Below, one piece after another: positions 1 to 64,000 of a DNA stretch of 64,000 nucleotides. Each line of letters starts with the position of its first letter. Within the stretch, counting starts at the first letter, position 1. The stretch is from sequence record PQ390715.1; one strand, written 5' to 3'. The position numbers and the translations under genes were made by a program. The notes beneath the pieces were generated by a model, which searched no databases, was not told the origin of the DNA, and saw only the letters and a program-made list of their open reading frames with translations.

Positions 1-1
1 T

Positions 2-181
<180 letters not shown>

Positions 182-184
182 AAT

Positions 185-215
185 AAAAGGAGCAACATTT
201 TGTTGCTCCTTTTTT
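185..215. terminator. Bidirectional intrinsic terminator
   Basis: GGAGCAACA-ttt-TGTTGCTCC flanked by A and T runs, between convergent genes. Confidence 0.85.
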
Positions 216-216
216 A

Positions 217-1817
<1,601 letters not shown>

Positions 1818-1833
1818 ATATTATACCCATAAG

Positions 1834-1858
1834 AAAAGGGATTCTATGAATCCCTTTT
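1834..1858 (-). terminator. Stem-loop terminator after nrdB
   Basis: AAAAGGGATTC-tat-GAATCCCTTTT inverted repeat. Confidence 0.75.
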
Positions 1859-1867
1859 AGTTACAAT

Positions 1868-2992
1868 TTATAGTTTGAATGGTGTGAATGTATCTACTTG
1901 GATATCATTCACAATACCACCAATGATATAAGAACTTATTTCAGTTTCTTGTGGTGCAACTTGTACTGAACCACCACTAACCCAATGCTCAGTCCAAGGT
2001 AGTGGGTTACTCTTAGATACGGTATATGGACATTTAATTCCTAGTGCAGTCATACGCTTAGAACCAATCCAACGAACATATTGTTTTAGGATTTCTGCAT
2101 TCAGCCCAATGATTGAACCATCTTTAAAGAGGAAGTCTGCCCAAGCTTCTTCTTGACGGATAGCAGACATAAACATTTCCAGTACTTCATCATAACACTC
2201 TTCTGCTATTTTTACCATATCTGGATCTTCTTTTTTCAGAAGACGTAGAATCATTTGGGTTGCTGCTAGGTGTAGGTTTTCATCACGACAGATTAGACGG
2301 ATAATCTTAGCATTACCTTCCATTAGATTGTTTTCAGCAAACGCCCAAGAACACGCAAAGCTTGCATAAAAACGAACACCTTCAAGAATGTTAATACTAT
2401 TCAGACACAACCAAAGTTTTTTCTTTAGTTCGTACAAACTAATTTCAACTGTTTCACCATTGATTGTATGTGTCCCAACTCCCAATGCACGGTATAAAGT
2501 TCCTAATACATCAAGTTCATCGTAGTATTTGGAAACATCAGCCGCACAATCTGTGATTTCTGGAATGTCCAACATAGTATCAAATACTTCAGATGGATTA
2601 GGATAAATGTTACGAATAATGTGAGTGTATGATTTGCTATGAATCGCACCTTCAAAGAATGCCCATGTCTCTATAAAGTTCTCTAGTTCAGGTAGAGATG
2701 CATATGGAAGTAACATTAGGTTTGGACCACGACCTTGTACGGAATCAAGAAGAATTTGACGTTTCAAGTTAGAGGTAAAAATGTGCTTCTCGGAATCATT
2801 AAGGTTGGCAAAATCAATTTTATCTTTAGATACGTCAACTTCACCTGGAGTCCAGAAGAAACTTTTCTGTTGCTCTGTTAGTTTTTCAAGTGTAGAGTAT
2901 TTGTTACTTTCAAAGCGTTGGATATCAACACTTTCATCAAAAAACATATTTTTTTCTAGGTGAGACTTCTCGTTAATTTTGAAAACTGACAT
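1868..2992 (-). CDS. nrdB: Ribonucleotide reductase class Ia beta subunit
   Basis: FFWTPGEVD, LDSVQGRGP, IHSKSYTHII (radical Tyr), LEGVRFYASF, RDENLH, VAPQETEISSY. Confidence 0.97.
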   Translation of the reverse strand: MSVFKINEKSHLEKNMFFDESVDIQRFESNKYSTLEKLTEQQKSFFWTPGEVDVSKDKIDFANLNDSEKHIFTSNLKRQILLDSVQGRGPNLMLLPYASLPELENFIETWAFFEGAIHSKSYTHIIRNIYPNPSEVFDTMLDIPEITDCAADVSKYYDELDVLGTLYRALGVGTHTINGETVEISLYELKKKLWLCLNSINILEGVRFYASFACSWAFAENNLMEGNAKIIRLICRDENLHLAATQMILRLLKKEDPDMVKIAEECYDEVLEMFMSAIRQEEAWADFLFKDGSIIGLNAEILKQYVRWIGSKRMTALGIKCPYTVSKSNPLPWTEHWVSGGSVQVAPQETEISSYIIGGIVNDIQVDTFTPFKL

Positions 2993-3022
2993 ATATATTC
3001 CTTTATATATTTTGAAATAATA

Positions 3023-3040
3023 ATCCCGCCGAAGCGGGAT
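3023..3040 (-). terminator. UUCG hairpin between nrdA and nrdB
   Basis: ATCCCGC-TTCG-GCGGGAT on minus strand; weak U tract. Confidence 0.55.
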
Positions 3041-3046
3041 CTTAAA

Positions 3047-5365
3047 TTAGATTTTACAACTATCACAATCACCTTCATCCAAATCAGGAAGTGATGGTAA
3101 TACAAATTGTCCAGATTCTGGTTTGGCAGCTTCTTTCAGTACTTTTTCAACGTCTACTTCATCTGAACCATCATTTGTATTATGATAATAAAGATTTTTC
3201 AAACCAACTTTATATGCATACATAAGTTCAGTTAGAAGAGTTGACATTGGCAACTTACCATCAGGGAAGTGTATTGGGTTATAACTAGTATTAACACTGA
3301 TACTTTGGTCAATGTATTTTTGTAGAACACCACAGATTTGTAGATAACCAATGTTATCTTTCTGATCCCATAGTAAATCATATTTGTTTTTCAACTTATT
3401 GATTTCTGGAACTACTTGTTTAAGAATACCATCCTTAGATAGTTTCTTCGTTACAAGAGAACGTGGCTTTTCAATACCGTTAGTACTGTTACTGATTTGT
3501 GCACTTGTTTCTGCTGGCATTAATGCCATTGTTGTTGCGTTACGAATACCATATTCTTTGATATCGGCACGTAAGGATTCCCAATCTTGTTTTAGTTCTT
3601 TAGTTACTAATTCATCAATGTCCGATTTATAAGTATCGATTGGAAGGATACCTTTGGCATATTTTAGATTATCAAATCCTTCACACTTACCTTTCTCTTT
3701 AGCAAGCTGTACAGAAGATTTAATTAGATAGTAAGACCATGCCTCGGCCCACTCGTTAACTGTTTCTAGTGCTGCTTCATTATAACGTAAACCACGTTTA
3801 GCAAGGAAGTATGCAAAGTTAATAATACCAACACCTAGTGGACGATACATTTTTGTAGCACGGTCAGCATGAACTACTGGGTAGTCTTGATAGTCTAATA
3901 GAGAATCAAGAGCACGAACAGAAAGATCACATGCCGTTTCCATATCTTCTGGACGGTCAAAGTTACCCCAGTTGATTGCACTCAATGTACATAAACTAAT
4001 CAAACCTTCCCCAGTATTAATGTCATCAAATGGCAGAGATGGTAGTGCGATTTCTTGACACAAGTTGGATTGTTCAATAGGTGCAATAGATTCAATAAAT
4101 GTTGAATGAGTGTTTGCATGGTCAATATTTTGAATATAGATACGCCCAGTTTCAGCACGCTCAGTCATTAAAGTACTGAATACTTCAACAGCAGGTACGG
4201 ATTTTTTACGGATGCTTTGGTCAGCTTCGTATTTTTTATATAACTTTTCAAATTCTTTTTGATCAGAGCAGAATGCTTCATATAGCCCAGGGACTTCATT
4301 AGGACTAAAGAATGTAATATTCTTTCCATCAACCAAACGTTGATACAAAGTTTTGTTTACTTGGAAACAATAGTCCAGTTGACGCACACGGTTAAACTCA
4401 GTACCTTTGTTATTTTTAAGGACTACCAAGTTATCAAATTCCAAATGCCACAATGGGAAGTGAACAGTTGCTGCACCACCACGAACACCACCTTGTGAAC
4501 AGCTTTTAACAGTCTTAGCAGTAGCTGCAATGAACGGAATCAGCCCAGTGTGTACTGCATCACCTGAACGAATCTCGGAGTCCAGAGCACGAATGCGGCC
4601 CATATTAATACCAAGACCAGCTTTACGTGAAATATAACGTAGAATAGCGTGGTTAGAGGAACCAATACTATCCAAGCTGTCACCAACGTTTAGTACTACA
4701 CAAGAGCTAAACTGACGTGTATTTGTACGTAGACCAGCCATAATAGGCGTAGGAAGACTAATGTCAAAGTTACTTACTGCATCATAAAACTTTTTAACAT
4801 ATGACATACGAACAGAACGATCATACTCCATAAAGATGATTGCTGCAATAGTCATATATGCCATTTGTGGAGTTTCATAAATTTTCTTAGTAACGCGATT
4901 TTTGTAAAGGTATTTTCCTTCCCATTGACGCATTGCAACATAAGTAAATTTATCGTCACGTTTATGTTTGATATAACGTCCAAGCTCTTCTATTTCTTGA
5001 AGAGTATATTTCTCAAGAATTTCAGGATCATATATTTTGGTATCAACCATTTCTTGAAGATGAGCAGTATATTTAATTGGGTCATACTGCCCATATACTT
5101 GCTTACGAATACTATAGTTTAATAGTCTTCCAGCAACATATTGGTAATTAGGTGTATCTTCTGAAATAAGTTCTGCTGCTGCTTTAATAAGAATATCATG
5201 AATAGTACTAGTTTCAATACCTTCATAAAACTGAAGCTGTGCTCGGATTTCAATTTCAGAAACTGAAATACCACTTAAACCTTCAGCAGCGAAAAATAAA
5301 ATTTGATGGATCTTATCCAATGATAACGGCTCTTTCATTCCATTACGCTTGGTTACGTTAATCAT
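3047..5365 (-). CDS. nrdA: Ribonucleotide reductase class Ia alpha subunit with ATP cone
   Basis: N-terminal VTKRNG ATP cone, SSCVV, SNLCQEI, LCTLSAIN, LYYHN, C-terminal CDSC; no intein or intron. Confidence 0.98.
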   Translation of the reverse strand: MINVTKRNGMKEPLSLDKIHQILFFAAEGLSGISVSEIEIRAQLQFYEGIETSTIHDILIKAAAELISEDTPNYQYVAGRLLNYSIRKQVYGQYDPIKYTAHLQEMVDTKIYDPEILEKYTLQEIEELGRYIKHKRDDKFTYVAMRQWEGKYLYKNRVTKKIYETPQMAYMTIAAIIFMEYDRSVRMSYVKKFYDAVSNFDISLPTPIMAGLRTNTRQFSSCVVLNVGDSLDSIGSSNHAILRYISRKAGLGINMGRIRALDSEIRSGDAVHTGLIPFIAATAKTVKSCSQGGVRGGAATVHFPLWHLEFDNLVVLKNNKGTEFNRVRQLDYCFQVNKTLYQRLVDGKNITFFSPNEVPGLYEAFCSDQKEFEKLYKKYEADQSIRKKSVPAVEVFSTLMTERAETGRIYIQNIDHANTHSTFIESIAPIEQSNLCQEIALPSLPFDDINTGEGLISLCTLSAINWGNFDRPEDMETACDLSVRALDSLLDYQDYPVVHADRATKMYRPLGVGIINFAYFLAKRGLRYNEAALETVNEWAEAWSYYLIKSSVQLAKEKGKCEGFDNLKYAKGILPIDTYKSDIDELVTKELKQDWESLRADIKEYGIRNATTMALMPAETSAQISNSTNGIEKPRSLVTKKLSKDGILKQVVPEINKLKNKYDLLWDQKDNIGYLQICGVLQKYIDQSISVNTSYNPIHFPDGKLPMSTLLTELMYAYKVGLKNLYYHNTNDGSDEVDVEKVLKEAAKPESGQFVLPSLPDLDEGDCDSCKI

Positions 5366-5428
5366 GTGTCATCCTTGTTTTTTGATGTAAATTTCTTTTT
5401 TTAGTGGAAGAAAAAGGCGGGACGCCTT

Positions 5429-6010
5429 TTAAGGTTTGTCCCACCCACGATATACAAATTCTATATGATATCCTGAATTTAAATAATCCGAGTTAACTAT
5501 GTTAAATTGCATATTTCCAGTTGTAGAATCATATGCAGGATCTTCAAATGAGATAGAAATAATTGCGTCAGTTCTATTTGTATTATTTGACTGTGCAATC
5601 ATCGTGTTTGTACCAGCAGCTACAATTTGAATAGTTCCTGATTCCAAAACCGTTTCGGTATCATCATATGCAATATAATCGATGAATACTCTACTTTCAC
5701 TTTCAAGAATAACTTCTATACTTTCTTGATTTTGTGGAAGATCAACTTTAAACGGTCTGTTAATTATTTTTGATACCGTTCTCCACGGTGAAAATTCTGT
5801 AATTATTTCTACGTTTTCTTTACCTGAATTTGGATCAGTAGTCCAAGTTCTACCTGCAACTAAGCTGGCGGGGTCAGATGATGATGGAAGGCCAATAAAA
5901 ACACGACCCACATCAGTACTGAATCCTATCTGACCTTTTTCTAATGCATCAGGTAAGTCTCTCTGTTTACCAGTTCTTACTTGTTGTAAAGCAATTTGTT
6001 GTTGTGCCAT
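5429..6010 (-). CDS. Putative virion structural protein
   Basis: N-terminal LPDALEKGQIGFSTDVGRVFIG resembles the N-terminal attachment motif of fibre-type proteins. Confidence 0.5.
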   Translation of the reverse strand: MAQQQIALQQVRTGKQRDLPDALEKGQIGFSTDVGRVFIGLPSSSDPASLVAGRTWTTDPNSGKENVEIITEFSPWRTVSKIINRPFKVDLPQNQESIEVILESESRVFIDYIAYDDTETVLESGTIQIVAAGTNTMIAQSNNTNRTDAIISISFEDPAYDSTTGNMQFNIVNSDYLNSGYHIEFVYRGWDKP

Positions 6011-6038
6011 AAAAACTATCTCCTATAGTATTATAGGA

Positions 6039-6611
6039 TTATTTAGCTTTTTCTTTAACTTCCGCAATACGCTCATTAATTAGTTGAGATACAACTGAGC
6101 TATCTACAGAAGATAAAATTTGTTCTGGTACTAAAGATTTTAAATGTTTAACATAGTTGGAAACACTTTTAAATTCTTTAGTCTGTAATGCTTCTTTGAT
6201 AATGTCCAAATCTTCTTTAGATGAAACAACACGCTCAATAACGACTTCATCTTCTTCCAATTCAGGAGCAAGTTCTTCTGCAATAATTTCAACTTCTTCA
6301 GAAACTTTAACTTGTTCTTCACTATCAACAACATACTCTTGGATAACTTCTGGTGGTACATTGCGTGATACTTCATCAACACTAATATCTTGTGCAATTT
6401 GTTCTTTAATTTCTTCAACAGGTTTAGCACCACGTTGTTTATAATCTTTGATATTTAGAATTAGCTTATTTGATAAATCAAGTTTATCAATCTCTTCTTC
6501 ACTAAGTTTAATTACTTCTTCTAAATCATAACCTTTACTTACTAGTGCACGAATTGTATATAGATCTTGTTTCATTTTTTTATGCTGCTCCATTTGATTC
6601 AATTTCTCCAC
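6039..6611 (-). CDS. Acidic hypothetical protein
   Basis: 190 aa Glu-rich ORF overlapping the upstream gene. Confidence 0.75.
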   Translation of the reverse strand: MEKLNQMEQHKKMKQDLYTIRALVSKGYDLEEVIKLSEEEIDKLDLSNKLILNIKDYKQRGAKPVEEIKEQIAQDISVDEVSRNVPPEVIQEYVVDSEEQVKVSEEVEIIAEELAPELEEDEVVIERVVSSKEDLDIIKEALQTKEFKSVSNYVKHLKSLVPEQILSSVDSSVVSQLINERIAEVKEKAK

Positions 6612-7299
6612 GTAAAATATAGTATTGTTCTACACGTTCAATCCACATATTGACTGCATCTTTGAAGTCTTGACCTTCTATGACAAACTCTTGATATTGT
6701 AGATTGTTAGGATCTTTTCTTACACAGATGAAAATCACACCACGTTCTATATTAGTACCAAACATTTGATTATGGGCTAATGCATATGCTGCAATTTGCA
6801 TACGATAATTTTCGATTTGTCCCCACTTCTTAACTTTACGGGAATTTTTATAATCCATAATGGTTGGGATTCCATCATGAACACCTACTAAATCAGTTGT
6901 TCCGGCCCATAAACCTTCATAGTACAATGGGACTTCCTGTCCCCATACTTCATTAATTCTAGGCCATGCTTCTTGCTGAATTTTGTCAGCCATTCTACGT
7001 GCAAGAACTCGAATTGGCATACCGCCTTCATGGTCTGGCTTTCCTTCCAATCTAAATTCCAAGTTCTCATGCATAAAAGTACCAACTGTACATGCTTCTA
7101 ATGTAATCTCATTAGCCTTTTCTTCACCAACAAATTCTCTCCATTTCTTTAAACCTTCGTCATTCGAGGTCGCACTTAGAATTGTTGTTACTGACGGCAG
7201 ATTACCTGTTGGAGTTGAATAAAGGCGACCTTCTGGGCCGCCTTCAATTCTATTGTAACCAACATATGTATATCTGCTAACAATTGGTGGTGTGTACAT
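6580..7299 (-). CDS. PD-(D/E)XK exonuclease (Cas4/MGME1-like phage family)
   Basis: LPSVTTILS, GTFMHENLE, AGTTDLV, IMDYKNS, YRMQIAAY motifs. Confidence 0.88.
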   Translation of the reverse strand: MYTPPIVSRYTYVGYNRIEGGPEGRLYSTPTGNLPSVTTILSATSNDEGLKKWREFVGEEKANEITLEACTVGTFMHENLEFRLEGKPDHEGGMPIRVLARRMADKIQQEAWPRINEVWGQEVPLYYEGLWAGTTDLVGVHDGIPTIMDYKNSRKVKKWGQIENYRMQIAAYALAHNQMFGTNIERGVIFICVRKDPNNLQYQEFVIEGQDFKDAVNMWIERVEQYYILRGEIESNGAA

Positions 7300-7338
7300 C
7301 CGTGTACTCCTAATTATAGCATTATATTTTAATTTGTC

Positions 7339-7674
7339 TCAGTTTTTTTGTTTATTTGCTGTCACAGCAGCTTTTGTGGCCCAATCTTCAACTTGCTCTT
7401 CAGAATCTTGCTCGACTTCTTCTGAACCTTCTGCTGAATTTCCTGCAAAAGTTACAACATCAGAATTAGCATCCTGTACAAAAGGAAGGGAATTCAAAAT
7501 GTCCATCATTACATTGTATGGAACATCGATGTTGGTTCTCTTTTTAATTTCAGAAATCAAAGATTGAACATTTACTTCTTCTCGACCCGTGGACACTAAA
7601 GACAACGCAATAGTAGTAATCATATTGCGTATATCTTTACCAGGAGCCTCTTCAGTAAGATCACGAAATCTCAT
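7339..7674 (-). CDS. Hypothetical, probable internal head protein
   Basis: N-terminal MRFRDLTEE resembles a prohead-protease propeptide. Confidence 0.6.
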   Translation of the reverse strand: MRFRDLTEEAPGKDIRNMITTIALSLVSTGREEVNVQSLISEIKKRTNIDVPYNVMMDILNSLPFVQDANSDVVTFAGNSAEGSEEVEQDSEEQVEDWATKAAVTANKQKN

Positions 7675-7690
7675 GTAGAATTGTCCTTAA

Positions 7691-8347
7691 TTATTTTTTA
7701 ACGTATCCTAGAACACGTTTAACTTTCTTTTCATTCTCAGAAAGCCATGTTTTCATTTCTTCTTTTGAACTAAAGTATTTAGTACCCACAGTTCCGCGAA
7801 TACTTTCCATTTTTACACCAACTTTACTTGGTTTAACAGATTCTTTCATTTCACGTTCAGTTGGTACTGGCTCAGAGATAATGTCTTCTTCAAAGTCTGC
7901 GTCTGCATCCATATCAAAAGTTGGGGTATCTGCTGCAATATCAATATCAACATCTTCACTTCCAATATCAGAAACATCTGGACCGTCAGTGATATCACCA
8001 GTTAGTTTAAGTGTTTCAGTACTGATTTTGTCTTTTACATCCATTAAGGTAGTAACTGCATGTTGTAGTAGATGGCGAACATTATCACTAAAATTTTGTG
8101 CAGCATCTAGACCTTGCTCGGCTTTAATACGGTCAAGTAGTGGGCCTAGTACGTCAACACCCATGTTGTTAATAACCTCAGATTGACGTTGGAGTTTATC
8201 CACAATCTCACCTTTTACTGAAAGAACAATTTCTGCTTTTTCAATATTAGATTCATTTAGTTGAATAAACTTCATAGCTTCTGCACGAGAAGCTGCTTCC
8301 ATTAGTTTTTTATATTTTGACATTTGTATTTCCTTATAAAATATCAC
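7691..8347 (-). CDS. Hypothetical, probable virion (head) protein
   Basis: LNES/MKES/KMES motifs and an acidic linker. Confidence 0.6.
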   Translation of the reverse strand: MIFYKEIQMSKYKKLMEAASRAEAMKFIQLNESNIEKAEIVLSVKGEIVDKLQRQSEVINNMGVDVLGPLLDRIKAEQGLDAAQNFSDNVRHLLQHAVTTLMDVKDKISTETLKLTGDITDGPDVSDIGSEDVDIDIAADTPTFDMDADADFEEDIISEPVPTEREMKESVKPSKVGVKMESIRGTVGTKYFSSKEEMKTWLSENEKKVKRVLGYVKK

Positions 8348-8355
8348 TCATTTAT

Positions 8356-9027
8356 TTACTTTATATAACCTTCGCCTTTTAGAAAGTTTAATACACGCTC
8401 TTTTAATTTATACGCTTCAGCTTTCTTTTCTGCAATAATTATATCTAAATCTTTTGCTTCATCATACTTCGATTCATTAAGTACGCGTTGACGTTTCTGG
8501 GCTGCTTTCAATGCTTCACTAATCACATTCGTGTATTGAAGACCCGAACTGATTATACCAAGTACTTTTGCATCTGTCAACATTCTTCCTTCATTGAGAA
8601 GATTAACTAATGTAAGTGCTGCTTCATACATCATAATATTATTCATGATAATTTGTGAACTATGATTACACTTAATGCTATAAACTTTAGTAGATTTAGT
8701 ACCTTGTACTTTTTCTTCCACTAAACTCCAATTAGTTTTTGGTTTAAGAGGTGCTTGTGATGGTCGTGGCGAAGGTACTGGTGAATTCCCTGATAAATGT
8801 TCATTATACGGAGAATTGTATTGAACCATATGTGGATGTTGTGGTTCACCATAATCCATACCTGCTTCATTTAATGAAGTTAAAATAGAAGCCATAGCAC
8901 CGATATCACCACCAGTTTTATATGGAACCCCCGATGCGTTATGTGTTTCACCAGCTTCAATGTCATTCAATCCACTTAACAAATCAGCCATCTGATTAAC
9001 TGATTGTTGATCATATTCGTAATTCAT
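8356..9027 (-). CDS. Hypothetical, probable virion (head) protein
   Basis: LNEA/LNEG/LNES motifs; part of a coupled gene run. Confidence 0.6.
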   Translation of the reverse strand: MNYEYDQQSVNQMADLLSGLNDIEAGETHNASGVPYKTGGDIGAMASILTSLNEAGMDYGEPQHPHMVQYNSPYNEHLSGNSPVPSPRPSQAPLKPKTNWSLVEEKVQGTKSTKVYSIKCNHSSQIIMNNIMMYEAALTLVNLLNEGRMLTDAKVLGIISSGLQYTNVISEALKAAQKRQRVLNESKYDEAKDLDIIIAEKKAEAYKLKERVLNFLKGEGYIK

Positions 9028-9242
9028 TTACTACTCCTAACTGTTTGGTAAGATTCAGTACCGTCATCATTTTCTATTTTATTTAGAACACCACGTGATA
9101 CCATCTTATCAGCTAATTCCTGATAATATTCATTTACCTTTTCAACTGGAACAGTACCGCGTGCTTTTATCTTTTGTAATAGTTTATATTCTTCATTAGA
9201 AACCATTGTATTGTGACCATGCACATTTAGTACTGTTCTCAT
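9024..9242 (-). CDS. Small hypothetical protein
   Basis: 72 aa ORF translationally coupled at both ends. Confidence 0.7.
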   Translation of the reverse strand: MRTVLNVHGHNTMVSNEEYKLLQKIKARGTVPVEKVNEYYQELADKMVSRGVLNKIENDDGTESYQTVRSSK

Positions 9243-10240
9243 TAACGACCTCGCATACGATGACAGAAATCGATAATTTGGTCTACCATGTCATCATTAT
9301 CAGATTGTGATGTGTTTGCCATAACACTTTCATCACCATAGATATCATCTTCTTTTTCAATATCAGAAATTGCATGTATCATTTCGCCCATACCAGGTGC
9401 GTGATGTGACAATGGTGATGGTGTATCAGGATTACTATCAGGCTCTAAACTGGAATTAGCCATAAGTTCACTGTTAATTTCTTGTGGAGATTTTTCTTCA
9501 CGAATTGGATTATTTTGATTATCAATAGGATTAACATCACTCAAAGGAAAAACGTTCAACTCATTTGGCTTAGTCCCACTTTTAGTAATAACTAATGATT
9601 GCTCCGGTGTTTGTCCTGGGTCAACACCAACTACAGGTTCAACCGAATCTGTCCCGCTTTGTGTACCAGGAACACTAACTTTCATATTATTAGCATTTCT
9701 TTGCAACTCAGCTTGTTTCATTTTAGCTTGAGTTTGTGGATTGACTTGTTGTTGACCCTGAGAAACATTCATTTTAGCAATTTGTTTTGCTTGCATTTGT
9801 GTGGCTTGATTTTGTAAATCTTCAAATACAATTGCTTTTAATTCTTGTGTGGTTAGTTTTGTTATATCTGAATATGTATAATTTTTATGATACTCTTCTG
9901 CTAATTGCTTTAGTGACATTGAATCAACAATACTATGAAGTTCAGTACTTTCATTAATATGTTTGTTAACATTTTTAGTACTAAAATAATTATAACATTC
10001 ACTCATCTGTGCTTTGTATTTTTGTAAAATTTGGAATATTTCACGATTGTCAGAATTATCAATCGCAGAATTTAAAGTGATAAAATCACCTGCATCCATA
10101 TTATCAAGAATAACAGAAACATCAACATTCAAATTATGTGCATCTGCGAACTTTTGAAGTTCAGTTGCTGTTTGGTTTATATCCATAATTTCTCCATATA
10201 AAATAAAAAGACCTCTGTCTTGCTTTATGATATTTATCAC
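9242..10240 (-). CDS. Hypothetical, probable virion protein (Gln-rich)
   Basis: 332 aa; INES and IREE motifs; Gln-rich middle. Confidence 0.65.
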   Translation of the reverse strand: MINIIKQDRGLFILYGEIMDINQTATELQKFADAHNLNVDVSVILDNMDAGDFITLNSAIDNSDNREIFQILQKYKAQMSECYNYFSTKNVNKHINESTELHSIVDSMSLKQLAEEYHKNYTYSDITKLTTQELKAIVFEDLQNQATQMQAKQIAKMNVSQGQQQVNPQTQAKMKQAELQRNANNMKVSVPGTQSGTDSVEPVVGVDPGQTPEQSLVITKSGTKPNELNVFPLSDVNPIDNQNNPIREEKSPQEINSELMANSSLEPDSNPDTPSPLSHHAPGMGEMIHAISDIEKEDDIYGDESVMANTSQSDNDDMVDQIIDFCHRMRGR

Positions 10241-10242
10241 AA

Positions 10243-10635
10243 TTAAGAAAAGGTCTGTTTGCTGATGCTAATGTTAATATCATCACCAGATGTGATAAAT
10301 TTTGTTATTCGTTTTCCATTTAATTCGGTTGGTAGAACCAATGGTATACCATTCAAACGAAGTTCGACATCCATTGGTAATGCGAATTTGAATGTGCTTA
10401 TGGTACATTTTCCCCAAGAAATTGGCATGTTATAAAAAGATGAATTATTATCTTTATATAAATCGACTTCATTTTTAACAACGCTTACCATCATTGGATA
10501 GTCATATACCATAATAGCTTCCAACAACCTAGACAAGTTCATAGCACCAGTGAACTTAGAATCTATGATTGTTGGGGTTTTACCATCACCAATATCTACT
10601 ACAGTGTGAATTGTGTAGAATGTATATGGTTTCAT
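10243..10635 (-). CDS. Hypothetical protein
   Basis: 130 aa ORF, coupled to neighbours. Confidence 0.7.
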   Translation of the reverse strand: MKPYTFYTIHTVVDIGDGKTPTIIDSKFTGAMNLSRLLEAIMVYDYPMMVSVVKNEVDLYKDNNSSFYNMPISWGKCTISTFKFALPMDVELRLNGIPLVLPTELNGKRITKFITSGDDINISISKQTFS

Positions 10636-10796
10636 TCTTTGTCCTTATCTTTTTTCTCTACGACTTTGTATCCAAAGAAGTTAGTAGGAGGCAATCTACG
10701 ATGTAATGGATAATGTAAACCAGTACTGACTGATGCAATAGCACCTGCTGAAGTAGCTCCAGAAGATGCATTTTCTTTGATATTCTTTTTCTTCAT
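10632..10796 (-). CDS. Small protein carrying a capsid-like E-ASSGATSAG motif
   Basis: Start re-assigned to MKKKNIKE (AAGGA RBS); KENASSGATSAGAIA resembles capsid TESATSGATTAGNIA. Confidence 0.6.
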   Translation of the reverse strand: MKKKNIKENASSGATSAGAIASVSTGLHYPLHRRLPPTNFFGYKVVEKKDKDKE

Positions 10797-10797
10797 A

Positions 10798-11070
10798 TTA
10801 ATTTCCTTTATTACGTTTTTCATCAAGTGCTATATTCTCTAACCCTTTTTGAAACTTTTTATAATCTCGGTTTTTTATACTTAGAAATAAGCGTTTTTTT
10901 AAATCTTCAGCATCAGTTTGGTTAAACTCATCTTCAATGCTCTCCAATAAATGAATCACAGAGTTTATTGCGTGGTCGGCACGATTACTAAAACTCTGTA
11001 ATGTATCTTTCTCTGGTGTATAGTCAACTATACTATCAAGTAGATTCTTTTTATTGGATTTACTAGACAT
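10798..11070 (-). CDS. Hypothetical protein
   Basis: 90 aa helical ORF downstream of the helicase. Confidence 0.7.
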   Translation of the reverse strand: MSSKSNKKNLLDSIVDYTPEKDTLQSFSNRADHAINSVIHLLESIEDEFNQTDAEDLKKRLFLSIKNRDYKKFQKGLENIALDEKRNKGN

Positions 11071-11073
11071 TTA

Positions 11074-12594
11074 TCATTTCCTTTGATTTAACCATTGCTT
11101 CATTGCATGAACACGATCAGTACCAGCATGTGTCTGTGGATTCTGTATTTCGTTTTGTGTCGTAGAGTTAGGAGCACTATCAGTATTTAGTGTTACTGTA
11201 TTGTCAGGTTGCACAGATGGTGATTTAGCTGCACCAGAAAGCGAATGACGTAATGTTTGCATAGTGCTGGGTGGTAACGCCATGTTCCCTCCACCAATCT
11301 TAGAAACACCGCTGTGACGGAATCCATTACCTTCGGTTTCCATTTGTTGTACTGTAGTTGCGTGGTCAAGAACTCTCAATGAATCAATATCATATGACAT
11401 ACGCAAACGGGAACCTACTGCACTACTGTTACGTGTTTTTTGGAAATCAAACCATAGTTCGCCAGTTTCTTTTTTTGCTTCAATATAAATTACGTTATCA
11501 GCAGTATAAATTTTTGAAATACCACCAGCAATCTGACTTTGACTTTTCTTATCTTCGTCCATACCACTACGGTTAAACTGAGATGCAGTGAAAACAGTCA
11601 AATCCATTTTGGATGCAAGAGCACGTAATTCTTCTGATACAAATTTATCTTTAGTAAATGTATTGGATTTATCATTTGGTCCAAGACGATTAGAAGTTAA
11701 TAGATCCAAATAGTCCACGCATACATAATCAAGTTTGATTTCCATCTTAATTTGTAATTCACGTAGATAACTTTCAATATCGTCTGTGGTTGTTACAGAT
11801 TCAGGTAAGCGTTTAATACGCAACATACCACTGTTTTTACCTTCAACTTTAACAGCAAATCCAATCTTTTCAGCTTCATTTTTTACGTTACTGAGTTTTG
11901 ATTCAGTCATCATACCATAGATACGAACAGCAACCAACTCTTCAGCTAGTTCAAGTGAAATGTATGCACCATTCATTCCAGCTTTCGCAAAGTTAACTGC
12001 TAAATTTTGCAGTACTACTGATTTACCACCACCTGATGCAGCAGCAAAGATCTCTAACTCTCTACGCCCAAATCCACCGAAAAGTTTGTAATCAAGAGTT
12101 TCCCAACCACTCTTAAATGATCCTTGCATTGTACTGAGTGAGCGGATTGTATCTTCAGGGTTTTCAAAAATATCCAAACCTAACTCATTCTGTACCGTTA
12201 CCAACATTGCTTCTCGGATTAGTTCTTCGATTCCACCATATTTTTTCTGATGGACAAGTTCCATTCCTTTTTCAACGGCTAAAGCTAATGCTTTATGGCG
12301 ACAAAATTCACCACAGGTATCAAGTACTGATTGTTTATGTAATTCTTGAACTTCATATTGATCGTATTGATAACCACCTTTAACTTCAATATCTTTCAAA
12401 GTAGGTGATGAACTATATTTTGCAGCATAATCATGCACGTATTGAATACTTTCATGAAATGTTTTATCAAAATATTCTGGTTTAAGGATATTTTTACAAC
12501 GTACATATAAATCAGGATTACTGAAAATCTGAGATAATAAGTATTGTTGTGCATTAATCCCATATTGTTTCACATCCACTGTGCTTTGAATCAT
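11074..12594 (-). CDS. Replicative DNA helicase (T4 gp41/DnaB-like)
   Basis: Walker A ASGGGKS, YISLEL, VCVDYLDLL, FTASQFNR, KTRNS. Confidence 0.93.
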   Translation of the reverse strand: MIQSTVDVKQYGINAQQYLLSQIFSNPDLYVRCKNILKPEYFDKTFHESIQYVHDYAAKYSSSPTLKDIEVKGGYQYDQYEVQELHKQSVLDTCGEFCRHKALALAVEKGMELVHQKKYGGIEELIREAMLVTVQNELGLDIFENPEDTIRSLSTMQGSFKSGWETLDYKLFGGFGRRELEIFAAASGGGKSVVLQNLAVNFAKAGMNGAYISLELAEELVAVRIYGMMTESKLSNVKNEAEKIGFAVKVEGKNSGMLRIKRLPESVTTTDDIESYLRELQIKMEIKLDYVCVDYLDLLTSNRLGPNDKSNTFTKDKFVSEELRALASKMDLTVFTASQFNRSGMDEDKKSQSQIAGGISKIYTADNVIYIEAKKETGELWFDFQKTRNSSAVGSRLRMSYDIDSLRVLDHATTVQQMETEGNGFRHSGVSKIGGGNMALPPSTMQTLRHSLSGAAKSPSVQPDNTVTLNTDSAPNSTTQNEIQNPQTHAGTDRVHAMKQWLNQRK

Positions 12595-12616
12595 CTATGT
12601 TCCCTCATTATATGTA

Positions 12617-13672
12617 TTACATCCATTTATCCGTTTGAGCTTTAATATAAAATGGCTCATCTACTATACTATCATGTATTAATTGTAAACAAAATAACCT
12701 ACCAAATCGTGCACAAGCTTCTTCAAAGTCTTTGATATGACGTATTGTACTACCTTCTCTTACAGCACCAAAGTCTGGGAAGGAAACACTGAATCCATTT
12801 TCAAGTGCTTGGTCTATAGTTATTAATCCATCTTTATCTCTATCTGGAACAATAACTATTTTTTTACCTTTTTGCTGTGCATCTTTTAATACATCAATCT
12901 GTACGTTTGATAATTTAAAGTTATTAGCAGATACACCACCCATTAATGCTGCGTCTAACGGACCCTCACATACTAAAATTGTTTTTATTCGTTCATCTTT
13001 TAATAAATCATAATTATATAGTATATTAGTACTTACTTGATTTATGAACCTGTATGTACTTCCAGGATCTTTTAATTTATGTCGTGCAGTATAACCAATA
13101 ATTTTACCATTCATGAAATATGGAATAATAAATCTGTCATACATTTTATGTTCTTTATTAGGTGACCAATATAATTCTAAGTCTAACAGATATGGGTTTC
13201 TTTCATTGACATTATGCAAAACACTTATAAATTCTTGTGGAATTTTATCTTCAGGTAAAGAAGCCCATTCCCAAAATGTTTTTGCATTTGATGGCAAATC
13301 ACGTACTGTTACTCGGTCATACAATTTTGATGCAACAGTTTCTTGTGCAGCAAAATCACCGCTGTCAACCATTTCTTTAATATAAAACTTAACTAATTCT
13401 ATTTCTTTATCTTGTGCACCAAAAGAAATGAGCAAAGACTCCATATCTTTGCTCATATATTTTCCTGGTTGCCAACCAGTTTTTAAACTACAGTTAAAGC
13501 AGTTATATGAAACGGAACCATCTGCATTGAACATATGATTACCACGGTGCTTTGTATCCGGCCTTGAATGTCCTCTGAACACACAAGCTGGACAGTTGTG
13601 TTGTGACCATGTACCAATCGCAGGTACTGGATCATTCATAATTTGTGCCATTATGTTTTGTACAGCGTTCAT
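12617..13672 (-). CDS. DNA primase (T4 gp61-like)
   Basis: Zn ribbon CPAC...H...CFNC; TOPRIM VCEGPLDA and PDRDKDG. Confidence 0.9.
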   Translation of the reverse strand: MNAVQNIMAQIMNDPVPAIGTWSQHNCPACVFRGHSRPDTKHRGNHMFNADGSVSYNCFNCSLKTGWQPGKYMSKDMESLLISFGAQDKEIELVKFYIKEMVDSGDFAAQETVASKLYDRVTVRDLPSNAKTFWEWASLPEDKIPQEFISVLHNVNERNPYLLDLELYWSPNKEHKMYDRFIIPYFMNGKIIGYTARHKLKDPGSTYRFINQVSTNILYNYDLLKDERIKTILVCEGPLDAALMGGVSANNFKLSNVQIDVLKDAQQKGKKIVIVPDRDKDGLITIDQALENGFSVSFPDFGAVREGSTIRHIKDFEEACARFGRLFCLQLIHDSIVDEPFYIKAQTDKWM

Positions 13673-13701
13673 AAGTTAATCCTTGTCTTTTCTTACAAAT
13701 G

Positions 13702-13730
13702 ATTATAGCACACCTTCTAGTTTTGTCTCA
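13702..13730 (-). promoter_or_regulatory. Phage promoter TGAGACA-N16-TATAAT for primase-helicase
   Basis: Conserved motif copy directly upstream of the primase. Confidence 0.85.
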
Positions 13731-14705
13731 TCTACGTATCAAAATTTTAGGTACTGTTAGGAAAGGGTCATACACTTTTCGGACAGCAGCATAGTCATAT
13801 GGTACTGGAACAATTTTGGGATGAATAGCAACCACCAAACGTAACCACATATAATTTCCTTTAAAATTAAATGCTTGTATTCCGTCAAGTTCTTTTGGAA
13901 AACCTTCTGAATCAATTCCATTTTCAATATAATCCTTTCCATCTAATTTAATAATAAACCATTTATAGTTTTCATTATCATTAGGTACGTTGTTACACAA
14001 GCACCCTTGTAGCTGTATTCTACCAATAAATTTATCAAAATAGATTGCAATACTACTTAATCCATCTACTAATCCAAACTGCATTTGTGCTGGTAGTGGA
14101 GTTGATGCGAGAATATCATATTCACCAATCATACCATTTCCAATTGGTTCATGATATAAACGCTTTATAGTTGTCCATGCTGGATTTTTATTAACTGATA
14201 TTTCAGTACTGGGGACAAATACAGGTGCTGCTTGGTCTGAAATTATTAGCTCTGCTGATGCCTCAAAGTTCATCCCTGTGTATAGATATTGTGTTGGTTC
14301 TATAAGTGAACCATCCATTGTTACTTTAGTAATGCTCCATCTATATTTTGAACCAGGACTGGTATCTTGAATAACTCCTGCTGGAACAATACATCCATAA
14401 TATACTTTCTTTTTATTTCCTAATGTTTGTCTTGCTTGTCCACTTTCTGATAACCAACTGGGTTCTTGTTTTTCTAATACAACATCAAATAGTTTAGTAT
14501 TATTTCGTGCATCAAAAATCATAAATGTAAGATATTCATTATCTTTCAATAAAGTATATTTTCCATCAGCGTTGTGAACAGTAAAAGATAAATTATTATT
14601 TGCCCCTCTATATATAGTTAGTTTTTCATTGCTATATGGCATATTAAAATTGCCCAATGATACTTCCTGATTATAAGGGTACATAAACACGCCGTGATGA
14701 GCCAT
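13728..14705 (-). CDS. Hypothetical, probably structural protein (start re-assigned to MAHHG)
   Basis: GGAAGG RBS before ATG at 14705 and an ATAAATA element upstream; the ORF-track start at 14771 overlaps the divergent gene. Confidence 0.65.
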   Translation of the reverse strand: MAHHGVFMYPYNQEVSLGNFNMPYSNEKLTIYRGANNNLSFTVHNADGKYTLLKDNEYLTFMIFDARNNTKLFDVVLEKQEPSWLSESGQARQTLGNKKKVYYGCIVPAGVIQDTSPGSKYRWSITKVTMDGSLIEPTQYLYTGMNFEASAELIISDQAAPVFVPSTEISVNKNPAWTTIKRLYHEPIGNGMIGEYDILASTPLPAQMQFGLVDGLSSIAIYFDKFIGRIQLQGCLCNNVPNDNENYKWFIIKLDGKDYIENGIDSEGFPKELDGIQAFNFKGNYMWLRLVVAIHPKIVPVPYDYAAVRKVYDPFLTVPKILIRR

Positions 14706-14714
14706 AGTTTTTCC

Positions 14715-14757
14715 TTCCATAAATAATAGGTATAAATTTATACTAATATTTATGGAA
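14715..14757. promoter_or_regulatory. Palindromic pair of face-to-face late-type (ATAAATA) promoters
   Basis: TTCCATAAATA...GTATAAATTTATAC...TATTTATGGAA near-perfect inverted repeat between divergent genes. Confidence 0.6.
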
Positions 14758-14762
14758 CTAAT

Positions 14763-15116
14763 ATGAATCAATATAACACTATTCCACCATTCATTACTGT
14801 AATCCAGTATGATGGTAAAACGTTTGTTGGTATCATCAAAATCAAAAGCAAACAGTATACAACTCTTTACTGTTTCGATGATATGGATGATTCAATGCAA
14901 GACGAATTGTTAGGTATAGCACACGATTGGTGGTGGCAAAGTAATAGAACCATTCCAGTTTGTCTATTCTTTCAAGAAGAGATGGAGAAATTTGAACCGT
15001 ACACACAGAGATTCGATACACCGTCGGTGAATTTCGTATGTGGTCCAGTAGTTTCTTTAAGCAATTTGCCACAGAAACGCATCAAGCGTCGTAATGTGGC
15101 TCTTAAGAAGAAGTAA
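14763..15116 (+). CDS. Hypothetical protein
   Basis: 117 aa, lone plus-strand gene in a minus-strand block; GGA RBS. Confidence 0.75.
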   Translation: MNQYNTIPPFITVIQYDGKTFVGIIKIKSKQYTTLYCFDDMDDSMQDELLGIAHDWWWQSNRTIPVCLFFQEEMEKFEPYTQRFDTPSVNFVCGPVVSLSNLPQKRIKRRNVALKKK

Positions 15117-15741
15117 GATGTTCAACTAAAGCATTTAGTTGTACAACAATCATTAAGCTATATGCGTAAGCATGTGGCTTTTTGAAATATCGTAATTTAT
15201 TTCCTGCTTGGTCAGTGCCTATAGTACTATAATCCCATATGGTAGCTTTAACTTCGTCCCATGTGTTCATACTTTGGCACTGCCTTTTTCCTGGGCGAAT
15301 CATTGCAATAAACATTGCTAGTTCGTCTATAGATTTAGGCTTCCATACATTTAATAAAGTTACATGTTTTTTAATTTGCGATAGATGTTCTACAATTTCG
15401 GGTTCTAACAATAGATCCCAATTTGGTTCCTGATTCATTAGTTCTTTTAAATGCTCTCTATCACGAACATACATGTAAGCTGACTGTGAAAGAATATCAA
15501 CTTTTTGATACCCTAACCTTTCAGCTTCTTTATATTGTATACTTGCCAATCCAGTGATTGGATCAATAGGTATATTATCAAAATGAACACCACTATTATG
15601 GGGGATTAAACCATCCTCCGTAATTTTTTCAGTACTTCGCACACATGGAAGTTTAGCGATTACGCTTTTACTATCCTTGAAGTCAATGTCAATATCAGTT
15701 CGGGCTTTTCTATAATGTTTAGAATCGGTCGAATCCTGCAT
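15103..15741 (-). CDS. Minimal DnaE-like (C-family DNA polymerase III alpha core) protein
   Basis: TDIDIDF, HNSGVH, LGYQKVDILS, IAMIRPG, FKKPHAYAY align in order with DnaE PDFDVDF, HAGGVV, GLVKFDFLG, ALFRPG, FNKSHSAAY. Confidence 0.85.
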   Translation of the reverse strand: MQDSTDSKHYRKARTDIDIDFKDSKSVIAKLPCVRSTEKITEDGLIPHNSGVHFDNIPIDPITGLASIQYKEAERLGYQKVDILSQSAYMYVRDREHLKELMNQEPNWDLLLEPEIVEHLSQIKKHVTLLNVWKPKSIDELAMFIAMIRPGKRQCQSMNTWDEVKATIWDYSTIGTDQAGNKLRYFKKPHAYAYSLMIVVQLNALVEHLTSS

Positions 15742-16048
15742 TTTTTATTTGCTCCTGTAACTGTTTAACTGTATTAGTCAAAGTTGATATTTGATTCTCT
15801 AATAATCTACAATTTTGTTTTGTCTTTGCCAATTCTTGACTTAAACTGAAAAAGCGTTCTTCGTGTCTTTCTACCAAAGAAATAATTTTTTCAATACGAG
15901 CAGGATCATGAACTTGAAATGTTTTACCATCTAAAGTTATTTCAGTAATAGATCCTTGTCTAAGTAGAGATATTTGTTTTGATTTTTGTTCTTTAGGTAC
16001 AGGTACATACCCTTCTGGTATTTTATTATATATACTTTTTCCATTCAT
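15719..16048 (-). CDS. Hypothetical coiled-coil protein
   Basis: C-terminal heptads (LSQELAKTKQNCRLLENQISTL). Confidence 0.7.
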   Translation of the reverse strand: MNGKSIYNKIPEGYVPVPKEQKSKQISLLRQGSITEITLDGKTFQVHDPARIEKIISLVERHEERFFSLSQELAKTKQNCRLLENQISTLTNTVKQLQEQIKNAGFDRF

Positions 16049-16755
16049 AATCCTGCCTCACATAGCATAATCTTAATTTCATCACAATCCTTTTTGTATT
16101 TTATAGTTTTTATTTCAAAATAACTTGGATCGATGTATTTAAGTATATATTCAATTTCTGAGTTTGATAGTTTTTTAAAAAACTTATTAGTACTTTTTTT
16201 AGGAGCAAGCCAGATAATCCAAGGTGAAATTTTACCACTCTCAATCCATGCAATTGCACGGGCAGAACTTACATTTTCAAAGAAAGTATTCCATTGTACA
16301 TTCAAATTTTCAGCCCATTCAACTAGTGAGATAACACTTCTTGCAATTGCTTCTTTTGGGTGCTCGGCACGAATTGTTTTTAATATCCATTCATCTTTTG
16401 CTTTATATGTACTCCATTCCGTGATTGGTTTGTTATTGATAATCAAGTACTTTACAAACTCGTCCACATTAATAATATCTCTATTATTCAAATAGTATTC
16501 GGCAAAACTATAAAAATCATTAAAGTACTTTGACTTTATAAAAGCAATAAAAGGCTCTACACCTTTTTTAAATGGGAACTTATTCAATTCCATAAATTGC
16601 ATATATATACGAAAAGCCTCCATCATCTGGCGGCTTTGGCGGTCTTCGTATCGGTCACGTTTTATACATTTATGTGTGTTTACAGTTTCTTCACGTTTAA
16701 ATTCACGATCACAAAATCTACAGGTATATACTTTATTACTTGATTTCTTTGCCAT
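16045..16755 (-). CDS. Hypothetical protein with N-terminal zinc finger
   Basis: YTCRFCDREFKREETVNTHKC. Confidence 0.7.
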   Translation of the reverse strand: MAKKSSNKVYTCRFCDREFKREETVNTHKCIKRDRYEDRQSRQMMEAFRIYMQFMELNKFPFKKGVEPFIAFIKSKYFNDFYSFAEYYLNNRDIINVDEFVKYLIINNKPITEWSTYKAKDEWILKTIRAEHPKEAIARSVISLVEWAENLNVQWNTFFENVSSARAIAWIESGKISPWIIWLAPKKSTNKFFKKLSNSEIEYILKYIDPSYFEIKTIKYKKDCDEIKIMLCEAGL

Positions 16756-17581
16756 ATTTTTTACATTCTTCTTTAAACAATTTCATCATAGATTTCTTTT
16801 CATTATCTTGAAAACCATTATTGTCAAGAAATGTCTCAAATGTTTTTTTATCATACTGCAATAGAACAATTTTGTACTCATCTTCATTCATTTGAGTAGA
16901 TATAGTATCAGGTTGTGAGCTTTTAATTAACTCAAATAATTCGTTATTTGCCTTTTTGAAATTCTTAGAAAAGTTTAACCAGTTACGTGGCATTTCTTGT
17001 CCACCAATCATATCATGGACTGAACACATAAGCTGATATACTAATTCTGGATGTTCTTTCATATCCCAAAATCCATCATTAACCATATCATTTAGCATAA
17101 TAAGTTGGTATTTGACAACTTCAGTATCTACTAATGAAACAATTTCGGAACCTGATACGCCAAATTCGACCATTGAGGATATTAATTTTTGTGCGTCATC
17201 TTTTGATTGGACTGCAAATTTAATACGCCAATCATAATCACTATGACAGTACTTAGTTACTGATGAAACATTTGTCCCTGAAGACTTTAATTCAGTAACT
17301 AGTTCAGTCAGTGCTTCTTTACCACCAGATTTCCATTTACCAAATACACTTTCAACTTTACTACTAGGGTAGGTTACTTGTAACGAATCATCTAAAGAGC
17401 TTACCCATCGCAAAACAGTATATGGAGTAAACTCTTTTCGTTCTTTTTCGGTCATGTCATTATAGTACTTATAATCAGCACGGTCAATGTGTTTTAGAAA
17501 TTCAGCAATAGAAAAAGAATGCTGTGTTGGTTTTTCATCATCATCGACCGACTTATTTTTAATATCACTGAAATCAAACAC
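16736..17581 (-). CDS. Possible clamp-loader small subunit (gp62-like) with insertion
   Basis: FL..ID...Y....FTPYTVLRWVSS and LNDMVN..FW....HPEL pattern; location in replication block; weak similarity. Confidence 0.4.
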   Translation of the reverse strand: MFDFSDIKNKSVDDDEKPTQHSFSIAEFLKHIDRADYKYYNDMTEKERKEFTPYTVLRWVSSLDDSLQVTYPSSKVESVFGKWKSGGKEALTELVTELKSSGTNVSSVTKYCHSDYDWRIKFAVQSKDDAQKLISSMVEFGVSGSEIVSLVDTEVVKYQLIMLNDMVNDGFWDMKEHPELVYQLMCSVHDMIGGQEMPRNWLNFSKNFKKANNELFELIKSSQPDTISTQMNEDEYKIVLLQYDKKTFETFLDNNGFQDNEKKSMMKLFKEECKKYGKEIK

Positions 17582-17585
17582 TATT

Positions 17586-18083
17586 TTATACTCCTAGATA
17601 CAAATCTTGAATTTTTTCGTTTTCATCTGCAAAGTACACACATGGTGGATTTTCACCACTATGTAGTGGGACGCATAGTAAATTCTTTTTAGGTAACATT
17701 GGTATCTGCCACTTTGTAGTTAATGCAAATACACGTAGTACTTTGACTGGTTCAAACTTAGGATACATTGAACGGATAGGATTGTAAACAAAAGCTTTTG
17801 GTTCTTTCATGTTAAGAATGTTTTCAATTGTACACATCTCAACCATACCAGTTTCTTCATCACCTAACATAATTTGCCATCCTAGAGGCACTTGAATAAT
17901 CTTTTCACCAATTTGAAGATCAGCACTAATACTATTAAATGATACGGTGTTTAGAATATGTCTAAAATAAAAATCAGATTCACCATTTGGGCTTAGATCC
18001 AAAACACAATACATTTCTTCAGGGATATGTTCTGTTACTAAATCCATGTCAAAAGAATTATTTTCAGGTGTTAATACGTTCAT
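17586..18083 (-). CDS. Hypothetical protein
   Basis: 165 aa ORF two genes downstream of uvsW. Confidence 0.75.
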   Translation of the reverse strand: MNVLTPENNSFDMDLVTEHIPEEMYCVLDLSPNGESDFYFRHILNTVSFNSISADLQIGEKIIQVPLGWQIMLGDEETGMVEMCTIENILNMKEPKAFVYNPIRSMYPKFEPVKVLRVFALTTKWQIPMLPKKNLLCVPLHSGENPPCVYFADENEKIQDLYLGV

Positions 18084-18092
18084 GTCATCTCC

Positions 18093-18521
18093 TTAGTACT
18101 GCGAATCTTCTTCGTCATCATAATATTCTTCATCATCTTGGTCTTCTACCCCATAAAATTCAAGTCCATAAGTTTCACACATCTCTTGAATTTTATCTAC
18201 ATCAGTATCCAGATATGAATCAAAATTACCACTTAGACTTACTACATCAATAAAAGTTTTCGTGTCAGTACTTGCATAGATGATATCATATTTCAATGAT
18301 TCTACTTTAGAATCAATTCGTGTCTGTAATTCATAGATATTAATCCAAGAATCACTATCAATATTACATCTCCATACGTTAGTATCATCCGTTTCTAGCT
18401 CAGGTATATAGTCAAGAGAAGATACCATGTCATCCATAATACCATCATCGTTCAACAATACATCCATAACTTCTAAAGTTTCTTGGTCACAAATAAAAGC
18501 AATACTAGATCTCAATTCCAT
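18093..18521 (-). CDS. Acidic hypothetical protein
   Basis: 142 aa, Asp/Glu-rich; preceded by the promoter motif. Confidence 0.75.
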   Translation of the reverse strand: MELRSSIAFICDQETLEVMDVLLNDDGIMDDMVSSLDYIPELETDDTNVWRCNIDSDSWINIYELQTRIDSKVESLKYDIIYASTDTKTFIDVVSLSGNFDSYLDTDVDKIQEMCETYGLEFYGVEDQDDEEYYDDEEDSQY

Positions 18522-18555
18522 TTTATTTTACATCCTTGTTGTTGTCATATGACAC

Positions 18556-18584
18556 ATTATATCACAAACAGCGGGTTTATCCCG
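18556..18584 (-). promoter_or_regulatory. Phage promoter CGGGATA-N16-TATAAT overlapping a hairpin
   Basis: Motif copy whose -35 lies in ACAGCGGG-tttat-CCCGCTGT at the end of uvsW. Confidence 0.7.
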
Positions 18585-20061
18585 CTGTGTTTTCCCAATC
18601 TTTAACATCTATTATACTATGAGGATATTGTGCTTCCTTATAGTAAGCTAAACGTTCTCGTAAATGCTTAGCACTATACTTATTAGAACCACTAATATCA
18701 TATATTTCTACGTGGTCTTTATCTTCTGCTCGGCGTAATCCACGTCCAATTGACTGTATAGTTCTTACAAAACTTTTTCCTGGCTCAATCAATACTACAT
18801 TATATAACCTTGAAATACTAATACCAGTACTGGCAACGCCGTATGTCGCAATAAGTATTTTATTATCAGCCCAACGAATTTCACCATAAGATGATTCTCG
18901 ATCTTTCTTTTTAGTTTCTCCACGAACGAATTCTGATTTGGGAATGCCTAAAAATTCACATAGCAACTCACCTGCTTCAAGTCTATCTACTAAAACTAAA
19001 GTGTTTCCTGATTCAGATAACGCAGATATCAATGACGCTACATATGCCATCCTATCTCTGTCAGTTACTAAGTATTTCAACTCTTCAGCATATGATGCAA
19101 ACTTCATACTACTTTTTAGTTTGATGCAATTCACATTACATGTACTTAGTATTTGTTTATCTTGTAATTCCTTTGCAGTTATTTTAAATATAACATCACC
19201 AACATTACATTTGATTTTCGCGGCAACTACCGGATCTTTAGGAATTGTTCCAGTAAGACCCCAACGTAATGGTACGTTATTCATAACTTTAGAAAGTACT
19301 TGAACTAATGCGTCACCGCCTGCACCTTGACACTCATCAACGATAACACAAACTACTCCATCGATAAAATCATTCACGTCTTGTTCAGTTAATTCAATTT
19401 CACCTTTCTTGGTTTTCTTCCATAGAGAGTTAAATGATTGCCAAGTCGTAATAGTATGTTGGTGACCAAAATCTTTTTGTGAACCATAGAACATGCCAGT
19501 ATCCAACCCACACATAATGTAGTCATCATATGTTTGTTGTACTAAGTCAGTACTTGGTACTATTATAACAGAACGTCCATACTCTTGCACTTTCTTTGAC
19601 AATGCAGCAGTAATGAGAGTTTTACCTGCACCAGTAGCTGCCAATAGCAGTCCGTGTGGATTAGCCAAACATGCATTAACCGCATTAACTTGATGTTCAC
19701 GTAGTTTTATGGATTTACCTTCCATGTGGTGTCCTGCACCGAATACAACATCACTAAAAATATCTTCATCAATGGGGTCAAATTTAAATCCATAATCTAC
19801 CCTATGATCTACTAATTCAATGTCAATCTTAGCTTCATCAAGAATAGGCAATAACTTATCTAACATATGATAATAAGTTGTCCCGCCTAAATTCATAAAC
19901 TGAACTTTACCATCCCAACGTCCAATACGTCCTGCTGGTGTGAACTTTGCATATGGTAACACATATTCAGTTGCACGAATCATCTTTTGTCTAATTGAGG
20001 GATCAAGTCCCTCAAATTTACAATTCACCTCATCCAATAAGGTTAACTTACAAGTTTTCAT
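18577..20061 (-). CDS. uvsW: UvsW-like SF2 DNA helicase
   Basis: AATGAGKT, VIVDECQ, GLTGT, ATYGVASTGISI, QSIGRGLR. Confidence 0.93.
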   Translation of the reverse strand: MKTCKLTLLDEVNCKFEGLDPSIRQKMIRATEYVLPYAKFTPAGRIGRWDGKVQFMNLGGTTYYHMLDKLLPILDEAKIDIELVDHRVDYGFKFDPIDEDIFSDVVFGAGHHMEGKSIKLREHQVNAVNACLANPHGLLLAATGAGKTLITAALSKKVQEYGRSVIIVPSTDLVQQTYDDYIMCGLDTGMFYGSQKDFGHQHTITTWQSFNSLWKKTKKGEIELTEQDVNDFIDGVVCVIVDECQGAGGDALVQVLSKVMNNVPLRWGLTGTIPKDPVVAAKIKCNVGDVIFKITAKELQDKQILSTCNVNCIKLKSSMKFASYAEELKYLVTDRDRMAYVASLISALSESGNTLVLVDRLEAGELLCEFLGIPKSEFVRGETKKKDRESSYGEIRWADNKILIATYGVASTGISISRLYNVVLIEPGKSFVRTIQSIGRGLRRAEDKDHVEIYDISGSNKYSAKHLRERLAYYKEAQYPHSIIDVKDWENTAG

Positions 20062-20076
20062 CCATGATTACCTTTA

Positions 20077-20895
20077 TTAATTAGTTCGAGTATTATATTC
20101 GTACTCAAATGTATATACTAAATCTTTATCACAGTTAGGGTTACTTGCATCTAAAATGTCACTATTAGCAATCATCCATTCAATGTAATTCAATGGAACT
20201 GTACTCATTGGCTCACCTTTGTGTTTACCAAATGGCATGAATTGATAACGCATTGGTGTGTTGCAGAAAGTTACAATTTGCTCACCAATATCACCATTAG
20301 GTTCAATATGTCCACGTTCGATTGCAATTTCAACTAATTTGATTAGAACCTGATAACACATGAACACATCGTCTTTTGCTGCGTGTGCATTAACAGGTCG
20401 ATGAACATCACGATAACATCCAAACTTATACCACAAATAACTTAGAGTTAAGTTTTTAAATTCAATATCTTCTGCGAACATTTTCTTAGCAAGACGAAGG
20501 GTACAAATCCATTTATTTTCATCAAGTAAGTACTGTGAAATTGAGTTACGATATTTATATTCGTTATCTACCATCATTCTACGGTCAAATTGTACATTAT
20601 GACCAACAAAATACTTACGGCATCCCATAAGTGCATCAATGTTATCTAAATCATCTTTATACCCAACACAATTAGCTACATCCTCAGTACTGATAAAGTG
20701 CACAGCAGATGCCTCTGGTGGAATATCTTTCAAGGGTTTGTATCTCAATGTATAGTTATCAATAGTATCAATGTTTTCATGTGAAGTATGTGGATACGAG
20801 ATACTAAATTCAATAATATCATCTTCACTCTCAACCCCAGTAGTTTCAGTATCTAGAACTGCTACATTTGATAAAAACTCATTTAATTTTGTCAT
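20077..20895 (-). CDS. DEDDh 3'-5' exonuclease (ExoX/DnaQ-like)
   Basis: LDTETTG, GHNVQFD, HAAKDD; C-terminal MPFGKHKG...VPLNYIEW domain. Confidence 0.9.
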   Translation of the reverse strand: MTKLNEFLSNVAVLDTETTGVESEDDIIEFSISYPHTSHENIDTIDNYTLRYKPLKDIPPEASAVHFISTEDVANCVGYKDDLDNIDALMGCRKYFVGHNVQFDRRMMVDNEYKYRNSISQYLLDENKWICTLRLAKKMFAEDIEFKNLTLSYLWYKFGCYRDVHRPVNAHAAKDDVFMCYQVLIKLVEIAIERGHIEPNGDIGEQIVTFCNTPMRYQFMPFGKHKGEPMSTVPLNYIEWMIANSDILDASNPNCDKDLVYTFEYEYNTRTN

Positions 20896-20910
20896 TTTAT
20901 TCTCGCATAG

Positions 20911-20934
20911 AAAAAGGACGCGATATGCGTCCTT
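20911..20934 (-). terminator. Intrinsic terminator after uvsX-uvsY
   Basis: AAGGACGC-N5-GCGTCCTT followed by a T run on the minus strand. Confidence 0.75.
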
Positions 20935-20942
20935 AATGATAA

Positions 20943-21404
20943 TTATTCTAAACGTGCATCCTCAATACCAGCGGCACGTAGTCTCACAATATTGTTTAAC
21001 TGAAAAGCTTTCATCTCTAAGGATTTAACAATACTTGAATATGTATTTCTTATATAAGATACCTCGTTTATAAGTTCTGCTAACTCACAAACATCTTTAT
21101 CACCTTCAACATACTTTTTACAGTCAGATGAAGATAGTGCACGGCGGTATCCTTCGAGAAAGTATTTGAACTTCTCGGCTTGTACCTGACGCATTTCAAT
21201 TTCTAACATTTCCAATACTGCTTCAAGTTCTTGAAGCTGGCTTAGACGCGTCTCATGCCAGCCAGGAATCTCTTGAGCAATTTTTTCAATGATGCCAATC
21301 TTCTTTACTTCACGACGAGCTTCTTCAACTTCTTTGTTAAAGAACTCAATCATTTCAATAATTTTAGATTTATCATCTTTGATAATCCAATGCCAAGGTT
21401 TCAT
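20943..21404 (-). CDS. uvsY: Recombination mediator UvsY-like
   Basis: Helical 153 aa; C-terminal KSLEMKAFQLNNIVRLRAAG; coupled to uvsX. Confidence 0.8.
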   Translation of the reverse strand: MKPWHWIIKDDKSKIIEMIEFFNKEVEEARREVKKIGIIEKIAQEIPGWHETRLSQLQELEAVLEMLEIEMRQVQAEKFKYFLEGYRRALSSSDCKKYVEGDKDVCELAELINEVSYIRNTYSSIVKSLEMKAFQLNNIVRLRAAGIEDARLE

Positions 21405-22522
21405 TATTCCTCACTAATATCCACATCAGTACCAAAAGTTTCATCACCTTTTTCTTCTTCTTTAACTTCTTCAATCAAAGGATGATTTTTAAATTGATGC
21501 ATTACCAAATCAAGACATGAATCTTCATTACGCATCCACTCTTTGCGATATTTTAGAATCTGTTCGCCAGTTACAATATCAACATACAATAGACGGTTAC
21601 CTGATTTAGTGATTAGACCGTATTTTTCAAACATATCTAGTAGACCACTACGTGGGTCCATACCTTTATCCCAAGGAATTTTAATTTCTACATCTTCGAA
21701 CGGCTTGTTGTAACGAGTCTTCATGACTTTACATTTAGCACGAATACCATTTACTTCGGAAGTTTTATTTCCGTCTTCATCTTCTTTAAGTTTTAATTTA
21801 CCCATTGCGATAACCATAGATGAAGCATAAATCAAGCCACTACCACCTGAAACTTTAGGATCTGGGTTAAACATGTCCTGAGATTCATAACTGTGGTTAA
21901 CGCAAACCATACCAATGTTCAATGAACCAATAGAGTTTACACAGTTTGTGATATATGCTTTAAGCTGTTTGGGTTTATGACCCATGTCACCTTTAAGGTT
22001 ACCCGCTTTCATTTGATCATTGGCTACTTCAGTGTTTAGCATACCAATTGAATCAATAATAAACAATACTTTTTGACGTTCATCTTTAGGTGTATTTTCG
22101 TATTCTTTACGATATCCTTCAATGAACTCATAGGTGAATTTTGCAACGTCACCAATCATACCCATATTGACTTTCAAAAGTTTTTCTTCAGAAGTGTCAA
22201 CACCAAGTGCTTGAAGCCAATCTGAATCCAATGCGTTCTCTGAGTCAATCATAACAACAAAGATGCCTTGTTTTTGAGCTTCACGTGCAATATTACCAGA
22301 TACGATAAAAGATTTACCACTACCTGATTCACCAGCAAACATCGTTACTTTGCCTAGTGGGATACCACGGTCAAAATAGCCACTGATGCGATAATTTAGT
22401 GCATAGTTACCAGTACTAACCCATGTATCTGGATCATGAAAACCAACACTAACACCAGTATTCTTTTTAACACTACCAGTACTGTTTTTAAGAATGTTCG
22501 CAAAACCACTTGTCATTTTCAT
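21404..22522 (-). CDS. uvsX: RecA-like recombinase UvsX
   Basis: STGNYALN, AGESGSGKS, IDSENA, IIDSIGML, SGGSGLIYASS. Confidence 0.95.
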   Translation of the reverse strand: MKMTSGFANILKNSTGSVKKNTGVSVGFHDPDTWVSTGNYALNYRISGYFDRGIPLGKVTMFAGESGSGKSFIVSGNIAREAQKQGIFVVMIDSENALDSDWLQALGVDTSEEKLLKVNMGMIGDVAKFTYEFIEGYRKEYENTPKDERQKVLFIIDSIGMLNTEVANDQMKAGNLKGDMGHKPKQLKAYITNCVNSIGSLNIGMVCVNHSYESQDMFNPDPKVSGGSGLIYASSMVIAMGKLKLKEDEDGNKTSEVNGIRAKCKVMKTRYNKPFEDVEIKIPWDKGMDPRSGLLDMFEKYGLITKSGNRLLYVDIVTGEQILKYRKEWMRNEDSCLDLVMHQFKNHPLIEEVKEEEKGDETFGTDVDISEE

Positions 22523-22547
22523 AATTCGCTCCTTGAATTTTATGAAA

Positions 22548-22573
22548 TAAAACGGGGCAAACTCCGTTGCCCC
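22548..22573 (-). terminator. Intrinsic terminator after gp32
   Basis: GGGGCAA-N6-TTGCCCC followed by a T run on the minus strand. Confidence 0.75.
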
Positions 22574-22591
22574 TTAACTTTTCAAAAACTA

Positions 22592-23644
22592 TTACTTACC
22601 TTGTTGTTTCAAACGAGCAACTAGTGCAGATGCAGATAGTTGTTCTTTTGGTGCTTCAGGAGTGGTTGCTGCTGGGGTAGCGACTGGAGTTACTGGAGCA
22701 GCTTGTGGGGCTGGTGTAACTGGAGCAGTAGGTGCTACTGGTGCAGGTGCTGACTCTTGTTGTACTGGAGCAGGAGTTGGTTTTGATTCAGTAACAGTTC
22801 CAGAGTTAGGTTTTGGTACACCTGCTGGACGATATGCAAATGCCCAACGTGCTGGATCATATGCTTCACCATTTACTGATGCTTCGAACATTTCTTCAAT
22901 TGCTTTCAACTCTTCTGGAGTTGGTTGTTTTGGCATAAAATCATTTAGATTGTATAGGCCATATTTTTCAATTGCTGCTAGTTCTTCTTCGTTTAGTGGA
23001 CGCTCAGACATGGAGAATTGAGACATGTCGTAGCTATTATAACCACCACCATTCTTAGTTTTAACAATACCAAAATCACGACCTTGAACGTAGTGAGTTG
23101 GAGACTCTTTGATGCCTGGATTTAGCAGGATGGATTTAACTTTATCAAAGATATCTTTGTTAGCCAGAATACGACGAATTGGATTTTCTGGTGCAATGTC
23201 GTCTTTTACTGCAACGCTATCAGGAGCAATAAAACATTGCATTAGATAGGTTTTCTTCTTCCAGTAACGACCAGCCATTGCTTTTAGTTCTTCGTTCCCT
23301 GTTTCATTCGCACTTTGGAACCATTGACGTACTTCTTTCAGAACCGGACAGGATTTAGGAACCCACATTTCGTTACAAGGTACTTGAACGGTAACTTTAT
23401 CAGTGTGCATACCGACTACACCATTGAAAGTTAGGTTAATCATGTCACGTTCACGCCAGAAGAATGGGTTAGACTCATCTGCATCTGGTAGAAAACGTAG
23501 GTTTAGTGGTTCGTTATAAGGTACGTTCCAGAAAGCTAAGAACGAATCAGCTTTACGCTCTCCAATAAATGTACCATTCTTTTGAGCTTCTGCTTTTTCT
23601 TGTTCTGCTTTTAGGTGTGCACGAATTTCAGCTAGAGATTTCAT
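22592..23644 (-). CDS. Single-stranded DNA-binding protein (T4 gp32-like)
   Basis: MKSLAEIRAHLK, LRFLPD, PCNEMW...CPVL, YWKKK, GRDF, YDMSQF; Pro/Ala-rich tail. Confidence 0.88.
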   Translation of the reverse strand: MKSLAEIRAHLKAEQEKAEAQKNGTFIGERKADSFLAFWNVPYNEPLNLRFLPDADESNPFFWRERDMINLTFNGVVGMHTDKVTVQVPCNEMWVPKSCPVLKEVRQWFQSANETGNEELKAMAGRYWKKKTYLMQCFIAPDSVAVKDDIAPENPIRRILANKDIFDKVKSILLNPGIKESPTHYVQGRDFGIVKTKNGGGYNSYDMSQFSMSERPLNEEELAAIEKYGLYNLNDFMPKQPTPEELKAIEEMFEASVNGEAYDPARWAFAYRPAGVPKPNSGTVTESKPTPAPVQQESAPAPVAPTAPVTPAPQAAPVTPVATPAATTPEAPKEQLSASALVARLKQQGK

Positions 23645-23731
23645 ATATATCTTCCTTGATTTTGGGTTTCTTTGTTATTTGTTAATTGGCTTCAATGTTT
23701 CAGAAACTTCATTGTTCCTTCAACGTTTTAC

Positions 23732-23760
23732 ATTATAGCACAGGTTTTTATACTGTCCCA
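23732..23760 (-). promoter_or_regulatory. Phage promoter TGGGACA-N16-TATAAT (gp32 proximal)
   Basis: Exact motif copy. Confidence 0.85.
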
Positions 23761-23771
23761 TATTTTTTTAA

Positions 23772-29029
<5,258 letters not shown>

Positions 29030-29038
29030 TCATTGATA

Positions 29039-29067
29039 ATTATAGCACATCTTGAATCACTTTCCCA
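29039..29067 (-). promoter_or_regulatory. Phage promoter TGGGAAA-N16-TATAAT for rnh
   Basis: Motif copy; two divergent GATAAATA late-type boxes follow on the plus strand. Confidence 0.78.
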
Positions 29068-29190
29068 GATTTGATAAATAATATCATAGAAATTCATTAA
29101 ATATCTCAGTAAATTTAAATGCTAGTGATATTTTTTGATAAATAACTTTAAGCAGGATATACCTGCACAAAATTTGACAAGGAGATTTTC

Positions 29191-29790
29191 ATGAGTCTTA
29201 ATTCTTTTAACCGTAACTATGGTATGTCTAGCGTTGCTCGCGAATGGTGGGGTGGTAATAACGGTTTCGTTACCATCGTAATCGATCTACCAACTGATGT
29301 TGAACTAGGTACTACCAAAGTTACTTCTGACGGTTCTGATGTTCAAGCTGAAGCGTATCAAACTGCTCTAAGTAATGCTCAATATAACCTATTCATGGTT
29401 ACCCAACTACTACAACAACGTGCAGTTCTAGTTACTACCTCTCTACTAGCTCTTGATTCAGAAGTTGTTATTCCTGCTGATTTCAAAAATGCTAATCCAA
29501 ACGTAGTTGCGTTCGGCACTAGTGGTGCTGATGTAGCAGGTGGTGCTAATTCTGTTGCATTGACTTTCATCTGTGAACGTCAAGACGTATTTAACAAGCA
29601 AGAAGTTCGTCCTGGTTCAGCATGTCCTGCTCCAGTTGATCCAACTGTTGACCTAGCTAAGTCTATCGCTCAAGCTAAAGTTTTCCGTACCAAAACTTTC
29701 GTAAGTCAAGGTACTGATGGTGTTGGTGATGCAGGTGCATCTACTGCTGTAGCAATTAAAGTACGTGCTGCTCTTCCTGTTCAACTATAA
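29191..29790 (+). CDS. Late structural protein (possible head decoration), paralog 1
   Basis: Strong RBS, high-expression codon usage, tandem TTTGATAAATA boxes upstream; QQRAV...TF.CER..VFNK shared with the next gene. Confidence 0.6.
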   Translation: MSLNSFNRNYGMSSVAREWWGGNNGFVTIVIDLPTDVELGTTKVTSDGSDVQAEAYQTALSNAQYNLFMVTQLLQQRAVLVTTSLLALDSEVVIPADFKNANPNVVAFGTSGADVAGGANSVALTFICERQDVFNKQEVRPGSACPAPVDPTVDLAKSIAQAKVFRTKTFVSQGTDGVGDAGASTAVAIKVRAALPVQL

Positions 29791-29804
29791 TAGGAGGATA
29801 GATT

Positions 29805-30494
29805 ATGTCATATACTAATACTTCTTTTGAACGTATCAATGGTTATTCCTTTGAACGTATTCTAGGTTACTTTTGTGGCACTAACGCCCTAGCATCCATT
29901 GCTATCAGTAAGCTAGGAGACGTAAACGTTCTAGTTACTGGTGCAGTTTCTTCTTATGCTGGTCTACAACGTTTTCTAAACACTGATATTCCAGAAGAAA
30001 TTCTAGCATATCTAAATGATAAAGGTATCAAACGTATTGATGGAACTGCATTTGTTCTTGGCACACTAGAAGCTGATTACAATGCATCTTATGCAGCACA
30101 AACTAACGTTAAACGTATTGTCGATGTTGTTCAACAACGTGCGGTTATCATCGCTACCTCTAACATCGCAGGTAATGGTCTTGAAGTATTTCCAGTTACT
30201 GGTTTCACCAACGCACCTGATGGTGTATTGAGTGCAGGTTCAGTTAGTATTGCTGATGCTTCTGTTGTTACCTTCCTAGTTGAACGTGCGGGTGTCTTTA
30301 ACAAAGATCTTAAATCACCACAAGGTGTACCAAGTACTGAATCCGAAGAAGGCCGTCTACTAATTGATGATCTAACTGGTGTTCCACTACTTGCTAAAGA
30401 TGGTGTTACCGAAGTTTACCTACGTTCCCAATCTGCTGATGCAGCAGGTGATTTCGGTGTTAAACTTTTCCAATACATCCCAGCATTGGTTTAA
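29805..30494 (+). CDS. Late structural protein (possible head decoration), paralog 2
   Basis: VQQRAVIIATS...VTFLVERAGVFNK similar to the previous gene. Confidence 0.6.
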   Translation: MSYTNTSFERINGYSFERILGYFCGTNALASIAISKLGDVNVLVTGAVSSYAGLQRFLNTDIPEEILAYLNDKGIKRIDGTAFVLGTLEADYNASYAAQTNVKRIVDVVQQRAVIIATSNIAGNGLEVFPVTGFTNAPDGVLSAGSVSIADASVVTFLVERAGVFNKDLKSPQGVPSTESEEGRLLIDDLTGVPLLAKDGVTEVYLRSQSADAAGDFGVKLFQYIPALV

Positions 30495-30507
30495 TATTTT
30501 TCAAAAG

Positions 30508-30537
30508 AAAAGGAGAGCATTTGCTCTCTTTTTTTTA
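30508..30537. terminator. Bidirectional terminator
   Basis: GAGAGC-attt-GCTCTC with A and T runs, between convergent genes. Confidence 0.8.
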
Positions 30538-30541
30538 TATG

Positions 30542-31279
30542 TTATCTATATGAACGAAATCCTTCAGGCAAACCAGGTAGCTTGTCTAATCCTTCGTTCG
30601 CACTCACCAGCTTTGTGTCGTAATCATCACTGAAATCATCCGTAGCAAGTTTACGCCCCAAGTCTCTCACAAAGTTATCGATAATTTCTTCTTCATCATT
30701 TCCTGGATGACCTTCAGCTTTCAACTTTTTCCAGAAATATTCATTATAGTCAAATACAAACTCAACTTCATTAGTTTCAGGATCAAGAACAACATCCAAA
30801 TCAATCCAAGGTTCTTTACGAAGTGTGTATATTTCCTTAGAATATTCACTTTGTGTGATTTCATCGTAACGATATGCAAATTCAATAGCCTTAAGCCTTT
30901 TTTCATCACCTTCTGGCATTAACTCAATGATTTCCATATCATATTCTTTTTCTGTAATAACTCCAATACTTAGTTTTGCATCAAGAACTTTAACATCATA
31001 CTGTTCACGAGTAATTTTAGAATATTTTAGTTCAACATCAAGTACAGCAATTAGATATTCCAAATCTCCAATTACGCTATATTTCTTTTTAATATCCAAT
31101 TGGGCCACTTCAACTTCATATGGAGTTAGATATGTCAATTCAGCAACTTTCATATCAGCTTCATAATCATCATTGTAGTAGTATGCTTTAGCTATCTCTT
31201 TTGCCTTTCCAGAAAGTCCCCAGTGAGCAGGGACCATCCAAAATGGAATAAATTTCTTTTTAGCCATTTTTCTTACCAA
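30542..31279 (-). CDS. Hypothetical protein
   Basis: 245 aa; short repeated helical I(T/G)..EY motifs. Confidence 0.75.
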   Translation of the reverse strand: MVRKMAKKKFIPFWMVPAHWGLSGKAKEIAKAYYYNDDYEADMKVAELTYLTPYEVEVAQLDIKKKYSVIGDLEYLIAVLDVELKYSKITREQYDVKVLDAKLSIGVITEKEYDMEIIELMPEGDEKRLKAIEFAYRYDEITQSEYSKEIYTLRKEPWIDLDVVLDPETNEVEFVFDYNEYFWKKLKAEGHPGNDEEEIIDNFVRDLGRKLATDDFSDDYDTKLVSANEGLDKLPGLPEGFRSYR

Positions 31280-31559
31280 AAATCTCTTCGATTTTCATTA
31301 CATAATATGTATCTTCGCCGCCACCAAGATCTTCAGTCAGTGGTGTGTTCAAAGATGAACGACCAAACACAACCATATCACCTTCTTTAATATTATGTTC
31401 TGCAAGTTGTCCGTTCGGAAGAATTTTACCTGGACCAACGGAAATTACCATCCCAATACATGGTGGTTCAACATTACCTAGAATAATACCACCAGTACTT
31501 TTATTCTGTGCTTCAATTTGTCGAACAAGAACGTAATCATTAATCATTTTAATTTTCAT
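31260..31559 (-). CDS. groES: GroES-like co-chaperonin
   Basis: DYVLVR, KSTGGIIL, VISVGPG, IKEGDMVVF; start re-assigned to MKIKMIND (GGAGG RBS). Confidence 0.92.
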   Translation of the reverse strand: MKIKMINDYVLVRQIEAQNKSTGGIILGNVEPPCIGMVISVGPGKILPNGQLAEHNIKEGDMVVFGRSSLNTPLTEDLGGGEDTYYVMKIEEIFGKKNG

Positions 31560-31560
31560 A

Positions 31561-31767
31561 TCAGTAACCTCCAGTATTTGCAAACCATTTTCCACGGAAA
31601 TAAAGATTAGCACCCTTATCACCTGGAGTGAACACTTCCAACTTCATAGTTTTTTCACCATTACATTTAGGACAATCATGAGGTTCATCACGATTTGCAA
31701 TTTTAACAATTTTTTCCATGCTATGTTTGCATTCTTCTTTTTCACAACGATATGTATATAATGGCAT
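31561..31767 (-). CDS. FmdB-family zinc-ribbon protein
   Basis: MPLYTYRC..C.H......CPKC...F.G..WF...Y. Confidence 0.85.
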   Translation of the reverse strand: MPLYTYRCEKEECKHSMEKIVKIANRDEPHDCPKCNGEKTMKLEVFTPGDKGANLYFRGKWFANTGGY

Positions 31768-31802
31768 TTTGTATTCCTTTACTTTTTAAATCAAACTAAT
31801 TT

Positions 31803-31831
31803 GGGGAACATAGTGTTCCCCGTTATTTATA
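31803..31831 (-). terminator. Hairpin plus adjacent TATAAATA late promoter
   Basis: GGGGAACA-tag-TGTTCCCC; TATAAATA (minus) at 31824-31831. Confidence 0.6.
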
Positions 31832-32563
31832 TTAGCAGCCAGTTACGTAAAATTTGTATACTGCAATTCCAGTATCTAGTGTTACATTTAGCATACCAGT
31901 TTTAGTAATACCAAGTGATACTGATTCGGCATTAGATACGCGAGATAATGCTTGAAGTACGCGATCAATATTATAACCAAAACCAAGACCTAATTCACCT
32001 TCAGTTTTAGAAAAAGCTAGAGAACCAACGTGGTTACTTTTGTTTTTCTCACCAACGTGAAAGTATAGGGTGTCGCCTTCAGTATACGGAGTTACAAGAG
32101 AACTAAAAGATTTAAATACACCAGAAAAACTCTTTAGTTCCTGAACTTTTGCTGCACTAGGAATAACCTGTACGTCATATGGTTGTTCATGAAAACGTGG
32201 TTGAACTGGAATAAGTTTTTCAGCTTGTACCATAAATGTAGTGCTTGCATCTTCAGATTTAAATGCCAGACTTTTAACTGAACCATCTTTAACATTTGAT
32301 GTGATTGTGGTTCCTTCGGTACTGTATGTTTTTAGAGACATTAGACCCTGAAGAAGACCTAGATTACCTAAGCCAAAACGACCCTGAACTTCAGGAACAT
32401 CTTCTTTAGTATATGCTCGCATTACAAGAGTTCGGTCATCTGTGTACGCTTCTAGATATACACGTTGTCCTTCACCACGGTCTTCACTGCTTACTGCAAT
32501 ACAAGAGAAGTCAATACCACTGGTTGTGTTTACGAGGTCACGTAGTACGTTGCGTAGATCCAT
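31832..32563 (-). CDS. Sliding clamp (T4 gp45-like)
   Basis: 243 aa, two-domain alpha/beta pattern, FGLGNLGLL; located downstream of the polymerase. Confidence 0.7.
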   Translation of the reverse strand: MDLRNVLRDLVNTTSGIDFSCIAVSSEDRGEGQRVYLEAYTDDRTLVMRAYTKEDVPEVQGRFGLGNLGLLQGLMSLKTYSTEGTTITSNVKDGSVKSLAFKSEDASTTFMVQAEKLIPVQPRFHEQPYDVQVIPSAAKVQELKSFSGVFKSFSSLVTPYTEGDTLYFHVGEKNKSNHVGSLAFSKTEGELGLGFGYNIDRVLQALSRVSNAESVSLGITKTGMLNVTLDTGIAVYKFYVTGC

Positions 32564-32664
32564 TATATAATTCTCCGTTTTATTTGTTAATCAAAAAATG
32601 TTTTTATGTAAGATTACTACAAGCACCATTATATCTCAAAAATGATGCTTGTCTCAATTTTTTA

Positions 32665-32964
32665 TCAGTATTTTGTATTCCAACGTTGAAGATAAGGCTT
32701 ATCAATTGTAGAACTCATGCCAATTTTATCGCGTAATTTTTTCAAGTCTTTTAATGTATGTACATCATCGACAAAAACAACTTTACGCTTTTTCACAAGA
32801 GTGTAAACATCAGCAATCTCTCCGTCAACTTCCACTGAACCAGTGCGAGTAAAACCCGCACCAATTAGAACTACTTCTTCATCATTATCATATGCTAGTA
32901 CAGAATTAATGATACCATTACCTTCTAATACTTCACCAATACGCTTATATATATTACTCATCAT
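32665..32964 (-). CDS. Hypothetical protein
   Basis: 99 aa ORF. Confidence 0.7.
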   Translation of the reverse strand: MMSNIYKRIGEVLEGNGIINSVLAYDNDEEVVLIGAGFTRTGSVEVDGEIADVYTLVKKRKVVFVDDVHTLKDLKKLRDKIGMSSTIDKPYLQRWNTKY

Positions 32965-33103
32965 TTTTACCTTGTAATGAAGTCCATTCTACATATTTTT
33001 CCCATGCCTCATTTACACTTTCTTCAGTAAGATTCAACATCTCATTAGTGAAAGTATCGTTTACTTCGTCATAGTTTAGTTCAATTTCATTTACAATAAC
33101 CAT
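32954..33103 (-). CDS. Small acidic hypothetical protein (49 aa, not in ORF track)
   Basis: Manual translation MVIVNEIELNYDEVNDTF...SLQGKNDE*; GGAG RBS; fills the gap after the polymerase. Confidence 0.65.
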   Translation of the reverse strand: MVIVNEIELNYDEVNDTFTNEMLNLTEESVNEAWEKYVEWTSLQGKNDE

Positions 33104-33114
33104 ATTATTACTCC

Positions 33115-36100
33115 TTACCAAGTGAAGAATCCATTGTTTACTGACGCAGTACTTTTTTCATGAATACCAATATCCATATCCAAAATACCAAAAATATTCT
33201 CTAATTTTTTAGTTAGAACAATCTCTTCCATTTTTTCAGTATCAAATGGTAGTTCCAAGAACCATTCTGGAAGATACTCGACACAGTCAATTGGATAACC
33301 AACAGCTTTAATTCCCATAGGATTATCTTTTAAGTTACAGACAATTACTTTTGTTCCATCCGTTACTTCTGGTACAGATTTATCATCATAAACTTCACGT
33401 AGACGGTTCCATTGGATACCAGCAAGAACGTGACCAACTTTACACTTACCAGTTAGCTGATATTCAGCCTCTAAATTAGTGTAGTTTTTTACAGTTTTTG
33501 GTGAACCTTTTTCATGTACAGGCATATCCTTAAATACGTCCTTAAACTCACGTACACGCTGTTTTAGCTGTTGTTCACTCTCACCTACCAGTAATGCGAT
33601 TAGAGTCTCTTCTAGGAAGTTCTGGATGTATTTTGGCGTGTCTGAGCGTTTAATTTCAAGACCCATCGCTTTGATTTCACCTGGTTTACCATCAATATCT
33701 TTACGGAACCCATCTTCCCAGTACTTCAGAATTGCATAACGTTTTTTCTTCAAGAATAGGCCACGCGAACCAACCATCTCAAGGTCTGCACCAACAATCT
33801 TACCTTTTTCAATACCAGTGTTGAACATCTCATGCATAAATGATGGGAAAGATTCACCAACTTCTTCACCAATTTTAATATACATATCAACAATCTCTTC
33901 TTTAGATAGATTATATGGAATACCTTGTTCTTTCAGATAATGAGTTACACTAAAGTAAACTGAGTCAGTATCACCATAAATTACTGAACCACCTTGGTGG
34001 TTATATACACCAGTAGTAATTTCATTGATACGACTTGCCATATGTTTGGTCATAGAACGTCCAGTTAATGTTACGGATTGACCTAAACGTTTGTCAAAAA
34101 AACGAGAACCTTTGTTCAATAGTGCACCATATAGACTGTTTAGAAGAATCTTACGAATCTGTTGGTTCTGTTTCCAGAAAGCACTACGTTGTTTGAAGTA
34201 ATCTTTTTCTTCTTTAGGACAGAAAATACGACCATCTTTTAGTACTAATCCGTTTTCTACAATCAACTTAGCAACTTCATCCCACTGTCCTTTACCAATT
34301 TCTTTACGAAGTAAGTATACAGGATCATTATCATGAATATTAGTTCTAAACATTGTACCAGGGGTATAGTTTGATAGTAGTGGTTCAACTTTTTCATAGC
34401 CATTAAACTCCCAACCATCAGTATACATATGTTTGTAGTCAATGACCATTTTTTGCTGTGCTTTACGTTCAGAATACCATTGAGTTAGAATGTCAGGAAT
34501 TACACCAGACTTAGACTTATCAAAAAGTGTTCCGTTTGCACTAAGTACAATAGTACTATCTTCTGCAAAAATAATATCATATAGCTCTTTGCCCGTTGCT
34601 TTAAAAGAACTCCCATCTTCTAAATCAACAATCAATGTTTCTTCTGACTTTTCATGAACCATTGTAAATTCAACAGCAGCAAATAAACCATGCCATGCCG
34701 CAGTCCAATCTGGTTCAAATGATTTAGATTTAGATTTGTTCTTCTGTTCTTGGATTTTAGCTGCAAGATACGCATCGGTGTAATCTTGACGTAATTGACC
34801 AAGAATACATTCAGTACTCATACCCAAAGTACGTAGAACAGTAGGGTAAAGAGAGTTAAAGTCAGTACACCCAAGGTCACTTACAAGTCCTAGTACTGGA
34901 TCTTGTACCCATGCACCTGCTGCTTTTGCACTAATTTTCTCATCTTCATCTTCACCATCTTCACCATAATATTCCATTTCTGGATCAAACTCAAGATCAT
35001 CTTTCGGTGCTTTGTTGAAAACAACTTCACCACGAGTATGTGCTAAGTTGATAATAGCAGTGTCGATTAGTGCTACTGAACCCATTGTTGTACTGATAAG
35101 TACACATTCTTTGTGTGCAAGTCGATTGTGTAGGTTGATATAGTCACATTTAGCATCAATCTTTTTAAGAAGAATACTATCCTGTTTAGAATAACGCAAG
35201 AAAGTAATGTAATCCTCTCTGTAAAGTTTATCCAATGAACCTTCATATGATACTTTATTTTCTTTAGTTACTTTTTCAGCAATATAATCTAGTTTATAAG
35301 ATTGTTCAACTTGACCAGCATGTTTCTTATACAAAGCCAAATAATCAAGATGGACGCGACCTATCAGATCATATGTTTGAACAGTTTTACCAAAGTTGTC
35401 TGCTTCACGGGAATTTGGTTTTTTATTCCATAAACACCAACGAGCAGTTGTTGCTTCATTGAAGATTTTTTTAGTTCGATTGATCATATATGGAATATCA
35501 AAGAATTCACTATTCCATCCTGAAATAACATCAGAATCATCAATTAAACTAAAGAATTCCATAAACATTTCCTTTTCGTCTGTATATAAAATTACAGTAC
35601 TGTTAGGATCGTTTGTTTCTTCATTTAGTTGGCGAACAATATCTTGTGCTTCATAAATTTCCATATCAGCAGGTGGTAAAGTAAGTACATAATCCTTTCC
35701 AGTCCATGATTGATATAGAGAAATAGCGGTTACTCGGTTAAACGGGTCTGATGGTGGAGCATAACCAAATTTCTTATGGAAATCAGTCTCGATATCGAAG
35801 AACACGATGTTCAAATCGGGTGAACCTTTTCCCATATATTCTTTAGCTAATGTTTTAAATGTAATGTTACAATCACTTTCAAAAATACGTAGACCTTCAC
35901 TTTTGTGTTGCTCTACACTTTTATTCATTTGAGCTTGAGTTTGAAACTCAAAATGTTTAGCCATTGTACCATAAACAGTTTTATGTGTTCCTTGTGGGGA
36001 TTCAACATAATATTCATATACTGGTTCTAATTCGCGTAGAATACGTTTACCATTCTTACGTTCAACTACATGAAGAATATCACCAGTACGTTTACGTTCC

Positions 36101-36120
36101 ATATAAGCATCGATATACAT
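33115..36120 (-). CDS. DNA polymerase, family B (T4 gp43-like)
   Basis: FDIET, GWNSEFFD, DFNSLYP, KILLNSLYG, YGDTDS, KKRYA. Confidence 0.97.
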   Translation of the reverse strand: MYIDAYMERKRTGDILHVVERKNGKRILRELEPVYEYYVESPQGTHKTVYGTMAKHFEFQTQAQMNKSVEQHKSEGLRIFESDCNITFKTLAKEYMGKGSPDLNIVFFDIETDFHKKFGYAPPSDPFNRVTAISLYQSWTGKDYVLTLPPADMEIYEAQDIVRQLNEETNDPNSTVILYTDEKEMFMEFFSLIDDSDVISGWNSEFFDIPYMINRTKKIFNEATTARWCLWNKKPNSREADNFGKTVQTYDLIGRVHLDYLALYKKHAGQVEQSYKLDYIAEKVTKENKVSYEGSLDKLYREDYITFLRYSKQDSILLKKIDAKCDYINLHNRLAHKECVLISTTMGSVALIDTAIINLAHTRGEVVFNKAPKDDLEFDPEMEYYGEDGEDEDEKISAKAAGAWVQDPVLGLVSDLGCTDFNSLYPTVLRTLGMSTECILGQLRQDYTDAYLAAKIQEQKNKSKSKSFEPDWTAAWHGLFAAVEFTMVHEKSEETLIVDLEDGSSFKATGKELYDIIFAEDSTIVLSANGTLFDKSKSGVIPDILTQWYSERKAQQKMVIDYKHMYTDGWEFNGYEKVEPLLSNYTPGTMFRTNIHDNDPVYLLRKEIGKGQWDEVAKLIVENGLVLKDGRIFCPKEEKDYFKQRSAFWKQNQQIRKILLNSLYGALLNKGSRFFDKRLGQSVTLTGRSMTKHMASRINEITTGVYNHQGGSVIYGDTDSVYFSVTHYLKEQGIPYNLSKEEIVDMYIKIGEEVGESFPSFMHEMFNTGIEKGKIVGADLEMVGSRGLFLKKKRYAILKYWEDGFRKDIDGKPGEIKAMGLEIKRSDTPKYIQNFLEETLIALLVGESEQQLKQRVREFKDVFKDMPVHEKGSPKTVKNYTNLEAEYQLTGKCKVGHVLAGIQWNRLREVYDDKSVPEVTDGTKVIVCNLKDNPMGIKAVGYPIDCVEYLPEWFLELPFDTEKMEEIVLTKKLENIFGILDMDIGIHEKSTASVNNGFFTW

Positions 36121-36150
36121 CGTTTGTATTCCCTTACGTTTATTAAGTTA

Positions 36151-36177
36151 AAAAGAAAGCCTCCGTCATTGGAGGCT
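36151..36177 (-). terminator. Intrinsic terminator
   Basis: AGCCTCC-N6-GGAGGCT followed by a T run on the minus strand. Confidence 0.75.
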
Positions 36178-36199
36178 ATTTAATATATTTTAGTACTAA

Positions 36200-36529
36200 T
36201 TAGTAATCATCTGCTTGTGGAAGATTATTAGTAACACTAAGAATAGTTTCGATATTATCGAGTTTATTTTGTTTGTCAAAGTAATCACCTTTGTACATAC
36301 GTTGTGCAGCTTGTTTGATATCAGATGCATCGATACCAAGTTCATCAGAAACACTAGAAACAAAATCAGATAAGGATGCTTTGGTATCATCAATGAAAGT
36401 TAGTTGTACAACAATGTTGTTAAGTGCGTCACCGAGACGTTTACGTTGTTCATCGTTTAGATCACGAATTTCAACTTTAACTTCTTTTTTAGATTTAGCC
36501 ATTTTGTATTTCTCCATGTGTGTTTTCAA
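36200..36529 (-). CDS. DsbA-like double-stranded DNA-binding protein
   Basis: DELGIDASDIKQAAQRMYKG resembles T4 DsbA DELGVDGKMFNRLLALYHKD; helical; similar size. Confidence 0.6.
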   Translation of the reverse strand: MKTHMEKYKMAKSKKEVKVEIRDLNDEQRKRLGDALNNIVVQLTFIDDTKASLSDFVSSVSDELGIDASDIKQAAQRMYKGDYFDKQNKLDNIETILSVTNNLPQADDY

Positions 36530-36566
36530 AAAAATGTCACCTCACCACAATCGGTGAGATGACTTA

Positions 36567-36595
36567 ATTGTATCACGTCTTTACGTGTTGTCTCA
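36567..36595 (-). promoter_or_regulatory. Phage promoter TGAGACA-N16-TACAAT
   Basis: Motif copy upstream of the dsbA-like gene and polymerase. Confidence 0.8.
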
Positions 36596-37150
36596 TTTTT
36601 TTTCCGGTTTAACTGGAAATGAAAATGTTTTCTTGATCATGTCTGCTGGTTTGATTGAATTCAATTGCGTTACATAATCTTTCAATTTTACAAACAATAC
36701 AGCTTCTTCATCAGTTGCTAACTCAAGATCCATAGCAGTTTTTAAGTGTCCAAGTTCTTGAATTGCAATGTATTTCAAATTAGATAATTCATTTTTTAGG
36801 CGTTCAATTTTTTCTTCTTTAGTTTCAATATAGTCATGAATAGTATTTCCATCGTAAACCATACCATAAAGTTTGTTAATATCACCATCATATTCAATTT
36901 CAGAAACACTAAAACCTAAAGGTACTAGATCATAAATGTTATATGATGCTGAAACAATTAAACCGTTAATATCATACATAAATTTTGCTTTATTAATGTC
37001 AAACAATTCACGAGATTCATACCAATCCATACCTTCATCGGACATCATATACAAAGAATTAGGATTACCACCTTCTTTTTCATACATCTTAAAATTTGTT
37101 AGTTGCATTACACATTCCTTATTGTTGACGTACTGTTTCCCAGTTACCAT
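36593..37150 (-). CDS. Tail fibre assembly chaperone (Tfa-like)
   Basis: SDEGMDWYE..., LVPLGFSVSEI, LKTAMDLELATDEE...FPVKP; follows the fibre gene. Confidence 0.82.
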   Translation of the reverse strand: MVTGKQYVNNKECVMQLTNFKMYEKEGGNPNSLYMMSDEGMDWYESRELFDINKAKFMYDINGLIVSASYNIYDLVPLGFSVSEIEYDGDINKLYGMVYDGNTIHDYIETKEEKIERLKNELSNLKYIAIQELGHLKTAMDLELATDEEAVLFVKLKDYVTQLNSIKPADMIKKTFSFPVKPEKK

Positions 37151-38729
37151 TTATTTGCATTTGAACATAGCGATAACTAATTCGTTCTAAGTGAGTGCCT
37201 GAACTACCATTAACAGAAATCCATACGCCATCCATAAATGCACCTTCTGGTGTATATGTCCATGAAGAATCAGGTATTTTACTTGTTTCAATACGTGCAC
37301 TCAAACGAATACTTTGTACGTTATTAGTACTAATTTGCAAAGTAACGTTGCCACTAGCATCAGCAGCAGTACCGTTAATTGAACGAACAATATTTTTACC
37401 ACCAACAGTAGCTGAGTTGTTAGAAACAGTTAATGATGGAGCAGCTAAAGTACCAGAAGAGTTTACAGTAACTTCTGCTCCACCGGAACGTAATCTCAAT
37501 GTATTATTTGAAGAGTTATGATACACTGCCGCACGCTCACCACCGCTTGCGTTACGGAAATATAGAACTAATGATGTATCATTTGACTTAATTGACGCAC
37601 TGTTTGCAATAGTCAATGAACCAGTCATTGTATCACCAGTTTTTAGTACATAACGAGTGTTTGCAACTTTTTCACTCAATGCGACGTTAGATTCAGCAAT
37701 GTTATATAGATATGCAACGTTAAAGTGTTCCACATCAATGTTACTAATACCATGATAGTGTGGTTGGTTTCCACCAAGTGTGTTAGTGTTTCCACTAAAT
37801 GAGTGAATGTGGTCTGGTGCTTCGTTAATGTTATTGATTACAGTTGGTATACCGTTATCATTACTTGAAGTTAACGCATTTAGACCACTACGGTCCATAC
37901 CTTTTAGTGCTTGACTATGACCATGACGACCAGCAGCCCCTGTGGTCCCACTAAAACTAAATGAGTGTGATGGTAATTGGGCAACACTTAATACTGTGCC
38001 GCTAATATTACCGCTACTACCAATAACACTATCAGTTTTAGTTACACCTGATGTGGATATCCCTTTTAAGTACGCGTTTTGGTTAAGGTTTGGTACTTGT
38101 TTGGTAATTGTACCATTTTCCCCCTCCCATTGCCACCACATACCATCAGCAAAACACCAACCATCAGACGTTTTCCACGGAGCACCTTGTGAACCGTTTC
38201 TCCCACTTTGTCCATTCGATTGTCCTGACATTTGTTCACGTATACTAGCAACAGATTGACCAGAAGTCAATGAATATTGTGTAATAGCACCTGGTTTAAG
38301 TGAAGTGTAAAGACCAGTTGGACCAGAACCACCACTAGAAGCAGTAGGGAATACAATGTTTAAGTTTGTTCCACTAATACTTGCACTAGGAACAGTACTA
38401 CTACTGTATGTTACACTTTCTACTTTTAAATTTAATTTTCTGTTTACTTCATCTAATGAAATTCTAATTGGTTCCAAAATAGTATCAGTATCGTATACTG
38501 CAATCCAACTTGTACCGTTATGATACTTCAAAACTAATTCGTTTCGATCAAAAACCATTGCACCTTGTTCACCAGTAGGTAACGTTTGTACTGGTATAAT
38601 AACTGATGACGAATTAAAACGAATAGGTCTTGGGTTAGTTGGTGTACCACCAAGCACTATTAGTTCTAAAGATCCATTAGCACCAGTACTGGTCATTGTA
38701 TCCAATGGGTTATTAAAACTTATGCTCAT
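37119..38729 (-). CDS. Tail fibre protein with collar-like domain
   Basis: WCFADG..VPNL, LSVAQLPSHS, HxH repeats, YVLKTGDTMTG, C-terminal YRYVQMQINGNW. Confidence 0.82.
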   Translation of the reverse strand: MSISFNNPLDTMTSTGANGSLELIVLGGTPTNPRPIRFNSSSVIIPVQTLPTGEQGAMVFDRNELVLKYHNGTSWIAVYDTDTILEPIRISLDEVNRKLNLKVESVTYSSSTVPSASISGTNLNIVFPTASSGGSGPTGLYTSLKPGAITQYSLTSGQSVASIREQMSGQSNGQSGRNGSQGAPWKTSDGWCFADGMWWQWEGENGTITKQVPNLNQNAYLKGISTSGVTKTDSVIGSSGNISGTVLSVAQLPSHSFSFSGTTGAAGRHGHSQALKGMDRSGLNALTSSNDNGIPTVINNINEAPDHIHSFSGNTNTLGGNQPHYHGISNIDVEHFNVAYLYNIAESNVALSEKVANTRYVLKTGDTMTGSLTIANSASIKSNDTSLVLYFRNASGGERAAVYHNSSNNTLRLRSGGAEVTVNSSGTLAAPSLTVSNNSATVGGKNIVRSINGTAADASGNVTLQISTNNVQSIRLSARIETSKIPDSSWTYTPEGAFMDGVWISVNGSSGTHLERISYRYVQMQINGNWETVRQQ

Positions 38730-38769
38730 GTATAAATCCCTTTATGATTAATATATACTATATTTATTC

Positions 38770-39096
38770 CTATAGCAAGTCGTTATCCATATCATCCCAC
38801 ACAGAATCAATGATGTTTGCTGCTATCTTTTTAGACATTTTAAACCACTCCGTGTTTGGTTGTCTAGTTGCATTCATTTGTTTAAGCCTTTTATGTATCT
38901 CTTTTTCAGCTAAACGTGCGTCTTCAAAGTGAACTTCATGATAAACTTCAAAATCACGAAACGGGGTAGCTGTCTGATACGTTCTCAAACGCTCTGTCAT
39001 TTCAGATTTAGAAGTGAAACCAATCTTAACATAGTCAGGCCATGCAGAGTTTATTATAACATAACATATCTGTGACATAGATTCAATCTCCATCAT
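38770..39096 (-). CDS. T5orf172/MUG113 (GIY-YIG-like) domain protein
   Basis: CYVI...YVKIGFT...RL..YQT, LAEKEIHKRL, EWF. Confidence 0.85.
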   Translation of the reverse strand: MMEIESMSQICYVIINSAWPDYVKIGFTSKSEMTERLRTYQTATPFRDFEVYHEVHFEDARLAEKEIHKRLKQMNATRQPNTEWFKMSKKIAANIIDSVWDDMDNDLL

Positions 39097-39117
39097 TAAT
39101 ATGGAGATATTTATCTA

Positions 39118-39477
39118 TCAACTAATAGTGAATTTTAAACCAATATCAATTAAACGTTGAAAAGGATTATGTGGCTGAAATTCCGATGGTTCTTGTGCTA
39201 TGTTTAGTACAGGAGCATCAGAATGCAGCACCGACATACGTTCTCTATAATGATCTATGTATTCTTCATACAACATATCTTCAGTATGTGTATTAAGTAT
39301 ATCTTCTATAAAAGAATCTAAACTATAATCCAATCTATCATCATTATAATACAATGTTTCAGTGGCTTCATCATATCCAACTAACGTACCATAAGGAACA
39401 TTTATTTCTATATTTGAGTACTGACTCTTTAAGTACTCTTCTTTGTTAAATTTGTATACAGTTAACATCCGTGTCAA
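39118..39477 (-). CDS. Hypothetical protein
   Basis: 119 aa ORF. Confidence 0.7.
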   Translation of the reverse strand: MTRMLTVYKFNKEEYLKSQYSNIEINVPYGTLVGYDEATETLYYNDDRLDYSLDSFIEDILNTHTEDMLYEEYIDHYRERMSVLHSDAPVLNIAQEPSEFQPHNPFQRLIDIGLKFTIS

Positions 39478-39491
39478 CTCCTTTAGATTGT

Positions 39492-40490
39492 TTACTTAGT
39501 TTTCCATTCTTTTATCATGGATAGTACTAATACCAAATCTTCTTCATTGAAAGTTTCAGTGTATCCATCAGGGAAATCTTCTTTTTCAACAACTTTATTA
39601 GTTATAGTACCTTTTATTTTTTGTTCGAGGTCTTGTGCTTCTCTTCGTGTTTCAAAGTTTTCAATTAACAAAACATCATGTTCAGTATGAGCATAATGTT
39701 TTTGTTGACTAATTCTACGATTGATATCATTAGTTACACCCAATTTATAAAATACACCTTTTGTTGGGTGAGTTATTTTTTGTACATATAAAGTTGATGG
39801 TTCACGCATAGTACCTTCACTTTCGTTACATACGGGGCAATGTTCTCGGTTAGTTTTTCTGAAGTTTGCTAATGATTTATAAATTTTTATATCTTTGTGA
39901 AGTGAGCACCCAAATACACACTCGGTAAGATGATAATCAAACGTTTCATCATATTGAAAATCATCATATGTGTACTTGTCACCATGAATTTTCATCAACT
40001 CTTTTTTCATAATATTTGTATCTTTTCGTTTAGAAGAAATCATTCGTTCTTTGCCGCATTCTAAACATCCAGCGTTTTTACCAACAAATCCATCATATGA
40101 AATTTCAAATTCCAAATCATGCTTATAACATACGAACTTTACTTTTGAATTTTTCTTATCAACATAATAGCAGGTAGAAATATATTCCCACGGTTTGTTC
40201 TCATTTTGTATTCGTGACAAACATGCATGTTTATATTGACTTTCAGTTTTAGGAACACTAGTCCCGTTCTGCTGTTTCATTATACCACAATGTTGACATT
40301 TTTTTCTTGATGAGAAGTTATCGATACTACACGACAATATAGAAGATTTACAATCCCAGCATGTGTATGAAAAATTACTTTTGGCATTTTTAAAATTAAT
40401 TATTTTATGAAATACAATGTTTAAGTTGTTAGTTTTTATGATGGTAAGAATCTTGTCTACGTAATATTGTTCATCGAATTTAGAAGCCAT
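39492..40490 (-). CDS. Putative homing endonuclease: zinc-ribbon repeats plus C-terminal GIY-YIG/T5orf172 domain
   Basis: Three Cys/His zinc modules (CWDC..CQHC; CYKH..CLEC; CSLH..CPVC), HGDKYTY motif, LYV...YKLGVTNDINRRI. Confidence 0.75.
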   Translation of the reverse strand: MASKFDEQYYVDKILTIIKTNNLNIVFHKIINFKNAKSNFSYTCWDCKSSILSCSIDNFSSRKKCQHCGIMKQQNGTSVPKTESQYKHACLSRIQNENKPWEYISTCYYVDKKNSKVKFVCYKHDLEFEISYDGFVGKNAGCLECGKERMISSKRKDTNIMKKELMKIHGDKYTYDDFQYDETFDYHLTECVFGCSLHKDIKIYKSLANFRKTNREHCPVCNESEGTMREPSTLYVQKITHPTKGVFYKLGVTNDINRRISQQKHYAHTEHDVLLIENFETRREAQDLEQKIKGTITNKVVEKEDFPDGYTETFNEEDLVLVLSMIKEWKTK

Positions 40491-40560
40491 AATTAAAATC
40501 CTTTGTTATAATAAAAATAATAATAACACGAAATGATGAATTTCACAAGTGTATTTACAA

Positions 40561-40586
40561 AAGAAAAGGGACTCCGAAGAGTCCCT
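40561..40586 (-). terminator. Terminator after major capsid gene
   Basis: AGGGACTC-TTCG-GAGTCCCT-TTTCTT on the minus strand. Confidence 0.9.
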
Positions 40587-40629
40587 ATTGTTTTTAATTT
40601 CTTGATTAAATCTTTGAAATCGATTACAA

Positions 40630-41805
40630 TTACATGAAAGTAACGTTTTTGATAGCGATTTTGCTGTAGTAGTCAGCAGCGTTACCAAGAGATGAAGTAC
40701 TATCAGTCAATTGTACATAGCCATAACGGGTTAGAAAAGTTGTTACGAGTTCCCCAGTGTTAGGGTCCATTACAGTACCAGAAGCCATTAGTGGGATGTA
40801 TGGGCAATAGAACACACCAGCATCAGTTTCAGCATTACCTTTATAACCAATCAAAATGTCCTCGGCATCTGAAGCATACGTATCAACAAAAATACGCATA
40901 GTGCTGTTTAGAGTACCTACAAACTTAACGTTAGTTGGTGCTTCGAAAGTACCTTCAGTGGTACGTGCAAAGCTAGAAGTAGTAGCAGATTGTAGAATGG
41001 TTAGTGCAGTTGGGGAAACAACAGCCCAGTTTGCAGCACCACGCTTAGTACGACGAGCAACTTCGTTTGCTTGACGGTTAATTAGAGTTGCTAGAGCAGC
41101 GTGCTCATCACCAACGAAGGTTGCAACACCAGTAACTTTAGATTGGTCATAAGTTACAGCAGCAGCACCAGGTAGTGCACGTAGACGGCTTAGTAGCTCT
41201 TGGTCGATTTCTACGGTAACTTCTTGAGCGATTGCAGCCATTAGTTCTGCTTCAACGTCAACACCATGTTGGGATTGAGCATCTTGTGCAGATTCAACAG
41301 TCCAACGTGCAGATAGACGACGAGATTTCGCTTCAACAGTTTCACGTAGAATACGGATGTTAACGCGACGACCCATAGTACCTTCTAGTTGGCTAGTAGG
41401 AGCAGCTTGTGGGTTGCTATTATCCGCATTTAGATCACCAGAGTAGGATTTAGCGATTTTGTATGGAGAAAGCATTTCTTCACCAGCGATAACACCAGGT
41501 GCGTTATCAGCATATTGCACACGTAGGGTGTGGATCTGACCAACTGGACCAGTCATTGGTTGAACACCGATGATTTCGTTAGCAATAACGGTTGGCATTA
41601 CACGACGCATAATTGGTAGAATCACTTTGTTTAGAGTAGCGATGTTACCAGCGGTAGTTGCACCAGAAGTTGCGGATTCAGTTAGCATAACTTTACGATG
41701 GTTATCAAGAACAGTTTCCATTACAGACTTACGAGTACCCTGTAGACCTTCAACTAGTTTCTCTTTTACTGCTACCCATTTGGATTCATTTAGTAGTTGT
41801 GACAT
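40630..41805 (-). CDS. Major capsid protein (T4 gp23-like)
   Basis: RRVMPTVIANEIIGVQPMTGPVGQIHTLR, AEITxEID-like AQEVTVEIDQE, FYCPYIP, TRYG. Confidence 0.96.
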   Translation of the reverse strand: MSQLLNESKWVAVKEKLVEGLQGTRKSVMETVLDNHRKVMLTESATSGATTAGNIATLNKVILPIMRRVMPTVIANEIIGVQPMTGPVGQIHTLRVQYADNAPGVIAGEEMLSPYKIAKSYSGDLNADNSNPQAAPTSQLEGTMGRRVNIRILRETVEAKSRRLSARWTVESAQDAQSQHGVDVEAELMAAIAQEVTVEIDQELLSRLRALPGAAAVTYDQSKVTGVATFVGDEHAALATLINRQANEVARRTKRGAANWAVVSPTALTILQSATTSSFARTTEGTFEAPTNVKFVGTLNSTMRIFVDTYASDAEDILIGYKGNAETDAGVFYCPYIPLMASGTVMDPNTGELVTTFLTRYGYVQLTDSTSSLGNAADYYSKIAIKNVTFM

Positions 41806-41850
41806 TATATATCTCCTTAAAGATGTTATATTCGTTTTTCAGTATGATAT

Positions 41851-41858
41851 TATTTATA
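41851..41858 (-). promoter_or_regulatory. T4-type late promoter TATAAATA
   Basis: Exact T4 late consensus upstream of the capsid gene; also at 43060-43067 (-), 49018-49025 (+), 55557-55564 (+), 61596-61603 (+). Confidence 0.8.
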
Positions 41859-41896
41859 GAACTGAAAAATTTGATTATTAAAATGCTTTAAAATGT

Positions 41897-43012
41897 TTAT
41901 TTTTTATTGATACCTGAAAGAACATCGAGTTCTTTTAGGAATGCCATATCGTCAGCGGTCATTTCTTCGCTTTCAACAATAGCCTGACGGTTGCCAGTGA
42001 TTACTTTACCTTCTGCAAGAGTTTTCTTAGCGGAAGACTGAACTGCTTGACGAGTGGTAGCAGATTCATTTACTTTAGTACCGTTAAGTACTGACTTATG
42101 GTACTTGCTGAAATCTTCTTTAAGCTTTTCAGTAGGTGAAGTAGCTAGAAGGGATTCCATAATTTGTTTTTGCTGTGCAGTTAGTGGTTTTACTAGTTCA
42201 GACATAATCGCATTACGTGCTTGTGCATCTTCCATAATACGTAGTTTGGTTTTAGCAGCTTTAACGGCATTAGCAGTTTCATGTAGTTCTTGCTTAACTT
42301 GAGCAATTTCATCTTCTTTAGATTTAATTGATTCAGTTAGGGAACGTAGCAATGAATTTTCATTAAATTGTTTGACATTAAACTCTTGAGCAAATGCTTC
42401 AAAGATTTTACGACCAAACATATTTTGTTTTGCTTCCACTAGATCTTGTTTCAACGCATATAGATTCTTCTGAGTGGTTTCTGCAATATATTTAGCAGCA
42501 CTTTCAGATGTACGTTTGATGAAGTTATTACGAGCTTCAGCAATTTGACGTGAACCTTCAGCAAGTAGTTTAACGCGAGTTTCTACTAGTTGGCGTTTTT
42601 CAGTGTGGAATTCTTTTAGCTCTTCTGCTAGGATACCGTTAGAAAAATTAACGAATTTACCCATGCATTCATGAAGATGCTTACGTTCTTTACGCATTTG
42701 TTTAACTTCTTCAGCCAAAACAGAGTTTGAAAACGCAGAGAAATTGCTTAGTGTTTTACGTAGAGTTACACGATCTTCAACGAGACGTTTTTTCTCTTCA
42801 TATACAGCACCCATTTCTTCAGCAATGACTTGAGTAACCATAGTGTTCAAACCTTCGGTTAGTTCAGCCAAATCTTGCTGATAACGGCCTTTCATTTCTT
42901 CACGCATCTCTGCGGCTAGTGTATTCTTTTCTTCATTCCATGCTTCCTGAATTAGCTGTTTTGCCTCATCAGAAAGAGATGATTCTTTTAGAAGCTTTTC
43001 TAATTTAGACAT
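41897..43012 (-). CDS. Prohead core scaffolding protein (gp22-like)
   Basis: Long coiled coil between protease and capsid genes. Confidence 0.85.
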   Translation of the reverse strand: MSKLEKLLKESSLSDEAKQLIQEAWNEEKNTLAAEMREEMKGRYQQDLAELTEGLNTMVTQVIAEEMGAVYEEKKRLVEDRVTLRKTLSNFSAFSNSVLAEEVKQMRKERKHLHECMGKFVNFSNGILAEELKEFHTEKRQLVETRVKLLAEGSRQIAEARNNFIKRTSESAAKYIAETTQKNLYALKQDLVEAKQNMFGRKIFEAFAQEFNVKQFNENSLLRSLTESIKSKEDEIAQVKQELHETANAVKAAKTKLRIMEDAQARNAIMSELVKPLTAQQKQIMESLLATSPTEKLKEDFSKYHKSVLNGTKVNESATTRQAVQSSAKKTLAEGKVITGNRQAIVESEEMTADDMAFLKELDVLSGINKK

Positions 43013-43078
43013 TCGTTCTCTCCTTTAAGTACTGAAATATCTGTACTTCAACATACAGATATTTATATTTTTAAAATG

Positions 43079-43702
43079 TTAACCTTTTAATTTCTTGAAA
43101 AAATCGTATATTTCAGAATCTAAATTATTTACTTTTTTAGATTCAGTGATTTTTTTAGAACTATTACAAGGTGATCCGTACTTACTCATCAGAGATTCAA
43201 ATACCGCTGTTGGGTATGCTTCTGGAGCACTAGGTTGAGCAACAATATCAATAGTGATAATTTCAAAATCAGAAACTATTCCATTATAATCAACGTTACC
43301 GGAACCGCGAGAACTTACACCAAGTTTTACACCAGCCTCTAGCATTTTACGGATATTTTGACCATGTGCAGTATCAAGTAGTTTGATTTCTGCCATACCA
43401 TTAGCACCTTCCATCCAAACCTTAGTAATCATTGCTGCTACTCGGTCTAGGTTAATAGTTAGTGTTTCTGGATGGTCACATTCAACAAGAATGCTTTCAC
43501 CTTTAGCTAAACGCTGGTTCATGTTATTTACTGCCCTTGTAATTTCAGATAAAGGGTAAATTCTCTCGTTCAAATTTCGTTGGTCGGCTTGAATAGCAAT
43601 ACCACGAAGATAGCAGTCACGCCCACCAAATCCATTATCACGATGTTCCAAAACAACTTTAGAATCATTGAATGAAGACCATTCACGAATCATACTACTC
43701 AT
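43079..43702 (-). CDS. Prohead protease (gp21-like)
   Basis: QADQRNLNERIYP, ECDHP, LGVSSRGSG, DIVAQPSAP. Confidence 0.93.
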   Translation of the reverse strand: MSSMIREWSSFNDSKVVLEHRDNGFGGRDCYLRGIAIQADQRNLNERIYPLSEITRAVNNMNQRLAKGESILVECDHPETLTINLDRVAAMITKVWMEGANGMAEIKLLDTAHGQNIRKMLEAGVKLGVSSRGSGNVDYNGIVSDFEIITIDIVAQPSAPEAYPTAVFESLMSKYGSPCNSSKKITESKKVNNLDSEIYDFFKKLKG

Positions 43703-43722
43703 AATGATCTCCTTTCAGATAT

Positions 43723-44583
43723 TTATTTTAGTTTAGGTTGTGCTTTGCTTAGTGGTGATTTAGAATTAGATGCAGTAGTTTTTGGTGCTTTAACATCTTT
43801 CATTTCACCGCGAGCATTTTTACCAAGATCTAGACTATCTTTTGGTAGAACAGATTTATCATCTAGGTCTAGTAGTGGTGCTTGGTCAGTTTTCTTAGCG
43901 AATTTAACTGGCTCTGCTCCTGCTACTGGAGATTTAGCTTCTGGTGCTACTGGAGATTTGGAATGAGTGCCAGCTTTTTCTTTCTTATCAACTGGAGCAA
44001 CTTTTTCTAGTTTGAAGGATTCACCGAATTTTTCATCACCGAATTCAACATCAGCAAATTCGTCGTCACCGTCAACGCCAACTTCTTCTTCGCTATCTTC
44101 TACTTCTTCTTCAGAATCTAGATCAACTTCACCGTCACCGATTTCATCAAACATTTGTTGTAGGCCACGGAAAGCATCTTGGATTGATTCCCATTGGTCT
44201 TCGGAAGGAACATCAGCATCAGCTTTCACTTCAACGTCAACATCGTCTTCACCGTCACCATCTGCATCAGCAGAGAATTCAACTTCTTCTTCTGCACTTT
44301 CATCTTCTTCACCAAGGGTGTATTCGATTTCAGCATTTAGACCTTCGTCTGGTTGTACATCAAAATCTTCGTCAAGCTTTTCTTCATCTTTGACTTTAAC
44401 TTCGACTTCATAATCTTCATCGTCGTCTTCATCTTCCATGCTTTCTTCTAGTTGTTTGTTAATTTCTTGAGCTTGCTCAACGAAATACTTACGCATTTTT
44501 TTATCAGCAATATCTTGTTCGCCATTTGCAAACGCCGCAATTGCTTCTTGTAGTAGTTTTAAATTCGCCATTATATCCTCCAT
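43723..44583 (-). CDS. Highly acidic prohead core protein
   Basis: Asp/Glu-rich; located between portal and protease like T4 gp67/68. Confidence 0.65.
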   Translation of the reverse strand: MEDIMANLKLLQEAIAAFANGEQDIADKKMRKYFVEQAQEINKQLEESMEDEDDDEDYEVEVKVKDEEKLDEDFDVQPDEGLNAEIEYTLGEEDESAEEEVEFSADADGDGEDDVDVEVKADADVPSEDQWESIQDAFRGLQQMFDEIGDGEVDLDSEEEVEDSEEEVGVDGDDEFADVEFGDEKFGESFKLEKVAPVDKKEKAGTHSKSPVAPEAKSPVAGAEPVKFAKKTDQAPLLDLDDKSVLPKDSLDLGKNARGEMKDVKAPKTTASNSKSPLSKAQPKLK

Positions 44584-44672
44584 AGATATATTACATTCGT
44601 ATAAAGTATGATATTATTTAGTACTGAATAAAATCGCCTTTTTTAAAAGCTTTAAAAAGTGCGATTTTTGAT

Positions 44673-44900
44673 TTACATTAACCCAGAACCGTCACCAGTT
44701 GGTGCAGCGGCATAAACAACTGCAACCACATTTTTGCGGCGTTGTTCTTCATGTGCTTTAAATTCACGGTACTTTCTTAAGTTGTTTAATACTTGTAATG
44801 TTAGTTTCGGTTTTCTGGAATCAGTAATTTTATATACGTTCTGATCATCTTCAGGGTCGTACATTGAATCACTGCTAGATTCAAAGATGTCCTTTAACAT
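44673..44900 (-). CDS. Small prohead-associated hypothetical protein
   Basis: 75 aa; RKPKLTLQVLNNLRKYRE; in the head module. Confidence 0.65.
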   Translation of the reverse strand: MLKDIFESSSDSMYDPEDDQNVYKITDSRKPKLTLQVLNNLRKYREFKAHEEQRRKNVVAVVYAAAPTGDGSGLM

Positions 44901-44973
44901 TTGATCTCCTTGAAATATGCATTATAAATGAGGGTAAAAATAAACCCTCATTCTTATACACTGTTATTTATGT

Positions 44974-46713
44974 TTAAAAAGAATTGCCTAAATTATTAGG
45001 GTTGAAACCACCACTTCCACTCTGTTGCTCTTGGTATTCGGCATCAGCACTTTCCAAATTACCTTCTCCATCAATACCAAGATCCATTCCAGGATCATTT
45101 GGAGCATCAATACCAACAGACTGTAATCCAGCGGAATCTTCTTCACCACCAGAAGGTTGGGAACCATCTTGTGGATTCTCTTGTAACCACATTTGTTCAT
45201 TCTTAACAATATCAGCTTTAGAAAAGCCCATTTTTTCAAGAATTGTTTGTTTCGCCATATAAGGCAAGTCATTAAGAGGAAGATATGTATTAATTAGTTT
45301 AGCATCTAGTTCAGCTTTACGATAAGAAGCTAAGTTAATAGGTGGATTCATAATAACTTCAAAAGATGAAGTACTAATGTTATATCCATTTTTAACCATA
45401 AATCTTTTGAATTCAGCATCAAAATGTTTTGCAACTAAACGTTGATAACGCATACATTGATTATTGAATCGCAATTCACTTGCCATAGCTTGTGTAGCAC
45501 CATCACCAAATAATGAAACACCACCATCATCTGGACCTTGTGGTAGATAAGAAGCTGGTATTTGAAGACCACGAATCAATTTATTATTGAAATAACGTAA
45601 GTCATCAATTTGTCCTAAGTTATCACCGCCTGGTAATGTTTGAACATCTGAACCACGACCTTCAGAAGTTTGTGGGAAAAAGTAGTCTTCTAAAATGCTT
45701 AATGGATTATATGCTGCATCCATTAATGAAGTACTTCCACCTTTGTTTGAAGGTATTCTACGCTGGTGGATTTCATTTTTAAATCTTTCAACATAAGCCA
45801 TCGCTTGATGTGCTTGCATATCACCAACATCAATTTTAAATACACGACGCTCAGGTGCACGTTGTACACGATAAATTATGATACTATCTTCCAGAAGTTC
45901 TTTTTGCTTATAGACTTTAAATACGTCCTCAAGTATACTAGTACCAAAAGGCCATACCCCATCTTGTCCTGTATTTAGCGTTAGATGAATTACGTGTTCT
46001 GCACCAACAGGAATAACGTCTAATTGACCGTTAGTACTGAATGGATCAGCAGTATTTCCTTGACTTGTAAAACCAGATGCACCACCCGCAGCTACTGAAC
46101 CACCACCACCCATTGTTGTCGGAATAGCTCCTGGATAAGCGGTTTTATCAAATCCTACTTGAAGGTTACTAAAAACTTTATCTTTCAAATTTAATGATAC
46201 GTCACGTATATAATAAATTACTGGTGTTTTACCAGTGGCTTCGTTAACAAATACTTGCTCAACATTTTTGGGACTTACCCAATACCAATCGAATGTTTCT
46301 GGATCTCGAATGAAAAATTGATCACCATATTTCAGAAGACCACGCACAATTTCATACATTCGTGTTTTAAAATCATTTTGTTCAGTCCATGCATCTAAAC
46401 GATCTTCAATAGTAGTTACTTCAGTATCACCAATATCATCTTTATATTTGATTTTATATGGTAAACCAAAATCTTCAGTACTTTGGGTACAAAAGTCAGC
46501 AATTATATTCAATGCAGTTCTAATTTCAGGATCTTGGTCCATTTGCTCATACTGACTATAACGCTCAGTACGGTTTGCCAATCCATTATATACAACAGGA
46601 AGATAGGAAGCGAAATTTGTTTTCGTTCCTGTTGATTTATTGCTATTACTGGACTGATTCGGGATGGTCGATAGTTTAGACCTTCCCACTGTCATATGTC
46701 GTTTCCAACTCAT
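44974..46713 (-). CDS. Portal protein (gp20-like)
   Basis: LEDSIIIYRVQRAPERRVFKIDVG, SILEDYFFP, TLPGGDNLGQIDD. Confidence 0.96.
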   Translation of the reverse strand: MSWKRHMTVGRSKLSTIPNQSSNSNKSTGTKTNFASYLPVVYNGLANRTERYSQYEQMDQDPEIRTALNIIADFCTQSTEDFGLPYKIKYKDDIGDTEVTTIEDRLDAWTEQNDFKTRMYEIVRGLLKYGDQFFIRDPETFDWYWVSPKNVEQVFVNEATGKTPVIYYIRDVSLNLKDKVFSNLQVGFDKTAYPGAIPTTMGGGGSVAAGGASGFTSQGNTADPFSTNGQLDVIPVGAEHVIHLTLNTGQDGVWPFGTSILEDVFKVYKQKELLEDSIIIYRVQRAPERRVFKIDVGDMQAHQAMAYVERFKNEIHQRRIPSNKGGSTSLMDAAYNPLSILEDYFFPQTSEGRGSDVQTLPGGDNLGQIDDLRYFNNKLIRGLQIPASYLPQGPDDGGVSLFGDGATQAMASELRFNNQCMRYQRLVAKHFDAEFKRFMVKNGYNISTSSFEVIMNPPINLASYRKAELDAKLINTYLPLNDLPYMAKQTILEKMGFSKADIVKNEQMWLQENPQDGSQPSGGEEDSAGLQSVGIDAPNDPGMDLGIDGEGNLESADAEYQEQQSGSGGFNPNNLGNSF

Positions 46714-46724
46714 TATTTTCGTCC

Positions 46725-48929
46725 TTAACTGTTTCTCTCACCTTGAGTGTTTTCAGAGATAGTTCTTAGATAGTTATTTGTCTGTTGCACGGCAGATAGA
46801 GATTGCTCATTAACATCAGCAAGTTTTTTAAGTAACTCTTTCATGTCTTCTGATATTGTGGCATTATTATTAGCATTTGCCATACTACTACCACTATTTA
46901 TCATCGCTTTCATGGCCTCATAATCGTCCGGTTCAGCTTGAATTGGTGGTTCATTTGGACCCCATGCTGATTTATCAAAAGTTTTTGGAGTTATGGTAAC
47001 ATATGGTGCAACATGTTCAGATTTTTCGATTCTCGCAGTTGCTCTTGGCTTATTTTCAAGACCACTACTAATAAGTTTTTCAGCAACTGATTCATCAAGG
47101 GGTTTTGGTTGTTTAAAGTTTCTACTTGAATTCCATTTTAAAAAACCATCAAATGAACTAGAAATATAATCACCAAATGAATTCATTTTTTCTTCAAAAT
47201 AATTATTAACTTTTTCTGCACCATCGGTAACAGAATTGTTTTCTACTTTTACTTTGTCGTCTGATCCACCAAACCAACCTTTAACAGAATCCCAAAGTTT
47301 ACCAGGAAGATCCATTAGGTTATTCATAAAGCTATCAAATGCTTCTGAAACTTTATTATATCCACTACCAAAAATTTCAGTACCTAACCCTTCTAACCAC
47401 TGCTCAAACTCACCACCAATCCTATCCAAATACGCAACTGCATCTTTCGCAATAGGAACCAAACCAAAACCATCAAGTGCTAACTCTCCGATAAATTCCC
47501 ATGCACCATCAGTACGGTCTGCAATATCAGTAAGGTAATCCGCAATAGAATTTTGTGTATCTGCATACATTTTATTAAATGGTTCAGTAAATTCTTTACT
47601 AATCCATCTATTGAATCTATCAGTGAATTGTGTTAGTTTATCTGCTGGTTGACTCTTAGGATCATTAATCGCAGCTTCCATATCAAGTAGTTGTTGGTTG
47701 AAGGTTGCTGCCGTAGTGTTTCCTAATTGTATCTGATTTAATAAATCTTGCTTTATTAGTTCTTTGTTCTTTTTAACAAATTCCAATTGTTGACGGCGAA
47801 TTTCTTGTGAATCAGTAACACCACTACGTACCAAGTTCTCACCTAAATCAGCAAATTGGTTCAGTACTGGAGTCAATAAATCATCTGGTACTCCACCAAT
47901 AGTTAAACGATGTGAAATTAAACGTAGAAAATCTGCACCAGCATCACCCATACTGGCAGCAGCTTCGTTAAATGCTTTTGATGTTGCAACTGCTGCTTTA
48001 CTAGATAATCCAGAATAGTTTTGTAATGCGATTTGCATTGAACGTGTGTCTAATGATTTATCTAAGTTTTGTGTTTTATTTAATAGTGCATCAACTGACT
48101 CACCCATACTTTTACTGAACTTAGTCATACTCATGATAAACTGTTCAGTACTTTTTGCTTGATCCATACTACGTAACATTTCTCTTCCACCAAATTGCTT
48201 TTGGAATTTAATATTACGTGCAGTTAAATCAGTTAATGTTTTTTGAGAAACACCATATAAACCTAATTGATTTTGTGCTTGTTGCACAGTACCCAATAAT
48301 TTACCAAATGTAGAAACACCATCACCATATGCACCATCTAATTGTGCAACAACGGCACTATGAGTTTGTAATGCTTCACCAAATGCATCAATACTCATCA
48401 TTGATGCACCAGCACCTTTTAATATGGAGCCGTAACCTTCAGATAGAGCGACACCAGCACTGTTTATTCTATTATAAACTTCAAGCTGTGCATTTAACAC
48501 ATTATAAACTGCTAAACCAGCGTCAGCAACCAATTTGAATGCAGATGCTGCTGCACCAACTGGACCTGGGATCATTGCTAATGAACCAGCAAATGAAGAT
48601 GCACTCATTCCTAGTGAGTTTACAACATTGCTAACGTTTGCAGACGTACTCATCATAGTTTTGCCGACATTCGATACTTCAGATGATAATGATTTGAATA
48701 TTTTTCCAAATTCTTTACCATCATCAGCTTTGTTATTTGTTCGAGAGCCACGGTTTCCAGTACTTGATGAATTACTTCCATTACGTTTTCCACTTTTAGA
48801 ACCGGATTTCTTTCTATCATTTTTTATATTTTCAGCCAATAACTCACGAATAGCACTCAAACTATCGTTGTTATCTTTAGTTTGATTAACCAACTGCTGG
48901 AGTAGGTAATCACTTGTATTTCCAGCCAT
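46725..48929 (-). CDS. Probable tail tape measure protein
   Basis: 734 aa, Ala/Ser/Gly-rich helical; divergent from baseplate hub genes. Confidence 0.55.
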   Translation of the reverse strand: MAGNTSDYLLQQLVNQTKDNNDSLSAIRELLAENIKNDRKKSGSKSGKRNGSNSSSTGNRGSRTNNKADDGKEFGKIFKSLSSEVSNVGKTMMSTSANVSNVVNSLGMSASSFAGSLAMIPGPVGAAASAFKLVADAGLAVYNVLNAQLEVYNRINSAGVALSEGYGSILKGAGASMMSIDAFGEALQTHSAVVAQLDGAYGDGVSTFGKLLGTVQQAQNQLGLYGVSQKTLTDLTARNIKFQKQFGGREMLRSMDQAKSTEQFIMSMTKFSKSMGESVDALLNKTQNLDKSLDTRSMQIALQNYSGLSSKAAVATSKAFNEAAASMGDAGADFLRLISHRLTIGGVPDDLLTPVLNQFADLGENLVRSGVTDSQEIRRQQLEFVKKNKELIKQDLLNQIQLGNTTAATFNQQLLDMEAAINDPKSQPADKLTQFTDRFNRWISKEFTEPFNKMYADTQNSIADYLTDIADRTDGAWEFIGELALDGFGLVPIAKDAVAYLDRIGGEFEQWLEGLGTEIFGSGYNKVSEAFDSFMNNLMDLPGKLWDSVKGWFGGSDDKVKVENNSVTDGAEKVNNYFEEKMNSFGDYISSSFDGFLKWNSSRNFKQPKPLDESVAEKLISSGLENKPRATARIEKSEHVAPYVTITPKTFDKSAWGPNEPPIQAEPDDYEAMKAMINSGSSMANANNNATISEDMKELLKKLADVNEQSLSAVQQTNNYLRTISENTQGERNS

Positions 48930-49059
48930 AACATTCCCTTTTAATAGATGTATTATAGAAATATTTATGAAACTATAGAGAATATAAAAATTAGTTTAAT
49001 TTAATCTTTTTTAGTCTTATAAATACTAAAACACATTTATTACATGGAGATTTAATAAA

Positions 49060-49896
49060 ATGGCTATGAATCCACTTGCTAAGTACACTAAAATTGAAGA
49101 GATCAGTACTAAGTTAGTTACAAACGGCGTTATTCCTTATAAAGAAGGAGTTCTAGGTCCAAAAGGTGTCAAATGTGGAGTTTGTGCACGTAGTGCACGT
49201 GATGAAATGACACTTAATACCCCCGATATGTTACTAAACGGAGATGCAGTATCCCGTGTTATTGAAAACTGTGTTCCTAATGTAATTGACGCTGATGAGT
49301 TGTATGTAAATGACGTTGAAATGCTTCTTATTGCTATTAAAGTTGCTTCTAAAGAAGAAACATATGATATTAACGTTGTATGTCCTGAATGTGAAAAAGA
49401 AGGTCGATTTGAACGTAATCTATCATATCTTCTTGAAACTGCACAAGCATTTGAAGAAATCCCATCAATTGATTTAGATAATGGACTCCGTTTAGAATTT
49501 AGACCACTGACATGGAAAGAATATTCATCGTTTGCTGAACGCATGTTCAGTGAGCAGCAGAAGACTAAGTTTCTTGAAACTGCTGATATTGATAAAGATG
49601 AAAAAGTAAAAATATTTTCTGAAGTATTTGAAAACATGGCTCAACTTAACTTCGATATGATTGGTGGAGTTATTGCAAAAATTATAACACCAGATGGTGA
49701 TGAAGTAGTTGAAAAAGAATTTATTAATGAATGGCTTGGACAACAATCGAAGGGAGTACTTAAACTAATTCGTGAAAAAATGGATGAAGTACTTGAAATT
49801 GGTGTATCTCATAGTATGGAAGTAGAATGTGATGGATGTAATCATCAATGGGAAATTGATGGACTAAAATATGATCCTAGTCATTTTTTCGAGTAA
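49060..49896 (+). CDS. Baseplate hub assembly protein (gp26-like)
   Basis: NPLAKY, LLNGDA..VIENCVP, D...LLIAIKVAS, CPEC and CDGC. Confidence 0.75.
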   Translation: MAMNPLAKYTKIEEISTKLVTNGVIPYKEGVLGPKGVKCGVCARSARDEMTLNTPDMLLNGDAVSRVIENCVPNVIDADELYVNDVEMLLIAIKVASKEETYDINVVCPECEKEGRFERNLSYLLETAQAFEEIPSIDLDNGLRLEFRPLTWKEYSSFAERMFSEQQKTKFLETADIDKDEKVKIFSEVFENMAQLNFDMIGGVIAKIITPDGDEVVEKEFINEWLGQQSKGVLKLIREKMDEVLEIGVSHSMEVECDGCNHQWEIDGLKYDPSHFFE

Positions 49897-50105
49897 TGCT
49901 TCTCCAGTCATCTCCTGAAGAAATACAAGAAGTACTGAAGGAGATAGAACTGAATAAGTCAGAAATCAAAAATGCACTAATGGAATGTTCTGTATATATG
50001 GATAACATTGACTATGGAACACTCCTTAATATGCCATTAATAGATAGAGACTTATTAGTTAAGTCTTTTAATAAAAAAATTAAAAAACAAAACGAGAAGC
50101 ACTAA
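49896..50105 (+). CDS. Small baseplate hub assembly / tape-measure chaperone-like protein (gp51-like)
   Basis: IDYGTLLNMPLIDRDLL; coupled to the gp26-like gene. Confidence 0.55.
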   Translation: MLLQSSPEEIQEVLKEIELNKSEIKNALMECSVYMDNIDYGTLLNMPLIDRDLLVKSFNKKIKKQNEKH

Positions 50106-50115
50106 TTTTCATATA

Positions 50116-50145
50116 GCCAGCACATTGTTGCTGGTTTTTTTTTTT
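50116..50145 (+). terminator. Intrinsic terminator
   Basis: CCAGCA-N6-TGCTGG followed by 11 T. Confidence 0.85.
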
Positions 50146-50309
50146 GGTTTTAAACTACAGAATTATTTGAATTGAATTATGAAAGGATTAATTTTAATAT
50201 TATTGGATTCATCTAACTCATTTCATTCGTTAGCTGAAGAATATTCGTTACTACGTAACTCATATTCATTTAATTAAATTAATTATAAAGAACTTTAAAA
50301 GATTTAATA

Positions 50310-50818
50310 CTTGACGGGATTTGTTGAGGACATTTTCATCCCCCCGCAGGGGAATGAAGACAATAAAAAAGAGACAATGAAGTCTCTATTTCTTGACGCT
50401 GATGGTTTCAGCATTTATTGTATTGCGAATTTCTTAAAAATATATTAAGAACGAAAGCGGGTTGCTCTGTTTCTCTCTATCGCAGTCATGTGCAACGGTC
50501 GTCAGTCTTAATCATCCTGACACTCACCTGAAAGTCTATACAATCAAACTTCAGGCTGTTTATTAAAATCACTTAATAAACTCCCTTAGCAAATCTGGTA
50601 AGGTGCGATCCTTATATGTCTATCTAGGAACTCTCTGTATGCTTATCGGAGTTCTTTATTGAGCCGCATTGCCGTGAGGGGTTCAAACTATGCCCACATC
50701 TAACGGGTTTCTTTTGCTCATCGCACTGTTGAACTGCTCATCTGCCATCTACATTTTCGATAGGATCAGGTTCTAATTTATATGCATTTCTGCATTCAAC
50801 AGGATTGTCATTACTACA
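50310..50818 (-). ncRNA. Candidate large structured non-coding RNA (about 450-510 nt)
   Basis: Conserved promoter upstream, no ORF of 60 aa or more, more than ten helices whose G-U pairs and GNRA loops favour the minus strand, terminator-like stem plus U6 at 50365-50387. Confidence 0.7.
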
Positions 50819-50824
50819 ACAAAC

Positions 50825-50853
50825 ATTATAGCACAAACTTTAAAGTTGTCTCA
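50825..50853 (-). promoter_or_regulatory. Phage promoter TGAGACA-N16-TATAAT pointing into the ORF-free region
   Basis: Exact motif copy. Confidence 0.85.
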
Positions 50854-50944
50854 CTATTTTTATAAAAATATTCATTAAGTACTTAAAATATTGCAAATAA
50901 CTAATCTATAAATATTTTGATAACAAATAGTTTGGTGAGGAATT

Positions 50945-51436
50945 ATGAAAAAAAGATTAAAAGATAGTAAGGATGCTGCAAACTATCGAAACGAATTGCT
51001 AAAGAAACAAAATGGAATAGATCCTATAATTAAAGAACCAATAACTAAACCAGTACTAGATCACTACCACTATGGTAACCAACATTGTAGACAAGTTCTT
51101 CAAAATGAAGTCAATGCTTGGGAAGGAAAGGTACAAAACAGCTTCAATCGATATATGAAGCACTTAACTGATAAACCATTATATGAGGTACTCAGAAATC
51201 TTGCTGATTACTTAGAGCGTAATAACAGCATTCCTGACGATGAACAAGTTATACATCACACTGCACTAACTGTGGATGTTAATAAGTTTAAAAGGCTTCC
51301 AGCAACACAGCAAAACGCGATTCTGGAAGGGTTAGGAGTTGTCCCTGGTAGTAACACTACTGCTCGTGTAAAGCAAGCTAGAAAGCTGATTAAGGACGGT
51401 AAATTAAATATGGTTGATATAAAAAAAGGGAGCTAA
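50945..51436 (+). CDS. Recombination endonuclease VII-like (T4 gp49) lacking zinc cysteines
   Basis: QNG..., VLDHYH, NAWEGKV, LRNLADYL, IHH align to gp49; the four Cys are replaced. Confidence 0.8.
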   Translation: MKKRLKDSKDAANYRNELLKKQNGIDPIIKEPITKPVLDHYHYGNQHCRQVLQNEVNAWEGKVQNSFNRYMKHLTDKPLYEVLRNLADYLERNNSIPDDEQVIHHTALTVDVNKFKRLPATQQNAILEGLGVVPGSNTTARVKQARKLIKDGKLNMVDIKKGS

Positions 51437-51446
51437 GGCTCCCTTT
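51421..51446. terminator. Bidirectional terminator
   Basis: AAAGGGAGC-taag-GCTCCCTTT between convergent genes. Confidence 0.8.
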
Positions 51447-51454
51447 ATCTTTAA

Positions 51455-53602
51455 TTAGAAAACATCGTCAAGGGTTGCATATTCAACAGTACTGAAACCG
51501 TCCTCTTTAACAACTTTGAGGATTTTTTCAGTCTTAGATAGTAACTCTTCTCTGTGGGAAATAGCATAAACGTTCTTACCACGTACAGCAGCCATATCTT
51601 GGAAGATAGACCACACACGTAGAACACCACTTGAGTCAAGACCTTGGTCAATCATCTCATCAATGATAAGAATATTAATACTTTGGTATAATGACTCATA
51701 TGTATCACGGAAAGCACAAGATAATGCGATGTTTACCCTTGTACGCTCACCTCTACTAAGCTGTTTATAGTCAAAGTACTGTCCACTCTTCTCAATTTCA
51801 ACACTCAAATCATTCAAAAACACAACATTATGCTCAGAACCGCACATATCGATATAGTACTGAAGTCGTGTATTCAAATATGAGATATTTTGCTCAATAA
51901 TACGTTTACGGACATAAGAATCCTTGTTTAAAAGTAATTTAACCAAGAAATCTTGGTGATTTGACATTTTATCAAGATTATTATAGTCGCTATAATCGAT
52001 TGGTACTAAAGAATCAGTCTTCAGGGTATTAATTTGGCTAATAAATGTGTTAGTAGTCTTCAATTCACGATCTAATTGCTGTGATAATGAATTTACAGTC
52101 ATTTCTAACTCTTTAACTTCATATTTGTTTAATGTATCTGGAACTTCCATTAGTTCATATGAGTTAAGTTCATCATATGATGACATAAGTTCATTTGCAT
52201 AGATGTTTATTTGTTCTTCTTCACTCTTTCTGACCAATTCTTGAAGCTTATGTTCATGCATTTGTGCTTCTGAAAGTGTATTATAATATGTCACGGGCTT
52301 AGGTGGCATATCAAAAATCTCAATACTATCAATTTCTTGAAGTAATGTTTCAATTTCAGAAGAAGAACTATCAATTTTAGCTTGAAGATCATTAATAGTA
52401 CTTTGGATTTTGTCTTTAATTGAAGAAGTATGTTCGTTATGTTCTAATTCAGACATACAAAGTGGACATTTGCTGTTTTCAACTGTTGATAATTTGTCAA
52501 TTTCAGCATTAATTGAACATTCATATCCTTTTAAAGCTATTTTTAGTGAGTTTAGTTTTTGTTCTTTGAAACGTTTTTGGTTATTATTCTCTTTTAGAAT
52601 ACCCTCTAACTGTTTCCATATCTCCAACTCATTATGATTTTCCAATTCTGCACTAATATCAATAGTTTTTAGCTTATCAATGCTTAGATTTAATGCTCTT
52701 TTAGATCTTTCAAGTTCACGGTCATATGCATCAAATTTTAAAGCCAACTCTTGTACACGGCGTTCGATTTCCCCACGCTTTGCGTTATGAATAAGAGCTT
52801 TCTCTTTTATATCAGCAGCTTCATAGAGGTCATTAAAGTCTAAAGTTTTATATATATTCAACTCTTCATTTAACTTAGATACTCTATTATTTTTATCAAT
52901 TTCAAACTGGTTTGCCTGTTCTTGTAGTGTCTCAATACTTTTTTGAATACGTTCATTACTTGCAGCTACAGTTTCATTTTTGAACTTTTCTTGTTCGGCT
53001 AAACGTTTAGTATCCTTATACATCTCCTTTAGCATTTCAGCTTTTTCCGTCAACTGTGTTATTCCAAGAAGTTCTTCTATCATATCACGTTGTTTTTGTG
53101 TGGATAAAGCTAAGAAAGGTTCAACGTTAGCATTCAGTACTACAATATGTTCAAATAATAATTGAGATATACCAAGAATTTCATTCAAATCTTCTTGTGT
53201 GTCTTTCTTTTCTCCCCTTGATTCATCTTCAATTTTATTATCTTTACCTAAAGTAACAAAATTGAAATACGTGGGACTTCTCCCACGTTCAACCAGATAT
53301 TGTACACCATCTTTTTCAAACTCTACAACTACTTCACAATTTTTGCCATTAGTTTTATTGACTAGGTTCGGAATTTTAATATCATTACCAATACTTTTAC
53401 CAAATAATCCAAAAACTAATCCTTGAATAATAGCACTTTTCCCTACACCATTTCGACGTCCGGTACTGTCACCACCTTCAATAACTGCATCATTATTTTG
53501 ACCCAGTACTAATGAAATGTCGGAACCATTCAAATCAATTGATTGTGGTGCATTACCAAATGAAAAGAAGTTCCTCATAGATATACGTGTAATGTTTAGC
53601 AT
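51455..53602 (-). CDS. SbcC/Rad50-like recombination ATPase (T4 gp46)
   Basis: NFFSFG, NGVGKS, coiled coil with CPLC hook, LSRGE, IIDE. Confidence 0.95.
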   Translation of the reverse strand: MLNITRISMRNFFSFGNAPQSIDLNGSDISLVLGQNNDAVIEGGDSTGRRNGVGKSAIIQGLVFGLFGKSIGNDIKIPNLVNKTNGKNCEVVVEFEKDGVQYLVERGRSPTYFNFVTLGKDNKIEDESRGEKKDTQEDLNEILGISQLLFEHIVVLNANVEPFLALSTQKQRDMIEELLGITQLTEKAEMLKEMYKDTKRLAEQEKFKNETVAASNERIQKSIETLQEQANQFEIDKNNRVSKLNEELNIYKTLDFNDLYEAADIKEKALIHNAKRGEIERRVQELALKFDAYDRELERSKRALNLSIDKLKTIDISAELENHNELEIWKQLEGILKENNNQKRFKEQKLNSLKIALKGYECSINAEIDKLSTVENSKCPLCMSELEHNEHTSSIKDKIQSTINDLQAKIDSSSSEIETLLQEIDSIEIFDMPPKPVTYYNTLSEAQMHEHKLQELVRKSEEEQINIYANELMSSYDELNSYELMEVPDTLNKYEVKELEMTVNSLSQQLDRELKTTNTFISQINTLKTDSLVPIDYSDYNNLDKMSNHQDFLVKLLLNKDSYVRKRIIEQNISYLNTRLQYYIDMCGSEHNVVFLNDLSVEIEKSGQYFDYKQLSRGERTRVNIALSCAFRDTYESLYQSINILIIDEMIDQGLDSSGVLRVWSIFQDMAAVRGKNVYAISHREELLSKTEKILKVVKEDGFSTVEYATLDDVF

Positions 53603-53610
53603 ATAGTCCC

Positions 53611-54660
53611 TTATAACGATCTGTAAATTTGGATTAGAAGATTTTTATCAAACATTGGTGAATCAATTTCCATAATTTGCTGTAAAACTATCTCATCAAC
53701 TGATTCAGTACTTTCAAAACTAACACCATCTTCGATTAATTCTGAAATACTTTGCTTGCTAGTTACAACATTAAACTCCCTAATGTTATAAAGTTTAGTA
53801 AATGTATCACGAATAAAACTAATCTCATCAGTTGTTATTGATATATCAACTTGAACTTTTGATATTGTGTTATCTTGTAGATAATAGCTTGGATCAGTCA
53901 ACAATTCAGAAAGTGTGAATGTTCTATATTTTGGTGCATTATCCCATGACTTGAAAATAGGTTCTTTACCATGTTCAAGAATCATCACACCTCTTGCATC
54001 ATCCCATGTATCGGAAAAATTATGTGGAAAACAATTACCAGTATAAACTACACGAGTTCCTTTTGAAGTTGTTTTTGACTGCCTTTTATGAAAATGCCCA
54101 CTAAAAACATACTCACAACCACCAAAAGAACCTTCTGTTTCTTTTCCATGATCAGGCATTTCTACCATCTTGTTAAGCAAGTAACCTGGTAACTCTAAGT
54201 GACCAAAAACATACTTACTTTTTAGTTGAGGTAACAACTTATATTCATCTTCAATCATAAATGGAATGAAAGTACAATCATCAAATGTTGTAATTTCATT
54301 AATGAATTCTATATTTTCATAAACTTGAGCCATATTGATACTTGTTATATCACGTTTGTTTTTATGATACATATCATGGTTGCCTACTAAAAAATATACT
54401 TTTTCAAAATTATCATTTAATAATTGAAGAATTTGTAAACCATAGTTTAGTGTTTGGATATTGATATTACTTCTATTATGAAAATAATCTCCCATAAAAA
54501 CACAAACTTTGATATTATTTTTTTTAGCTACCTCAATCATGAATTTAATGAAGTTTAAACAATCTTCATTGTGTTGCTTGCTGTTATTTTTTAAACCTAA
54601 ATGAATATCAGTGAATGTAATTGCTTTATCAAACAGAGCCATCTTCATTTTTCCTTTCAA
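53611..54660 (-). CDS. SbcD/Mre11-like nuclease (T4 gp47)
   Basis: TDIHLG, GDYFH, GNHD, FGHLE, SGHFH. Confidence 0.95.
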   Translation of the reverse strand: MKGKMKMALFDKAITFTDIHLGLKNNSKQHNEDCLNFIKFMIEVAKKNNIKVCVFMGDYFHNRSNINIQTLNYGLQILQLLNDNFEKVYFLVGNHDMYHKNKRDITSINMAQVYENIEFINEITTFDDCTFIPFMIEDEYKLLPQLKSKYVFGHLELPGYLLNKMVEMPDHGKETEGSFGGCEYVFSGHFHKRQSKTTSKGTRVVYTGNCFPHNFSDTWDDARGVMILEHGKEPIFKSWDNAPKYRTFTLSELLTDPSYYLQDNTISKVQVDISITTDEISFIRDTFTKLYNIREFNVVTSKQSISELIEDGVSFESTESVDEIVLQQIMEIDSPMFDKNLLIQIYRSL

Positions 54661-55468
54661 TCATGTTCAATTCAATTTCAATTTGACGTGTATGTGATGG
54701 CGTAAAGCCATGCATTTCAAGTAAATCATCACGTATATTTCGAACATTTTTCTCACTATTCAATATAGAACGAAAACTATTGTTTACGAATGATGTATAG
54801 TAAGAGAAAGGATTTAGCTGAACTGCTGGTTTATCTTTTTTATAAAGAATGCTCTCTTTAAAGAGAAGTGCGTTTTTAACTAATTGTATTCTTGCATCAC
54901 CCATCATTTCATCTAAGTATGTATAGTTTCTGTAATTAGATTTGTGTGAGATTTCCTCTGCAAGTTTAATGAACATCTTCCCAAGTTCATTTGTAATTTT
55001 ACCATGAACAGTACTGAATTCACCAGTTTCAAGGTCGCCTTTCCAGTGAGAACGACAAACTTCATAGAGAATACCTTCATTATCTACAATATAATGCTTG
55101 AATGGTTCAAAGTTAACTCTAGTATCTGGTGGAATATGTTCATCTGTAATAACACGAATAACAACTTCATCAATTGGAACGTCAGTGATAACTAAATTGT
55201 GTTCATCTGCATATTCTTTAGCTTTTTTAGCACTCATATTTTCCTTTTCACGAATACTATCAAGCATTTCATTGTTCAGTCGTTTAATTCGTGCTGCCTT
55301 AGCTTTTTCTAGTAACTCAGCAGTAATTTCTGACTCATGAAAAACAATATAATCATACATACTATATGATTTGTCTAATAACCAGCAATATGAAATTTTA
55401 CTTTTTTGTATTTCACGAAGTAAATCAGCATTATTGAGATACTTTTTACGCTTTGGTCTATTTGTCAT
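54629..55468 (-). CDS. Late-transcription sigma factor (T4 gp55-like)
   Basis: YLNNADLL.EI, SNYRNYTYLDEM, NPFSYYT..NSF. Confidence 0.85.
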   Translation of the reverse strand: MTNRPKRKKYLNNADLLREIQKSKISYCWLLDKSYSMYDYIVFHESEITAELLEKAKAARIKRLNNEMLDSIREKENMSAKKAKEYADEHNLVITDVPIDEVVIRVITDEHIPPDTRVNFEPFKHYIVDNEGILYEVCRSHWKGDLETGEFSTVHGKITNELGKMFIKLAEEISHKSNYRNYTYLDEMMGDARIQLVKNALLFKESILYKKDKPAVQLNPFSYYTSFVNNSFRSILNSEKNVRNIRDDLLEMHGFTPSHTRQIEIELNMIERKNEDGSV

Positions 55469-55525
55469 TGTATTTTACTCTCCATGTTTAAATCCAATAG
55501 GTACAATCCTTGTACCATCAATGTT

Positions 55526-55554
55526 ATTATAGCACCAAAAAGCAGTTTGTCCCA
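55526..55554 (-). promoter_or_regulatory. Phage promoter TGGGACA-N16-TATAAT for gp55-gp47-gp46
   Basis: Exact motif copy, back-to-back with a plus-strand TATAAATA. Confidence 0.85.
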
Positions 55555-55599
55555 CGTATAAATACATCAAATGTTCCCTTATTATGGAGAATCAAAAAG

Positions 55600-56331
55600 A
55601 TGATTGATCGTAGAATTCGATTACGACCTAAAGCCGCAGGTGCTAACTATGTATATGGTGATTTTGGAGATAGCTCCGAACCAACTCTACTTTCGTTTCT
55701 GCGTCCAACTAATGGGTTGGTTTGGACTGTAACACCAACAATTACTGAACAAAGGTCAATTCAGTATGAAACACAGTCCCCTATACATACTAACAGTAAC
55801 TATAACAACTATAAGAACACTACTAATACAGTTTTCACGATTCAGGGTGAATTTTATGCGAATACAGCAGCAGAAGCTATGTATGCGTTGGCATGTGTTC
55901 ATTTTATACGTTCTGTTTCGTTGATGGATTTTGGTAGACAAGCTGCTTCGGCTAATAACCCCGAACTCGCAATTGCAGGTGCACCACCACCAATCTTACT
56001 TCTAAGTGGATATGGTCGTTATACATATAATGATATTCCTGTTATTTTAAAATCTTATAATTTTACTTACCCAAATGATGTTTCTTATATTCAAGTTCCG
56101 TTGAATAGTAGCGATAGTACTTTTAATTTATCCGACATGGATAGTAGAAAATTCTTCGAACAACTTAGAAGTACTGGATATATGAACCCACAAGATGAAG
56201 TTTGGGTTCCACAAAAAATCTCAGTTATGTTACAACTTGAAGAACAACCAACATCGGATTATATGACTAAAACGTTCAACCTCAATGCATTCAAACGTGG
56301 TGAACTATTACGTAAAGGAGGATTCATTTAA
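55600..56331 (+). CDS. Baseplate / tail-tube initiator (gp48/gp54-like)
   Basis: TPTI, Y..THSN-like IHTNSNY, GAPPPILLLSGYG, IPVILKSYNFTYP; start re-assigned to MIDRR (GGAGA RBS). Confidence 0.7.
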   Translation: MIDRRIRLRPKAAGANYVYGDFGDSSEPTLLSFLRPTNGLVWTVTPTITEQRSIQYETQSPIHTNSNYNNYKNTTNTVFTIQGEFYANTAAEAMYALACVHFIRSVSLMDFGRQAASANNPELAIAGAPPPILLLSGYGRYTYNDIPVILKSYNFTYPNDVSYIQVPLNSSDSTFNLSDMDSRKFFEQLRSTGYMNPQDEVWVPQKISVMLQLEEQPTSDYMTKTFNLNAFKRGELLRKGGFI

Positions 56332-56645
56332 TGTCCAACTATAGTCAATACTCACCTTACGCTAAGGTGAAACAAACATGGTATCTTGGGTATAATTTAC
56401 CACGTGATATTGTTCCGGCTGATACTGATGATTTTTATGAGATCCCATTGAAATATGAATATCAACCTTGGCGTTTAGCATACGAAATGTATGGTAATGA
56501 ACGCTTATATTATATTTTCGCATTGTTAAATCCAGACATACTAGGAGAAGATCCTATATATAATTTTAAAAGTGGAGTAACAATTAGAATACCAGCAAAT
56601 CAAAGAGTACAGAATTATCTTAATGGTACTCGAAACATAGGCTAA
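56331..56645 (+). CDS. Baseplate wedge protein (gp53-like)
   Basis: Y.IP.KYEYQPWRLAYEMYG...IFALLN, G..IRIP. Confidence 0.75.
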   Translation: MSNYSQYSPYAKVKQTWYLGYNLPRDIVPADTDDFYEIPLKYEYQPWRLAYEMYGNERLYYIFALLNPDILGEDPIYNFKSGVTIRIPANQRVQNYLNGTRNIG

Positions 56646-56656
56646 TGGAGTAACGT

Positions 56657-58906
56657 ATGGCAGATTTACGAAGTACAGTTGATAATTTTCAAAATGATAT
56701 TACAAGTATTACTGGTAAGGCTAAAACCACCACATCTAATGCACTTGATAGTTTGAAAGCTACAGCAAATACATTACAAAATGATGTAAAAACTATTACA
56801 AAAAATAATTACAAAGCAAATGTAAGTAATGTAGTATCATTACCAAAACAAAGTGCTAGTGTTGATCAAGTTTATGAAGATCTCGATTTAAGTCAGTTTG
56901 TAATACCGTATGACAATAAATTATTGAAATATGATAACCCAACTTGGCACTTTTGTTTATTTGCCTTAGATAAAGATGATTTTAAAAACTTTTGGCTTTA
57001 CCCAGATGCAGAAGTGCAACGACATGTGATATCAGAAAGTGGTGTTACTGGCAAATATAATATCACTAGTGTACAAATGACACAAGCTGGACCTTCAACA
57101 CCAGGAATGACAACAAACTATTGTTTTAATACAGCAGTACTTAATATGTCTGAAAATAATAGTATGAGTCTATATGATGAATTAATTTCGTTAAGTAACA
57201 AACTTAGATATCATAAATTTATGGACTTGCCATTGATCTTGGAATTAAAGTTTATTGGCTTTAATAAAAATGGAATACCTGAAATTATCCCAGAGACAAC
57301 AAGACGCTGGTCAGTTAAAATTAATAGTGTTACTGCAAGTGCTTCACAAAGTGGTAGTACTATGATGTATACTATGAACTTAGTTCATAATAGAGCAGCT
57401 TTAGTTGATAACATTGAATGGACCTTAAAAGAACCATTCAATTGTACTGCTGAAAACTTTGGTGACTTCTGCTTTGATTTAGAAGATAAATTAAATCAGA
57501 TGGCTGACCAACAATATGGTTATCTTAGATATAAATTTGGTGAATTATCCGAAGGTAAATTTTTCGAATTTAAAGTAGCACCTGATTTGCAAGATTTGTT
57601 TATAAACTATGATTCTAAACAAATGGCAGAGGCCGGAACAACTAAAAGTGGTGCACAAGGTTCTAAAAACTTTTCATGGAACCCAAGTACTCCTATATCT
57701 CGAATTATTGATGACGTTATTGATACATGTACTGTACAAGCCGATGATAGTACTAGTGTGCGTCAATTTGTAAACATTATACCAGTTAAACAATACGTTG
57801 GTTTTGATAATTATCGTAATACTTCTGTTTATAAAGTAATTTTTTATATTGTTAGATTTAAAATAGGTGATATTGTTCATGAATCGGATTTACAACCTGA
57901 AAATTTCACATTTGAGTACTTTTTTGAGAACGCAGAAAAATACGTAGATCCTAATGATCAAAAACCAAAAATAAACATGAAAACTTATAATTATCAATTT
58001 AGTGGGCTTAATAGTGAGATACTTGATTTGGATTTGAAATTTGATCAGCAATTTTTCGTAGCCACTACACGTAACCCTGGTCCGATACAAGATGTAGCGA
58101 ACCATGCAGGTACACATACATCCCAAGAACTCAATATTCAAGGTGTACAATACAATAGTATACCAGACGCATGGGCAAAAACAAGTGATTTACGTGTAAC
58201 TCGTGATTTAGGAGGGATGTTAACACAAGCCCAACAACAATTGTTAACTGAAGTTGAAACTTTAGCAAAAAATCAAATGCAGGTTGGTAACGCAGAAGAA
58301 CAAGACCGTTATAATAACTATCAAGTCAATGTTTTGCCTCAATATATTGAAGATTATGTAACCACTTATGAAGAAAACGATGGCGGTACTGATGGTGTTG
58401 GTCACCGTTATGGTGAAGTGTTCACAATGCCAACCGAAGCAACTAACAATGAAACAACTTTATCCGCTTCGTTAAACGATAACAGCAGCACATATGAAAT
58501 GGATAGACGTAAAATACGTGACAACTATTACAATAGACCTTTTTTGTGTAAACTCGATATGCGTGTAGTAGGCGACCCGTACTGGTTAGGGTGGAGTGAT
58601 TACTCTTACTTACAATATCTAGAACAAGTAATTAATGGTGAAGATATGGAAATTAACCCAGATGATTATCATGTAGCAAATTATATAACATCTGAAGCGT
58701 ATCTATTACTAAAATTACAACCAGTAATATCAATAAATGATAACACTGGTGTTTTGGATATTAATACACCAACCACATTTAACCAAACAATTTATCGTGT
58801 TAATAAAATTGTTCATGATTTTGGTGCAGGTGGTTCTTTTACACAACAAATTCAAGCTGCAATTGTAATTCGTGCACTCAAACGTCACGATAGTATAGTT
58901 GATTAA
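56657..58906 (+). CDS. Baseplate hub protein (gp27-like, large)
   Basis: Position upstream of the spike gene; C-terminal VVGDPYWL and GSFTQQIQA. Confidence 0.6.
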   Translation: MADLRSTVDNFQNDITSITGKAKTTTSNALDSLKATANTLQNDVKTITKNNYKANVSNVVSLPKQSASVDQVYEDLDLSQFVIPYDNKLLKYDNPTWHFCLFALDKDDFKNFWLYPDAEVQRHVISESGVTGKYNITSVQMTQAGPSTPGMTTNYCFNTAVLNMSENNSMSLYDELISLSNKLRYHKFMDLPLILELKFIGFNKNGIPEIIPETTRRWSVKINSVTASASQSGSTMMYTMNLVHNRAALVDNIEWTLKEPFNCTAENFGDFCFDLEDKLNQMADQQYGYLRYKFGELSEGKFFEFKVAPDLQDLFINYDSKQMAEAGTTKSGAQGSKNFSWNPSTPISRIIDDVIDTCTVQADDSTSVRQFVNIIPVKQYVGFDNYRNTSVYKVIFYIVRFKIGDIVHESDLQPENFTFEYFFENAEKYVDPNDQKPKINMKTYNYQFSGLNSEILDLDLKFDQQFFVATTRNPGPIQDVANHAGTHTSQELNIQGVQYNSIPDAWAKTSDLRVTRDLGGMLTQAQQQLLTEVETLAKNQMQVGNAEEQDRYNNYQVNVLPQYIEDYVTTYEENDGGTDGVGHRYGEVFTMPTEATNNETTLSASLNDNSSTYEMDRRKIRDNYYNRPFLCKLDMRVVGDPYWLGWSDYSYLQYLEQVINGEDMEINPDDYHVANYITSEAYLLLKLQPVISINDNTGVLDINTPTTFNQTIYRVNKIVHDFGAGGSFTQQIQAAIVIRALKRHDSIVD

Positions 58907-58919
58907 GGAATAAAATATT

Positions 58920-61583
58920 ATGGCAGATACAAGTAAAAAGTATGCACAACAGCAGTTGGGTCGTTTTGACCCATCTTATCCGCAGTTAGCAACTGTTATG
59001 GATAACAGAGATCCAACTAAATCAGGAAAACTGAAAGTTTGGATACAAGGTTCTCAAAGTGATAAAAACTCAAAAGAATCATGGATAGAAGCATCTTACA
59101 TGTCTCCTTTTGCTGGTAAAACACCAGGTATTCCAAGTGCTGATGCATATGGTCAATATCCAAAAGGATACGGTTTTTGGGCAGTACCACCAGACGTAGG
59201 GTGTACAGTTGTTGTAATTTTTGCACAAGCCCGTACATTCCAAGCATATTGGATTGGTTGTGTATATGACCAGCGTATGAATACTATGGTTCCAGGTATG
59301 GCAACTGAAGTAAGTAATTATGGTGGAACTGATATGCCACTTCCTGTTACTGACTATGATCGTAACACTATCACTACCGATATGCAAGACAAATATGCTA
59401 ACGTTCCAATTATCGCAGGTCTTAAAAAGCAAAACCTTTTATATGACGAAGAAGCTGGGTTGGCAAATCGTAGTAGTACTCGACAAACCACCAGTACTGT
59501 ATATGGTATGTCTTCGCCACGTGGTAATAGTTTTATTATTGATGATGGATATACTGAAGAGGAATTAACAGCACCAACGTGGGATCAAGACCCAGATGGA
59601 TATCAAGATACACAATTTAATAACCCAGTAAACGATACACGTGTTGGTTCTCGTAAAAATGAAGGTGTCGTAATAAAAACACGTAGTGGTGCACAACTTC
59701 TTTTATCAGAAGCTACTGGTGATGTTCTTTTAATTAACCGTGATGGCACTGCACGTATAAAATTCACTGGTGAAGGTGATATTGACATGCACTGTGATAA
59801 GAATATTAATATTCGTGCTGGTCAAGATATTAATATTACTGCTGGACGTTCATATAATATTGAAACCGGACAAGATTTCAATGCACGAGTTGGTGCAAAT
59901 ACTAAATTAGATCTAATTGGTGCTCTTGATGCAAAAGTTGGTGGACAAGTTGTTGTTAATTCTGGGGCAGACCTTCGTTTAGTTACGGCTGCATCATTAC
60001 GTATGCAAAGTGGTAGCAGTACTGATATTACGGCTGGTTCAAATGCTTCTATTTCTGCCGCAACATCTGCAAACCTAATTGGATCATCATCAGCAATTAT
60101 TAGTGGTGGTGGTCAAACATTAACAGTTAATAGTGGTGGTAATAGCGGCACTGCTGAATTTACTGCACCAAACTTTAGAACACCATCTGCTGGTCTTAAT
60201 GAACACATTCATGATATTGCTGCATGGGTTAACGCTGAAAATCATGGTAGTTATGTTGAACCACCAAGACAAGGTGGTGGAAGTGGTTCTAGTGAATCAC
60301 CAGTACAACCACAACCAGCAAATGATGTATCACCAGAATTACCCGTAGCACAAGACACTGAAGCTGTTCAGTTTGTTAACTATACATCAGAAACTGAACA
60401 AGTTCAATCACAAGATTTGATGACATCTGATCCTGGGATGACTGGATATAGTATTACATATGAAGGTTTACATATGTTAATGCCATGTAGCGGTACTATT
60501 CGACAATATGGTTACTGGGGGAAAGGTGTTCCAACACAAAGTGGAGGAAAGGCAGACCGTTCAGGTTGGGAAATACAATGTAAAGGTGATGTAGTTGCAC
60601 CAGATGGTGGCGTGGTAGTAATTACTAATGGTGCTCTTTTAATACAACATAAGTCTGGATATAAATCTATTTTTTATAATATTCAATCTGATTTATTAAA
60701 CAAAGATGTTGTTCAAAAAGGTCAAGTTGTTGGAAAAGCAAATGGTGTCATACAGTTTGAAATTCGTGTTACATCAGCAAATGTTCTTGGATTCAGTGGT
60801 TCTGTTGACCCAGGATTATTTTATGCTTCACAAACAGGAACAGGGTCTGATGCGGCGAATAAAACATTAATTGGTGGTCAAGCAACTAATCAATCTGCTC
60901 CAAAAGCAGTTGTACAACCTTCAGTTGATAGTGATGAATTGGTAGTTACAACAAAAATCAAAACGATAGGTACTGGATATTCTCAACGTGGTTCTCGTCA
61001 TGTGCCTCGTAGAAGAAGAACACAGAGAAGTGGAGCTTCAACAACTCCGGTGGAGCAACCTACCTATAATATTGGAAATGTTGATAAAACTGCAATCGAT
61101 TGGAAAGTTGTTCCAGGTGATGCACAGTTTATTTCTGAATTAAAAGAATATGAAGGTACATTACAATACCAACAAGCAAAAGGATATTATCGTAATGGTA
61201 AATTCTGGCGTTATTTGGATAGTCGTGGGTATCCAACTATTGGTTATGGTCACTTGATTATTAGTGGTGAAAATTTTTCAGATGGAATAACTGAACAGCA
61301 AGCCAACGATATGTTAGTTCGTGATAGTAGTAAAGCTATATATGATGCTAAATCAATTTATGCTTCATATAACATGAAAACACCTTATTTGGCTCAACAA
61401 GTACTATGCCAAATGGTATTCCAGATGGGTAAAGGTGGGGTACTTAAATTTAAAACTATGTTGTCTGAATTAGCTAAAGGTAATTATAAACAAGCTGCTG
61501 CTCAAATACGTAATTCAGCTTGGTATCGCCAAACTACTCGCCGTGCTGAGTTAATGGCTCGTCGTTTAGAGGCATGTCAATAA
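58920..61583 (+). CDS. Central baseplate spike (gp5/VgrG-like) with degenerate M23 and C-terminal lysozyme domains
   Basis: OB-fold DPTKSGKLKV, beta-helix repeats, LNEHIHD, M23-like fold, EYEG...D..GYPTIGYGHL. Confidence 0.85.
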   Translation: MADTSKKYAQQQLGRFDPSYPQLATVMDNRDPTKSGKLKVWIQGSQSDKNSKESWIEASYMSPFAGKTPGIPSADAYGQYPKGYGFWAVPPDVGCTVVVIFAQARTFQAYWIGCVYDQRMNTMVPGMATEVSNYGGTDMPLPVTDYDRNTITTDMQDKYANVPIIAGLKKQNLLYDEEAGLANRSSTRQTTSTVYGMSSPRGNSFIIDDGYTEEELTAPTWDQDPDGYQDTQFNNPVNDTRVGSRKNEGVVIKTRSGAQLLLSEATGDVLLINRDGTARIKFTGEGDIDMHCDKNINIRAGQDINITAGRSYNIETGQDFNARVGANTKLDLIGALDAKVGGQVVVNSGADLRLVTAASLRMQSGSSTDITAGSNASISAATSANLIGSSSAIISGGGQTLTVNSGGNSGTAEFTAPNFRTPSAGLNEHIHDIAAWVNAENHGSYVEPPRQGGGSGSSESPVQPQPANDVSPELPVAQDTEAVQFVNYTSETEQVQSQDLMTSDPGMTGYSITYEGLHMLMPCSGTIRQYGYWGKGVPTQSGGKADRSGWEIQCKGDVVAPDGGVVVITNGALLIQHKSGYKSIFYNIQSDLLNKDVVQKGQVVGKANGVIQFEIRVTSANVLGFSGSVDPGLFYASQTGTGSDAANKTLIGGQATNQSAPKAVVQPSVDSDELVVTTKIKTIGTGYSQRGSRHVPRRRRTQRSGASTTPVEQPTYNIGNVDKTAIDWKVVPGDAQFISELKEYEGTLQYQQAKGYYRNGKFWRYLDSRGYPTIGYGHLIISGENFSDGITEQQANDMLVRDSSKAIYDAKSIYASYNMKTPYLAQQVLCQMVFQMGKGGVLKFKTMLSELAKGNYKQAAAQIRNSAWYRQTTRRAELMARRLEACQ

Positions 61584-61619
61584 ATATTTTAGTACTATAA
61601 ATAAAACGAGGATATCTTT

Positions 61620-62108
61620 ATGAGTAAATGGGAAATTAAAAATACAGATGAGCAATTTTTTAAGGAAATTAAAGAATTTGAAGGAACTATTGCTTATCAG
61701 AAAAAACTTGGTTATTTTAAAAATGATAAGTTTTGGGTATATAAAGACAGCTTAGGTCTTGATACAATTGGCTATGGTCACCTAGTTTTACCTGGTGAAA
61801 ATTTCAAGAATGGTTTAACAGAAGCACAAGCTGACCAACTTCTTCTTAAAGATGCTCAAACTGCGTACAATGATGCAAAATCAATTTATGAACAATTTGG
61901 TATGACCGCACCTATACAGGTTCAACGTGTATTATGGTTGATGGTATTCCAGATGGGCAAAACCAAAGTTTTAAAATTTAAAAAAGCAATGACCGCATTA
62001 GGTAAGGCTGATTATAAAACTGCTGGTAAGGAATTGCGTGATAGTACATGGTATAAACAAACCACTTCAAGAGCGGAAAAGATGGCACGTATTGTTGAAT
62101 CCGTATAA
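61620..62108 (+). CDS. Phage lysozyme (GH24-like)
   Basis: EFEG...YKDSLGLDTIGYGHL, MVFQMG, WYKQT..RA; own late promoter. Confidence 0.9.
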   Translation: MSKWEIKNTDEQFFKEIKEFEGTIAYQKKLGYFKNDKFWVYKDSLGLDTIGYGHLVLPGENFKNGLTEAQADQLLLKDAQTAYNDAKSIYEQFGMTAPIQVQRVLWLMVFQMGKTKVLKFKKAMTALGKADYKTAGKELRDSTWYKQTTSRAEKMARIVESV

Positions 62109-62123
62109 TAAAGGAAATAGTCA

Positions 62124-62519
62124 ATGGCAGTTGTTTTTAAAGGTTTTTCTACCCCAGTAGTGGGTAGAACTGAAACATTGTATGATAGTGAATTGGTTCG
62201 CCAAGATTTAATGAATCATTTCAATACAAAAAAAGGCGAAAGAGCATTTGATGCTGACTATGGTTTTATTGCATGGGATTTGCTGTTTGAATTGGAAGGT
62301 TATAATACTATCAACCTTTTGGAAGCAGATGCCCGTAGAATAATTAGCTTAGATCCACGCTTAAATCTTAAGAAATTGCAAATTTCAAGAATAGAATATG
62401 GATACCAAATGAATATTGTATTACAGTACGTAGTATTGGATACATTAGAAGAACTTACTATTGTATTCGATGCAAGAAGTAATAACAGAATGGCAACATA
62501 TTCAGTATCGTCTTTATAA
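62124..62519 (+). CDS. Baseplate wedge subunit (gp25-like)
   Basis: DLMNHFNTKKGERAFDADYG, DPRL. Confidence 0.88.
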   Translation: MAVVFKGFSTPVVGRTETLYDSELVRQDLMNHFNTKKGERAFDADYGFIAWDLLFELEGYNTINLLEADARRIISLDPRLNLKKLQISRIEYGYQMNIVLQYVVLDTLEELTIVFDARSNNRMATYSVSSL

Positions 62520-62523
62520 TTAC

Positions 62524-62552
62524 AAAAGCACTCTTCGGAGTGCTTTTCTTTT
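62524..62552 (+). terminator. Intrinsic terminator
   Basis: AAAAGCACTC-TTCG-GAGTGCTTTT plus T run. Confidence 0.9.
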
Positions 62553-62620
62553 TGAATAAATATTTCTATATATAATTCCCAGTACTGAACTAGTACTTTA
62601 CTGATTTAAAGGAATAAATT

Positions 62621-64000
62621 ATGTCACAACAAAAAAGGCAATCAAATTTATACGCTGGTGAGGATTGGACTCAAGTATATGAAAGTTTTTATAAAATCAA
62701 TCTTACAGCTTATGACTTCGATACTATCCGTCAGAGTATGATTGATTATCTACGTGCAACTTACCCAGACTCATTCAACGACTGGATCGAAAACGACCAG
62801 TTTATTTTTATTTTAGATACGATTTCTATGCTAGGGCAGAACTTGGCATTTCGTATGGATTTGAACACACGTGAAAACTTTTTAGATACTGCAACTCGTC
62901 GTGCATCAGTACTAAAACTAGCTAAAATGATTTCTTACTCACCACGCCGCTCATATCCAGGTCGTGCAGTTGCTAAATTAACCGAAATTAAAACAAACCA
63001 AGATGTTCGTAATAGTTTTAATGAATCATTAAAAGATAAAATCATTCGTTGGAATGACCCGATGGATGCTAACTGGTATGAAAACTTCATTCTAGTAATG
63101 AACAGTTCATTTGTCAGTACTAACCAATTTGGTAATCCAGTCAAGCGTATTGATGTTAATGGTGTCTCTCGTCAACTATATCGAATGAACACCATCCCAA
63201 TGACAGCACCCAGTATTCCATTTATTGCAACTGTCAATGGTGAATCTATGACATTTGAAGTAGTGAATCCTGATATTACGTCTGTTGGTGTTGAAGAACG
63301 ACATCCAGAACCACAAGAGCAAAAATATATTGTTTATCAAAATGATGGTAATGGATTTAGCTCACCAAATACTGGTTTTTTTGTATATTTCGTACAAGGT
63401 ACATTGACATATCAAGATTATCAATATGCTATCCGTGAAGAGAACCGTATACAAGATATTAACGTTGATAATATCAACGAAACTGATGTATGGGTTCAAG
63501 AAATAAATGAAGATGGTATTGTTCGTACCAAATGGACAAAAGTTCCATCAATGGAAAGTATTGCATATAACACTGTTAATCGTCAATTAAAAACAATTTT
63601 TGCTGTTACTACTCGTGATAAAGATCAAATAACAATTAAGTATCCAGACTCAAGAAGTGGTGTTGTTCCCCGTGGGACGTTCCGCGTATGGTATCGTGTT
63701 AGTAATGGTAAAACATATAACATTAAAACTTCTGAAATTCAAAACAAAAGCGTAAAATATACATATCGTACAAAAACACAGTCAAGTTATGAATCTAGTA
63801 CATTGGATATACGTTTTTCATTACAATATGAGTCCGACCGTGCACAAAGTGCAGAGACTATTGAGCAGATTAAAGCACGTGCACCACAAATGTACTATAC
63901 ACAAAACCGTTTTGTCAATGGTGAAGATTATAATATTGCACCACTTAGTTTAGGCAATACTGTACTTAAATCTAAAGCTATTAATAGAATTTATAGTGGA
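62621..64000 (+). CDS. Baseplate wedge protein (gp6-like), partial, runs off window
   Basis: Manual translation MSQQKRQSNLYAGEDW...YDFDTIRQSMIDYLR..YP..FND...ENFLDTA.RRASVLKLAKMISYSP. Confidence 0.9.
   Translation, partial: MSQQKRQSNLYAGEDWTQVYESFYKINLTAYDFDTIRQSMIDYLRATYPDSFNDWIENDQFIFILDTISMLGQNLAFRMDLNTRENFLDTATRRASVLKLAKMISYSPRRSYPGRAVAKLTEIKTNQDVRNSFNESLKDKIIRWNDPMDANWYENFILVMNSSFVSTNQFGNPVKRIDVNGVSRQLYRMNTIPMTAPSIPFIATVNGESMTFEVVNPDITSVGVEERHPEPQEQKYIVYQNDGNGFSSPNTGFFVYFVQGTLTYQDYQYAIREENRIQDINVDNINETDVWVQEINEDGIVRTKWTKVPSMESIAYNTVNRQLKTIFAVTTRDKDQITIKYPDSRSGVVPRGTFRVWYRVSNGKTYNIKTSEIQNKSVKYTYRTKTQSSYESSTLDIRFSLQYESDRAQSAETIEQIKARAPQMYYTQNRFVNGEDYNIAPLSLGNTVLKSKAINRIYSG

Follow-up and report, generated by a model that had tools for sequence, protein, structure and literature searches.

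Genes at the locus

The window analysed here, a stretch of 64,000 nucleotides from sequence record PQ390715.1, is identical to SHEFM2K, an Asteriusvirus-type phage. The genes that concern us are the following:

11074-12594, minus strand: DnaB-like helicase (Pfam DnaB_C, E 3e-17)
12617-13672, minus strand: primase (PHROG 47 annotation and homology to annotated primases)
14763..15116, plus strand: convergent ORF of 117 aa, phrog_11637, with a 14-nt overlap with the 3' end of the next gene
15103..15741, minus strand: 212-aa coding sequence, probable C-terminal (Mg2+- and template-binding) subunit of a split minimal Pol III alpha
16045..16755, minus strand: ORF of 236 aa, phrog_11058, with an N-terminal C2H2-like CxxC...HxxxC motif
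18577..20061, minus strand: SF2 (UvsW-type) helicase (Pfam ResIII, DEAD, Helicase_C)
20077..20895, minus strand: DnaQ/Pol III epsilon-like 3'-5' exonuclease (Pfam RNase_T, E 7e-15)
33115..36120, minus strand: family-B DNA polymerase of 1001 aa, the main replicase (Pfam DNA_pol_B_exo1, E 1e-22; DNA_pol_B, E 1e-21)

The product of 15103..15741 (hereafter the C-half) is M2K_0475 of SHEFM2K and matches phrog_11778, annotated as "DNA polymerase" (E 2e-108); GenBank already labels the system DNA polymerase. The coexistence of this ORF with a full B-family replicase, claimed in an earlier note made from the sequence alone, is borne out by the exonuclease and polymerase domains that Pfam recognizes in the product of 33115..36120, and SSB and UvsX are present according to the deposited annotation. 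The same note placed the ORF between the primase/helicase genes and a clamp-loader-like gene. The primase/DnaB side of this description holds, but the gene on the other side is the UvsW-type helicase at 18577..20061, which is probably what was taken for a clamp loader; the clamp loader proper is located outside the window. The helicase...primase-DnaB block in which the C-half sits is conserved across phages of E. coli, Pseudomonas and Agrobacterium. The DnaQ-like exonuclease, recorded in two papers as homologous to Pol III epsilon (PMC5259590, PMC6102473), is a possible proofreading partner of the mini-polymerase.

Homologues of 14763..15116 occupy the same convergent position in Paride, Atu_ph07, L006 and L007; a Pfam search with this ORF gave no match, and its product is a possible accessory factor. 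Directly upstream of the C-half, homologues of 16045..16755 are found in Paride (E 1.5e-37), Atu_ph07 (E 4e-29) and L007/L008 (E 4.5e-10), and the comparison of this ORF with Pfam yielded zinc-finger matches below threshold only. The PA5oct omics paper (PMC7318152) contains nothing usable on the expression of the C-half gene or the presence of its product in the virion.

Motifs and catalytic residues of the C-half

All six motifs that the earlier note had listed for this ORF are present in the order given there, namely TDIDIDF (residue 15), PHNSGVH (47), EAERLGYQKVDILS (72), LSQI (120), KPKSIDELAMFIAMIRPG (134) and FKKPHAYAY (186). The E. coli strings quoted beside them are exact in MG1655 dnaE: PDFDVDF (400), KHAGGVV (510), VEYAGLVKFDFLG (546), FQL (609), QPDCFEDMIALVALFRPG (624) and FNKSHSAAY (756). 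A gapless register between the two proteins equates D16, D18 and D82 of the C-half with D401, D403 and D555 of DnaE, and K80, H48 and H190 with K553, H511 and H760. The corresponding codons are:

15682..15696, minus strand: D16-I-D18-I-D20, strand with the two metal-binding Asp (register versus MG1655 dnaE)
15589..15600, minus strand: H48-N-S-G51, beta-hairpin (E. coli H511-A-G-G)
15496..15504, minus strand: K80-V-D82, third catalytic carboxylate, last palm strand (E. coli K553-F-D555)
15286..15297, minus strand: R149-P-G-K152 (E. coli FRPGP loop 638-645)
15172..15186, minus strand: F186-K-K-P-H190 (E. coli F756-N-K-S-H760)

The three catalytic Asp are retained, as the note had stated: D16, D18 and D82 are invariant in 235/235 homologues, among relatives down to about 35% identity. 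At D20, the equivalent of the non-catalytic D405, Asp is kept in 224/235 sequences and S, E or N is tolerated. K80 and H48 are each found in 234 of the 235 homologues and G51 in 232; in the C-terminal motifs, R149 is conserved in 234/236 sequences, P150 in 235/236 and H190 in 233/236, and the position of K187 is K or R in 234/236. In E. coli, K510 and H511 contact the primer and the FRPGP loop 638-645 touches the template overhang (preprint 10.64898/2026.06.29.735100), while H760 is the steric gate against rNTPs (PMC8485763; 10.64898/2026.06.29.735100).

The domains that the note reported as missing (PHP, thumb, most of the fingers, clamp-binding and OB) are indeed absent, but the most important loss is not on its list: the GS motif together with the N-terminal half of the palm. 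The chain starts 15 residues ahead of the DxD strand, so that it lacks the strand before that one and the GS motif, and ends at the equivalent of DnaE ~782, so that the ring and little fingers and the beta-binding, HhH, OB and tau-binding regions, which follow in DnaE, are not represented. Within the chain, the spacing from DxD to H48, where DnaE has its thumb, is 26 residues versus 104 in DnaE, and an index-finger segment of 80 residues is deleted. The much reduced finger retains the SQI loop (609-613), the IRPxK loop (638-645) and the FKKxH helix. Pfam gave no match to the PHP domain in either this protein or the partner described below.

The C-half is under strong purifying selection. The dN/dS comparison among relatives that the earlier note had proposed gave an omega of about 0.04 (0.037 for the least saturated pair), with the Asp residues conserved and no frameshift decay (the ORF is intact in 6/6 sequences). 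An exhaustive search for the family returned 506 clusters at 50% identity.

Descent from C-family polymerases

A single-sequence search of the PDB with the C-half found nothing significant, and comparison with Pfam identified the PF17657 finger only (residues 129-162), at 13.5 bits, below the cutoff of 22. Since these sequence-only searches were not significant, structure prediction and fused intermediates were needed to make the link to DnaE. The family profile matched a single family in the PDB, Pol III alpha, with four colinear patches and weakly (E 1.2), and hhalign of profile residues 68-149 against DnaE 544-642 gave an E-value of 0.037. The AF2 model of the C-half (pLDDT 92) was used for a Foldseek search of the PDB, in which Pol III alpha accounts for each of the top 10 matches (best E 4e-3), with probabilities of 0.99-1.0 for the top six. 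Foldseek TM scores, here and with the fusion model described below, are modest (0.37-0.56, normalized to the query). This was the comparison with the DnaE palm that the note had suggested, and its outcome agrees with the assignment made there. The structural matches found in the PDB are only Pol III alpha/DnaE (2HNH, 5FKW; Thermus aquaticus 2HPI, 3E0D, 4IQJ) and PolC (3F2B). Finally, relatives in which the C-half is fused to its partner match DnaE directly by BLASTP (E 3e-10 and 9e-8), in alignments that span the DxD strand. The analysis supports the derivation of the C-half from the C-family (DnaE) catalytic core and shows a resemblance that is beyond chance.

The partner protein and the position of the split

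The earlier proposal that the C-half is a complete miniature polymerase by itself is not supported: the piece with the GS motif resides on a separate 172-aa protein. This partner, M2K_0434 (the N-half), is encoded outside the window at SHEFM2K 170253-170768, 30.3 kb from the C-half gene. It passes the Pfam threshold for PF07733 (37.9 bits, cutoff 23.9) and supplies the palm helices ahead of the DxD strand, as well as the strand bearing G-R140-G-S142, which corresponds to R362-G363-S364 of E. coli. The GRGS sequence is at least 95% conserved among 121 N-half sequences. In E. coli Pol III the GS motif and the strand that precedes DxD lie within 4 A of the dNTP (10.64898/2026.06.29.735100), and R362-G363-S364 make the contacts to its triphosphate. 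DnaE has no counterpart to the first ~90 N-half residues, which are modelled with low confidence. The N-half has a Glu at the position aligned with E. coli R390, and the basic residues R709, K714 and K715, which in the E. coli index finger contact the dNTP, fall in the segment deleted in the phage protein; for these two reasons nucleotide binding may differ from that in E. coli.

The earlier note had pointed to the adjacent ORFs (15719-16755) as a source of the missing parts. These show no similarity to parts of DnaE, and no Pfam match to any Pol III domain was found for the ORFs 15719-16048, 16045-16755, 16736-17581, 17586-18083, 18093-18521 and 14763-15116. A 200-aa gene that overlaps the start of the C-half in the metagenomic L007 and L008 was considered as an N-half and rejected, being a homologue of the zinc-finger ORF 16045-16755.

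The two halves meet at one point of the DnaE sequence. M2K_0434 terminates in EFLKW, and in 113/121 sequences the N-half ends 0-2 residues past the conserved EFLK; the starts of the C-half fall 1-19 residues ahead of DxDxD. In alignment A3, N-half ends and C-half starts coincide at one linker of ~10 residues (A2 and A4, which combined many halves with three fusions, were misaligned by MAFFT and dropped, and A3 alone was used). A profile of fused and split sequences aligned by hhalign with DnaE 320-420 runs unbroken across the split (96% probability, E 4e-9) and places it at DnaE residue ~393-397.

Both halves co-occur genus by genus: in phages of Escherichia (34/34), Pseudomonas (11/11), Salmonella (8/8), Erwinia (8/8), Xanthomonas (4/4) and Yersinia (4/4). 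Their genes are about 43 kb apart in PA5oct-type phages, 14.7 kb in CM1 and about 182 kb in Atu_ph07, and the N-half gene lies 2-4 genes from the clamp loader (see also PMC5259590 and PMC6102473). Natural fusions occur in two rare metagenomic lineages as a single chain of 336-376 aa, one comprising P0179, P0270 and P0271 (375-376 aa, 78-81% mutual identity) and the other P0259 (336 aa). The top 18 PDB matches of the AF2 model of a fusion are all C-family polymerases (best E 1.9e-6).

Proposed mechanism and alternative explanations

We consider it likely that the product of the ORF is one of two subunits, the C-terminal one, of a minimal C-family polymerase of T4-related group 2.2 jumbo phages, with the mechanism and role that follow. 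The two halves would associate non-covalently, so that a single Pol-beta-like nucleotidyltransferase active site is restored; their co-occurrence and the natural fusions lend this indirect support. The break probably lies at the boundary between a rigid part of the palm and a part that moves upon DNA binding. The complex would then add dNTPs to a templated primer by two-metal catalysis. We expect such a polymerase to be distributive, because it has no thumb, clamp-binding, HhH, OB or PHP domain. Its most likely role would be that of a short-patch second polymerase beside the family-B replicase, either in primer extension at the primosome or in gap filling during repair or recombination-dependent replication; the gene neighbourhood would be the one guide to a choice between the two. 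A literature search for biochemical work on any member of the family found none.

If the two-subunit enzyme is active, it need not be a templated DNA polymerase. It could act as a terminal transferase or nucleotide-signal synthase, initiate without a primer, or modify DNA as a nucleotidyltransferase. In favour of this, it has lost the thumb, the clamp-binding domain, the HhH domain that binds the duplex, and the basic residues of the index finger; template independence is common among Pol-beta-fold enzymes, and the phage already has PolB. We nevertheless find this improbable. What has been retained are the contacts to the primer end (H48), to the template near the junction (SQI and IRPxK loops) and to the dNTP sugar (H190), all of them more than 98% conserved. 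That these contacts, the steric gate included, have been kept speaks for the usual templated addition of dNTPs. The gene also sits in the primosome block, with the partner gene beside the clamp loader. The earlier note had favoured new jobs of this kind, including template-independent synthesis, DNA modification and action as a decoy, for which we obtained no positive evidence. Its view of the 212-aa protein alone as a working miniature nucleotidyltransferase is harder still to maintain: one chain, which by itself folds confidently in the model, unites the three catalytic Asp with the steric-gate His and the primer/template motifs, but that chain lacks the dNTP-proximal strand and the GS motif, a separate protein with exactly the missing piece co-occurs in every genus, and the two are fused in two lineages.

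The small size of the C-half (18% of DnaE length) and its fragment-like character, without tau-, beta- and epsilon-binding regions, could suggest a catalytically dead remnant, or a decoy that titrates parts of the host replisome. Either is very unlikely. A remnant would not be expected to show an omega of about 0.04 with all ORFs intact, a catalytic triad conserved in 235/235 sequences whereas the neighbouring non-catalytic D20 varies, or 506 clusters at 50% identity. Nor does the C-half have the means to serve as a decoy, since binding of host beta, tau and epsilon resides in the very regions that it lacks. The remaining explanation is that the halves are joined post-translationally by a split intein. 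Cyanobacterial dnaE, the classic polymerase gene split into two distant genes, is a precedent for this, yet the sequence refutes it, as there is no extra sequence at either side of the break, and its probability is next to nil. The N-half ends and the C-half starts so close to EFLK and DxDxD that intein halves, which measure roughly 100 aa and 35 aa, would not fit; a Pfam search of both halves gave no Hint or intein match, and the split site (~393) is unlike the cyanobacterial one.

Returning to the two-polypeptide polymerase, two ~20-kDa pieces that formed a working enzyme would be the smallest functional C-family core (about 380 versus 1160 aa). Such a core, functional without thumb, PHP or clamp binding, would be a model for the essentials and the origin of the bacterial replicase fold, and the phage would have a rare replisome that pairs a family-B replicase with a C-family enzyme. 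A more elaborate version, which we regard as rather doubtful, is a hitherto unrecognised accessory polymerase complex in which the split mini-Pol III alpha, the strictly syntenic zinc-finger ORF 16045-16755 and the convergent ORF 14763-15116, perhaps joined by the DnaQ-like exonuclease, pass primers of the DnaG/DnaB-type primosome to the family-B replicase. If this were true, the replisome would be a bacterial/archaeo-eukaryotic hybrid, and the enzyme an irreducible, possibly ancestral, C-family core.

Comparison with known systems

The system is already known, and the finding of this ORF in the earlier note is a correct rediscovery that overlooked one important element, the partner protein. 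Iyer, Anantharaman, Krishnan, Burroughs and Aravind (2021, Viruses 13:63, PMC7824862) described a "minimal, split Pol III alpha" of group 2.2 jumbo phages. The portion of that article devoted to it portrays T4-related jumbo phages that, besides a classic family-B polymerase, have a UvsW-type helicase and a gp32-type SSB, and in which the enzyme is encoded by two distant genes, for an N-terminal NTP-binding and a C-terminal Mg2+/template-binding unit, and is given no other Pol III domains; the phage studied here is alike in each of these respects. We infer that the ORF is the C-terminal unit of this system, its identity with the exemplar following from the description. Relative to the same portion of the article, the natural fusions, the location of the split at a hinge and the conserved micro-synteny of both genes appear to be modest additions.

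With Pol III alpha the phage system has in common the Pol-beta-like palm, the DxD...D triad, the GS motif (on the partner protein), the H511-type primer contact, the template loops and the FxKxH steric-gate helix. It differs in length and in number of chains, about 384 aa in two chains compared with 1160 aa in the single chain of E. coli DnaE. The split DnaE of cyanobacteria is likewise a C-family polymerase made from two genes far apart, but it is full-length and covalently rejoined by protein trans-splicing, whereas the phage halves have no intein sequence and their association would therefore have to be non-covalent. DnaE of B. subtilis offers a functional analogy only, as an accessory C-family polymerase that works beside a different main replicase; it is full-length and binds the clamp, unlike the phage enzyme. 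In favour of this analogy, the phage C-half gene is embedded next to those for primase and DnaB.

C-half: a C-family protein lacking part of the palm

The window is identical (100%) to positions 186001-250000 of SHEFM2K (PQ390715.1), a 348-kb jumbo myovirus of the Asteriusvirus type (PBECO4/121Q, Rak2-like). The following features are relevant here (window positions unless marked SHEFM2K):

14763-15116, + strand: convergent ORF, 117 aa, phrog_11637, no Pfam match; 3' ends of this ORF and the C-half gene overlap by 14 nt
15103..15741, - strand: C-half CDS, 212 aa, M2K_0475, deposited as "DNA polymerase"; phrog_11778 (E 2e-108)
15719-16048, - strand: coiled-coil ORF, 109 aa, "virion structural protein", phrog_14909; between the Zn-finger ORF and C-half, overlapping the C-half start by 23 nt
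16045-16755, - strand: Zn-finger ORF, 236 aa, phrog_11058; N-terminal C2H2-like CxxC...HxxxC motif
20077-20895, - strand: DnaQ/Pol III epsilon-like exonuclease (RNase_T E 7e-15); C-terminal stretch matches QSregVF_b and ExoX-like_C
33115-36120, - strand: family-B replicase, 1001 aa
SHEFM2K 170253-170768: N-half gene M2K_0434, 172 aa, 30.3 kb from the C-half gene, outside the window

The six motifs from which C-half had been described as a miniature C-family polymerase are present in the order reported, at residues 15, 47, 72, 120, 134 and 186, and the E. coli strings quoted for comparison occur exactly in MG1655 dnaE (residues 400, 510, 546, 609, 624 and 756), giving a gapless register of D16=D401, D18=D403, D20=D405, H48=H511, K80=K553, D82=D555 and H190=H760. 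Pfam returned nothing above threshold for C-half, just the finger domain PF17657 at 13.5 bits (cutoff 22), and a PDB search with the family profile gave Pol III alpha as the sole match, in four colinear patches and weakly (E 1.2); hhalign of the family against DnaE 544-642 gave E 0.037. The superposition on the DnaE palm was examined with an AlphaFold2 model (pLDDT 92), for which the top ten Foldseek matches were all Pol III alpha (Thermus aquaticus, E. coli; probability 0.99-1.0 for the top six), with only noise below rank 10. The resemblance is thus not a matter of chance, and the enzyme family named in the earlier note is right, as is the accessory status of the protein in a phage with a full family-B replicase.

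C-half retains the elements that E. coli structures assign to metal binding, to the primer terminus (K510/H511), to near-junction template contacts (loops 609-613 and 638-645) and to sugar selection, with H760 as the steric gate (PMC8485763). Motif spacing reveals what has been lost: the DxD strand and the H48 hairpin are 26 residues apart vs 104 in DnaE, hence the thumb is essentially gone, and the RPG loop and the FxKxH helix are separated by 35 residues vs 115. The index-finger segment with R709, K714 and K715 (DnaE numbering) is gone, and C-half ends at the position equivalent to DnaE ~782, with no ring or little finger and no beta-binding, HhH, OB or tau-binding region. At the other end it starts 15 residues ahead of the DxD strand and lacks the first palm strand, which bears the GS motif and is carried by M2K_0434; "miniature polymerase" is therefore a misnomer, as C-half is half an enzyme.

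N-half and the evidence for a proposed two-piece enzyme

M2K_0434 clears the Pfam cutoff of 23.9 bits for PF07733, "Pol III alpha NTPase domain", with 37.9 bits (E 1.9e-9). It contains the motif G-L-G-R140-G-S142-S, whose GRGS core is conserved to 95% or more among 121 N-half sequences, and ends with ...NEFLKW, the counterpart of FERFLN (388-393) in DnaE, where PDFDVDF (400-406) follows a few residues on. Members of this family have been noted as "truncated" Pol III alpha in CBB (CBB_328, 172 aa; PMC5259590) and Atu_ph07 (gp316; PMC6102473).

The two halves occur together: tblastn of each against 50,697 phage records gave equal genus counts (Escherichia 34/34, Pseudomonas 11/11, Salmonella 8/8, Erwinia 8/8, Xanthomonas 4/4, Yersinia 4/4, Cronobacter 2/2), with N-half also matching bona fide full-length DnaEs in phages of Streptomyces and Bacillus. 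An exhaustive search further revealed natural fusions, P0179 (375 aa) and P0259 (336 aa), in which N-half is directly continuous with C-half. P0179 is no assembly artefact, since it has independently assembled relatives (P0270 and P0271, 78-81% identical), and P0259, about 29% identical to it, represents a second fused lineage. In an alignment of fused and split sequences, both the ends of N-halves and the starts of C-halves map to a single ~10-residue linker in the fused proteins. Of 121 N-halves, 113 stop 0-2 residues past EFLK, and C-halves start 1-19 residues ahead of DxDxD. The profile of the fused-plus-split alignment matches E. coli DnaE 320-420 unbroken over the junction (hhalign probability 96%, E 4e-9), and BLASTP alignments of P0179 (E 3e-10) and P0259 (E 9e-8) with DnaE cross it too. 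When the fused chain was modelled with AlphaFold (pLDDT 75.5, pTM 0.71), the top 18 PDB matches were all C-family, namely Pol III alpha of Thermus, E. coli and M. tuberculosis, and PolC (best E 1.9e-6; 330-510 aligned columns), followed by noise.

According to a cryo-EM preprint (10.64898/2026.06.29.735100), palm residues 271-393 (large subdomain) are essentially fixed on DNA binding, while the part after 393 with D401/D403 and the small subdomain with D555 both move. The phage split at DnaE ~393-397 thus coincides with a natural hinge, which in our view may explain why the fold tolerates the cut. Intein-mediated joining, as in cyanobacterial DnaE, was ruled out, as the phage break has no extra sequence.

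P0259 has D-Y-D-I-E where others have DxDxD, and RGSGGAS, which is nearer to the GRGSGAGS of DnaE. The N-terminal extension of ~90 residues in phage N-halves is missing from P0259 and may therefore be dispensable for the core. P0265 (233 aa) begins with ~110 residues of a normal C-half (DxDxD, H, KxD) followed by unrelated sequence; the sole such case noticed, it probably reflects chimeric assembly or a frameshift. P0283 and P0284 (540-551 aa) comprise only PHP (PF02811) and PF07733 domains; they could be DnaEs truncated at contig ends, or C-family forms of intermediate size that are relatives of the fused mini-polymerase (E 6e-6, 9e-4).

Predicted function and alternatives

We propose that the two chains assemble non-covalently into one Pol-beta-like active site, and that the assembled enzyme would extend a primer on a template, selecting dNTPs and using two-metal catalysis. 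Its processivity would be low for want of a thumb and of any clamp- or duplex-binding domain. That C-half works alone as a polymerase is unlikely, given that it lacks the GS strand and has a dedicated partner. The primer, template and steric-gate contacts that have been kept speak against non-templated nucleotidyltransferase activity.

A dead remnant, or a decoy of the host replisome, is contradicted by the conservation of C-half, and a decoy also by the lack of binding regions for host beta, tau and epsilon. A word-indexed search yielded 785 homologues, all about 190-220 aa, and an exhaustive HMMER search 506 clusters at 50% identity. Across 238 near-full-length homologues the catalytic aspartates are kept (D16, D18 and D82, each 235/235), and conservation reaches 98% or more at H48, K80, R149, P150 and H190. 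D20, which lies next to D18 and is not catalytic, is replaced by S, E or N in 11 sequences. Rather than frameshift decay, the six phages compared show 6/6 intact ORFs and purifying selection (least saturated pair: dN 0.033, dS 0.91, omega 0.037). C-half is therefore a conserved enzyme-like protein and not a decaying fragment.

The C-half block is syntenic in phages of E. coli, Pseudomonas (Paride/PA5oct-type) and Agrobacterium (Atu_ph07), in the order SF2 helicase, small ORFs, Zn-finger ORF, C-half, convergent ORF, one ORF, primase, DnaB, and N-half lies 2-4 genes from a gp44-type clamp loader in SHEFM2K, Paride, CBB and Atu_ph07 (sources include PMC5259590 and PMC6102473). These locations suggest a function alongside the family-B replicase, either at the replication fork or in repair; this is the weakest step of our argument, and the same role is suggested by Iyer et al. 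(PMC7824862). B. subtilis DnaE, an accessory C-family polymerase working next to another main replicase, offers no more than an analogy.

The system was described by Iyer et al. before, as a minimal, split Pol III alpha of group 2.2 jumbo phages, and C-half corresponds to its C-terminal unit; several GenBank records also call C-half "DNA polymerase", "DNA polymerase III alpha" or "DnaE-like". The observation in the earlier note is confirmed, and its interpretation is partly supported. Our modest additions are the natural fusions, the hinge position and the conserved micro-synteny, which are not mentioned in the available parts of PMC7824862, PMC5259590 and PMC6102473. We found no experimental study of the split mini Pol III alpha in the literature.

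Genomic neighbours

The micro-synteny with the Zn-finger and convergent ORFs is found also around a fused gene and in distant metagenomic lineages. Homologues of the convergent ORF are likewise convergent in Paride, Atu_ph07 and two metagenomic loci, L006 (by the fused gene) and L007, and this tail-to-tail pairing is kept across about 25-35% protein identity. In Paride and in loci L007 and L008, the gene immediately upstream of C-half is a Zn-finger ORF homologue (overlapping the C-half start in the latter two), and in Atu_ph07 one lies nearby; the product might bind DNA as a partner of the mini-polymerase. BLASTP found no counterpart of the coiled-coil ORF in the blocks of Paride and Atu_ph07, and Zn-finger ORF and C-half are immediate neighbours in Paride and L007/L008, so the coiled-coil ORF looks like an insertion in enterobacterial (Rak2-like) phages. 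One neighbour of C-half had been misnamed: the clamp-loader-like gene of the earlier note is probably that of the SF2 (UvsW-type) helicase at 18577..20061.

In bacteria, the PHP domain of alpha serves as the docking site for epsilon. The phage mini-alpha lacks this site, the PHP domain being in neither half. In the family-B polymerase the Pfam exonuclease match extends to ~residue 280 and the polymerase match starts from ~645, with ~360 unassigned residues between. A few genes upstream of its split C-half, the metagenomic phage contig L007 encodes a PolyA_pol/CCA-adding-type nucleotidyltransferase (7136-8389, + strand) and an RNase H.

Follow-up and report, generated by a model that had tools for sequence, protein, structure and literature searches.

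Large, intricately folded RNAs of bacteria and phages are rare, and OLE, ROOL, GOLLD and raiA are hard to study. bioRxiv 10.1101/2024.12.08.627333 describes ROOL and GOLLD as free-standing RNA genes of phages and prophages that are several hundred nt long and of unknown function. Among related phages, the closest published counterpart comes from the Pseudomonas jumbo phage PA5oct, a phage related to the RaK2 group, for which RNA-seq defined four ORF-free lncRNAs (ncRNA001-004) of 236–619 nt; two of them account for 2–5% of the phage reads, and their function is unknown (PMC7318152). Based on sequence comparison, the locus described here is best read as a free-standing, independently promoted non-coding RNA gene that belongs to a conserved, unannotated family and would be comparable in kind to ROOL and GOLLD. 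It is similar to them in its large size, its many helices, its covariation-backed pseudoknots, its phage or prophage-like carriers and its free-standing genes. It differs in matching neither of their covariance models, also at permissive thresholds, in not lying beside tRNA genes and in occurring in phages and islands of Enterobacterales, with four to five diverged paralogs in each jumbo-phage genome. Rfam 15, genome annotations and the searchable literature yielded no description of the family; it may be one of more than 10,000 unnamed motifs reported in PMC10690425.

The window, i.e., the whole 64,000-nt stretch of DNA that was analysed, is from an Asteriusvirus, a PBECO4/121Q-like and RaK2-like jumbo coliphage with a genome of ~350 kb. 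The 851 bases around the locus match Escherichia phage SHEFM2K with 100% identity, and PBECO4, 121Q, phAPEC6 and other Asteriusvirus records with 99.4–99.9%. As a sequence-only reading of the window had stated, positions 50106–50944 (839 nt) are its longest stretch without an ATG-initiated ORF of at least 50 aa, while the runner-up stretches measure 218–250 nt. This gap is flanked by a 69-aa ORF, located downstream of a baseplate-hub (gp51-like) gene, on one side and by an endonuclease VII gene on the other, both on the plus strand, and public annotations either leave it empty or fill it with 32–45-aa PHANOTATE ORFs. The RNA gene is placed at 50304–50818 on the minus strand, where the family profile matches 50806–50304 (nhmmer), conservation in other genera extends over ~50303–50788 (blastn) and no long ORF is found; it is present as a single copy, with no second copy within the 64-kb window. 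Its GC content (0.385–0.42 across 50300–50799) exceeds that of its flanks (0.235–0.25), as had been noted earlier, and the same holds when averaged over the family (0.41 in the body and 0.30–0.32 in the flanks). A protein-coding gene or pseudogene is ruled out because no reading frame is conserved across the family and the indels are not multiples of three; the longest stop-free stretches have a median of 81 aa versus 68 aa in shuffled sequences and vary in strand and frame.

A sigma-70-type promoter at 50825–50854 on the minus strand precedes the gene. It has a -35-like element (GTGAGA/GAGACA), a spacer of 16–18 nt and a TG-extended -10 element (TATAAT at 50830–50825), the overall match being 10/12 with the TG present, and a TATAAT is found at a similar upstream distance in most family members. 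The sequence-only reading, which had described an exact copy of a phage promoter on this strand, was correct about the promoter and its strand but not about the exact copy: the 16-mer is unique, and only its core TGTGnTATAATG recurs, with 8 occurrences in the window versus 1.5 expected, by which the promoter belongs to a phage promoter type. The 5' end of the RNA would lie ~7 nt past the -10 element, and its 3' end is tentatively set where family conservation stops. The minus strand folds with -137.3 kcal/mol and an MFE z-score of -4.31, compared with -2.92 for the plus strand, and the paired columns of the family alignment contain 306 G-U cells versus 69 A-C cells. The minus strand is therefore the RNA strand, which had also been argued earlier from the G-U pairs of the window alone.

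With Rfam 15, no match was found in the whole window at the gathering score, and relaxed searches of 50000–51000 (E up to 10) and of 16 divergent family members (E up to 5) yielded terminator-like chance matches only, with no consistent family. The Rfam models of ROOL, GOLLD, RNase P, introns, tmRNA and C4 had no consistent match in the window and the 16 divergent members, and ARAGORN identified 0 tRNA or tmRNA genes in 49500–51500. The reported lack of tRNA, tmRNA, RNase P and group I signatures is borne out by these searches, and no Rfam 15 family detracts from the novelty of the RNA. To the eye, motifs such as AACAGAGCAAC, UAAGGGAG, AGAAACCCGUUAG and AUAUAAGG resemble the conserved regions CR-II, CR-III and CR-V and loop L15 of RNase P, a likeness taken as a lead only; a bacterial RNase P RNA was rejected, as the motif order is not colinear, Rfam gives no match and no P4-like helix was identified. 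A group I or group II intron was rejected as well, given the lack of an Rfam match and because the element interrupts no gene. When the PA5oct lncRNAs were compared with the family by nhmmer (--max, E up to 10), no match was found and the invariant motifs of the family were absent from them; homology was rejected, there being no detectable sequence similarity.

The fold was derived from alignment A1, built with MAFFT from 49 non-redundant representatives that include positions 50289–50820 (minus strand) of the window, on which pairs were curated by hand, so that variable inserts are poorly aligned. RNAalifold predicted 59 pairs, 42 of them changed on both sides, and mutual-information and stacked-pair scans supplied the long-range pseudoknots PK1, PK2 and P1 and a three-pair tertiary contact. 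The curated structure consists of 85 pairs and comprises ~18 helices with the three pseudoknots and the tertiary contact. It is 93.4% paired, compared with 75.1% in shuffled and 39–44% in slid controls; both sides change in 69 of the 85 pairs, compared with 47.9 expected, the covariation score reaches 0.508 versus 0.181 in the control, and none of 500 shuffles reaches any observed measure. The covariation among homologs that had been proposed as a check is therefore present, and the comparison of homologous sequences demonstrates that a compact, multi-pseudoknot RNA fold, as predicted from the alignment, is under strong selection across the conserved family. With covariation in 49 homologs, no match in Rfam 15 and no annotation or literature, the earlier proposal of a large, promoter-driven and undescribed phage RNA is upheld. 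Two pairings were discarded during curation: the RNAalifold helix 559–561 x 571–573, whose place is taken by the co-varying PK2, and the pairing 107–109 x 785–787, which is invariant and never varies.

Read from the 5' end on the minus strand, the 5' half of the predicted structure begins with pseudoknot P1 (50727–50801), in which CUGUUGAA (50801–50795) pairs with the loop UUCAACAG (50732–50727) of hairpin Hb (50737–50735/50725–50723). In P1, 6 of 7 pairs are changed on both sides (A1 columns 26–32 x 115–121), as are 2 of 3 pairs in Hb. P1 encloses a GAAA-capped hairpin (50794–50783). Helix Ha (CC.AUC/GAUGG, 50745–50764), with all 5 pairs changed on both sides and 94.7% paired, closes the conserved 9-nt loop GAAAAUGUA. 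The domain at 50660–50720 is closed by helix Hc (UGAGC/GCUCA), which is 100% paired with covariation in 4 of 5 pairs, and contains helix Hd (CCCG.../...CGG, 50706–50703/50675–50672; 99.5% paired). The tertiary contact, detected by the mutual-information scan, joins AUG (50669–50667) to CAU (50618–50616) and crosses Hc; its columns 222/291 in A1 read GC in 33 and AU in 14 sequences. Hairpin He (GAACUC/GAGUUC, 50628–50654) has 5 of 5 pairs changed on both sides, while the small hairpin UAAGG-AUCGCA-CCUUA (50600–50614) is weak, being 78.6% paired with one pair changed on both sides. All 6 pairs at the base of hairpin Hm (GUUUAUUAA/UUAAUAAAC, 50559–50581) co-vary, and at this site other family members carry a large inserted module.

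In the 3' half, the long hairpin Hf (CCUGAAGUUU.../...GACUUUCAGG, 50526–50557; 12 of 12 pairs changed on both sides) presents the loop AUUGUAU (50544–50538), which pairs with AUACAAU (50423–50417) just 3' of helix Hi to form PK1 (50417–50544). All 7 pairs of PK1 co-vary, it is 99.7% paired, and its covariation is also seen in a more divergent clade of the family. Hairpin Hg (GUCAG/CUGAC, 50501–50521), with 4 of 4 pairs co-varying, is followed by PK2 (50461–50496), in which GUUGC (50496–50492) pairs with GCAAC (50465–50461) in the loop of hairpin Hj (100% paired; 3 of 5 pairs co-vary). Hj (50477–50473/50457–50453; 3 of 5 pairs co-vary) has an invariant 15-nt loop, AAACAGAGCAACCCG. Together with hairpin Hk (UUCUUAA/UUAAGAA, 50450–50432; 2 of 2 pairs at the base co-vary), Hj is enclosed by helix Hi (50484–50480/50428–50424; 5 of 5 pairs co-vary). 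Notable among the invariant loops and junctions are GAAAAUGUA, GAUGAG, AAACAGAGCAACCCG, CUAAGGGAG and CGACCGUUGC. Palindromic loops, which would be a sign of kissing-loop multimers, are not enriched (6.1 versus 5.5 nt).

Nine of the 12 helices listed in the sequence-only reading fall on co-varying pairings: CUGUUGAA/UUCAACAG, GAACUC/GAGUUC, CCUUA/UAAGG (weakly), GUUUAUUAA/UUAAUAAAC, CCUGAA/UUCAGG, GUCAG/CUGAC, GUUGC/GCAAC, UUCUUAA/UUAAGAA and AGAGAC/GUCUCU with U6. Of the other three, the G-run hairpin is kept in the family, with changes on one side only. The long-range pairing GAUCCU/AGGAUC is unsupported and clashes with two co-varying helices, and AUGCUGA/UCAGCGU is not kept in register among homologs.

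The 3' tail, on the same strand, consists of box X1 (CCAUCAGCGUCAAG, 50392–50405), the terminator-like hairpin T1 (AGAGAC-UUCAUU-GUCUCU followed by U6, 50364–50387), hairpin hp2 (UUCAUUCCCC-UGCG-GGGGGAUGAA, 50333–50359) and box X2 (CAAAUCCCGUCAAG, 50310–50323), just 3' of which family conservation ends. T1 is found in ~33 of the 49 members, with a changing stem sequence. In hp2, which is 99.2% paired, G477–G481 are invariant and the variation is limited to one-sided C/U changes. Although they lie beyond T1, hp2 and X2 are better conserved than T1: either T1 leaks, or hp2 and X2 act at the DNA level or during transcription.

The boxes X1 (5' of T1) and X2 (3' of hp2) are ~91 bp apart, have the common pattern AYC(N)NCGUCAR and vary together, the coupling being one of identity and not of complementarity. 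Columns 688/780 read UU in 28 sequences and CC in 21, columns 685/776 read CC in 37, GG in 8 and AA in 3, and columns 697/788 read AA in 24 and GG in 22. In the RaK2 lineage both boxes contain CUUCAAG, and in the divergent clade both contain ACCA(A)CGAAG. On a tree built without the box columns, ~nine independent co-changes and no contrary change were counted, single column pairs being below significance. In Asteriusvirus, both boxes of copy C differ from those of copies A, B and D; the coupling therefore acts per molecule. In the P4 CI RNA (seqA/seqB/seqC) and the P1 c4 RNA, which are shorter than 100 nt, coupling is explained by a third, complementary box. The present RNA resembles them in having two co-changing, identical boxes per transcript and in its location in the integrase/repressor region of integrative elements, but it is ~510 nt long and without an Rfam C4 match, and mutual information, stacked-pair scans and duplex energies revealed no third strand complementary to X1 and X2. 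In pairing, the segment immediately 5' of X1 showed no preference for its own X2 over a foreign X2.

Direct repeats that are ~91 bp apart and kept identical recall iterons or recombination sites, and the element is common to otherwise unrelated mobile elements. Both features would suit an element acting at the DNA level (a site for packaging, recombination or protein binding) or a selfish repeat, in which case the hairpins would be incidental. We consider this reading highly improbable, as the compensatory changes tolerate G-U on one strand only (the 306 versus 69 cells given above), the pseudoknots co-vary over long range, the promoter is conserved, and the copies occupy stable syntenic positions instead of being scattered insertions. 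The same boxes could also be two substrate or processing sites of a ribozyme or self-processing RNA, in which a catalytic core would release the segment between the boxes or define the 3' end. Nested pseudoknots and junctions with invariant nucleotides are typical of ribozymes, and the two boxes have a common pattern and change together; however, no Rfam ribozyme model matches even at E up to 5–10, the search for an internal guide that could pair with the boxes found none, and the element interrupts no gene and hence is no intron. A catalytic role is therefore judged unlikely.

The distribution of the element was surveyed by blastn against 50,697 phage records, in which it was found in 71–72 RaK2-like jumbo phages only, with hosts given as Escherichia, Salmonella, Klebsiella, Cronobacter, Pectobacterium, Serratia, Yersinia, Erwinia and isolates labelled Xanthomonas. 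Each record has 2–5 matching places, whose conserved part corresponds to ~50303–50788 of the window; copy numbers above four come from blastn place counts and were partly confirmed by profile search. The unannotated record of EC22.5-2 contains four copies at 90.0, 143.5, 223.1 and 333.3 kb of 352 kb, all on one strand and with 70–85% mutual identity. In 121Q, one copy follows the phage sigma-factor gene, another precedes gp416/Dam methylase, and the other two lie between gp515 and gp517 and in the interval from endonuclease VII to gp595; each of the four loci is intergenic, and no protein neighbour is common to them. The endonuclease VII, Dam and sigma loci each carry a copy in several genera. 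Because the same loci are occupied, the paralogs predate the split of the RaK2-like genera, and because the loci are syntenic, each paralog has been long retained. Annotation as RNA genes is warranted for the four intergenic gaps of every Asteriusvirus genome, which are now blank or contain spurious small ORFs. Neither this multi-copy state nor the sharing with bacterial islands described below is visible from the window alone.

Copies spread around the genome (90, 143, 223 and 333 of 352 kb) could be multiple origins of a 350-kb genome if the RNA were a replication primer, i.e., similar to ColE1 RNA II or a T4-type origin transcript, whose persistent hybrid close to its 3' end, at the G-run hairpin and the boxes, would prime DNA synthesis; an island copy would then replicate an element without a Rep protein. 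A predicted transcript of ~0.5 kb with a host-type promoter would be shared with ColE1 RNA II, the T4 origin transcripts and the mycobacteriophage RNA origins, and its size and promoter type resemble those of RNA II. Conservation that runs past T1 to the G6 run and the repeated box, and a stretch of 150 nt at 20% GC downstream of the window copy, agree with a primer too, as do islands without a recognisable Rep gene and a Serratia element in which the RNA adjoins two ParB/RepB-like genes. RNA-based prophage origins, which are known in mycobacteriophages (PMC7157519), offer a precedent. Against these points, the AT-rich downstream stretch is not general (0.30 versus 0.32 GC in other flanks), cumulative GC skew has no inflection at the four copies, and there is no unwinding-element signal. 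The sole plus-strand promoter-like site (50517–50544) uses the variable PK1 loop as its -10 element, and thus there is no conserved antisense counterpart to RNA I. In addition, the boxes co-vary per molecule, yet no initiator is encoded by the element, and three pseudoknots with invariant loops form a tertiary fold far more elaborate and conserved than known primers need. A primer role is the weaker rival of a folded, trans-acting RNA and appears rather unlikely.

Further members were collected from IMG/VR, metagenomes and GTDB by pattern scans followed by nhmmer confirmation, with nhmmer profiles serving as the family search models. The family in total comprises 83 full-length matches, which are 70 distinct sequences and form 49 clusters at 96% identity. 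The more divergent clade resides in other large-phage contigs, in one of which the element adjoins a Thg1-like gene. Members on bacterial chromosomes were found in Citrobacter, Serratia (including a complete S. fonticola chromosome), Enterobacter, Silvania and Buttiauxella, and 2 of 5,426 complete E. coli genomes carry the element, with blank PGAP annotation at the site. The bacterial copies are single and lie within small integrative islands of Enterobacterales, whose gene order is kept in 14–15 of 20 loci: an integrase, the RNA co-oriented with it, a cI-like S24 repressor in convergent orientation, a cro-like HTH protein, a hypothetical, membrane-like protein of 286 aa, an LprI-like protein and a small resolvase. 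The upstream integrase is a large serine recombinase in some islands and a tyrosine integrase in others. One fully visible island of ~11 kb has KwaB/KwaA (Kiwa defence) at its end, and no phage structural or Rep genes were recognised in it. A guide RNA of a recombinase or nuclease was rejected, as the jumbo-phage copies share no neighbour and the islands carry either serine or tyrosine integrases; without a constant protein neighbour, the RNA is not a guide of the omega-RNA or bridge-RNA (IS110) type.

At 14 of the 20 island loci, the cI-like repressor lies 190–940 nt (mostly ~325 nt) downstream of the RNA, in convergent orientation. This arrangement, together with the convergence of copy A with its neighbours and the optional presence of T1 in the family, could indicate a cis-acting or antisense regulator whose body controls read-through at T1, so that transcripts extend antisense into convergent neighbours, namely cI in the islands and the 69-aa ORF and gp51-like gene in the window. 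That role is very unlikely, however: copies B, C and D point in the same direction as the genes downstream of them, which are unrelated, three islands have no cI gene at that position, and the body resembles no known aptamer in Rfam.

The jumbo-phage genome encodes no homolog of any protein from the neighbourhood of the island copies, which points to an RNA acting alone or through host factors. The sequence-only reading had left the function open between a structural RNA or ribozyme and a replication primer; the multi-pseudoknot fold and the invariant loops favour a folded, trans-acting RNA. By analogy with ROOL and GOLLD, we give an about even chance to a scaffold or particle that would act in trans, alone or with host factors, since the genes next to it are unrelated and in some cases convergent, the two kinds of carriers have no element-encoded protein in common, and three pseudoknots with invariant loops are more than a leader, an antisense RNA or a primer would require. 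We propose that host RNA polymerase would transcribe the ~510-nt RNA from its own extended -10 promoter, and that the folded RNA itself would be the product, which may bind a host component or assemble with itself and would not regulate a neighbouring gene. The four paralogs per genome would be non-redundant versions, and the 3' tail (X1, T1, hp2 and X2) may serve as a switch or handle for which the boxes must stay identical.

The scaffold model alone does not account for the identity-coupled boxes. A bolder proposal, which is conceivable but which we regard as doubtful, would join these features in a new class of RNA machine, either a ribozyme or a particle that self-assembles or captures host factors. 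RaK2-like phages would need four to five specialised versions of it, the copy in the small, defence-carrying islands of Enterobacteriaceae would be a mimic interfering with the phage RNA or, conversely, the source from which the phages acquired it, and the boxes would reflect a mechanism new for structured RNAs, for example templated copying or the exchange of strands between two equivalent sites. The family connects lytic jumbo phages to small integrative islands, and the Kiwa anti-phage genes are present in at least one of these islands. It offers rich covariation, including three pseudoknots, and several long-lived paralogs per genome, and with E. coli, Klebsiella and Enterobacter as hosts, genetics, RNA-seq and cryo-EM are directly feasible. 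In RaK2, the two detected copies have an identical 3' half, and the paralogs therefore sometimes recombine.

The two 3' boxes of the window RNA, X1 (50392-50405) and X2 (50310-50323), correspond to columns 685-698 and 776-789, respectively, of A1, the MAFFT alignment of 49 representatives of the RNA family, and are spaced ~91 nt apart. Their identities are coupled, with equal bases in both boxes that co-change across the family and between paralogs within one genome. A complementary partner sought for the two boxes was not found. In a divergent clade of the family, which comprises metagenome contigs L158, L192, L144, L174, L149 and L177, the boxes read ACCA(A)CGAAG and additional conserved sequence is found 3' of X2, while the core, consisting of the pseudoknots PK1 and PK2 and the G-run hairpin, is retained. 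The contigs of this clade look like other large phages, and a Thg1-like gene is found close to the RNA copy in L177.

Some family members also carry an inserted hairpin module in which an A/U-rich stem is capped by UACAAUAUAG(A/U)U(C/G)CGUCC (e.g., L006:45347-45948 and L030:6228-6783); this module is absent from the window RNA copy. The module is inserted at either of two RNA positions (A1 columns 424-476 and 612-655) in different members, which suggests a portable unit for binding or docking. The two copies of Klebsiella phage RaK2 (L031:1204-1724 and L070:1740-2258), one of which is near Dam and the other near a sigma-factor gene, are identical in their 3' halves while their 5' halves differ, a sequence pattern that indicates recombination or gene conversion between the paralogs.

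The island form of the RNA (L200 7958-8524) is carried by an integrative element of ~11 kb (L200 3578-14464) in Enterobacteriaceae chromosome CP193790.1. In this element, the serine integrase gene is followed by three unknown ORFs and then by the RNA, after which come genes for a cI-like repressor, an HTH protein, a membrane-like protein of 286 aa, an LprI-like protein and a small resolvase, and lastly KwaB/KwaA of the Kiwa anti-phage defence. Neither phage structural genes nor Rep genes are found in it. The island-form RNAs of L201 and L135 are likewise within integrative elements. In another element, in the Serratia fonticola chromosome (L126 61-4195), the RNA, preceded by two ParB/RepB-like genes and adjoined by the chromosomal rof-tilS genes, is at the end opposite to the serine recombinase. 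The placement of the 2.8-kb contig L127 in the bin of Clostridium sp. UBA10317 is probably wrong, because its island-type copy is at least 96% identical to those of Enterobacterales genomes.

Some public annotations place ORFs of 32-51 aa over the RNA genes (SHEFM2K M2K_0516-0519 and 121Q gp516; window 50179-50277, 50311-50448, 50462-50566 and 50738-50836). These ORFs show no reading-frame conservation and are probably spurious. The plus-strand gp51-like/69-aa operon ends in a strong hairpin terminator at 50115-50136, in which a T run comes after AGCCAGCA...UGCUGGUU; this terminator explains all the weak sRNA-like Rfam matches at 50065-50150. On the minus strand, the motif TGTGnTATAATG occurs at 8 sites in the window versus 1.5 expected, including 1615-1630, 18555-18570, 23731-23746, 23807-23822 and 40278-40293, and likely marks phage promoters of an extended -10 class.
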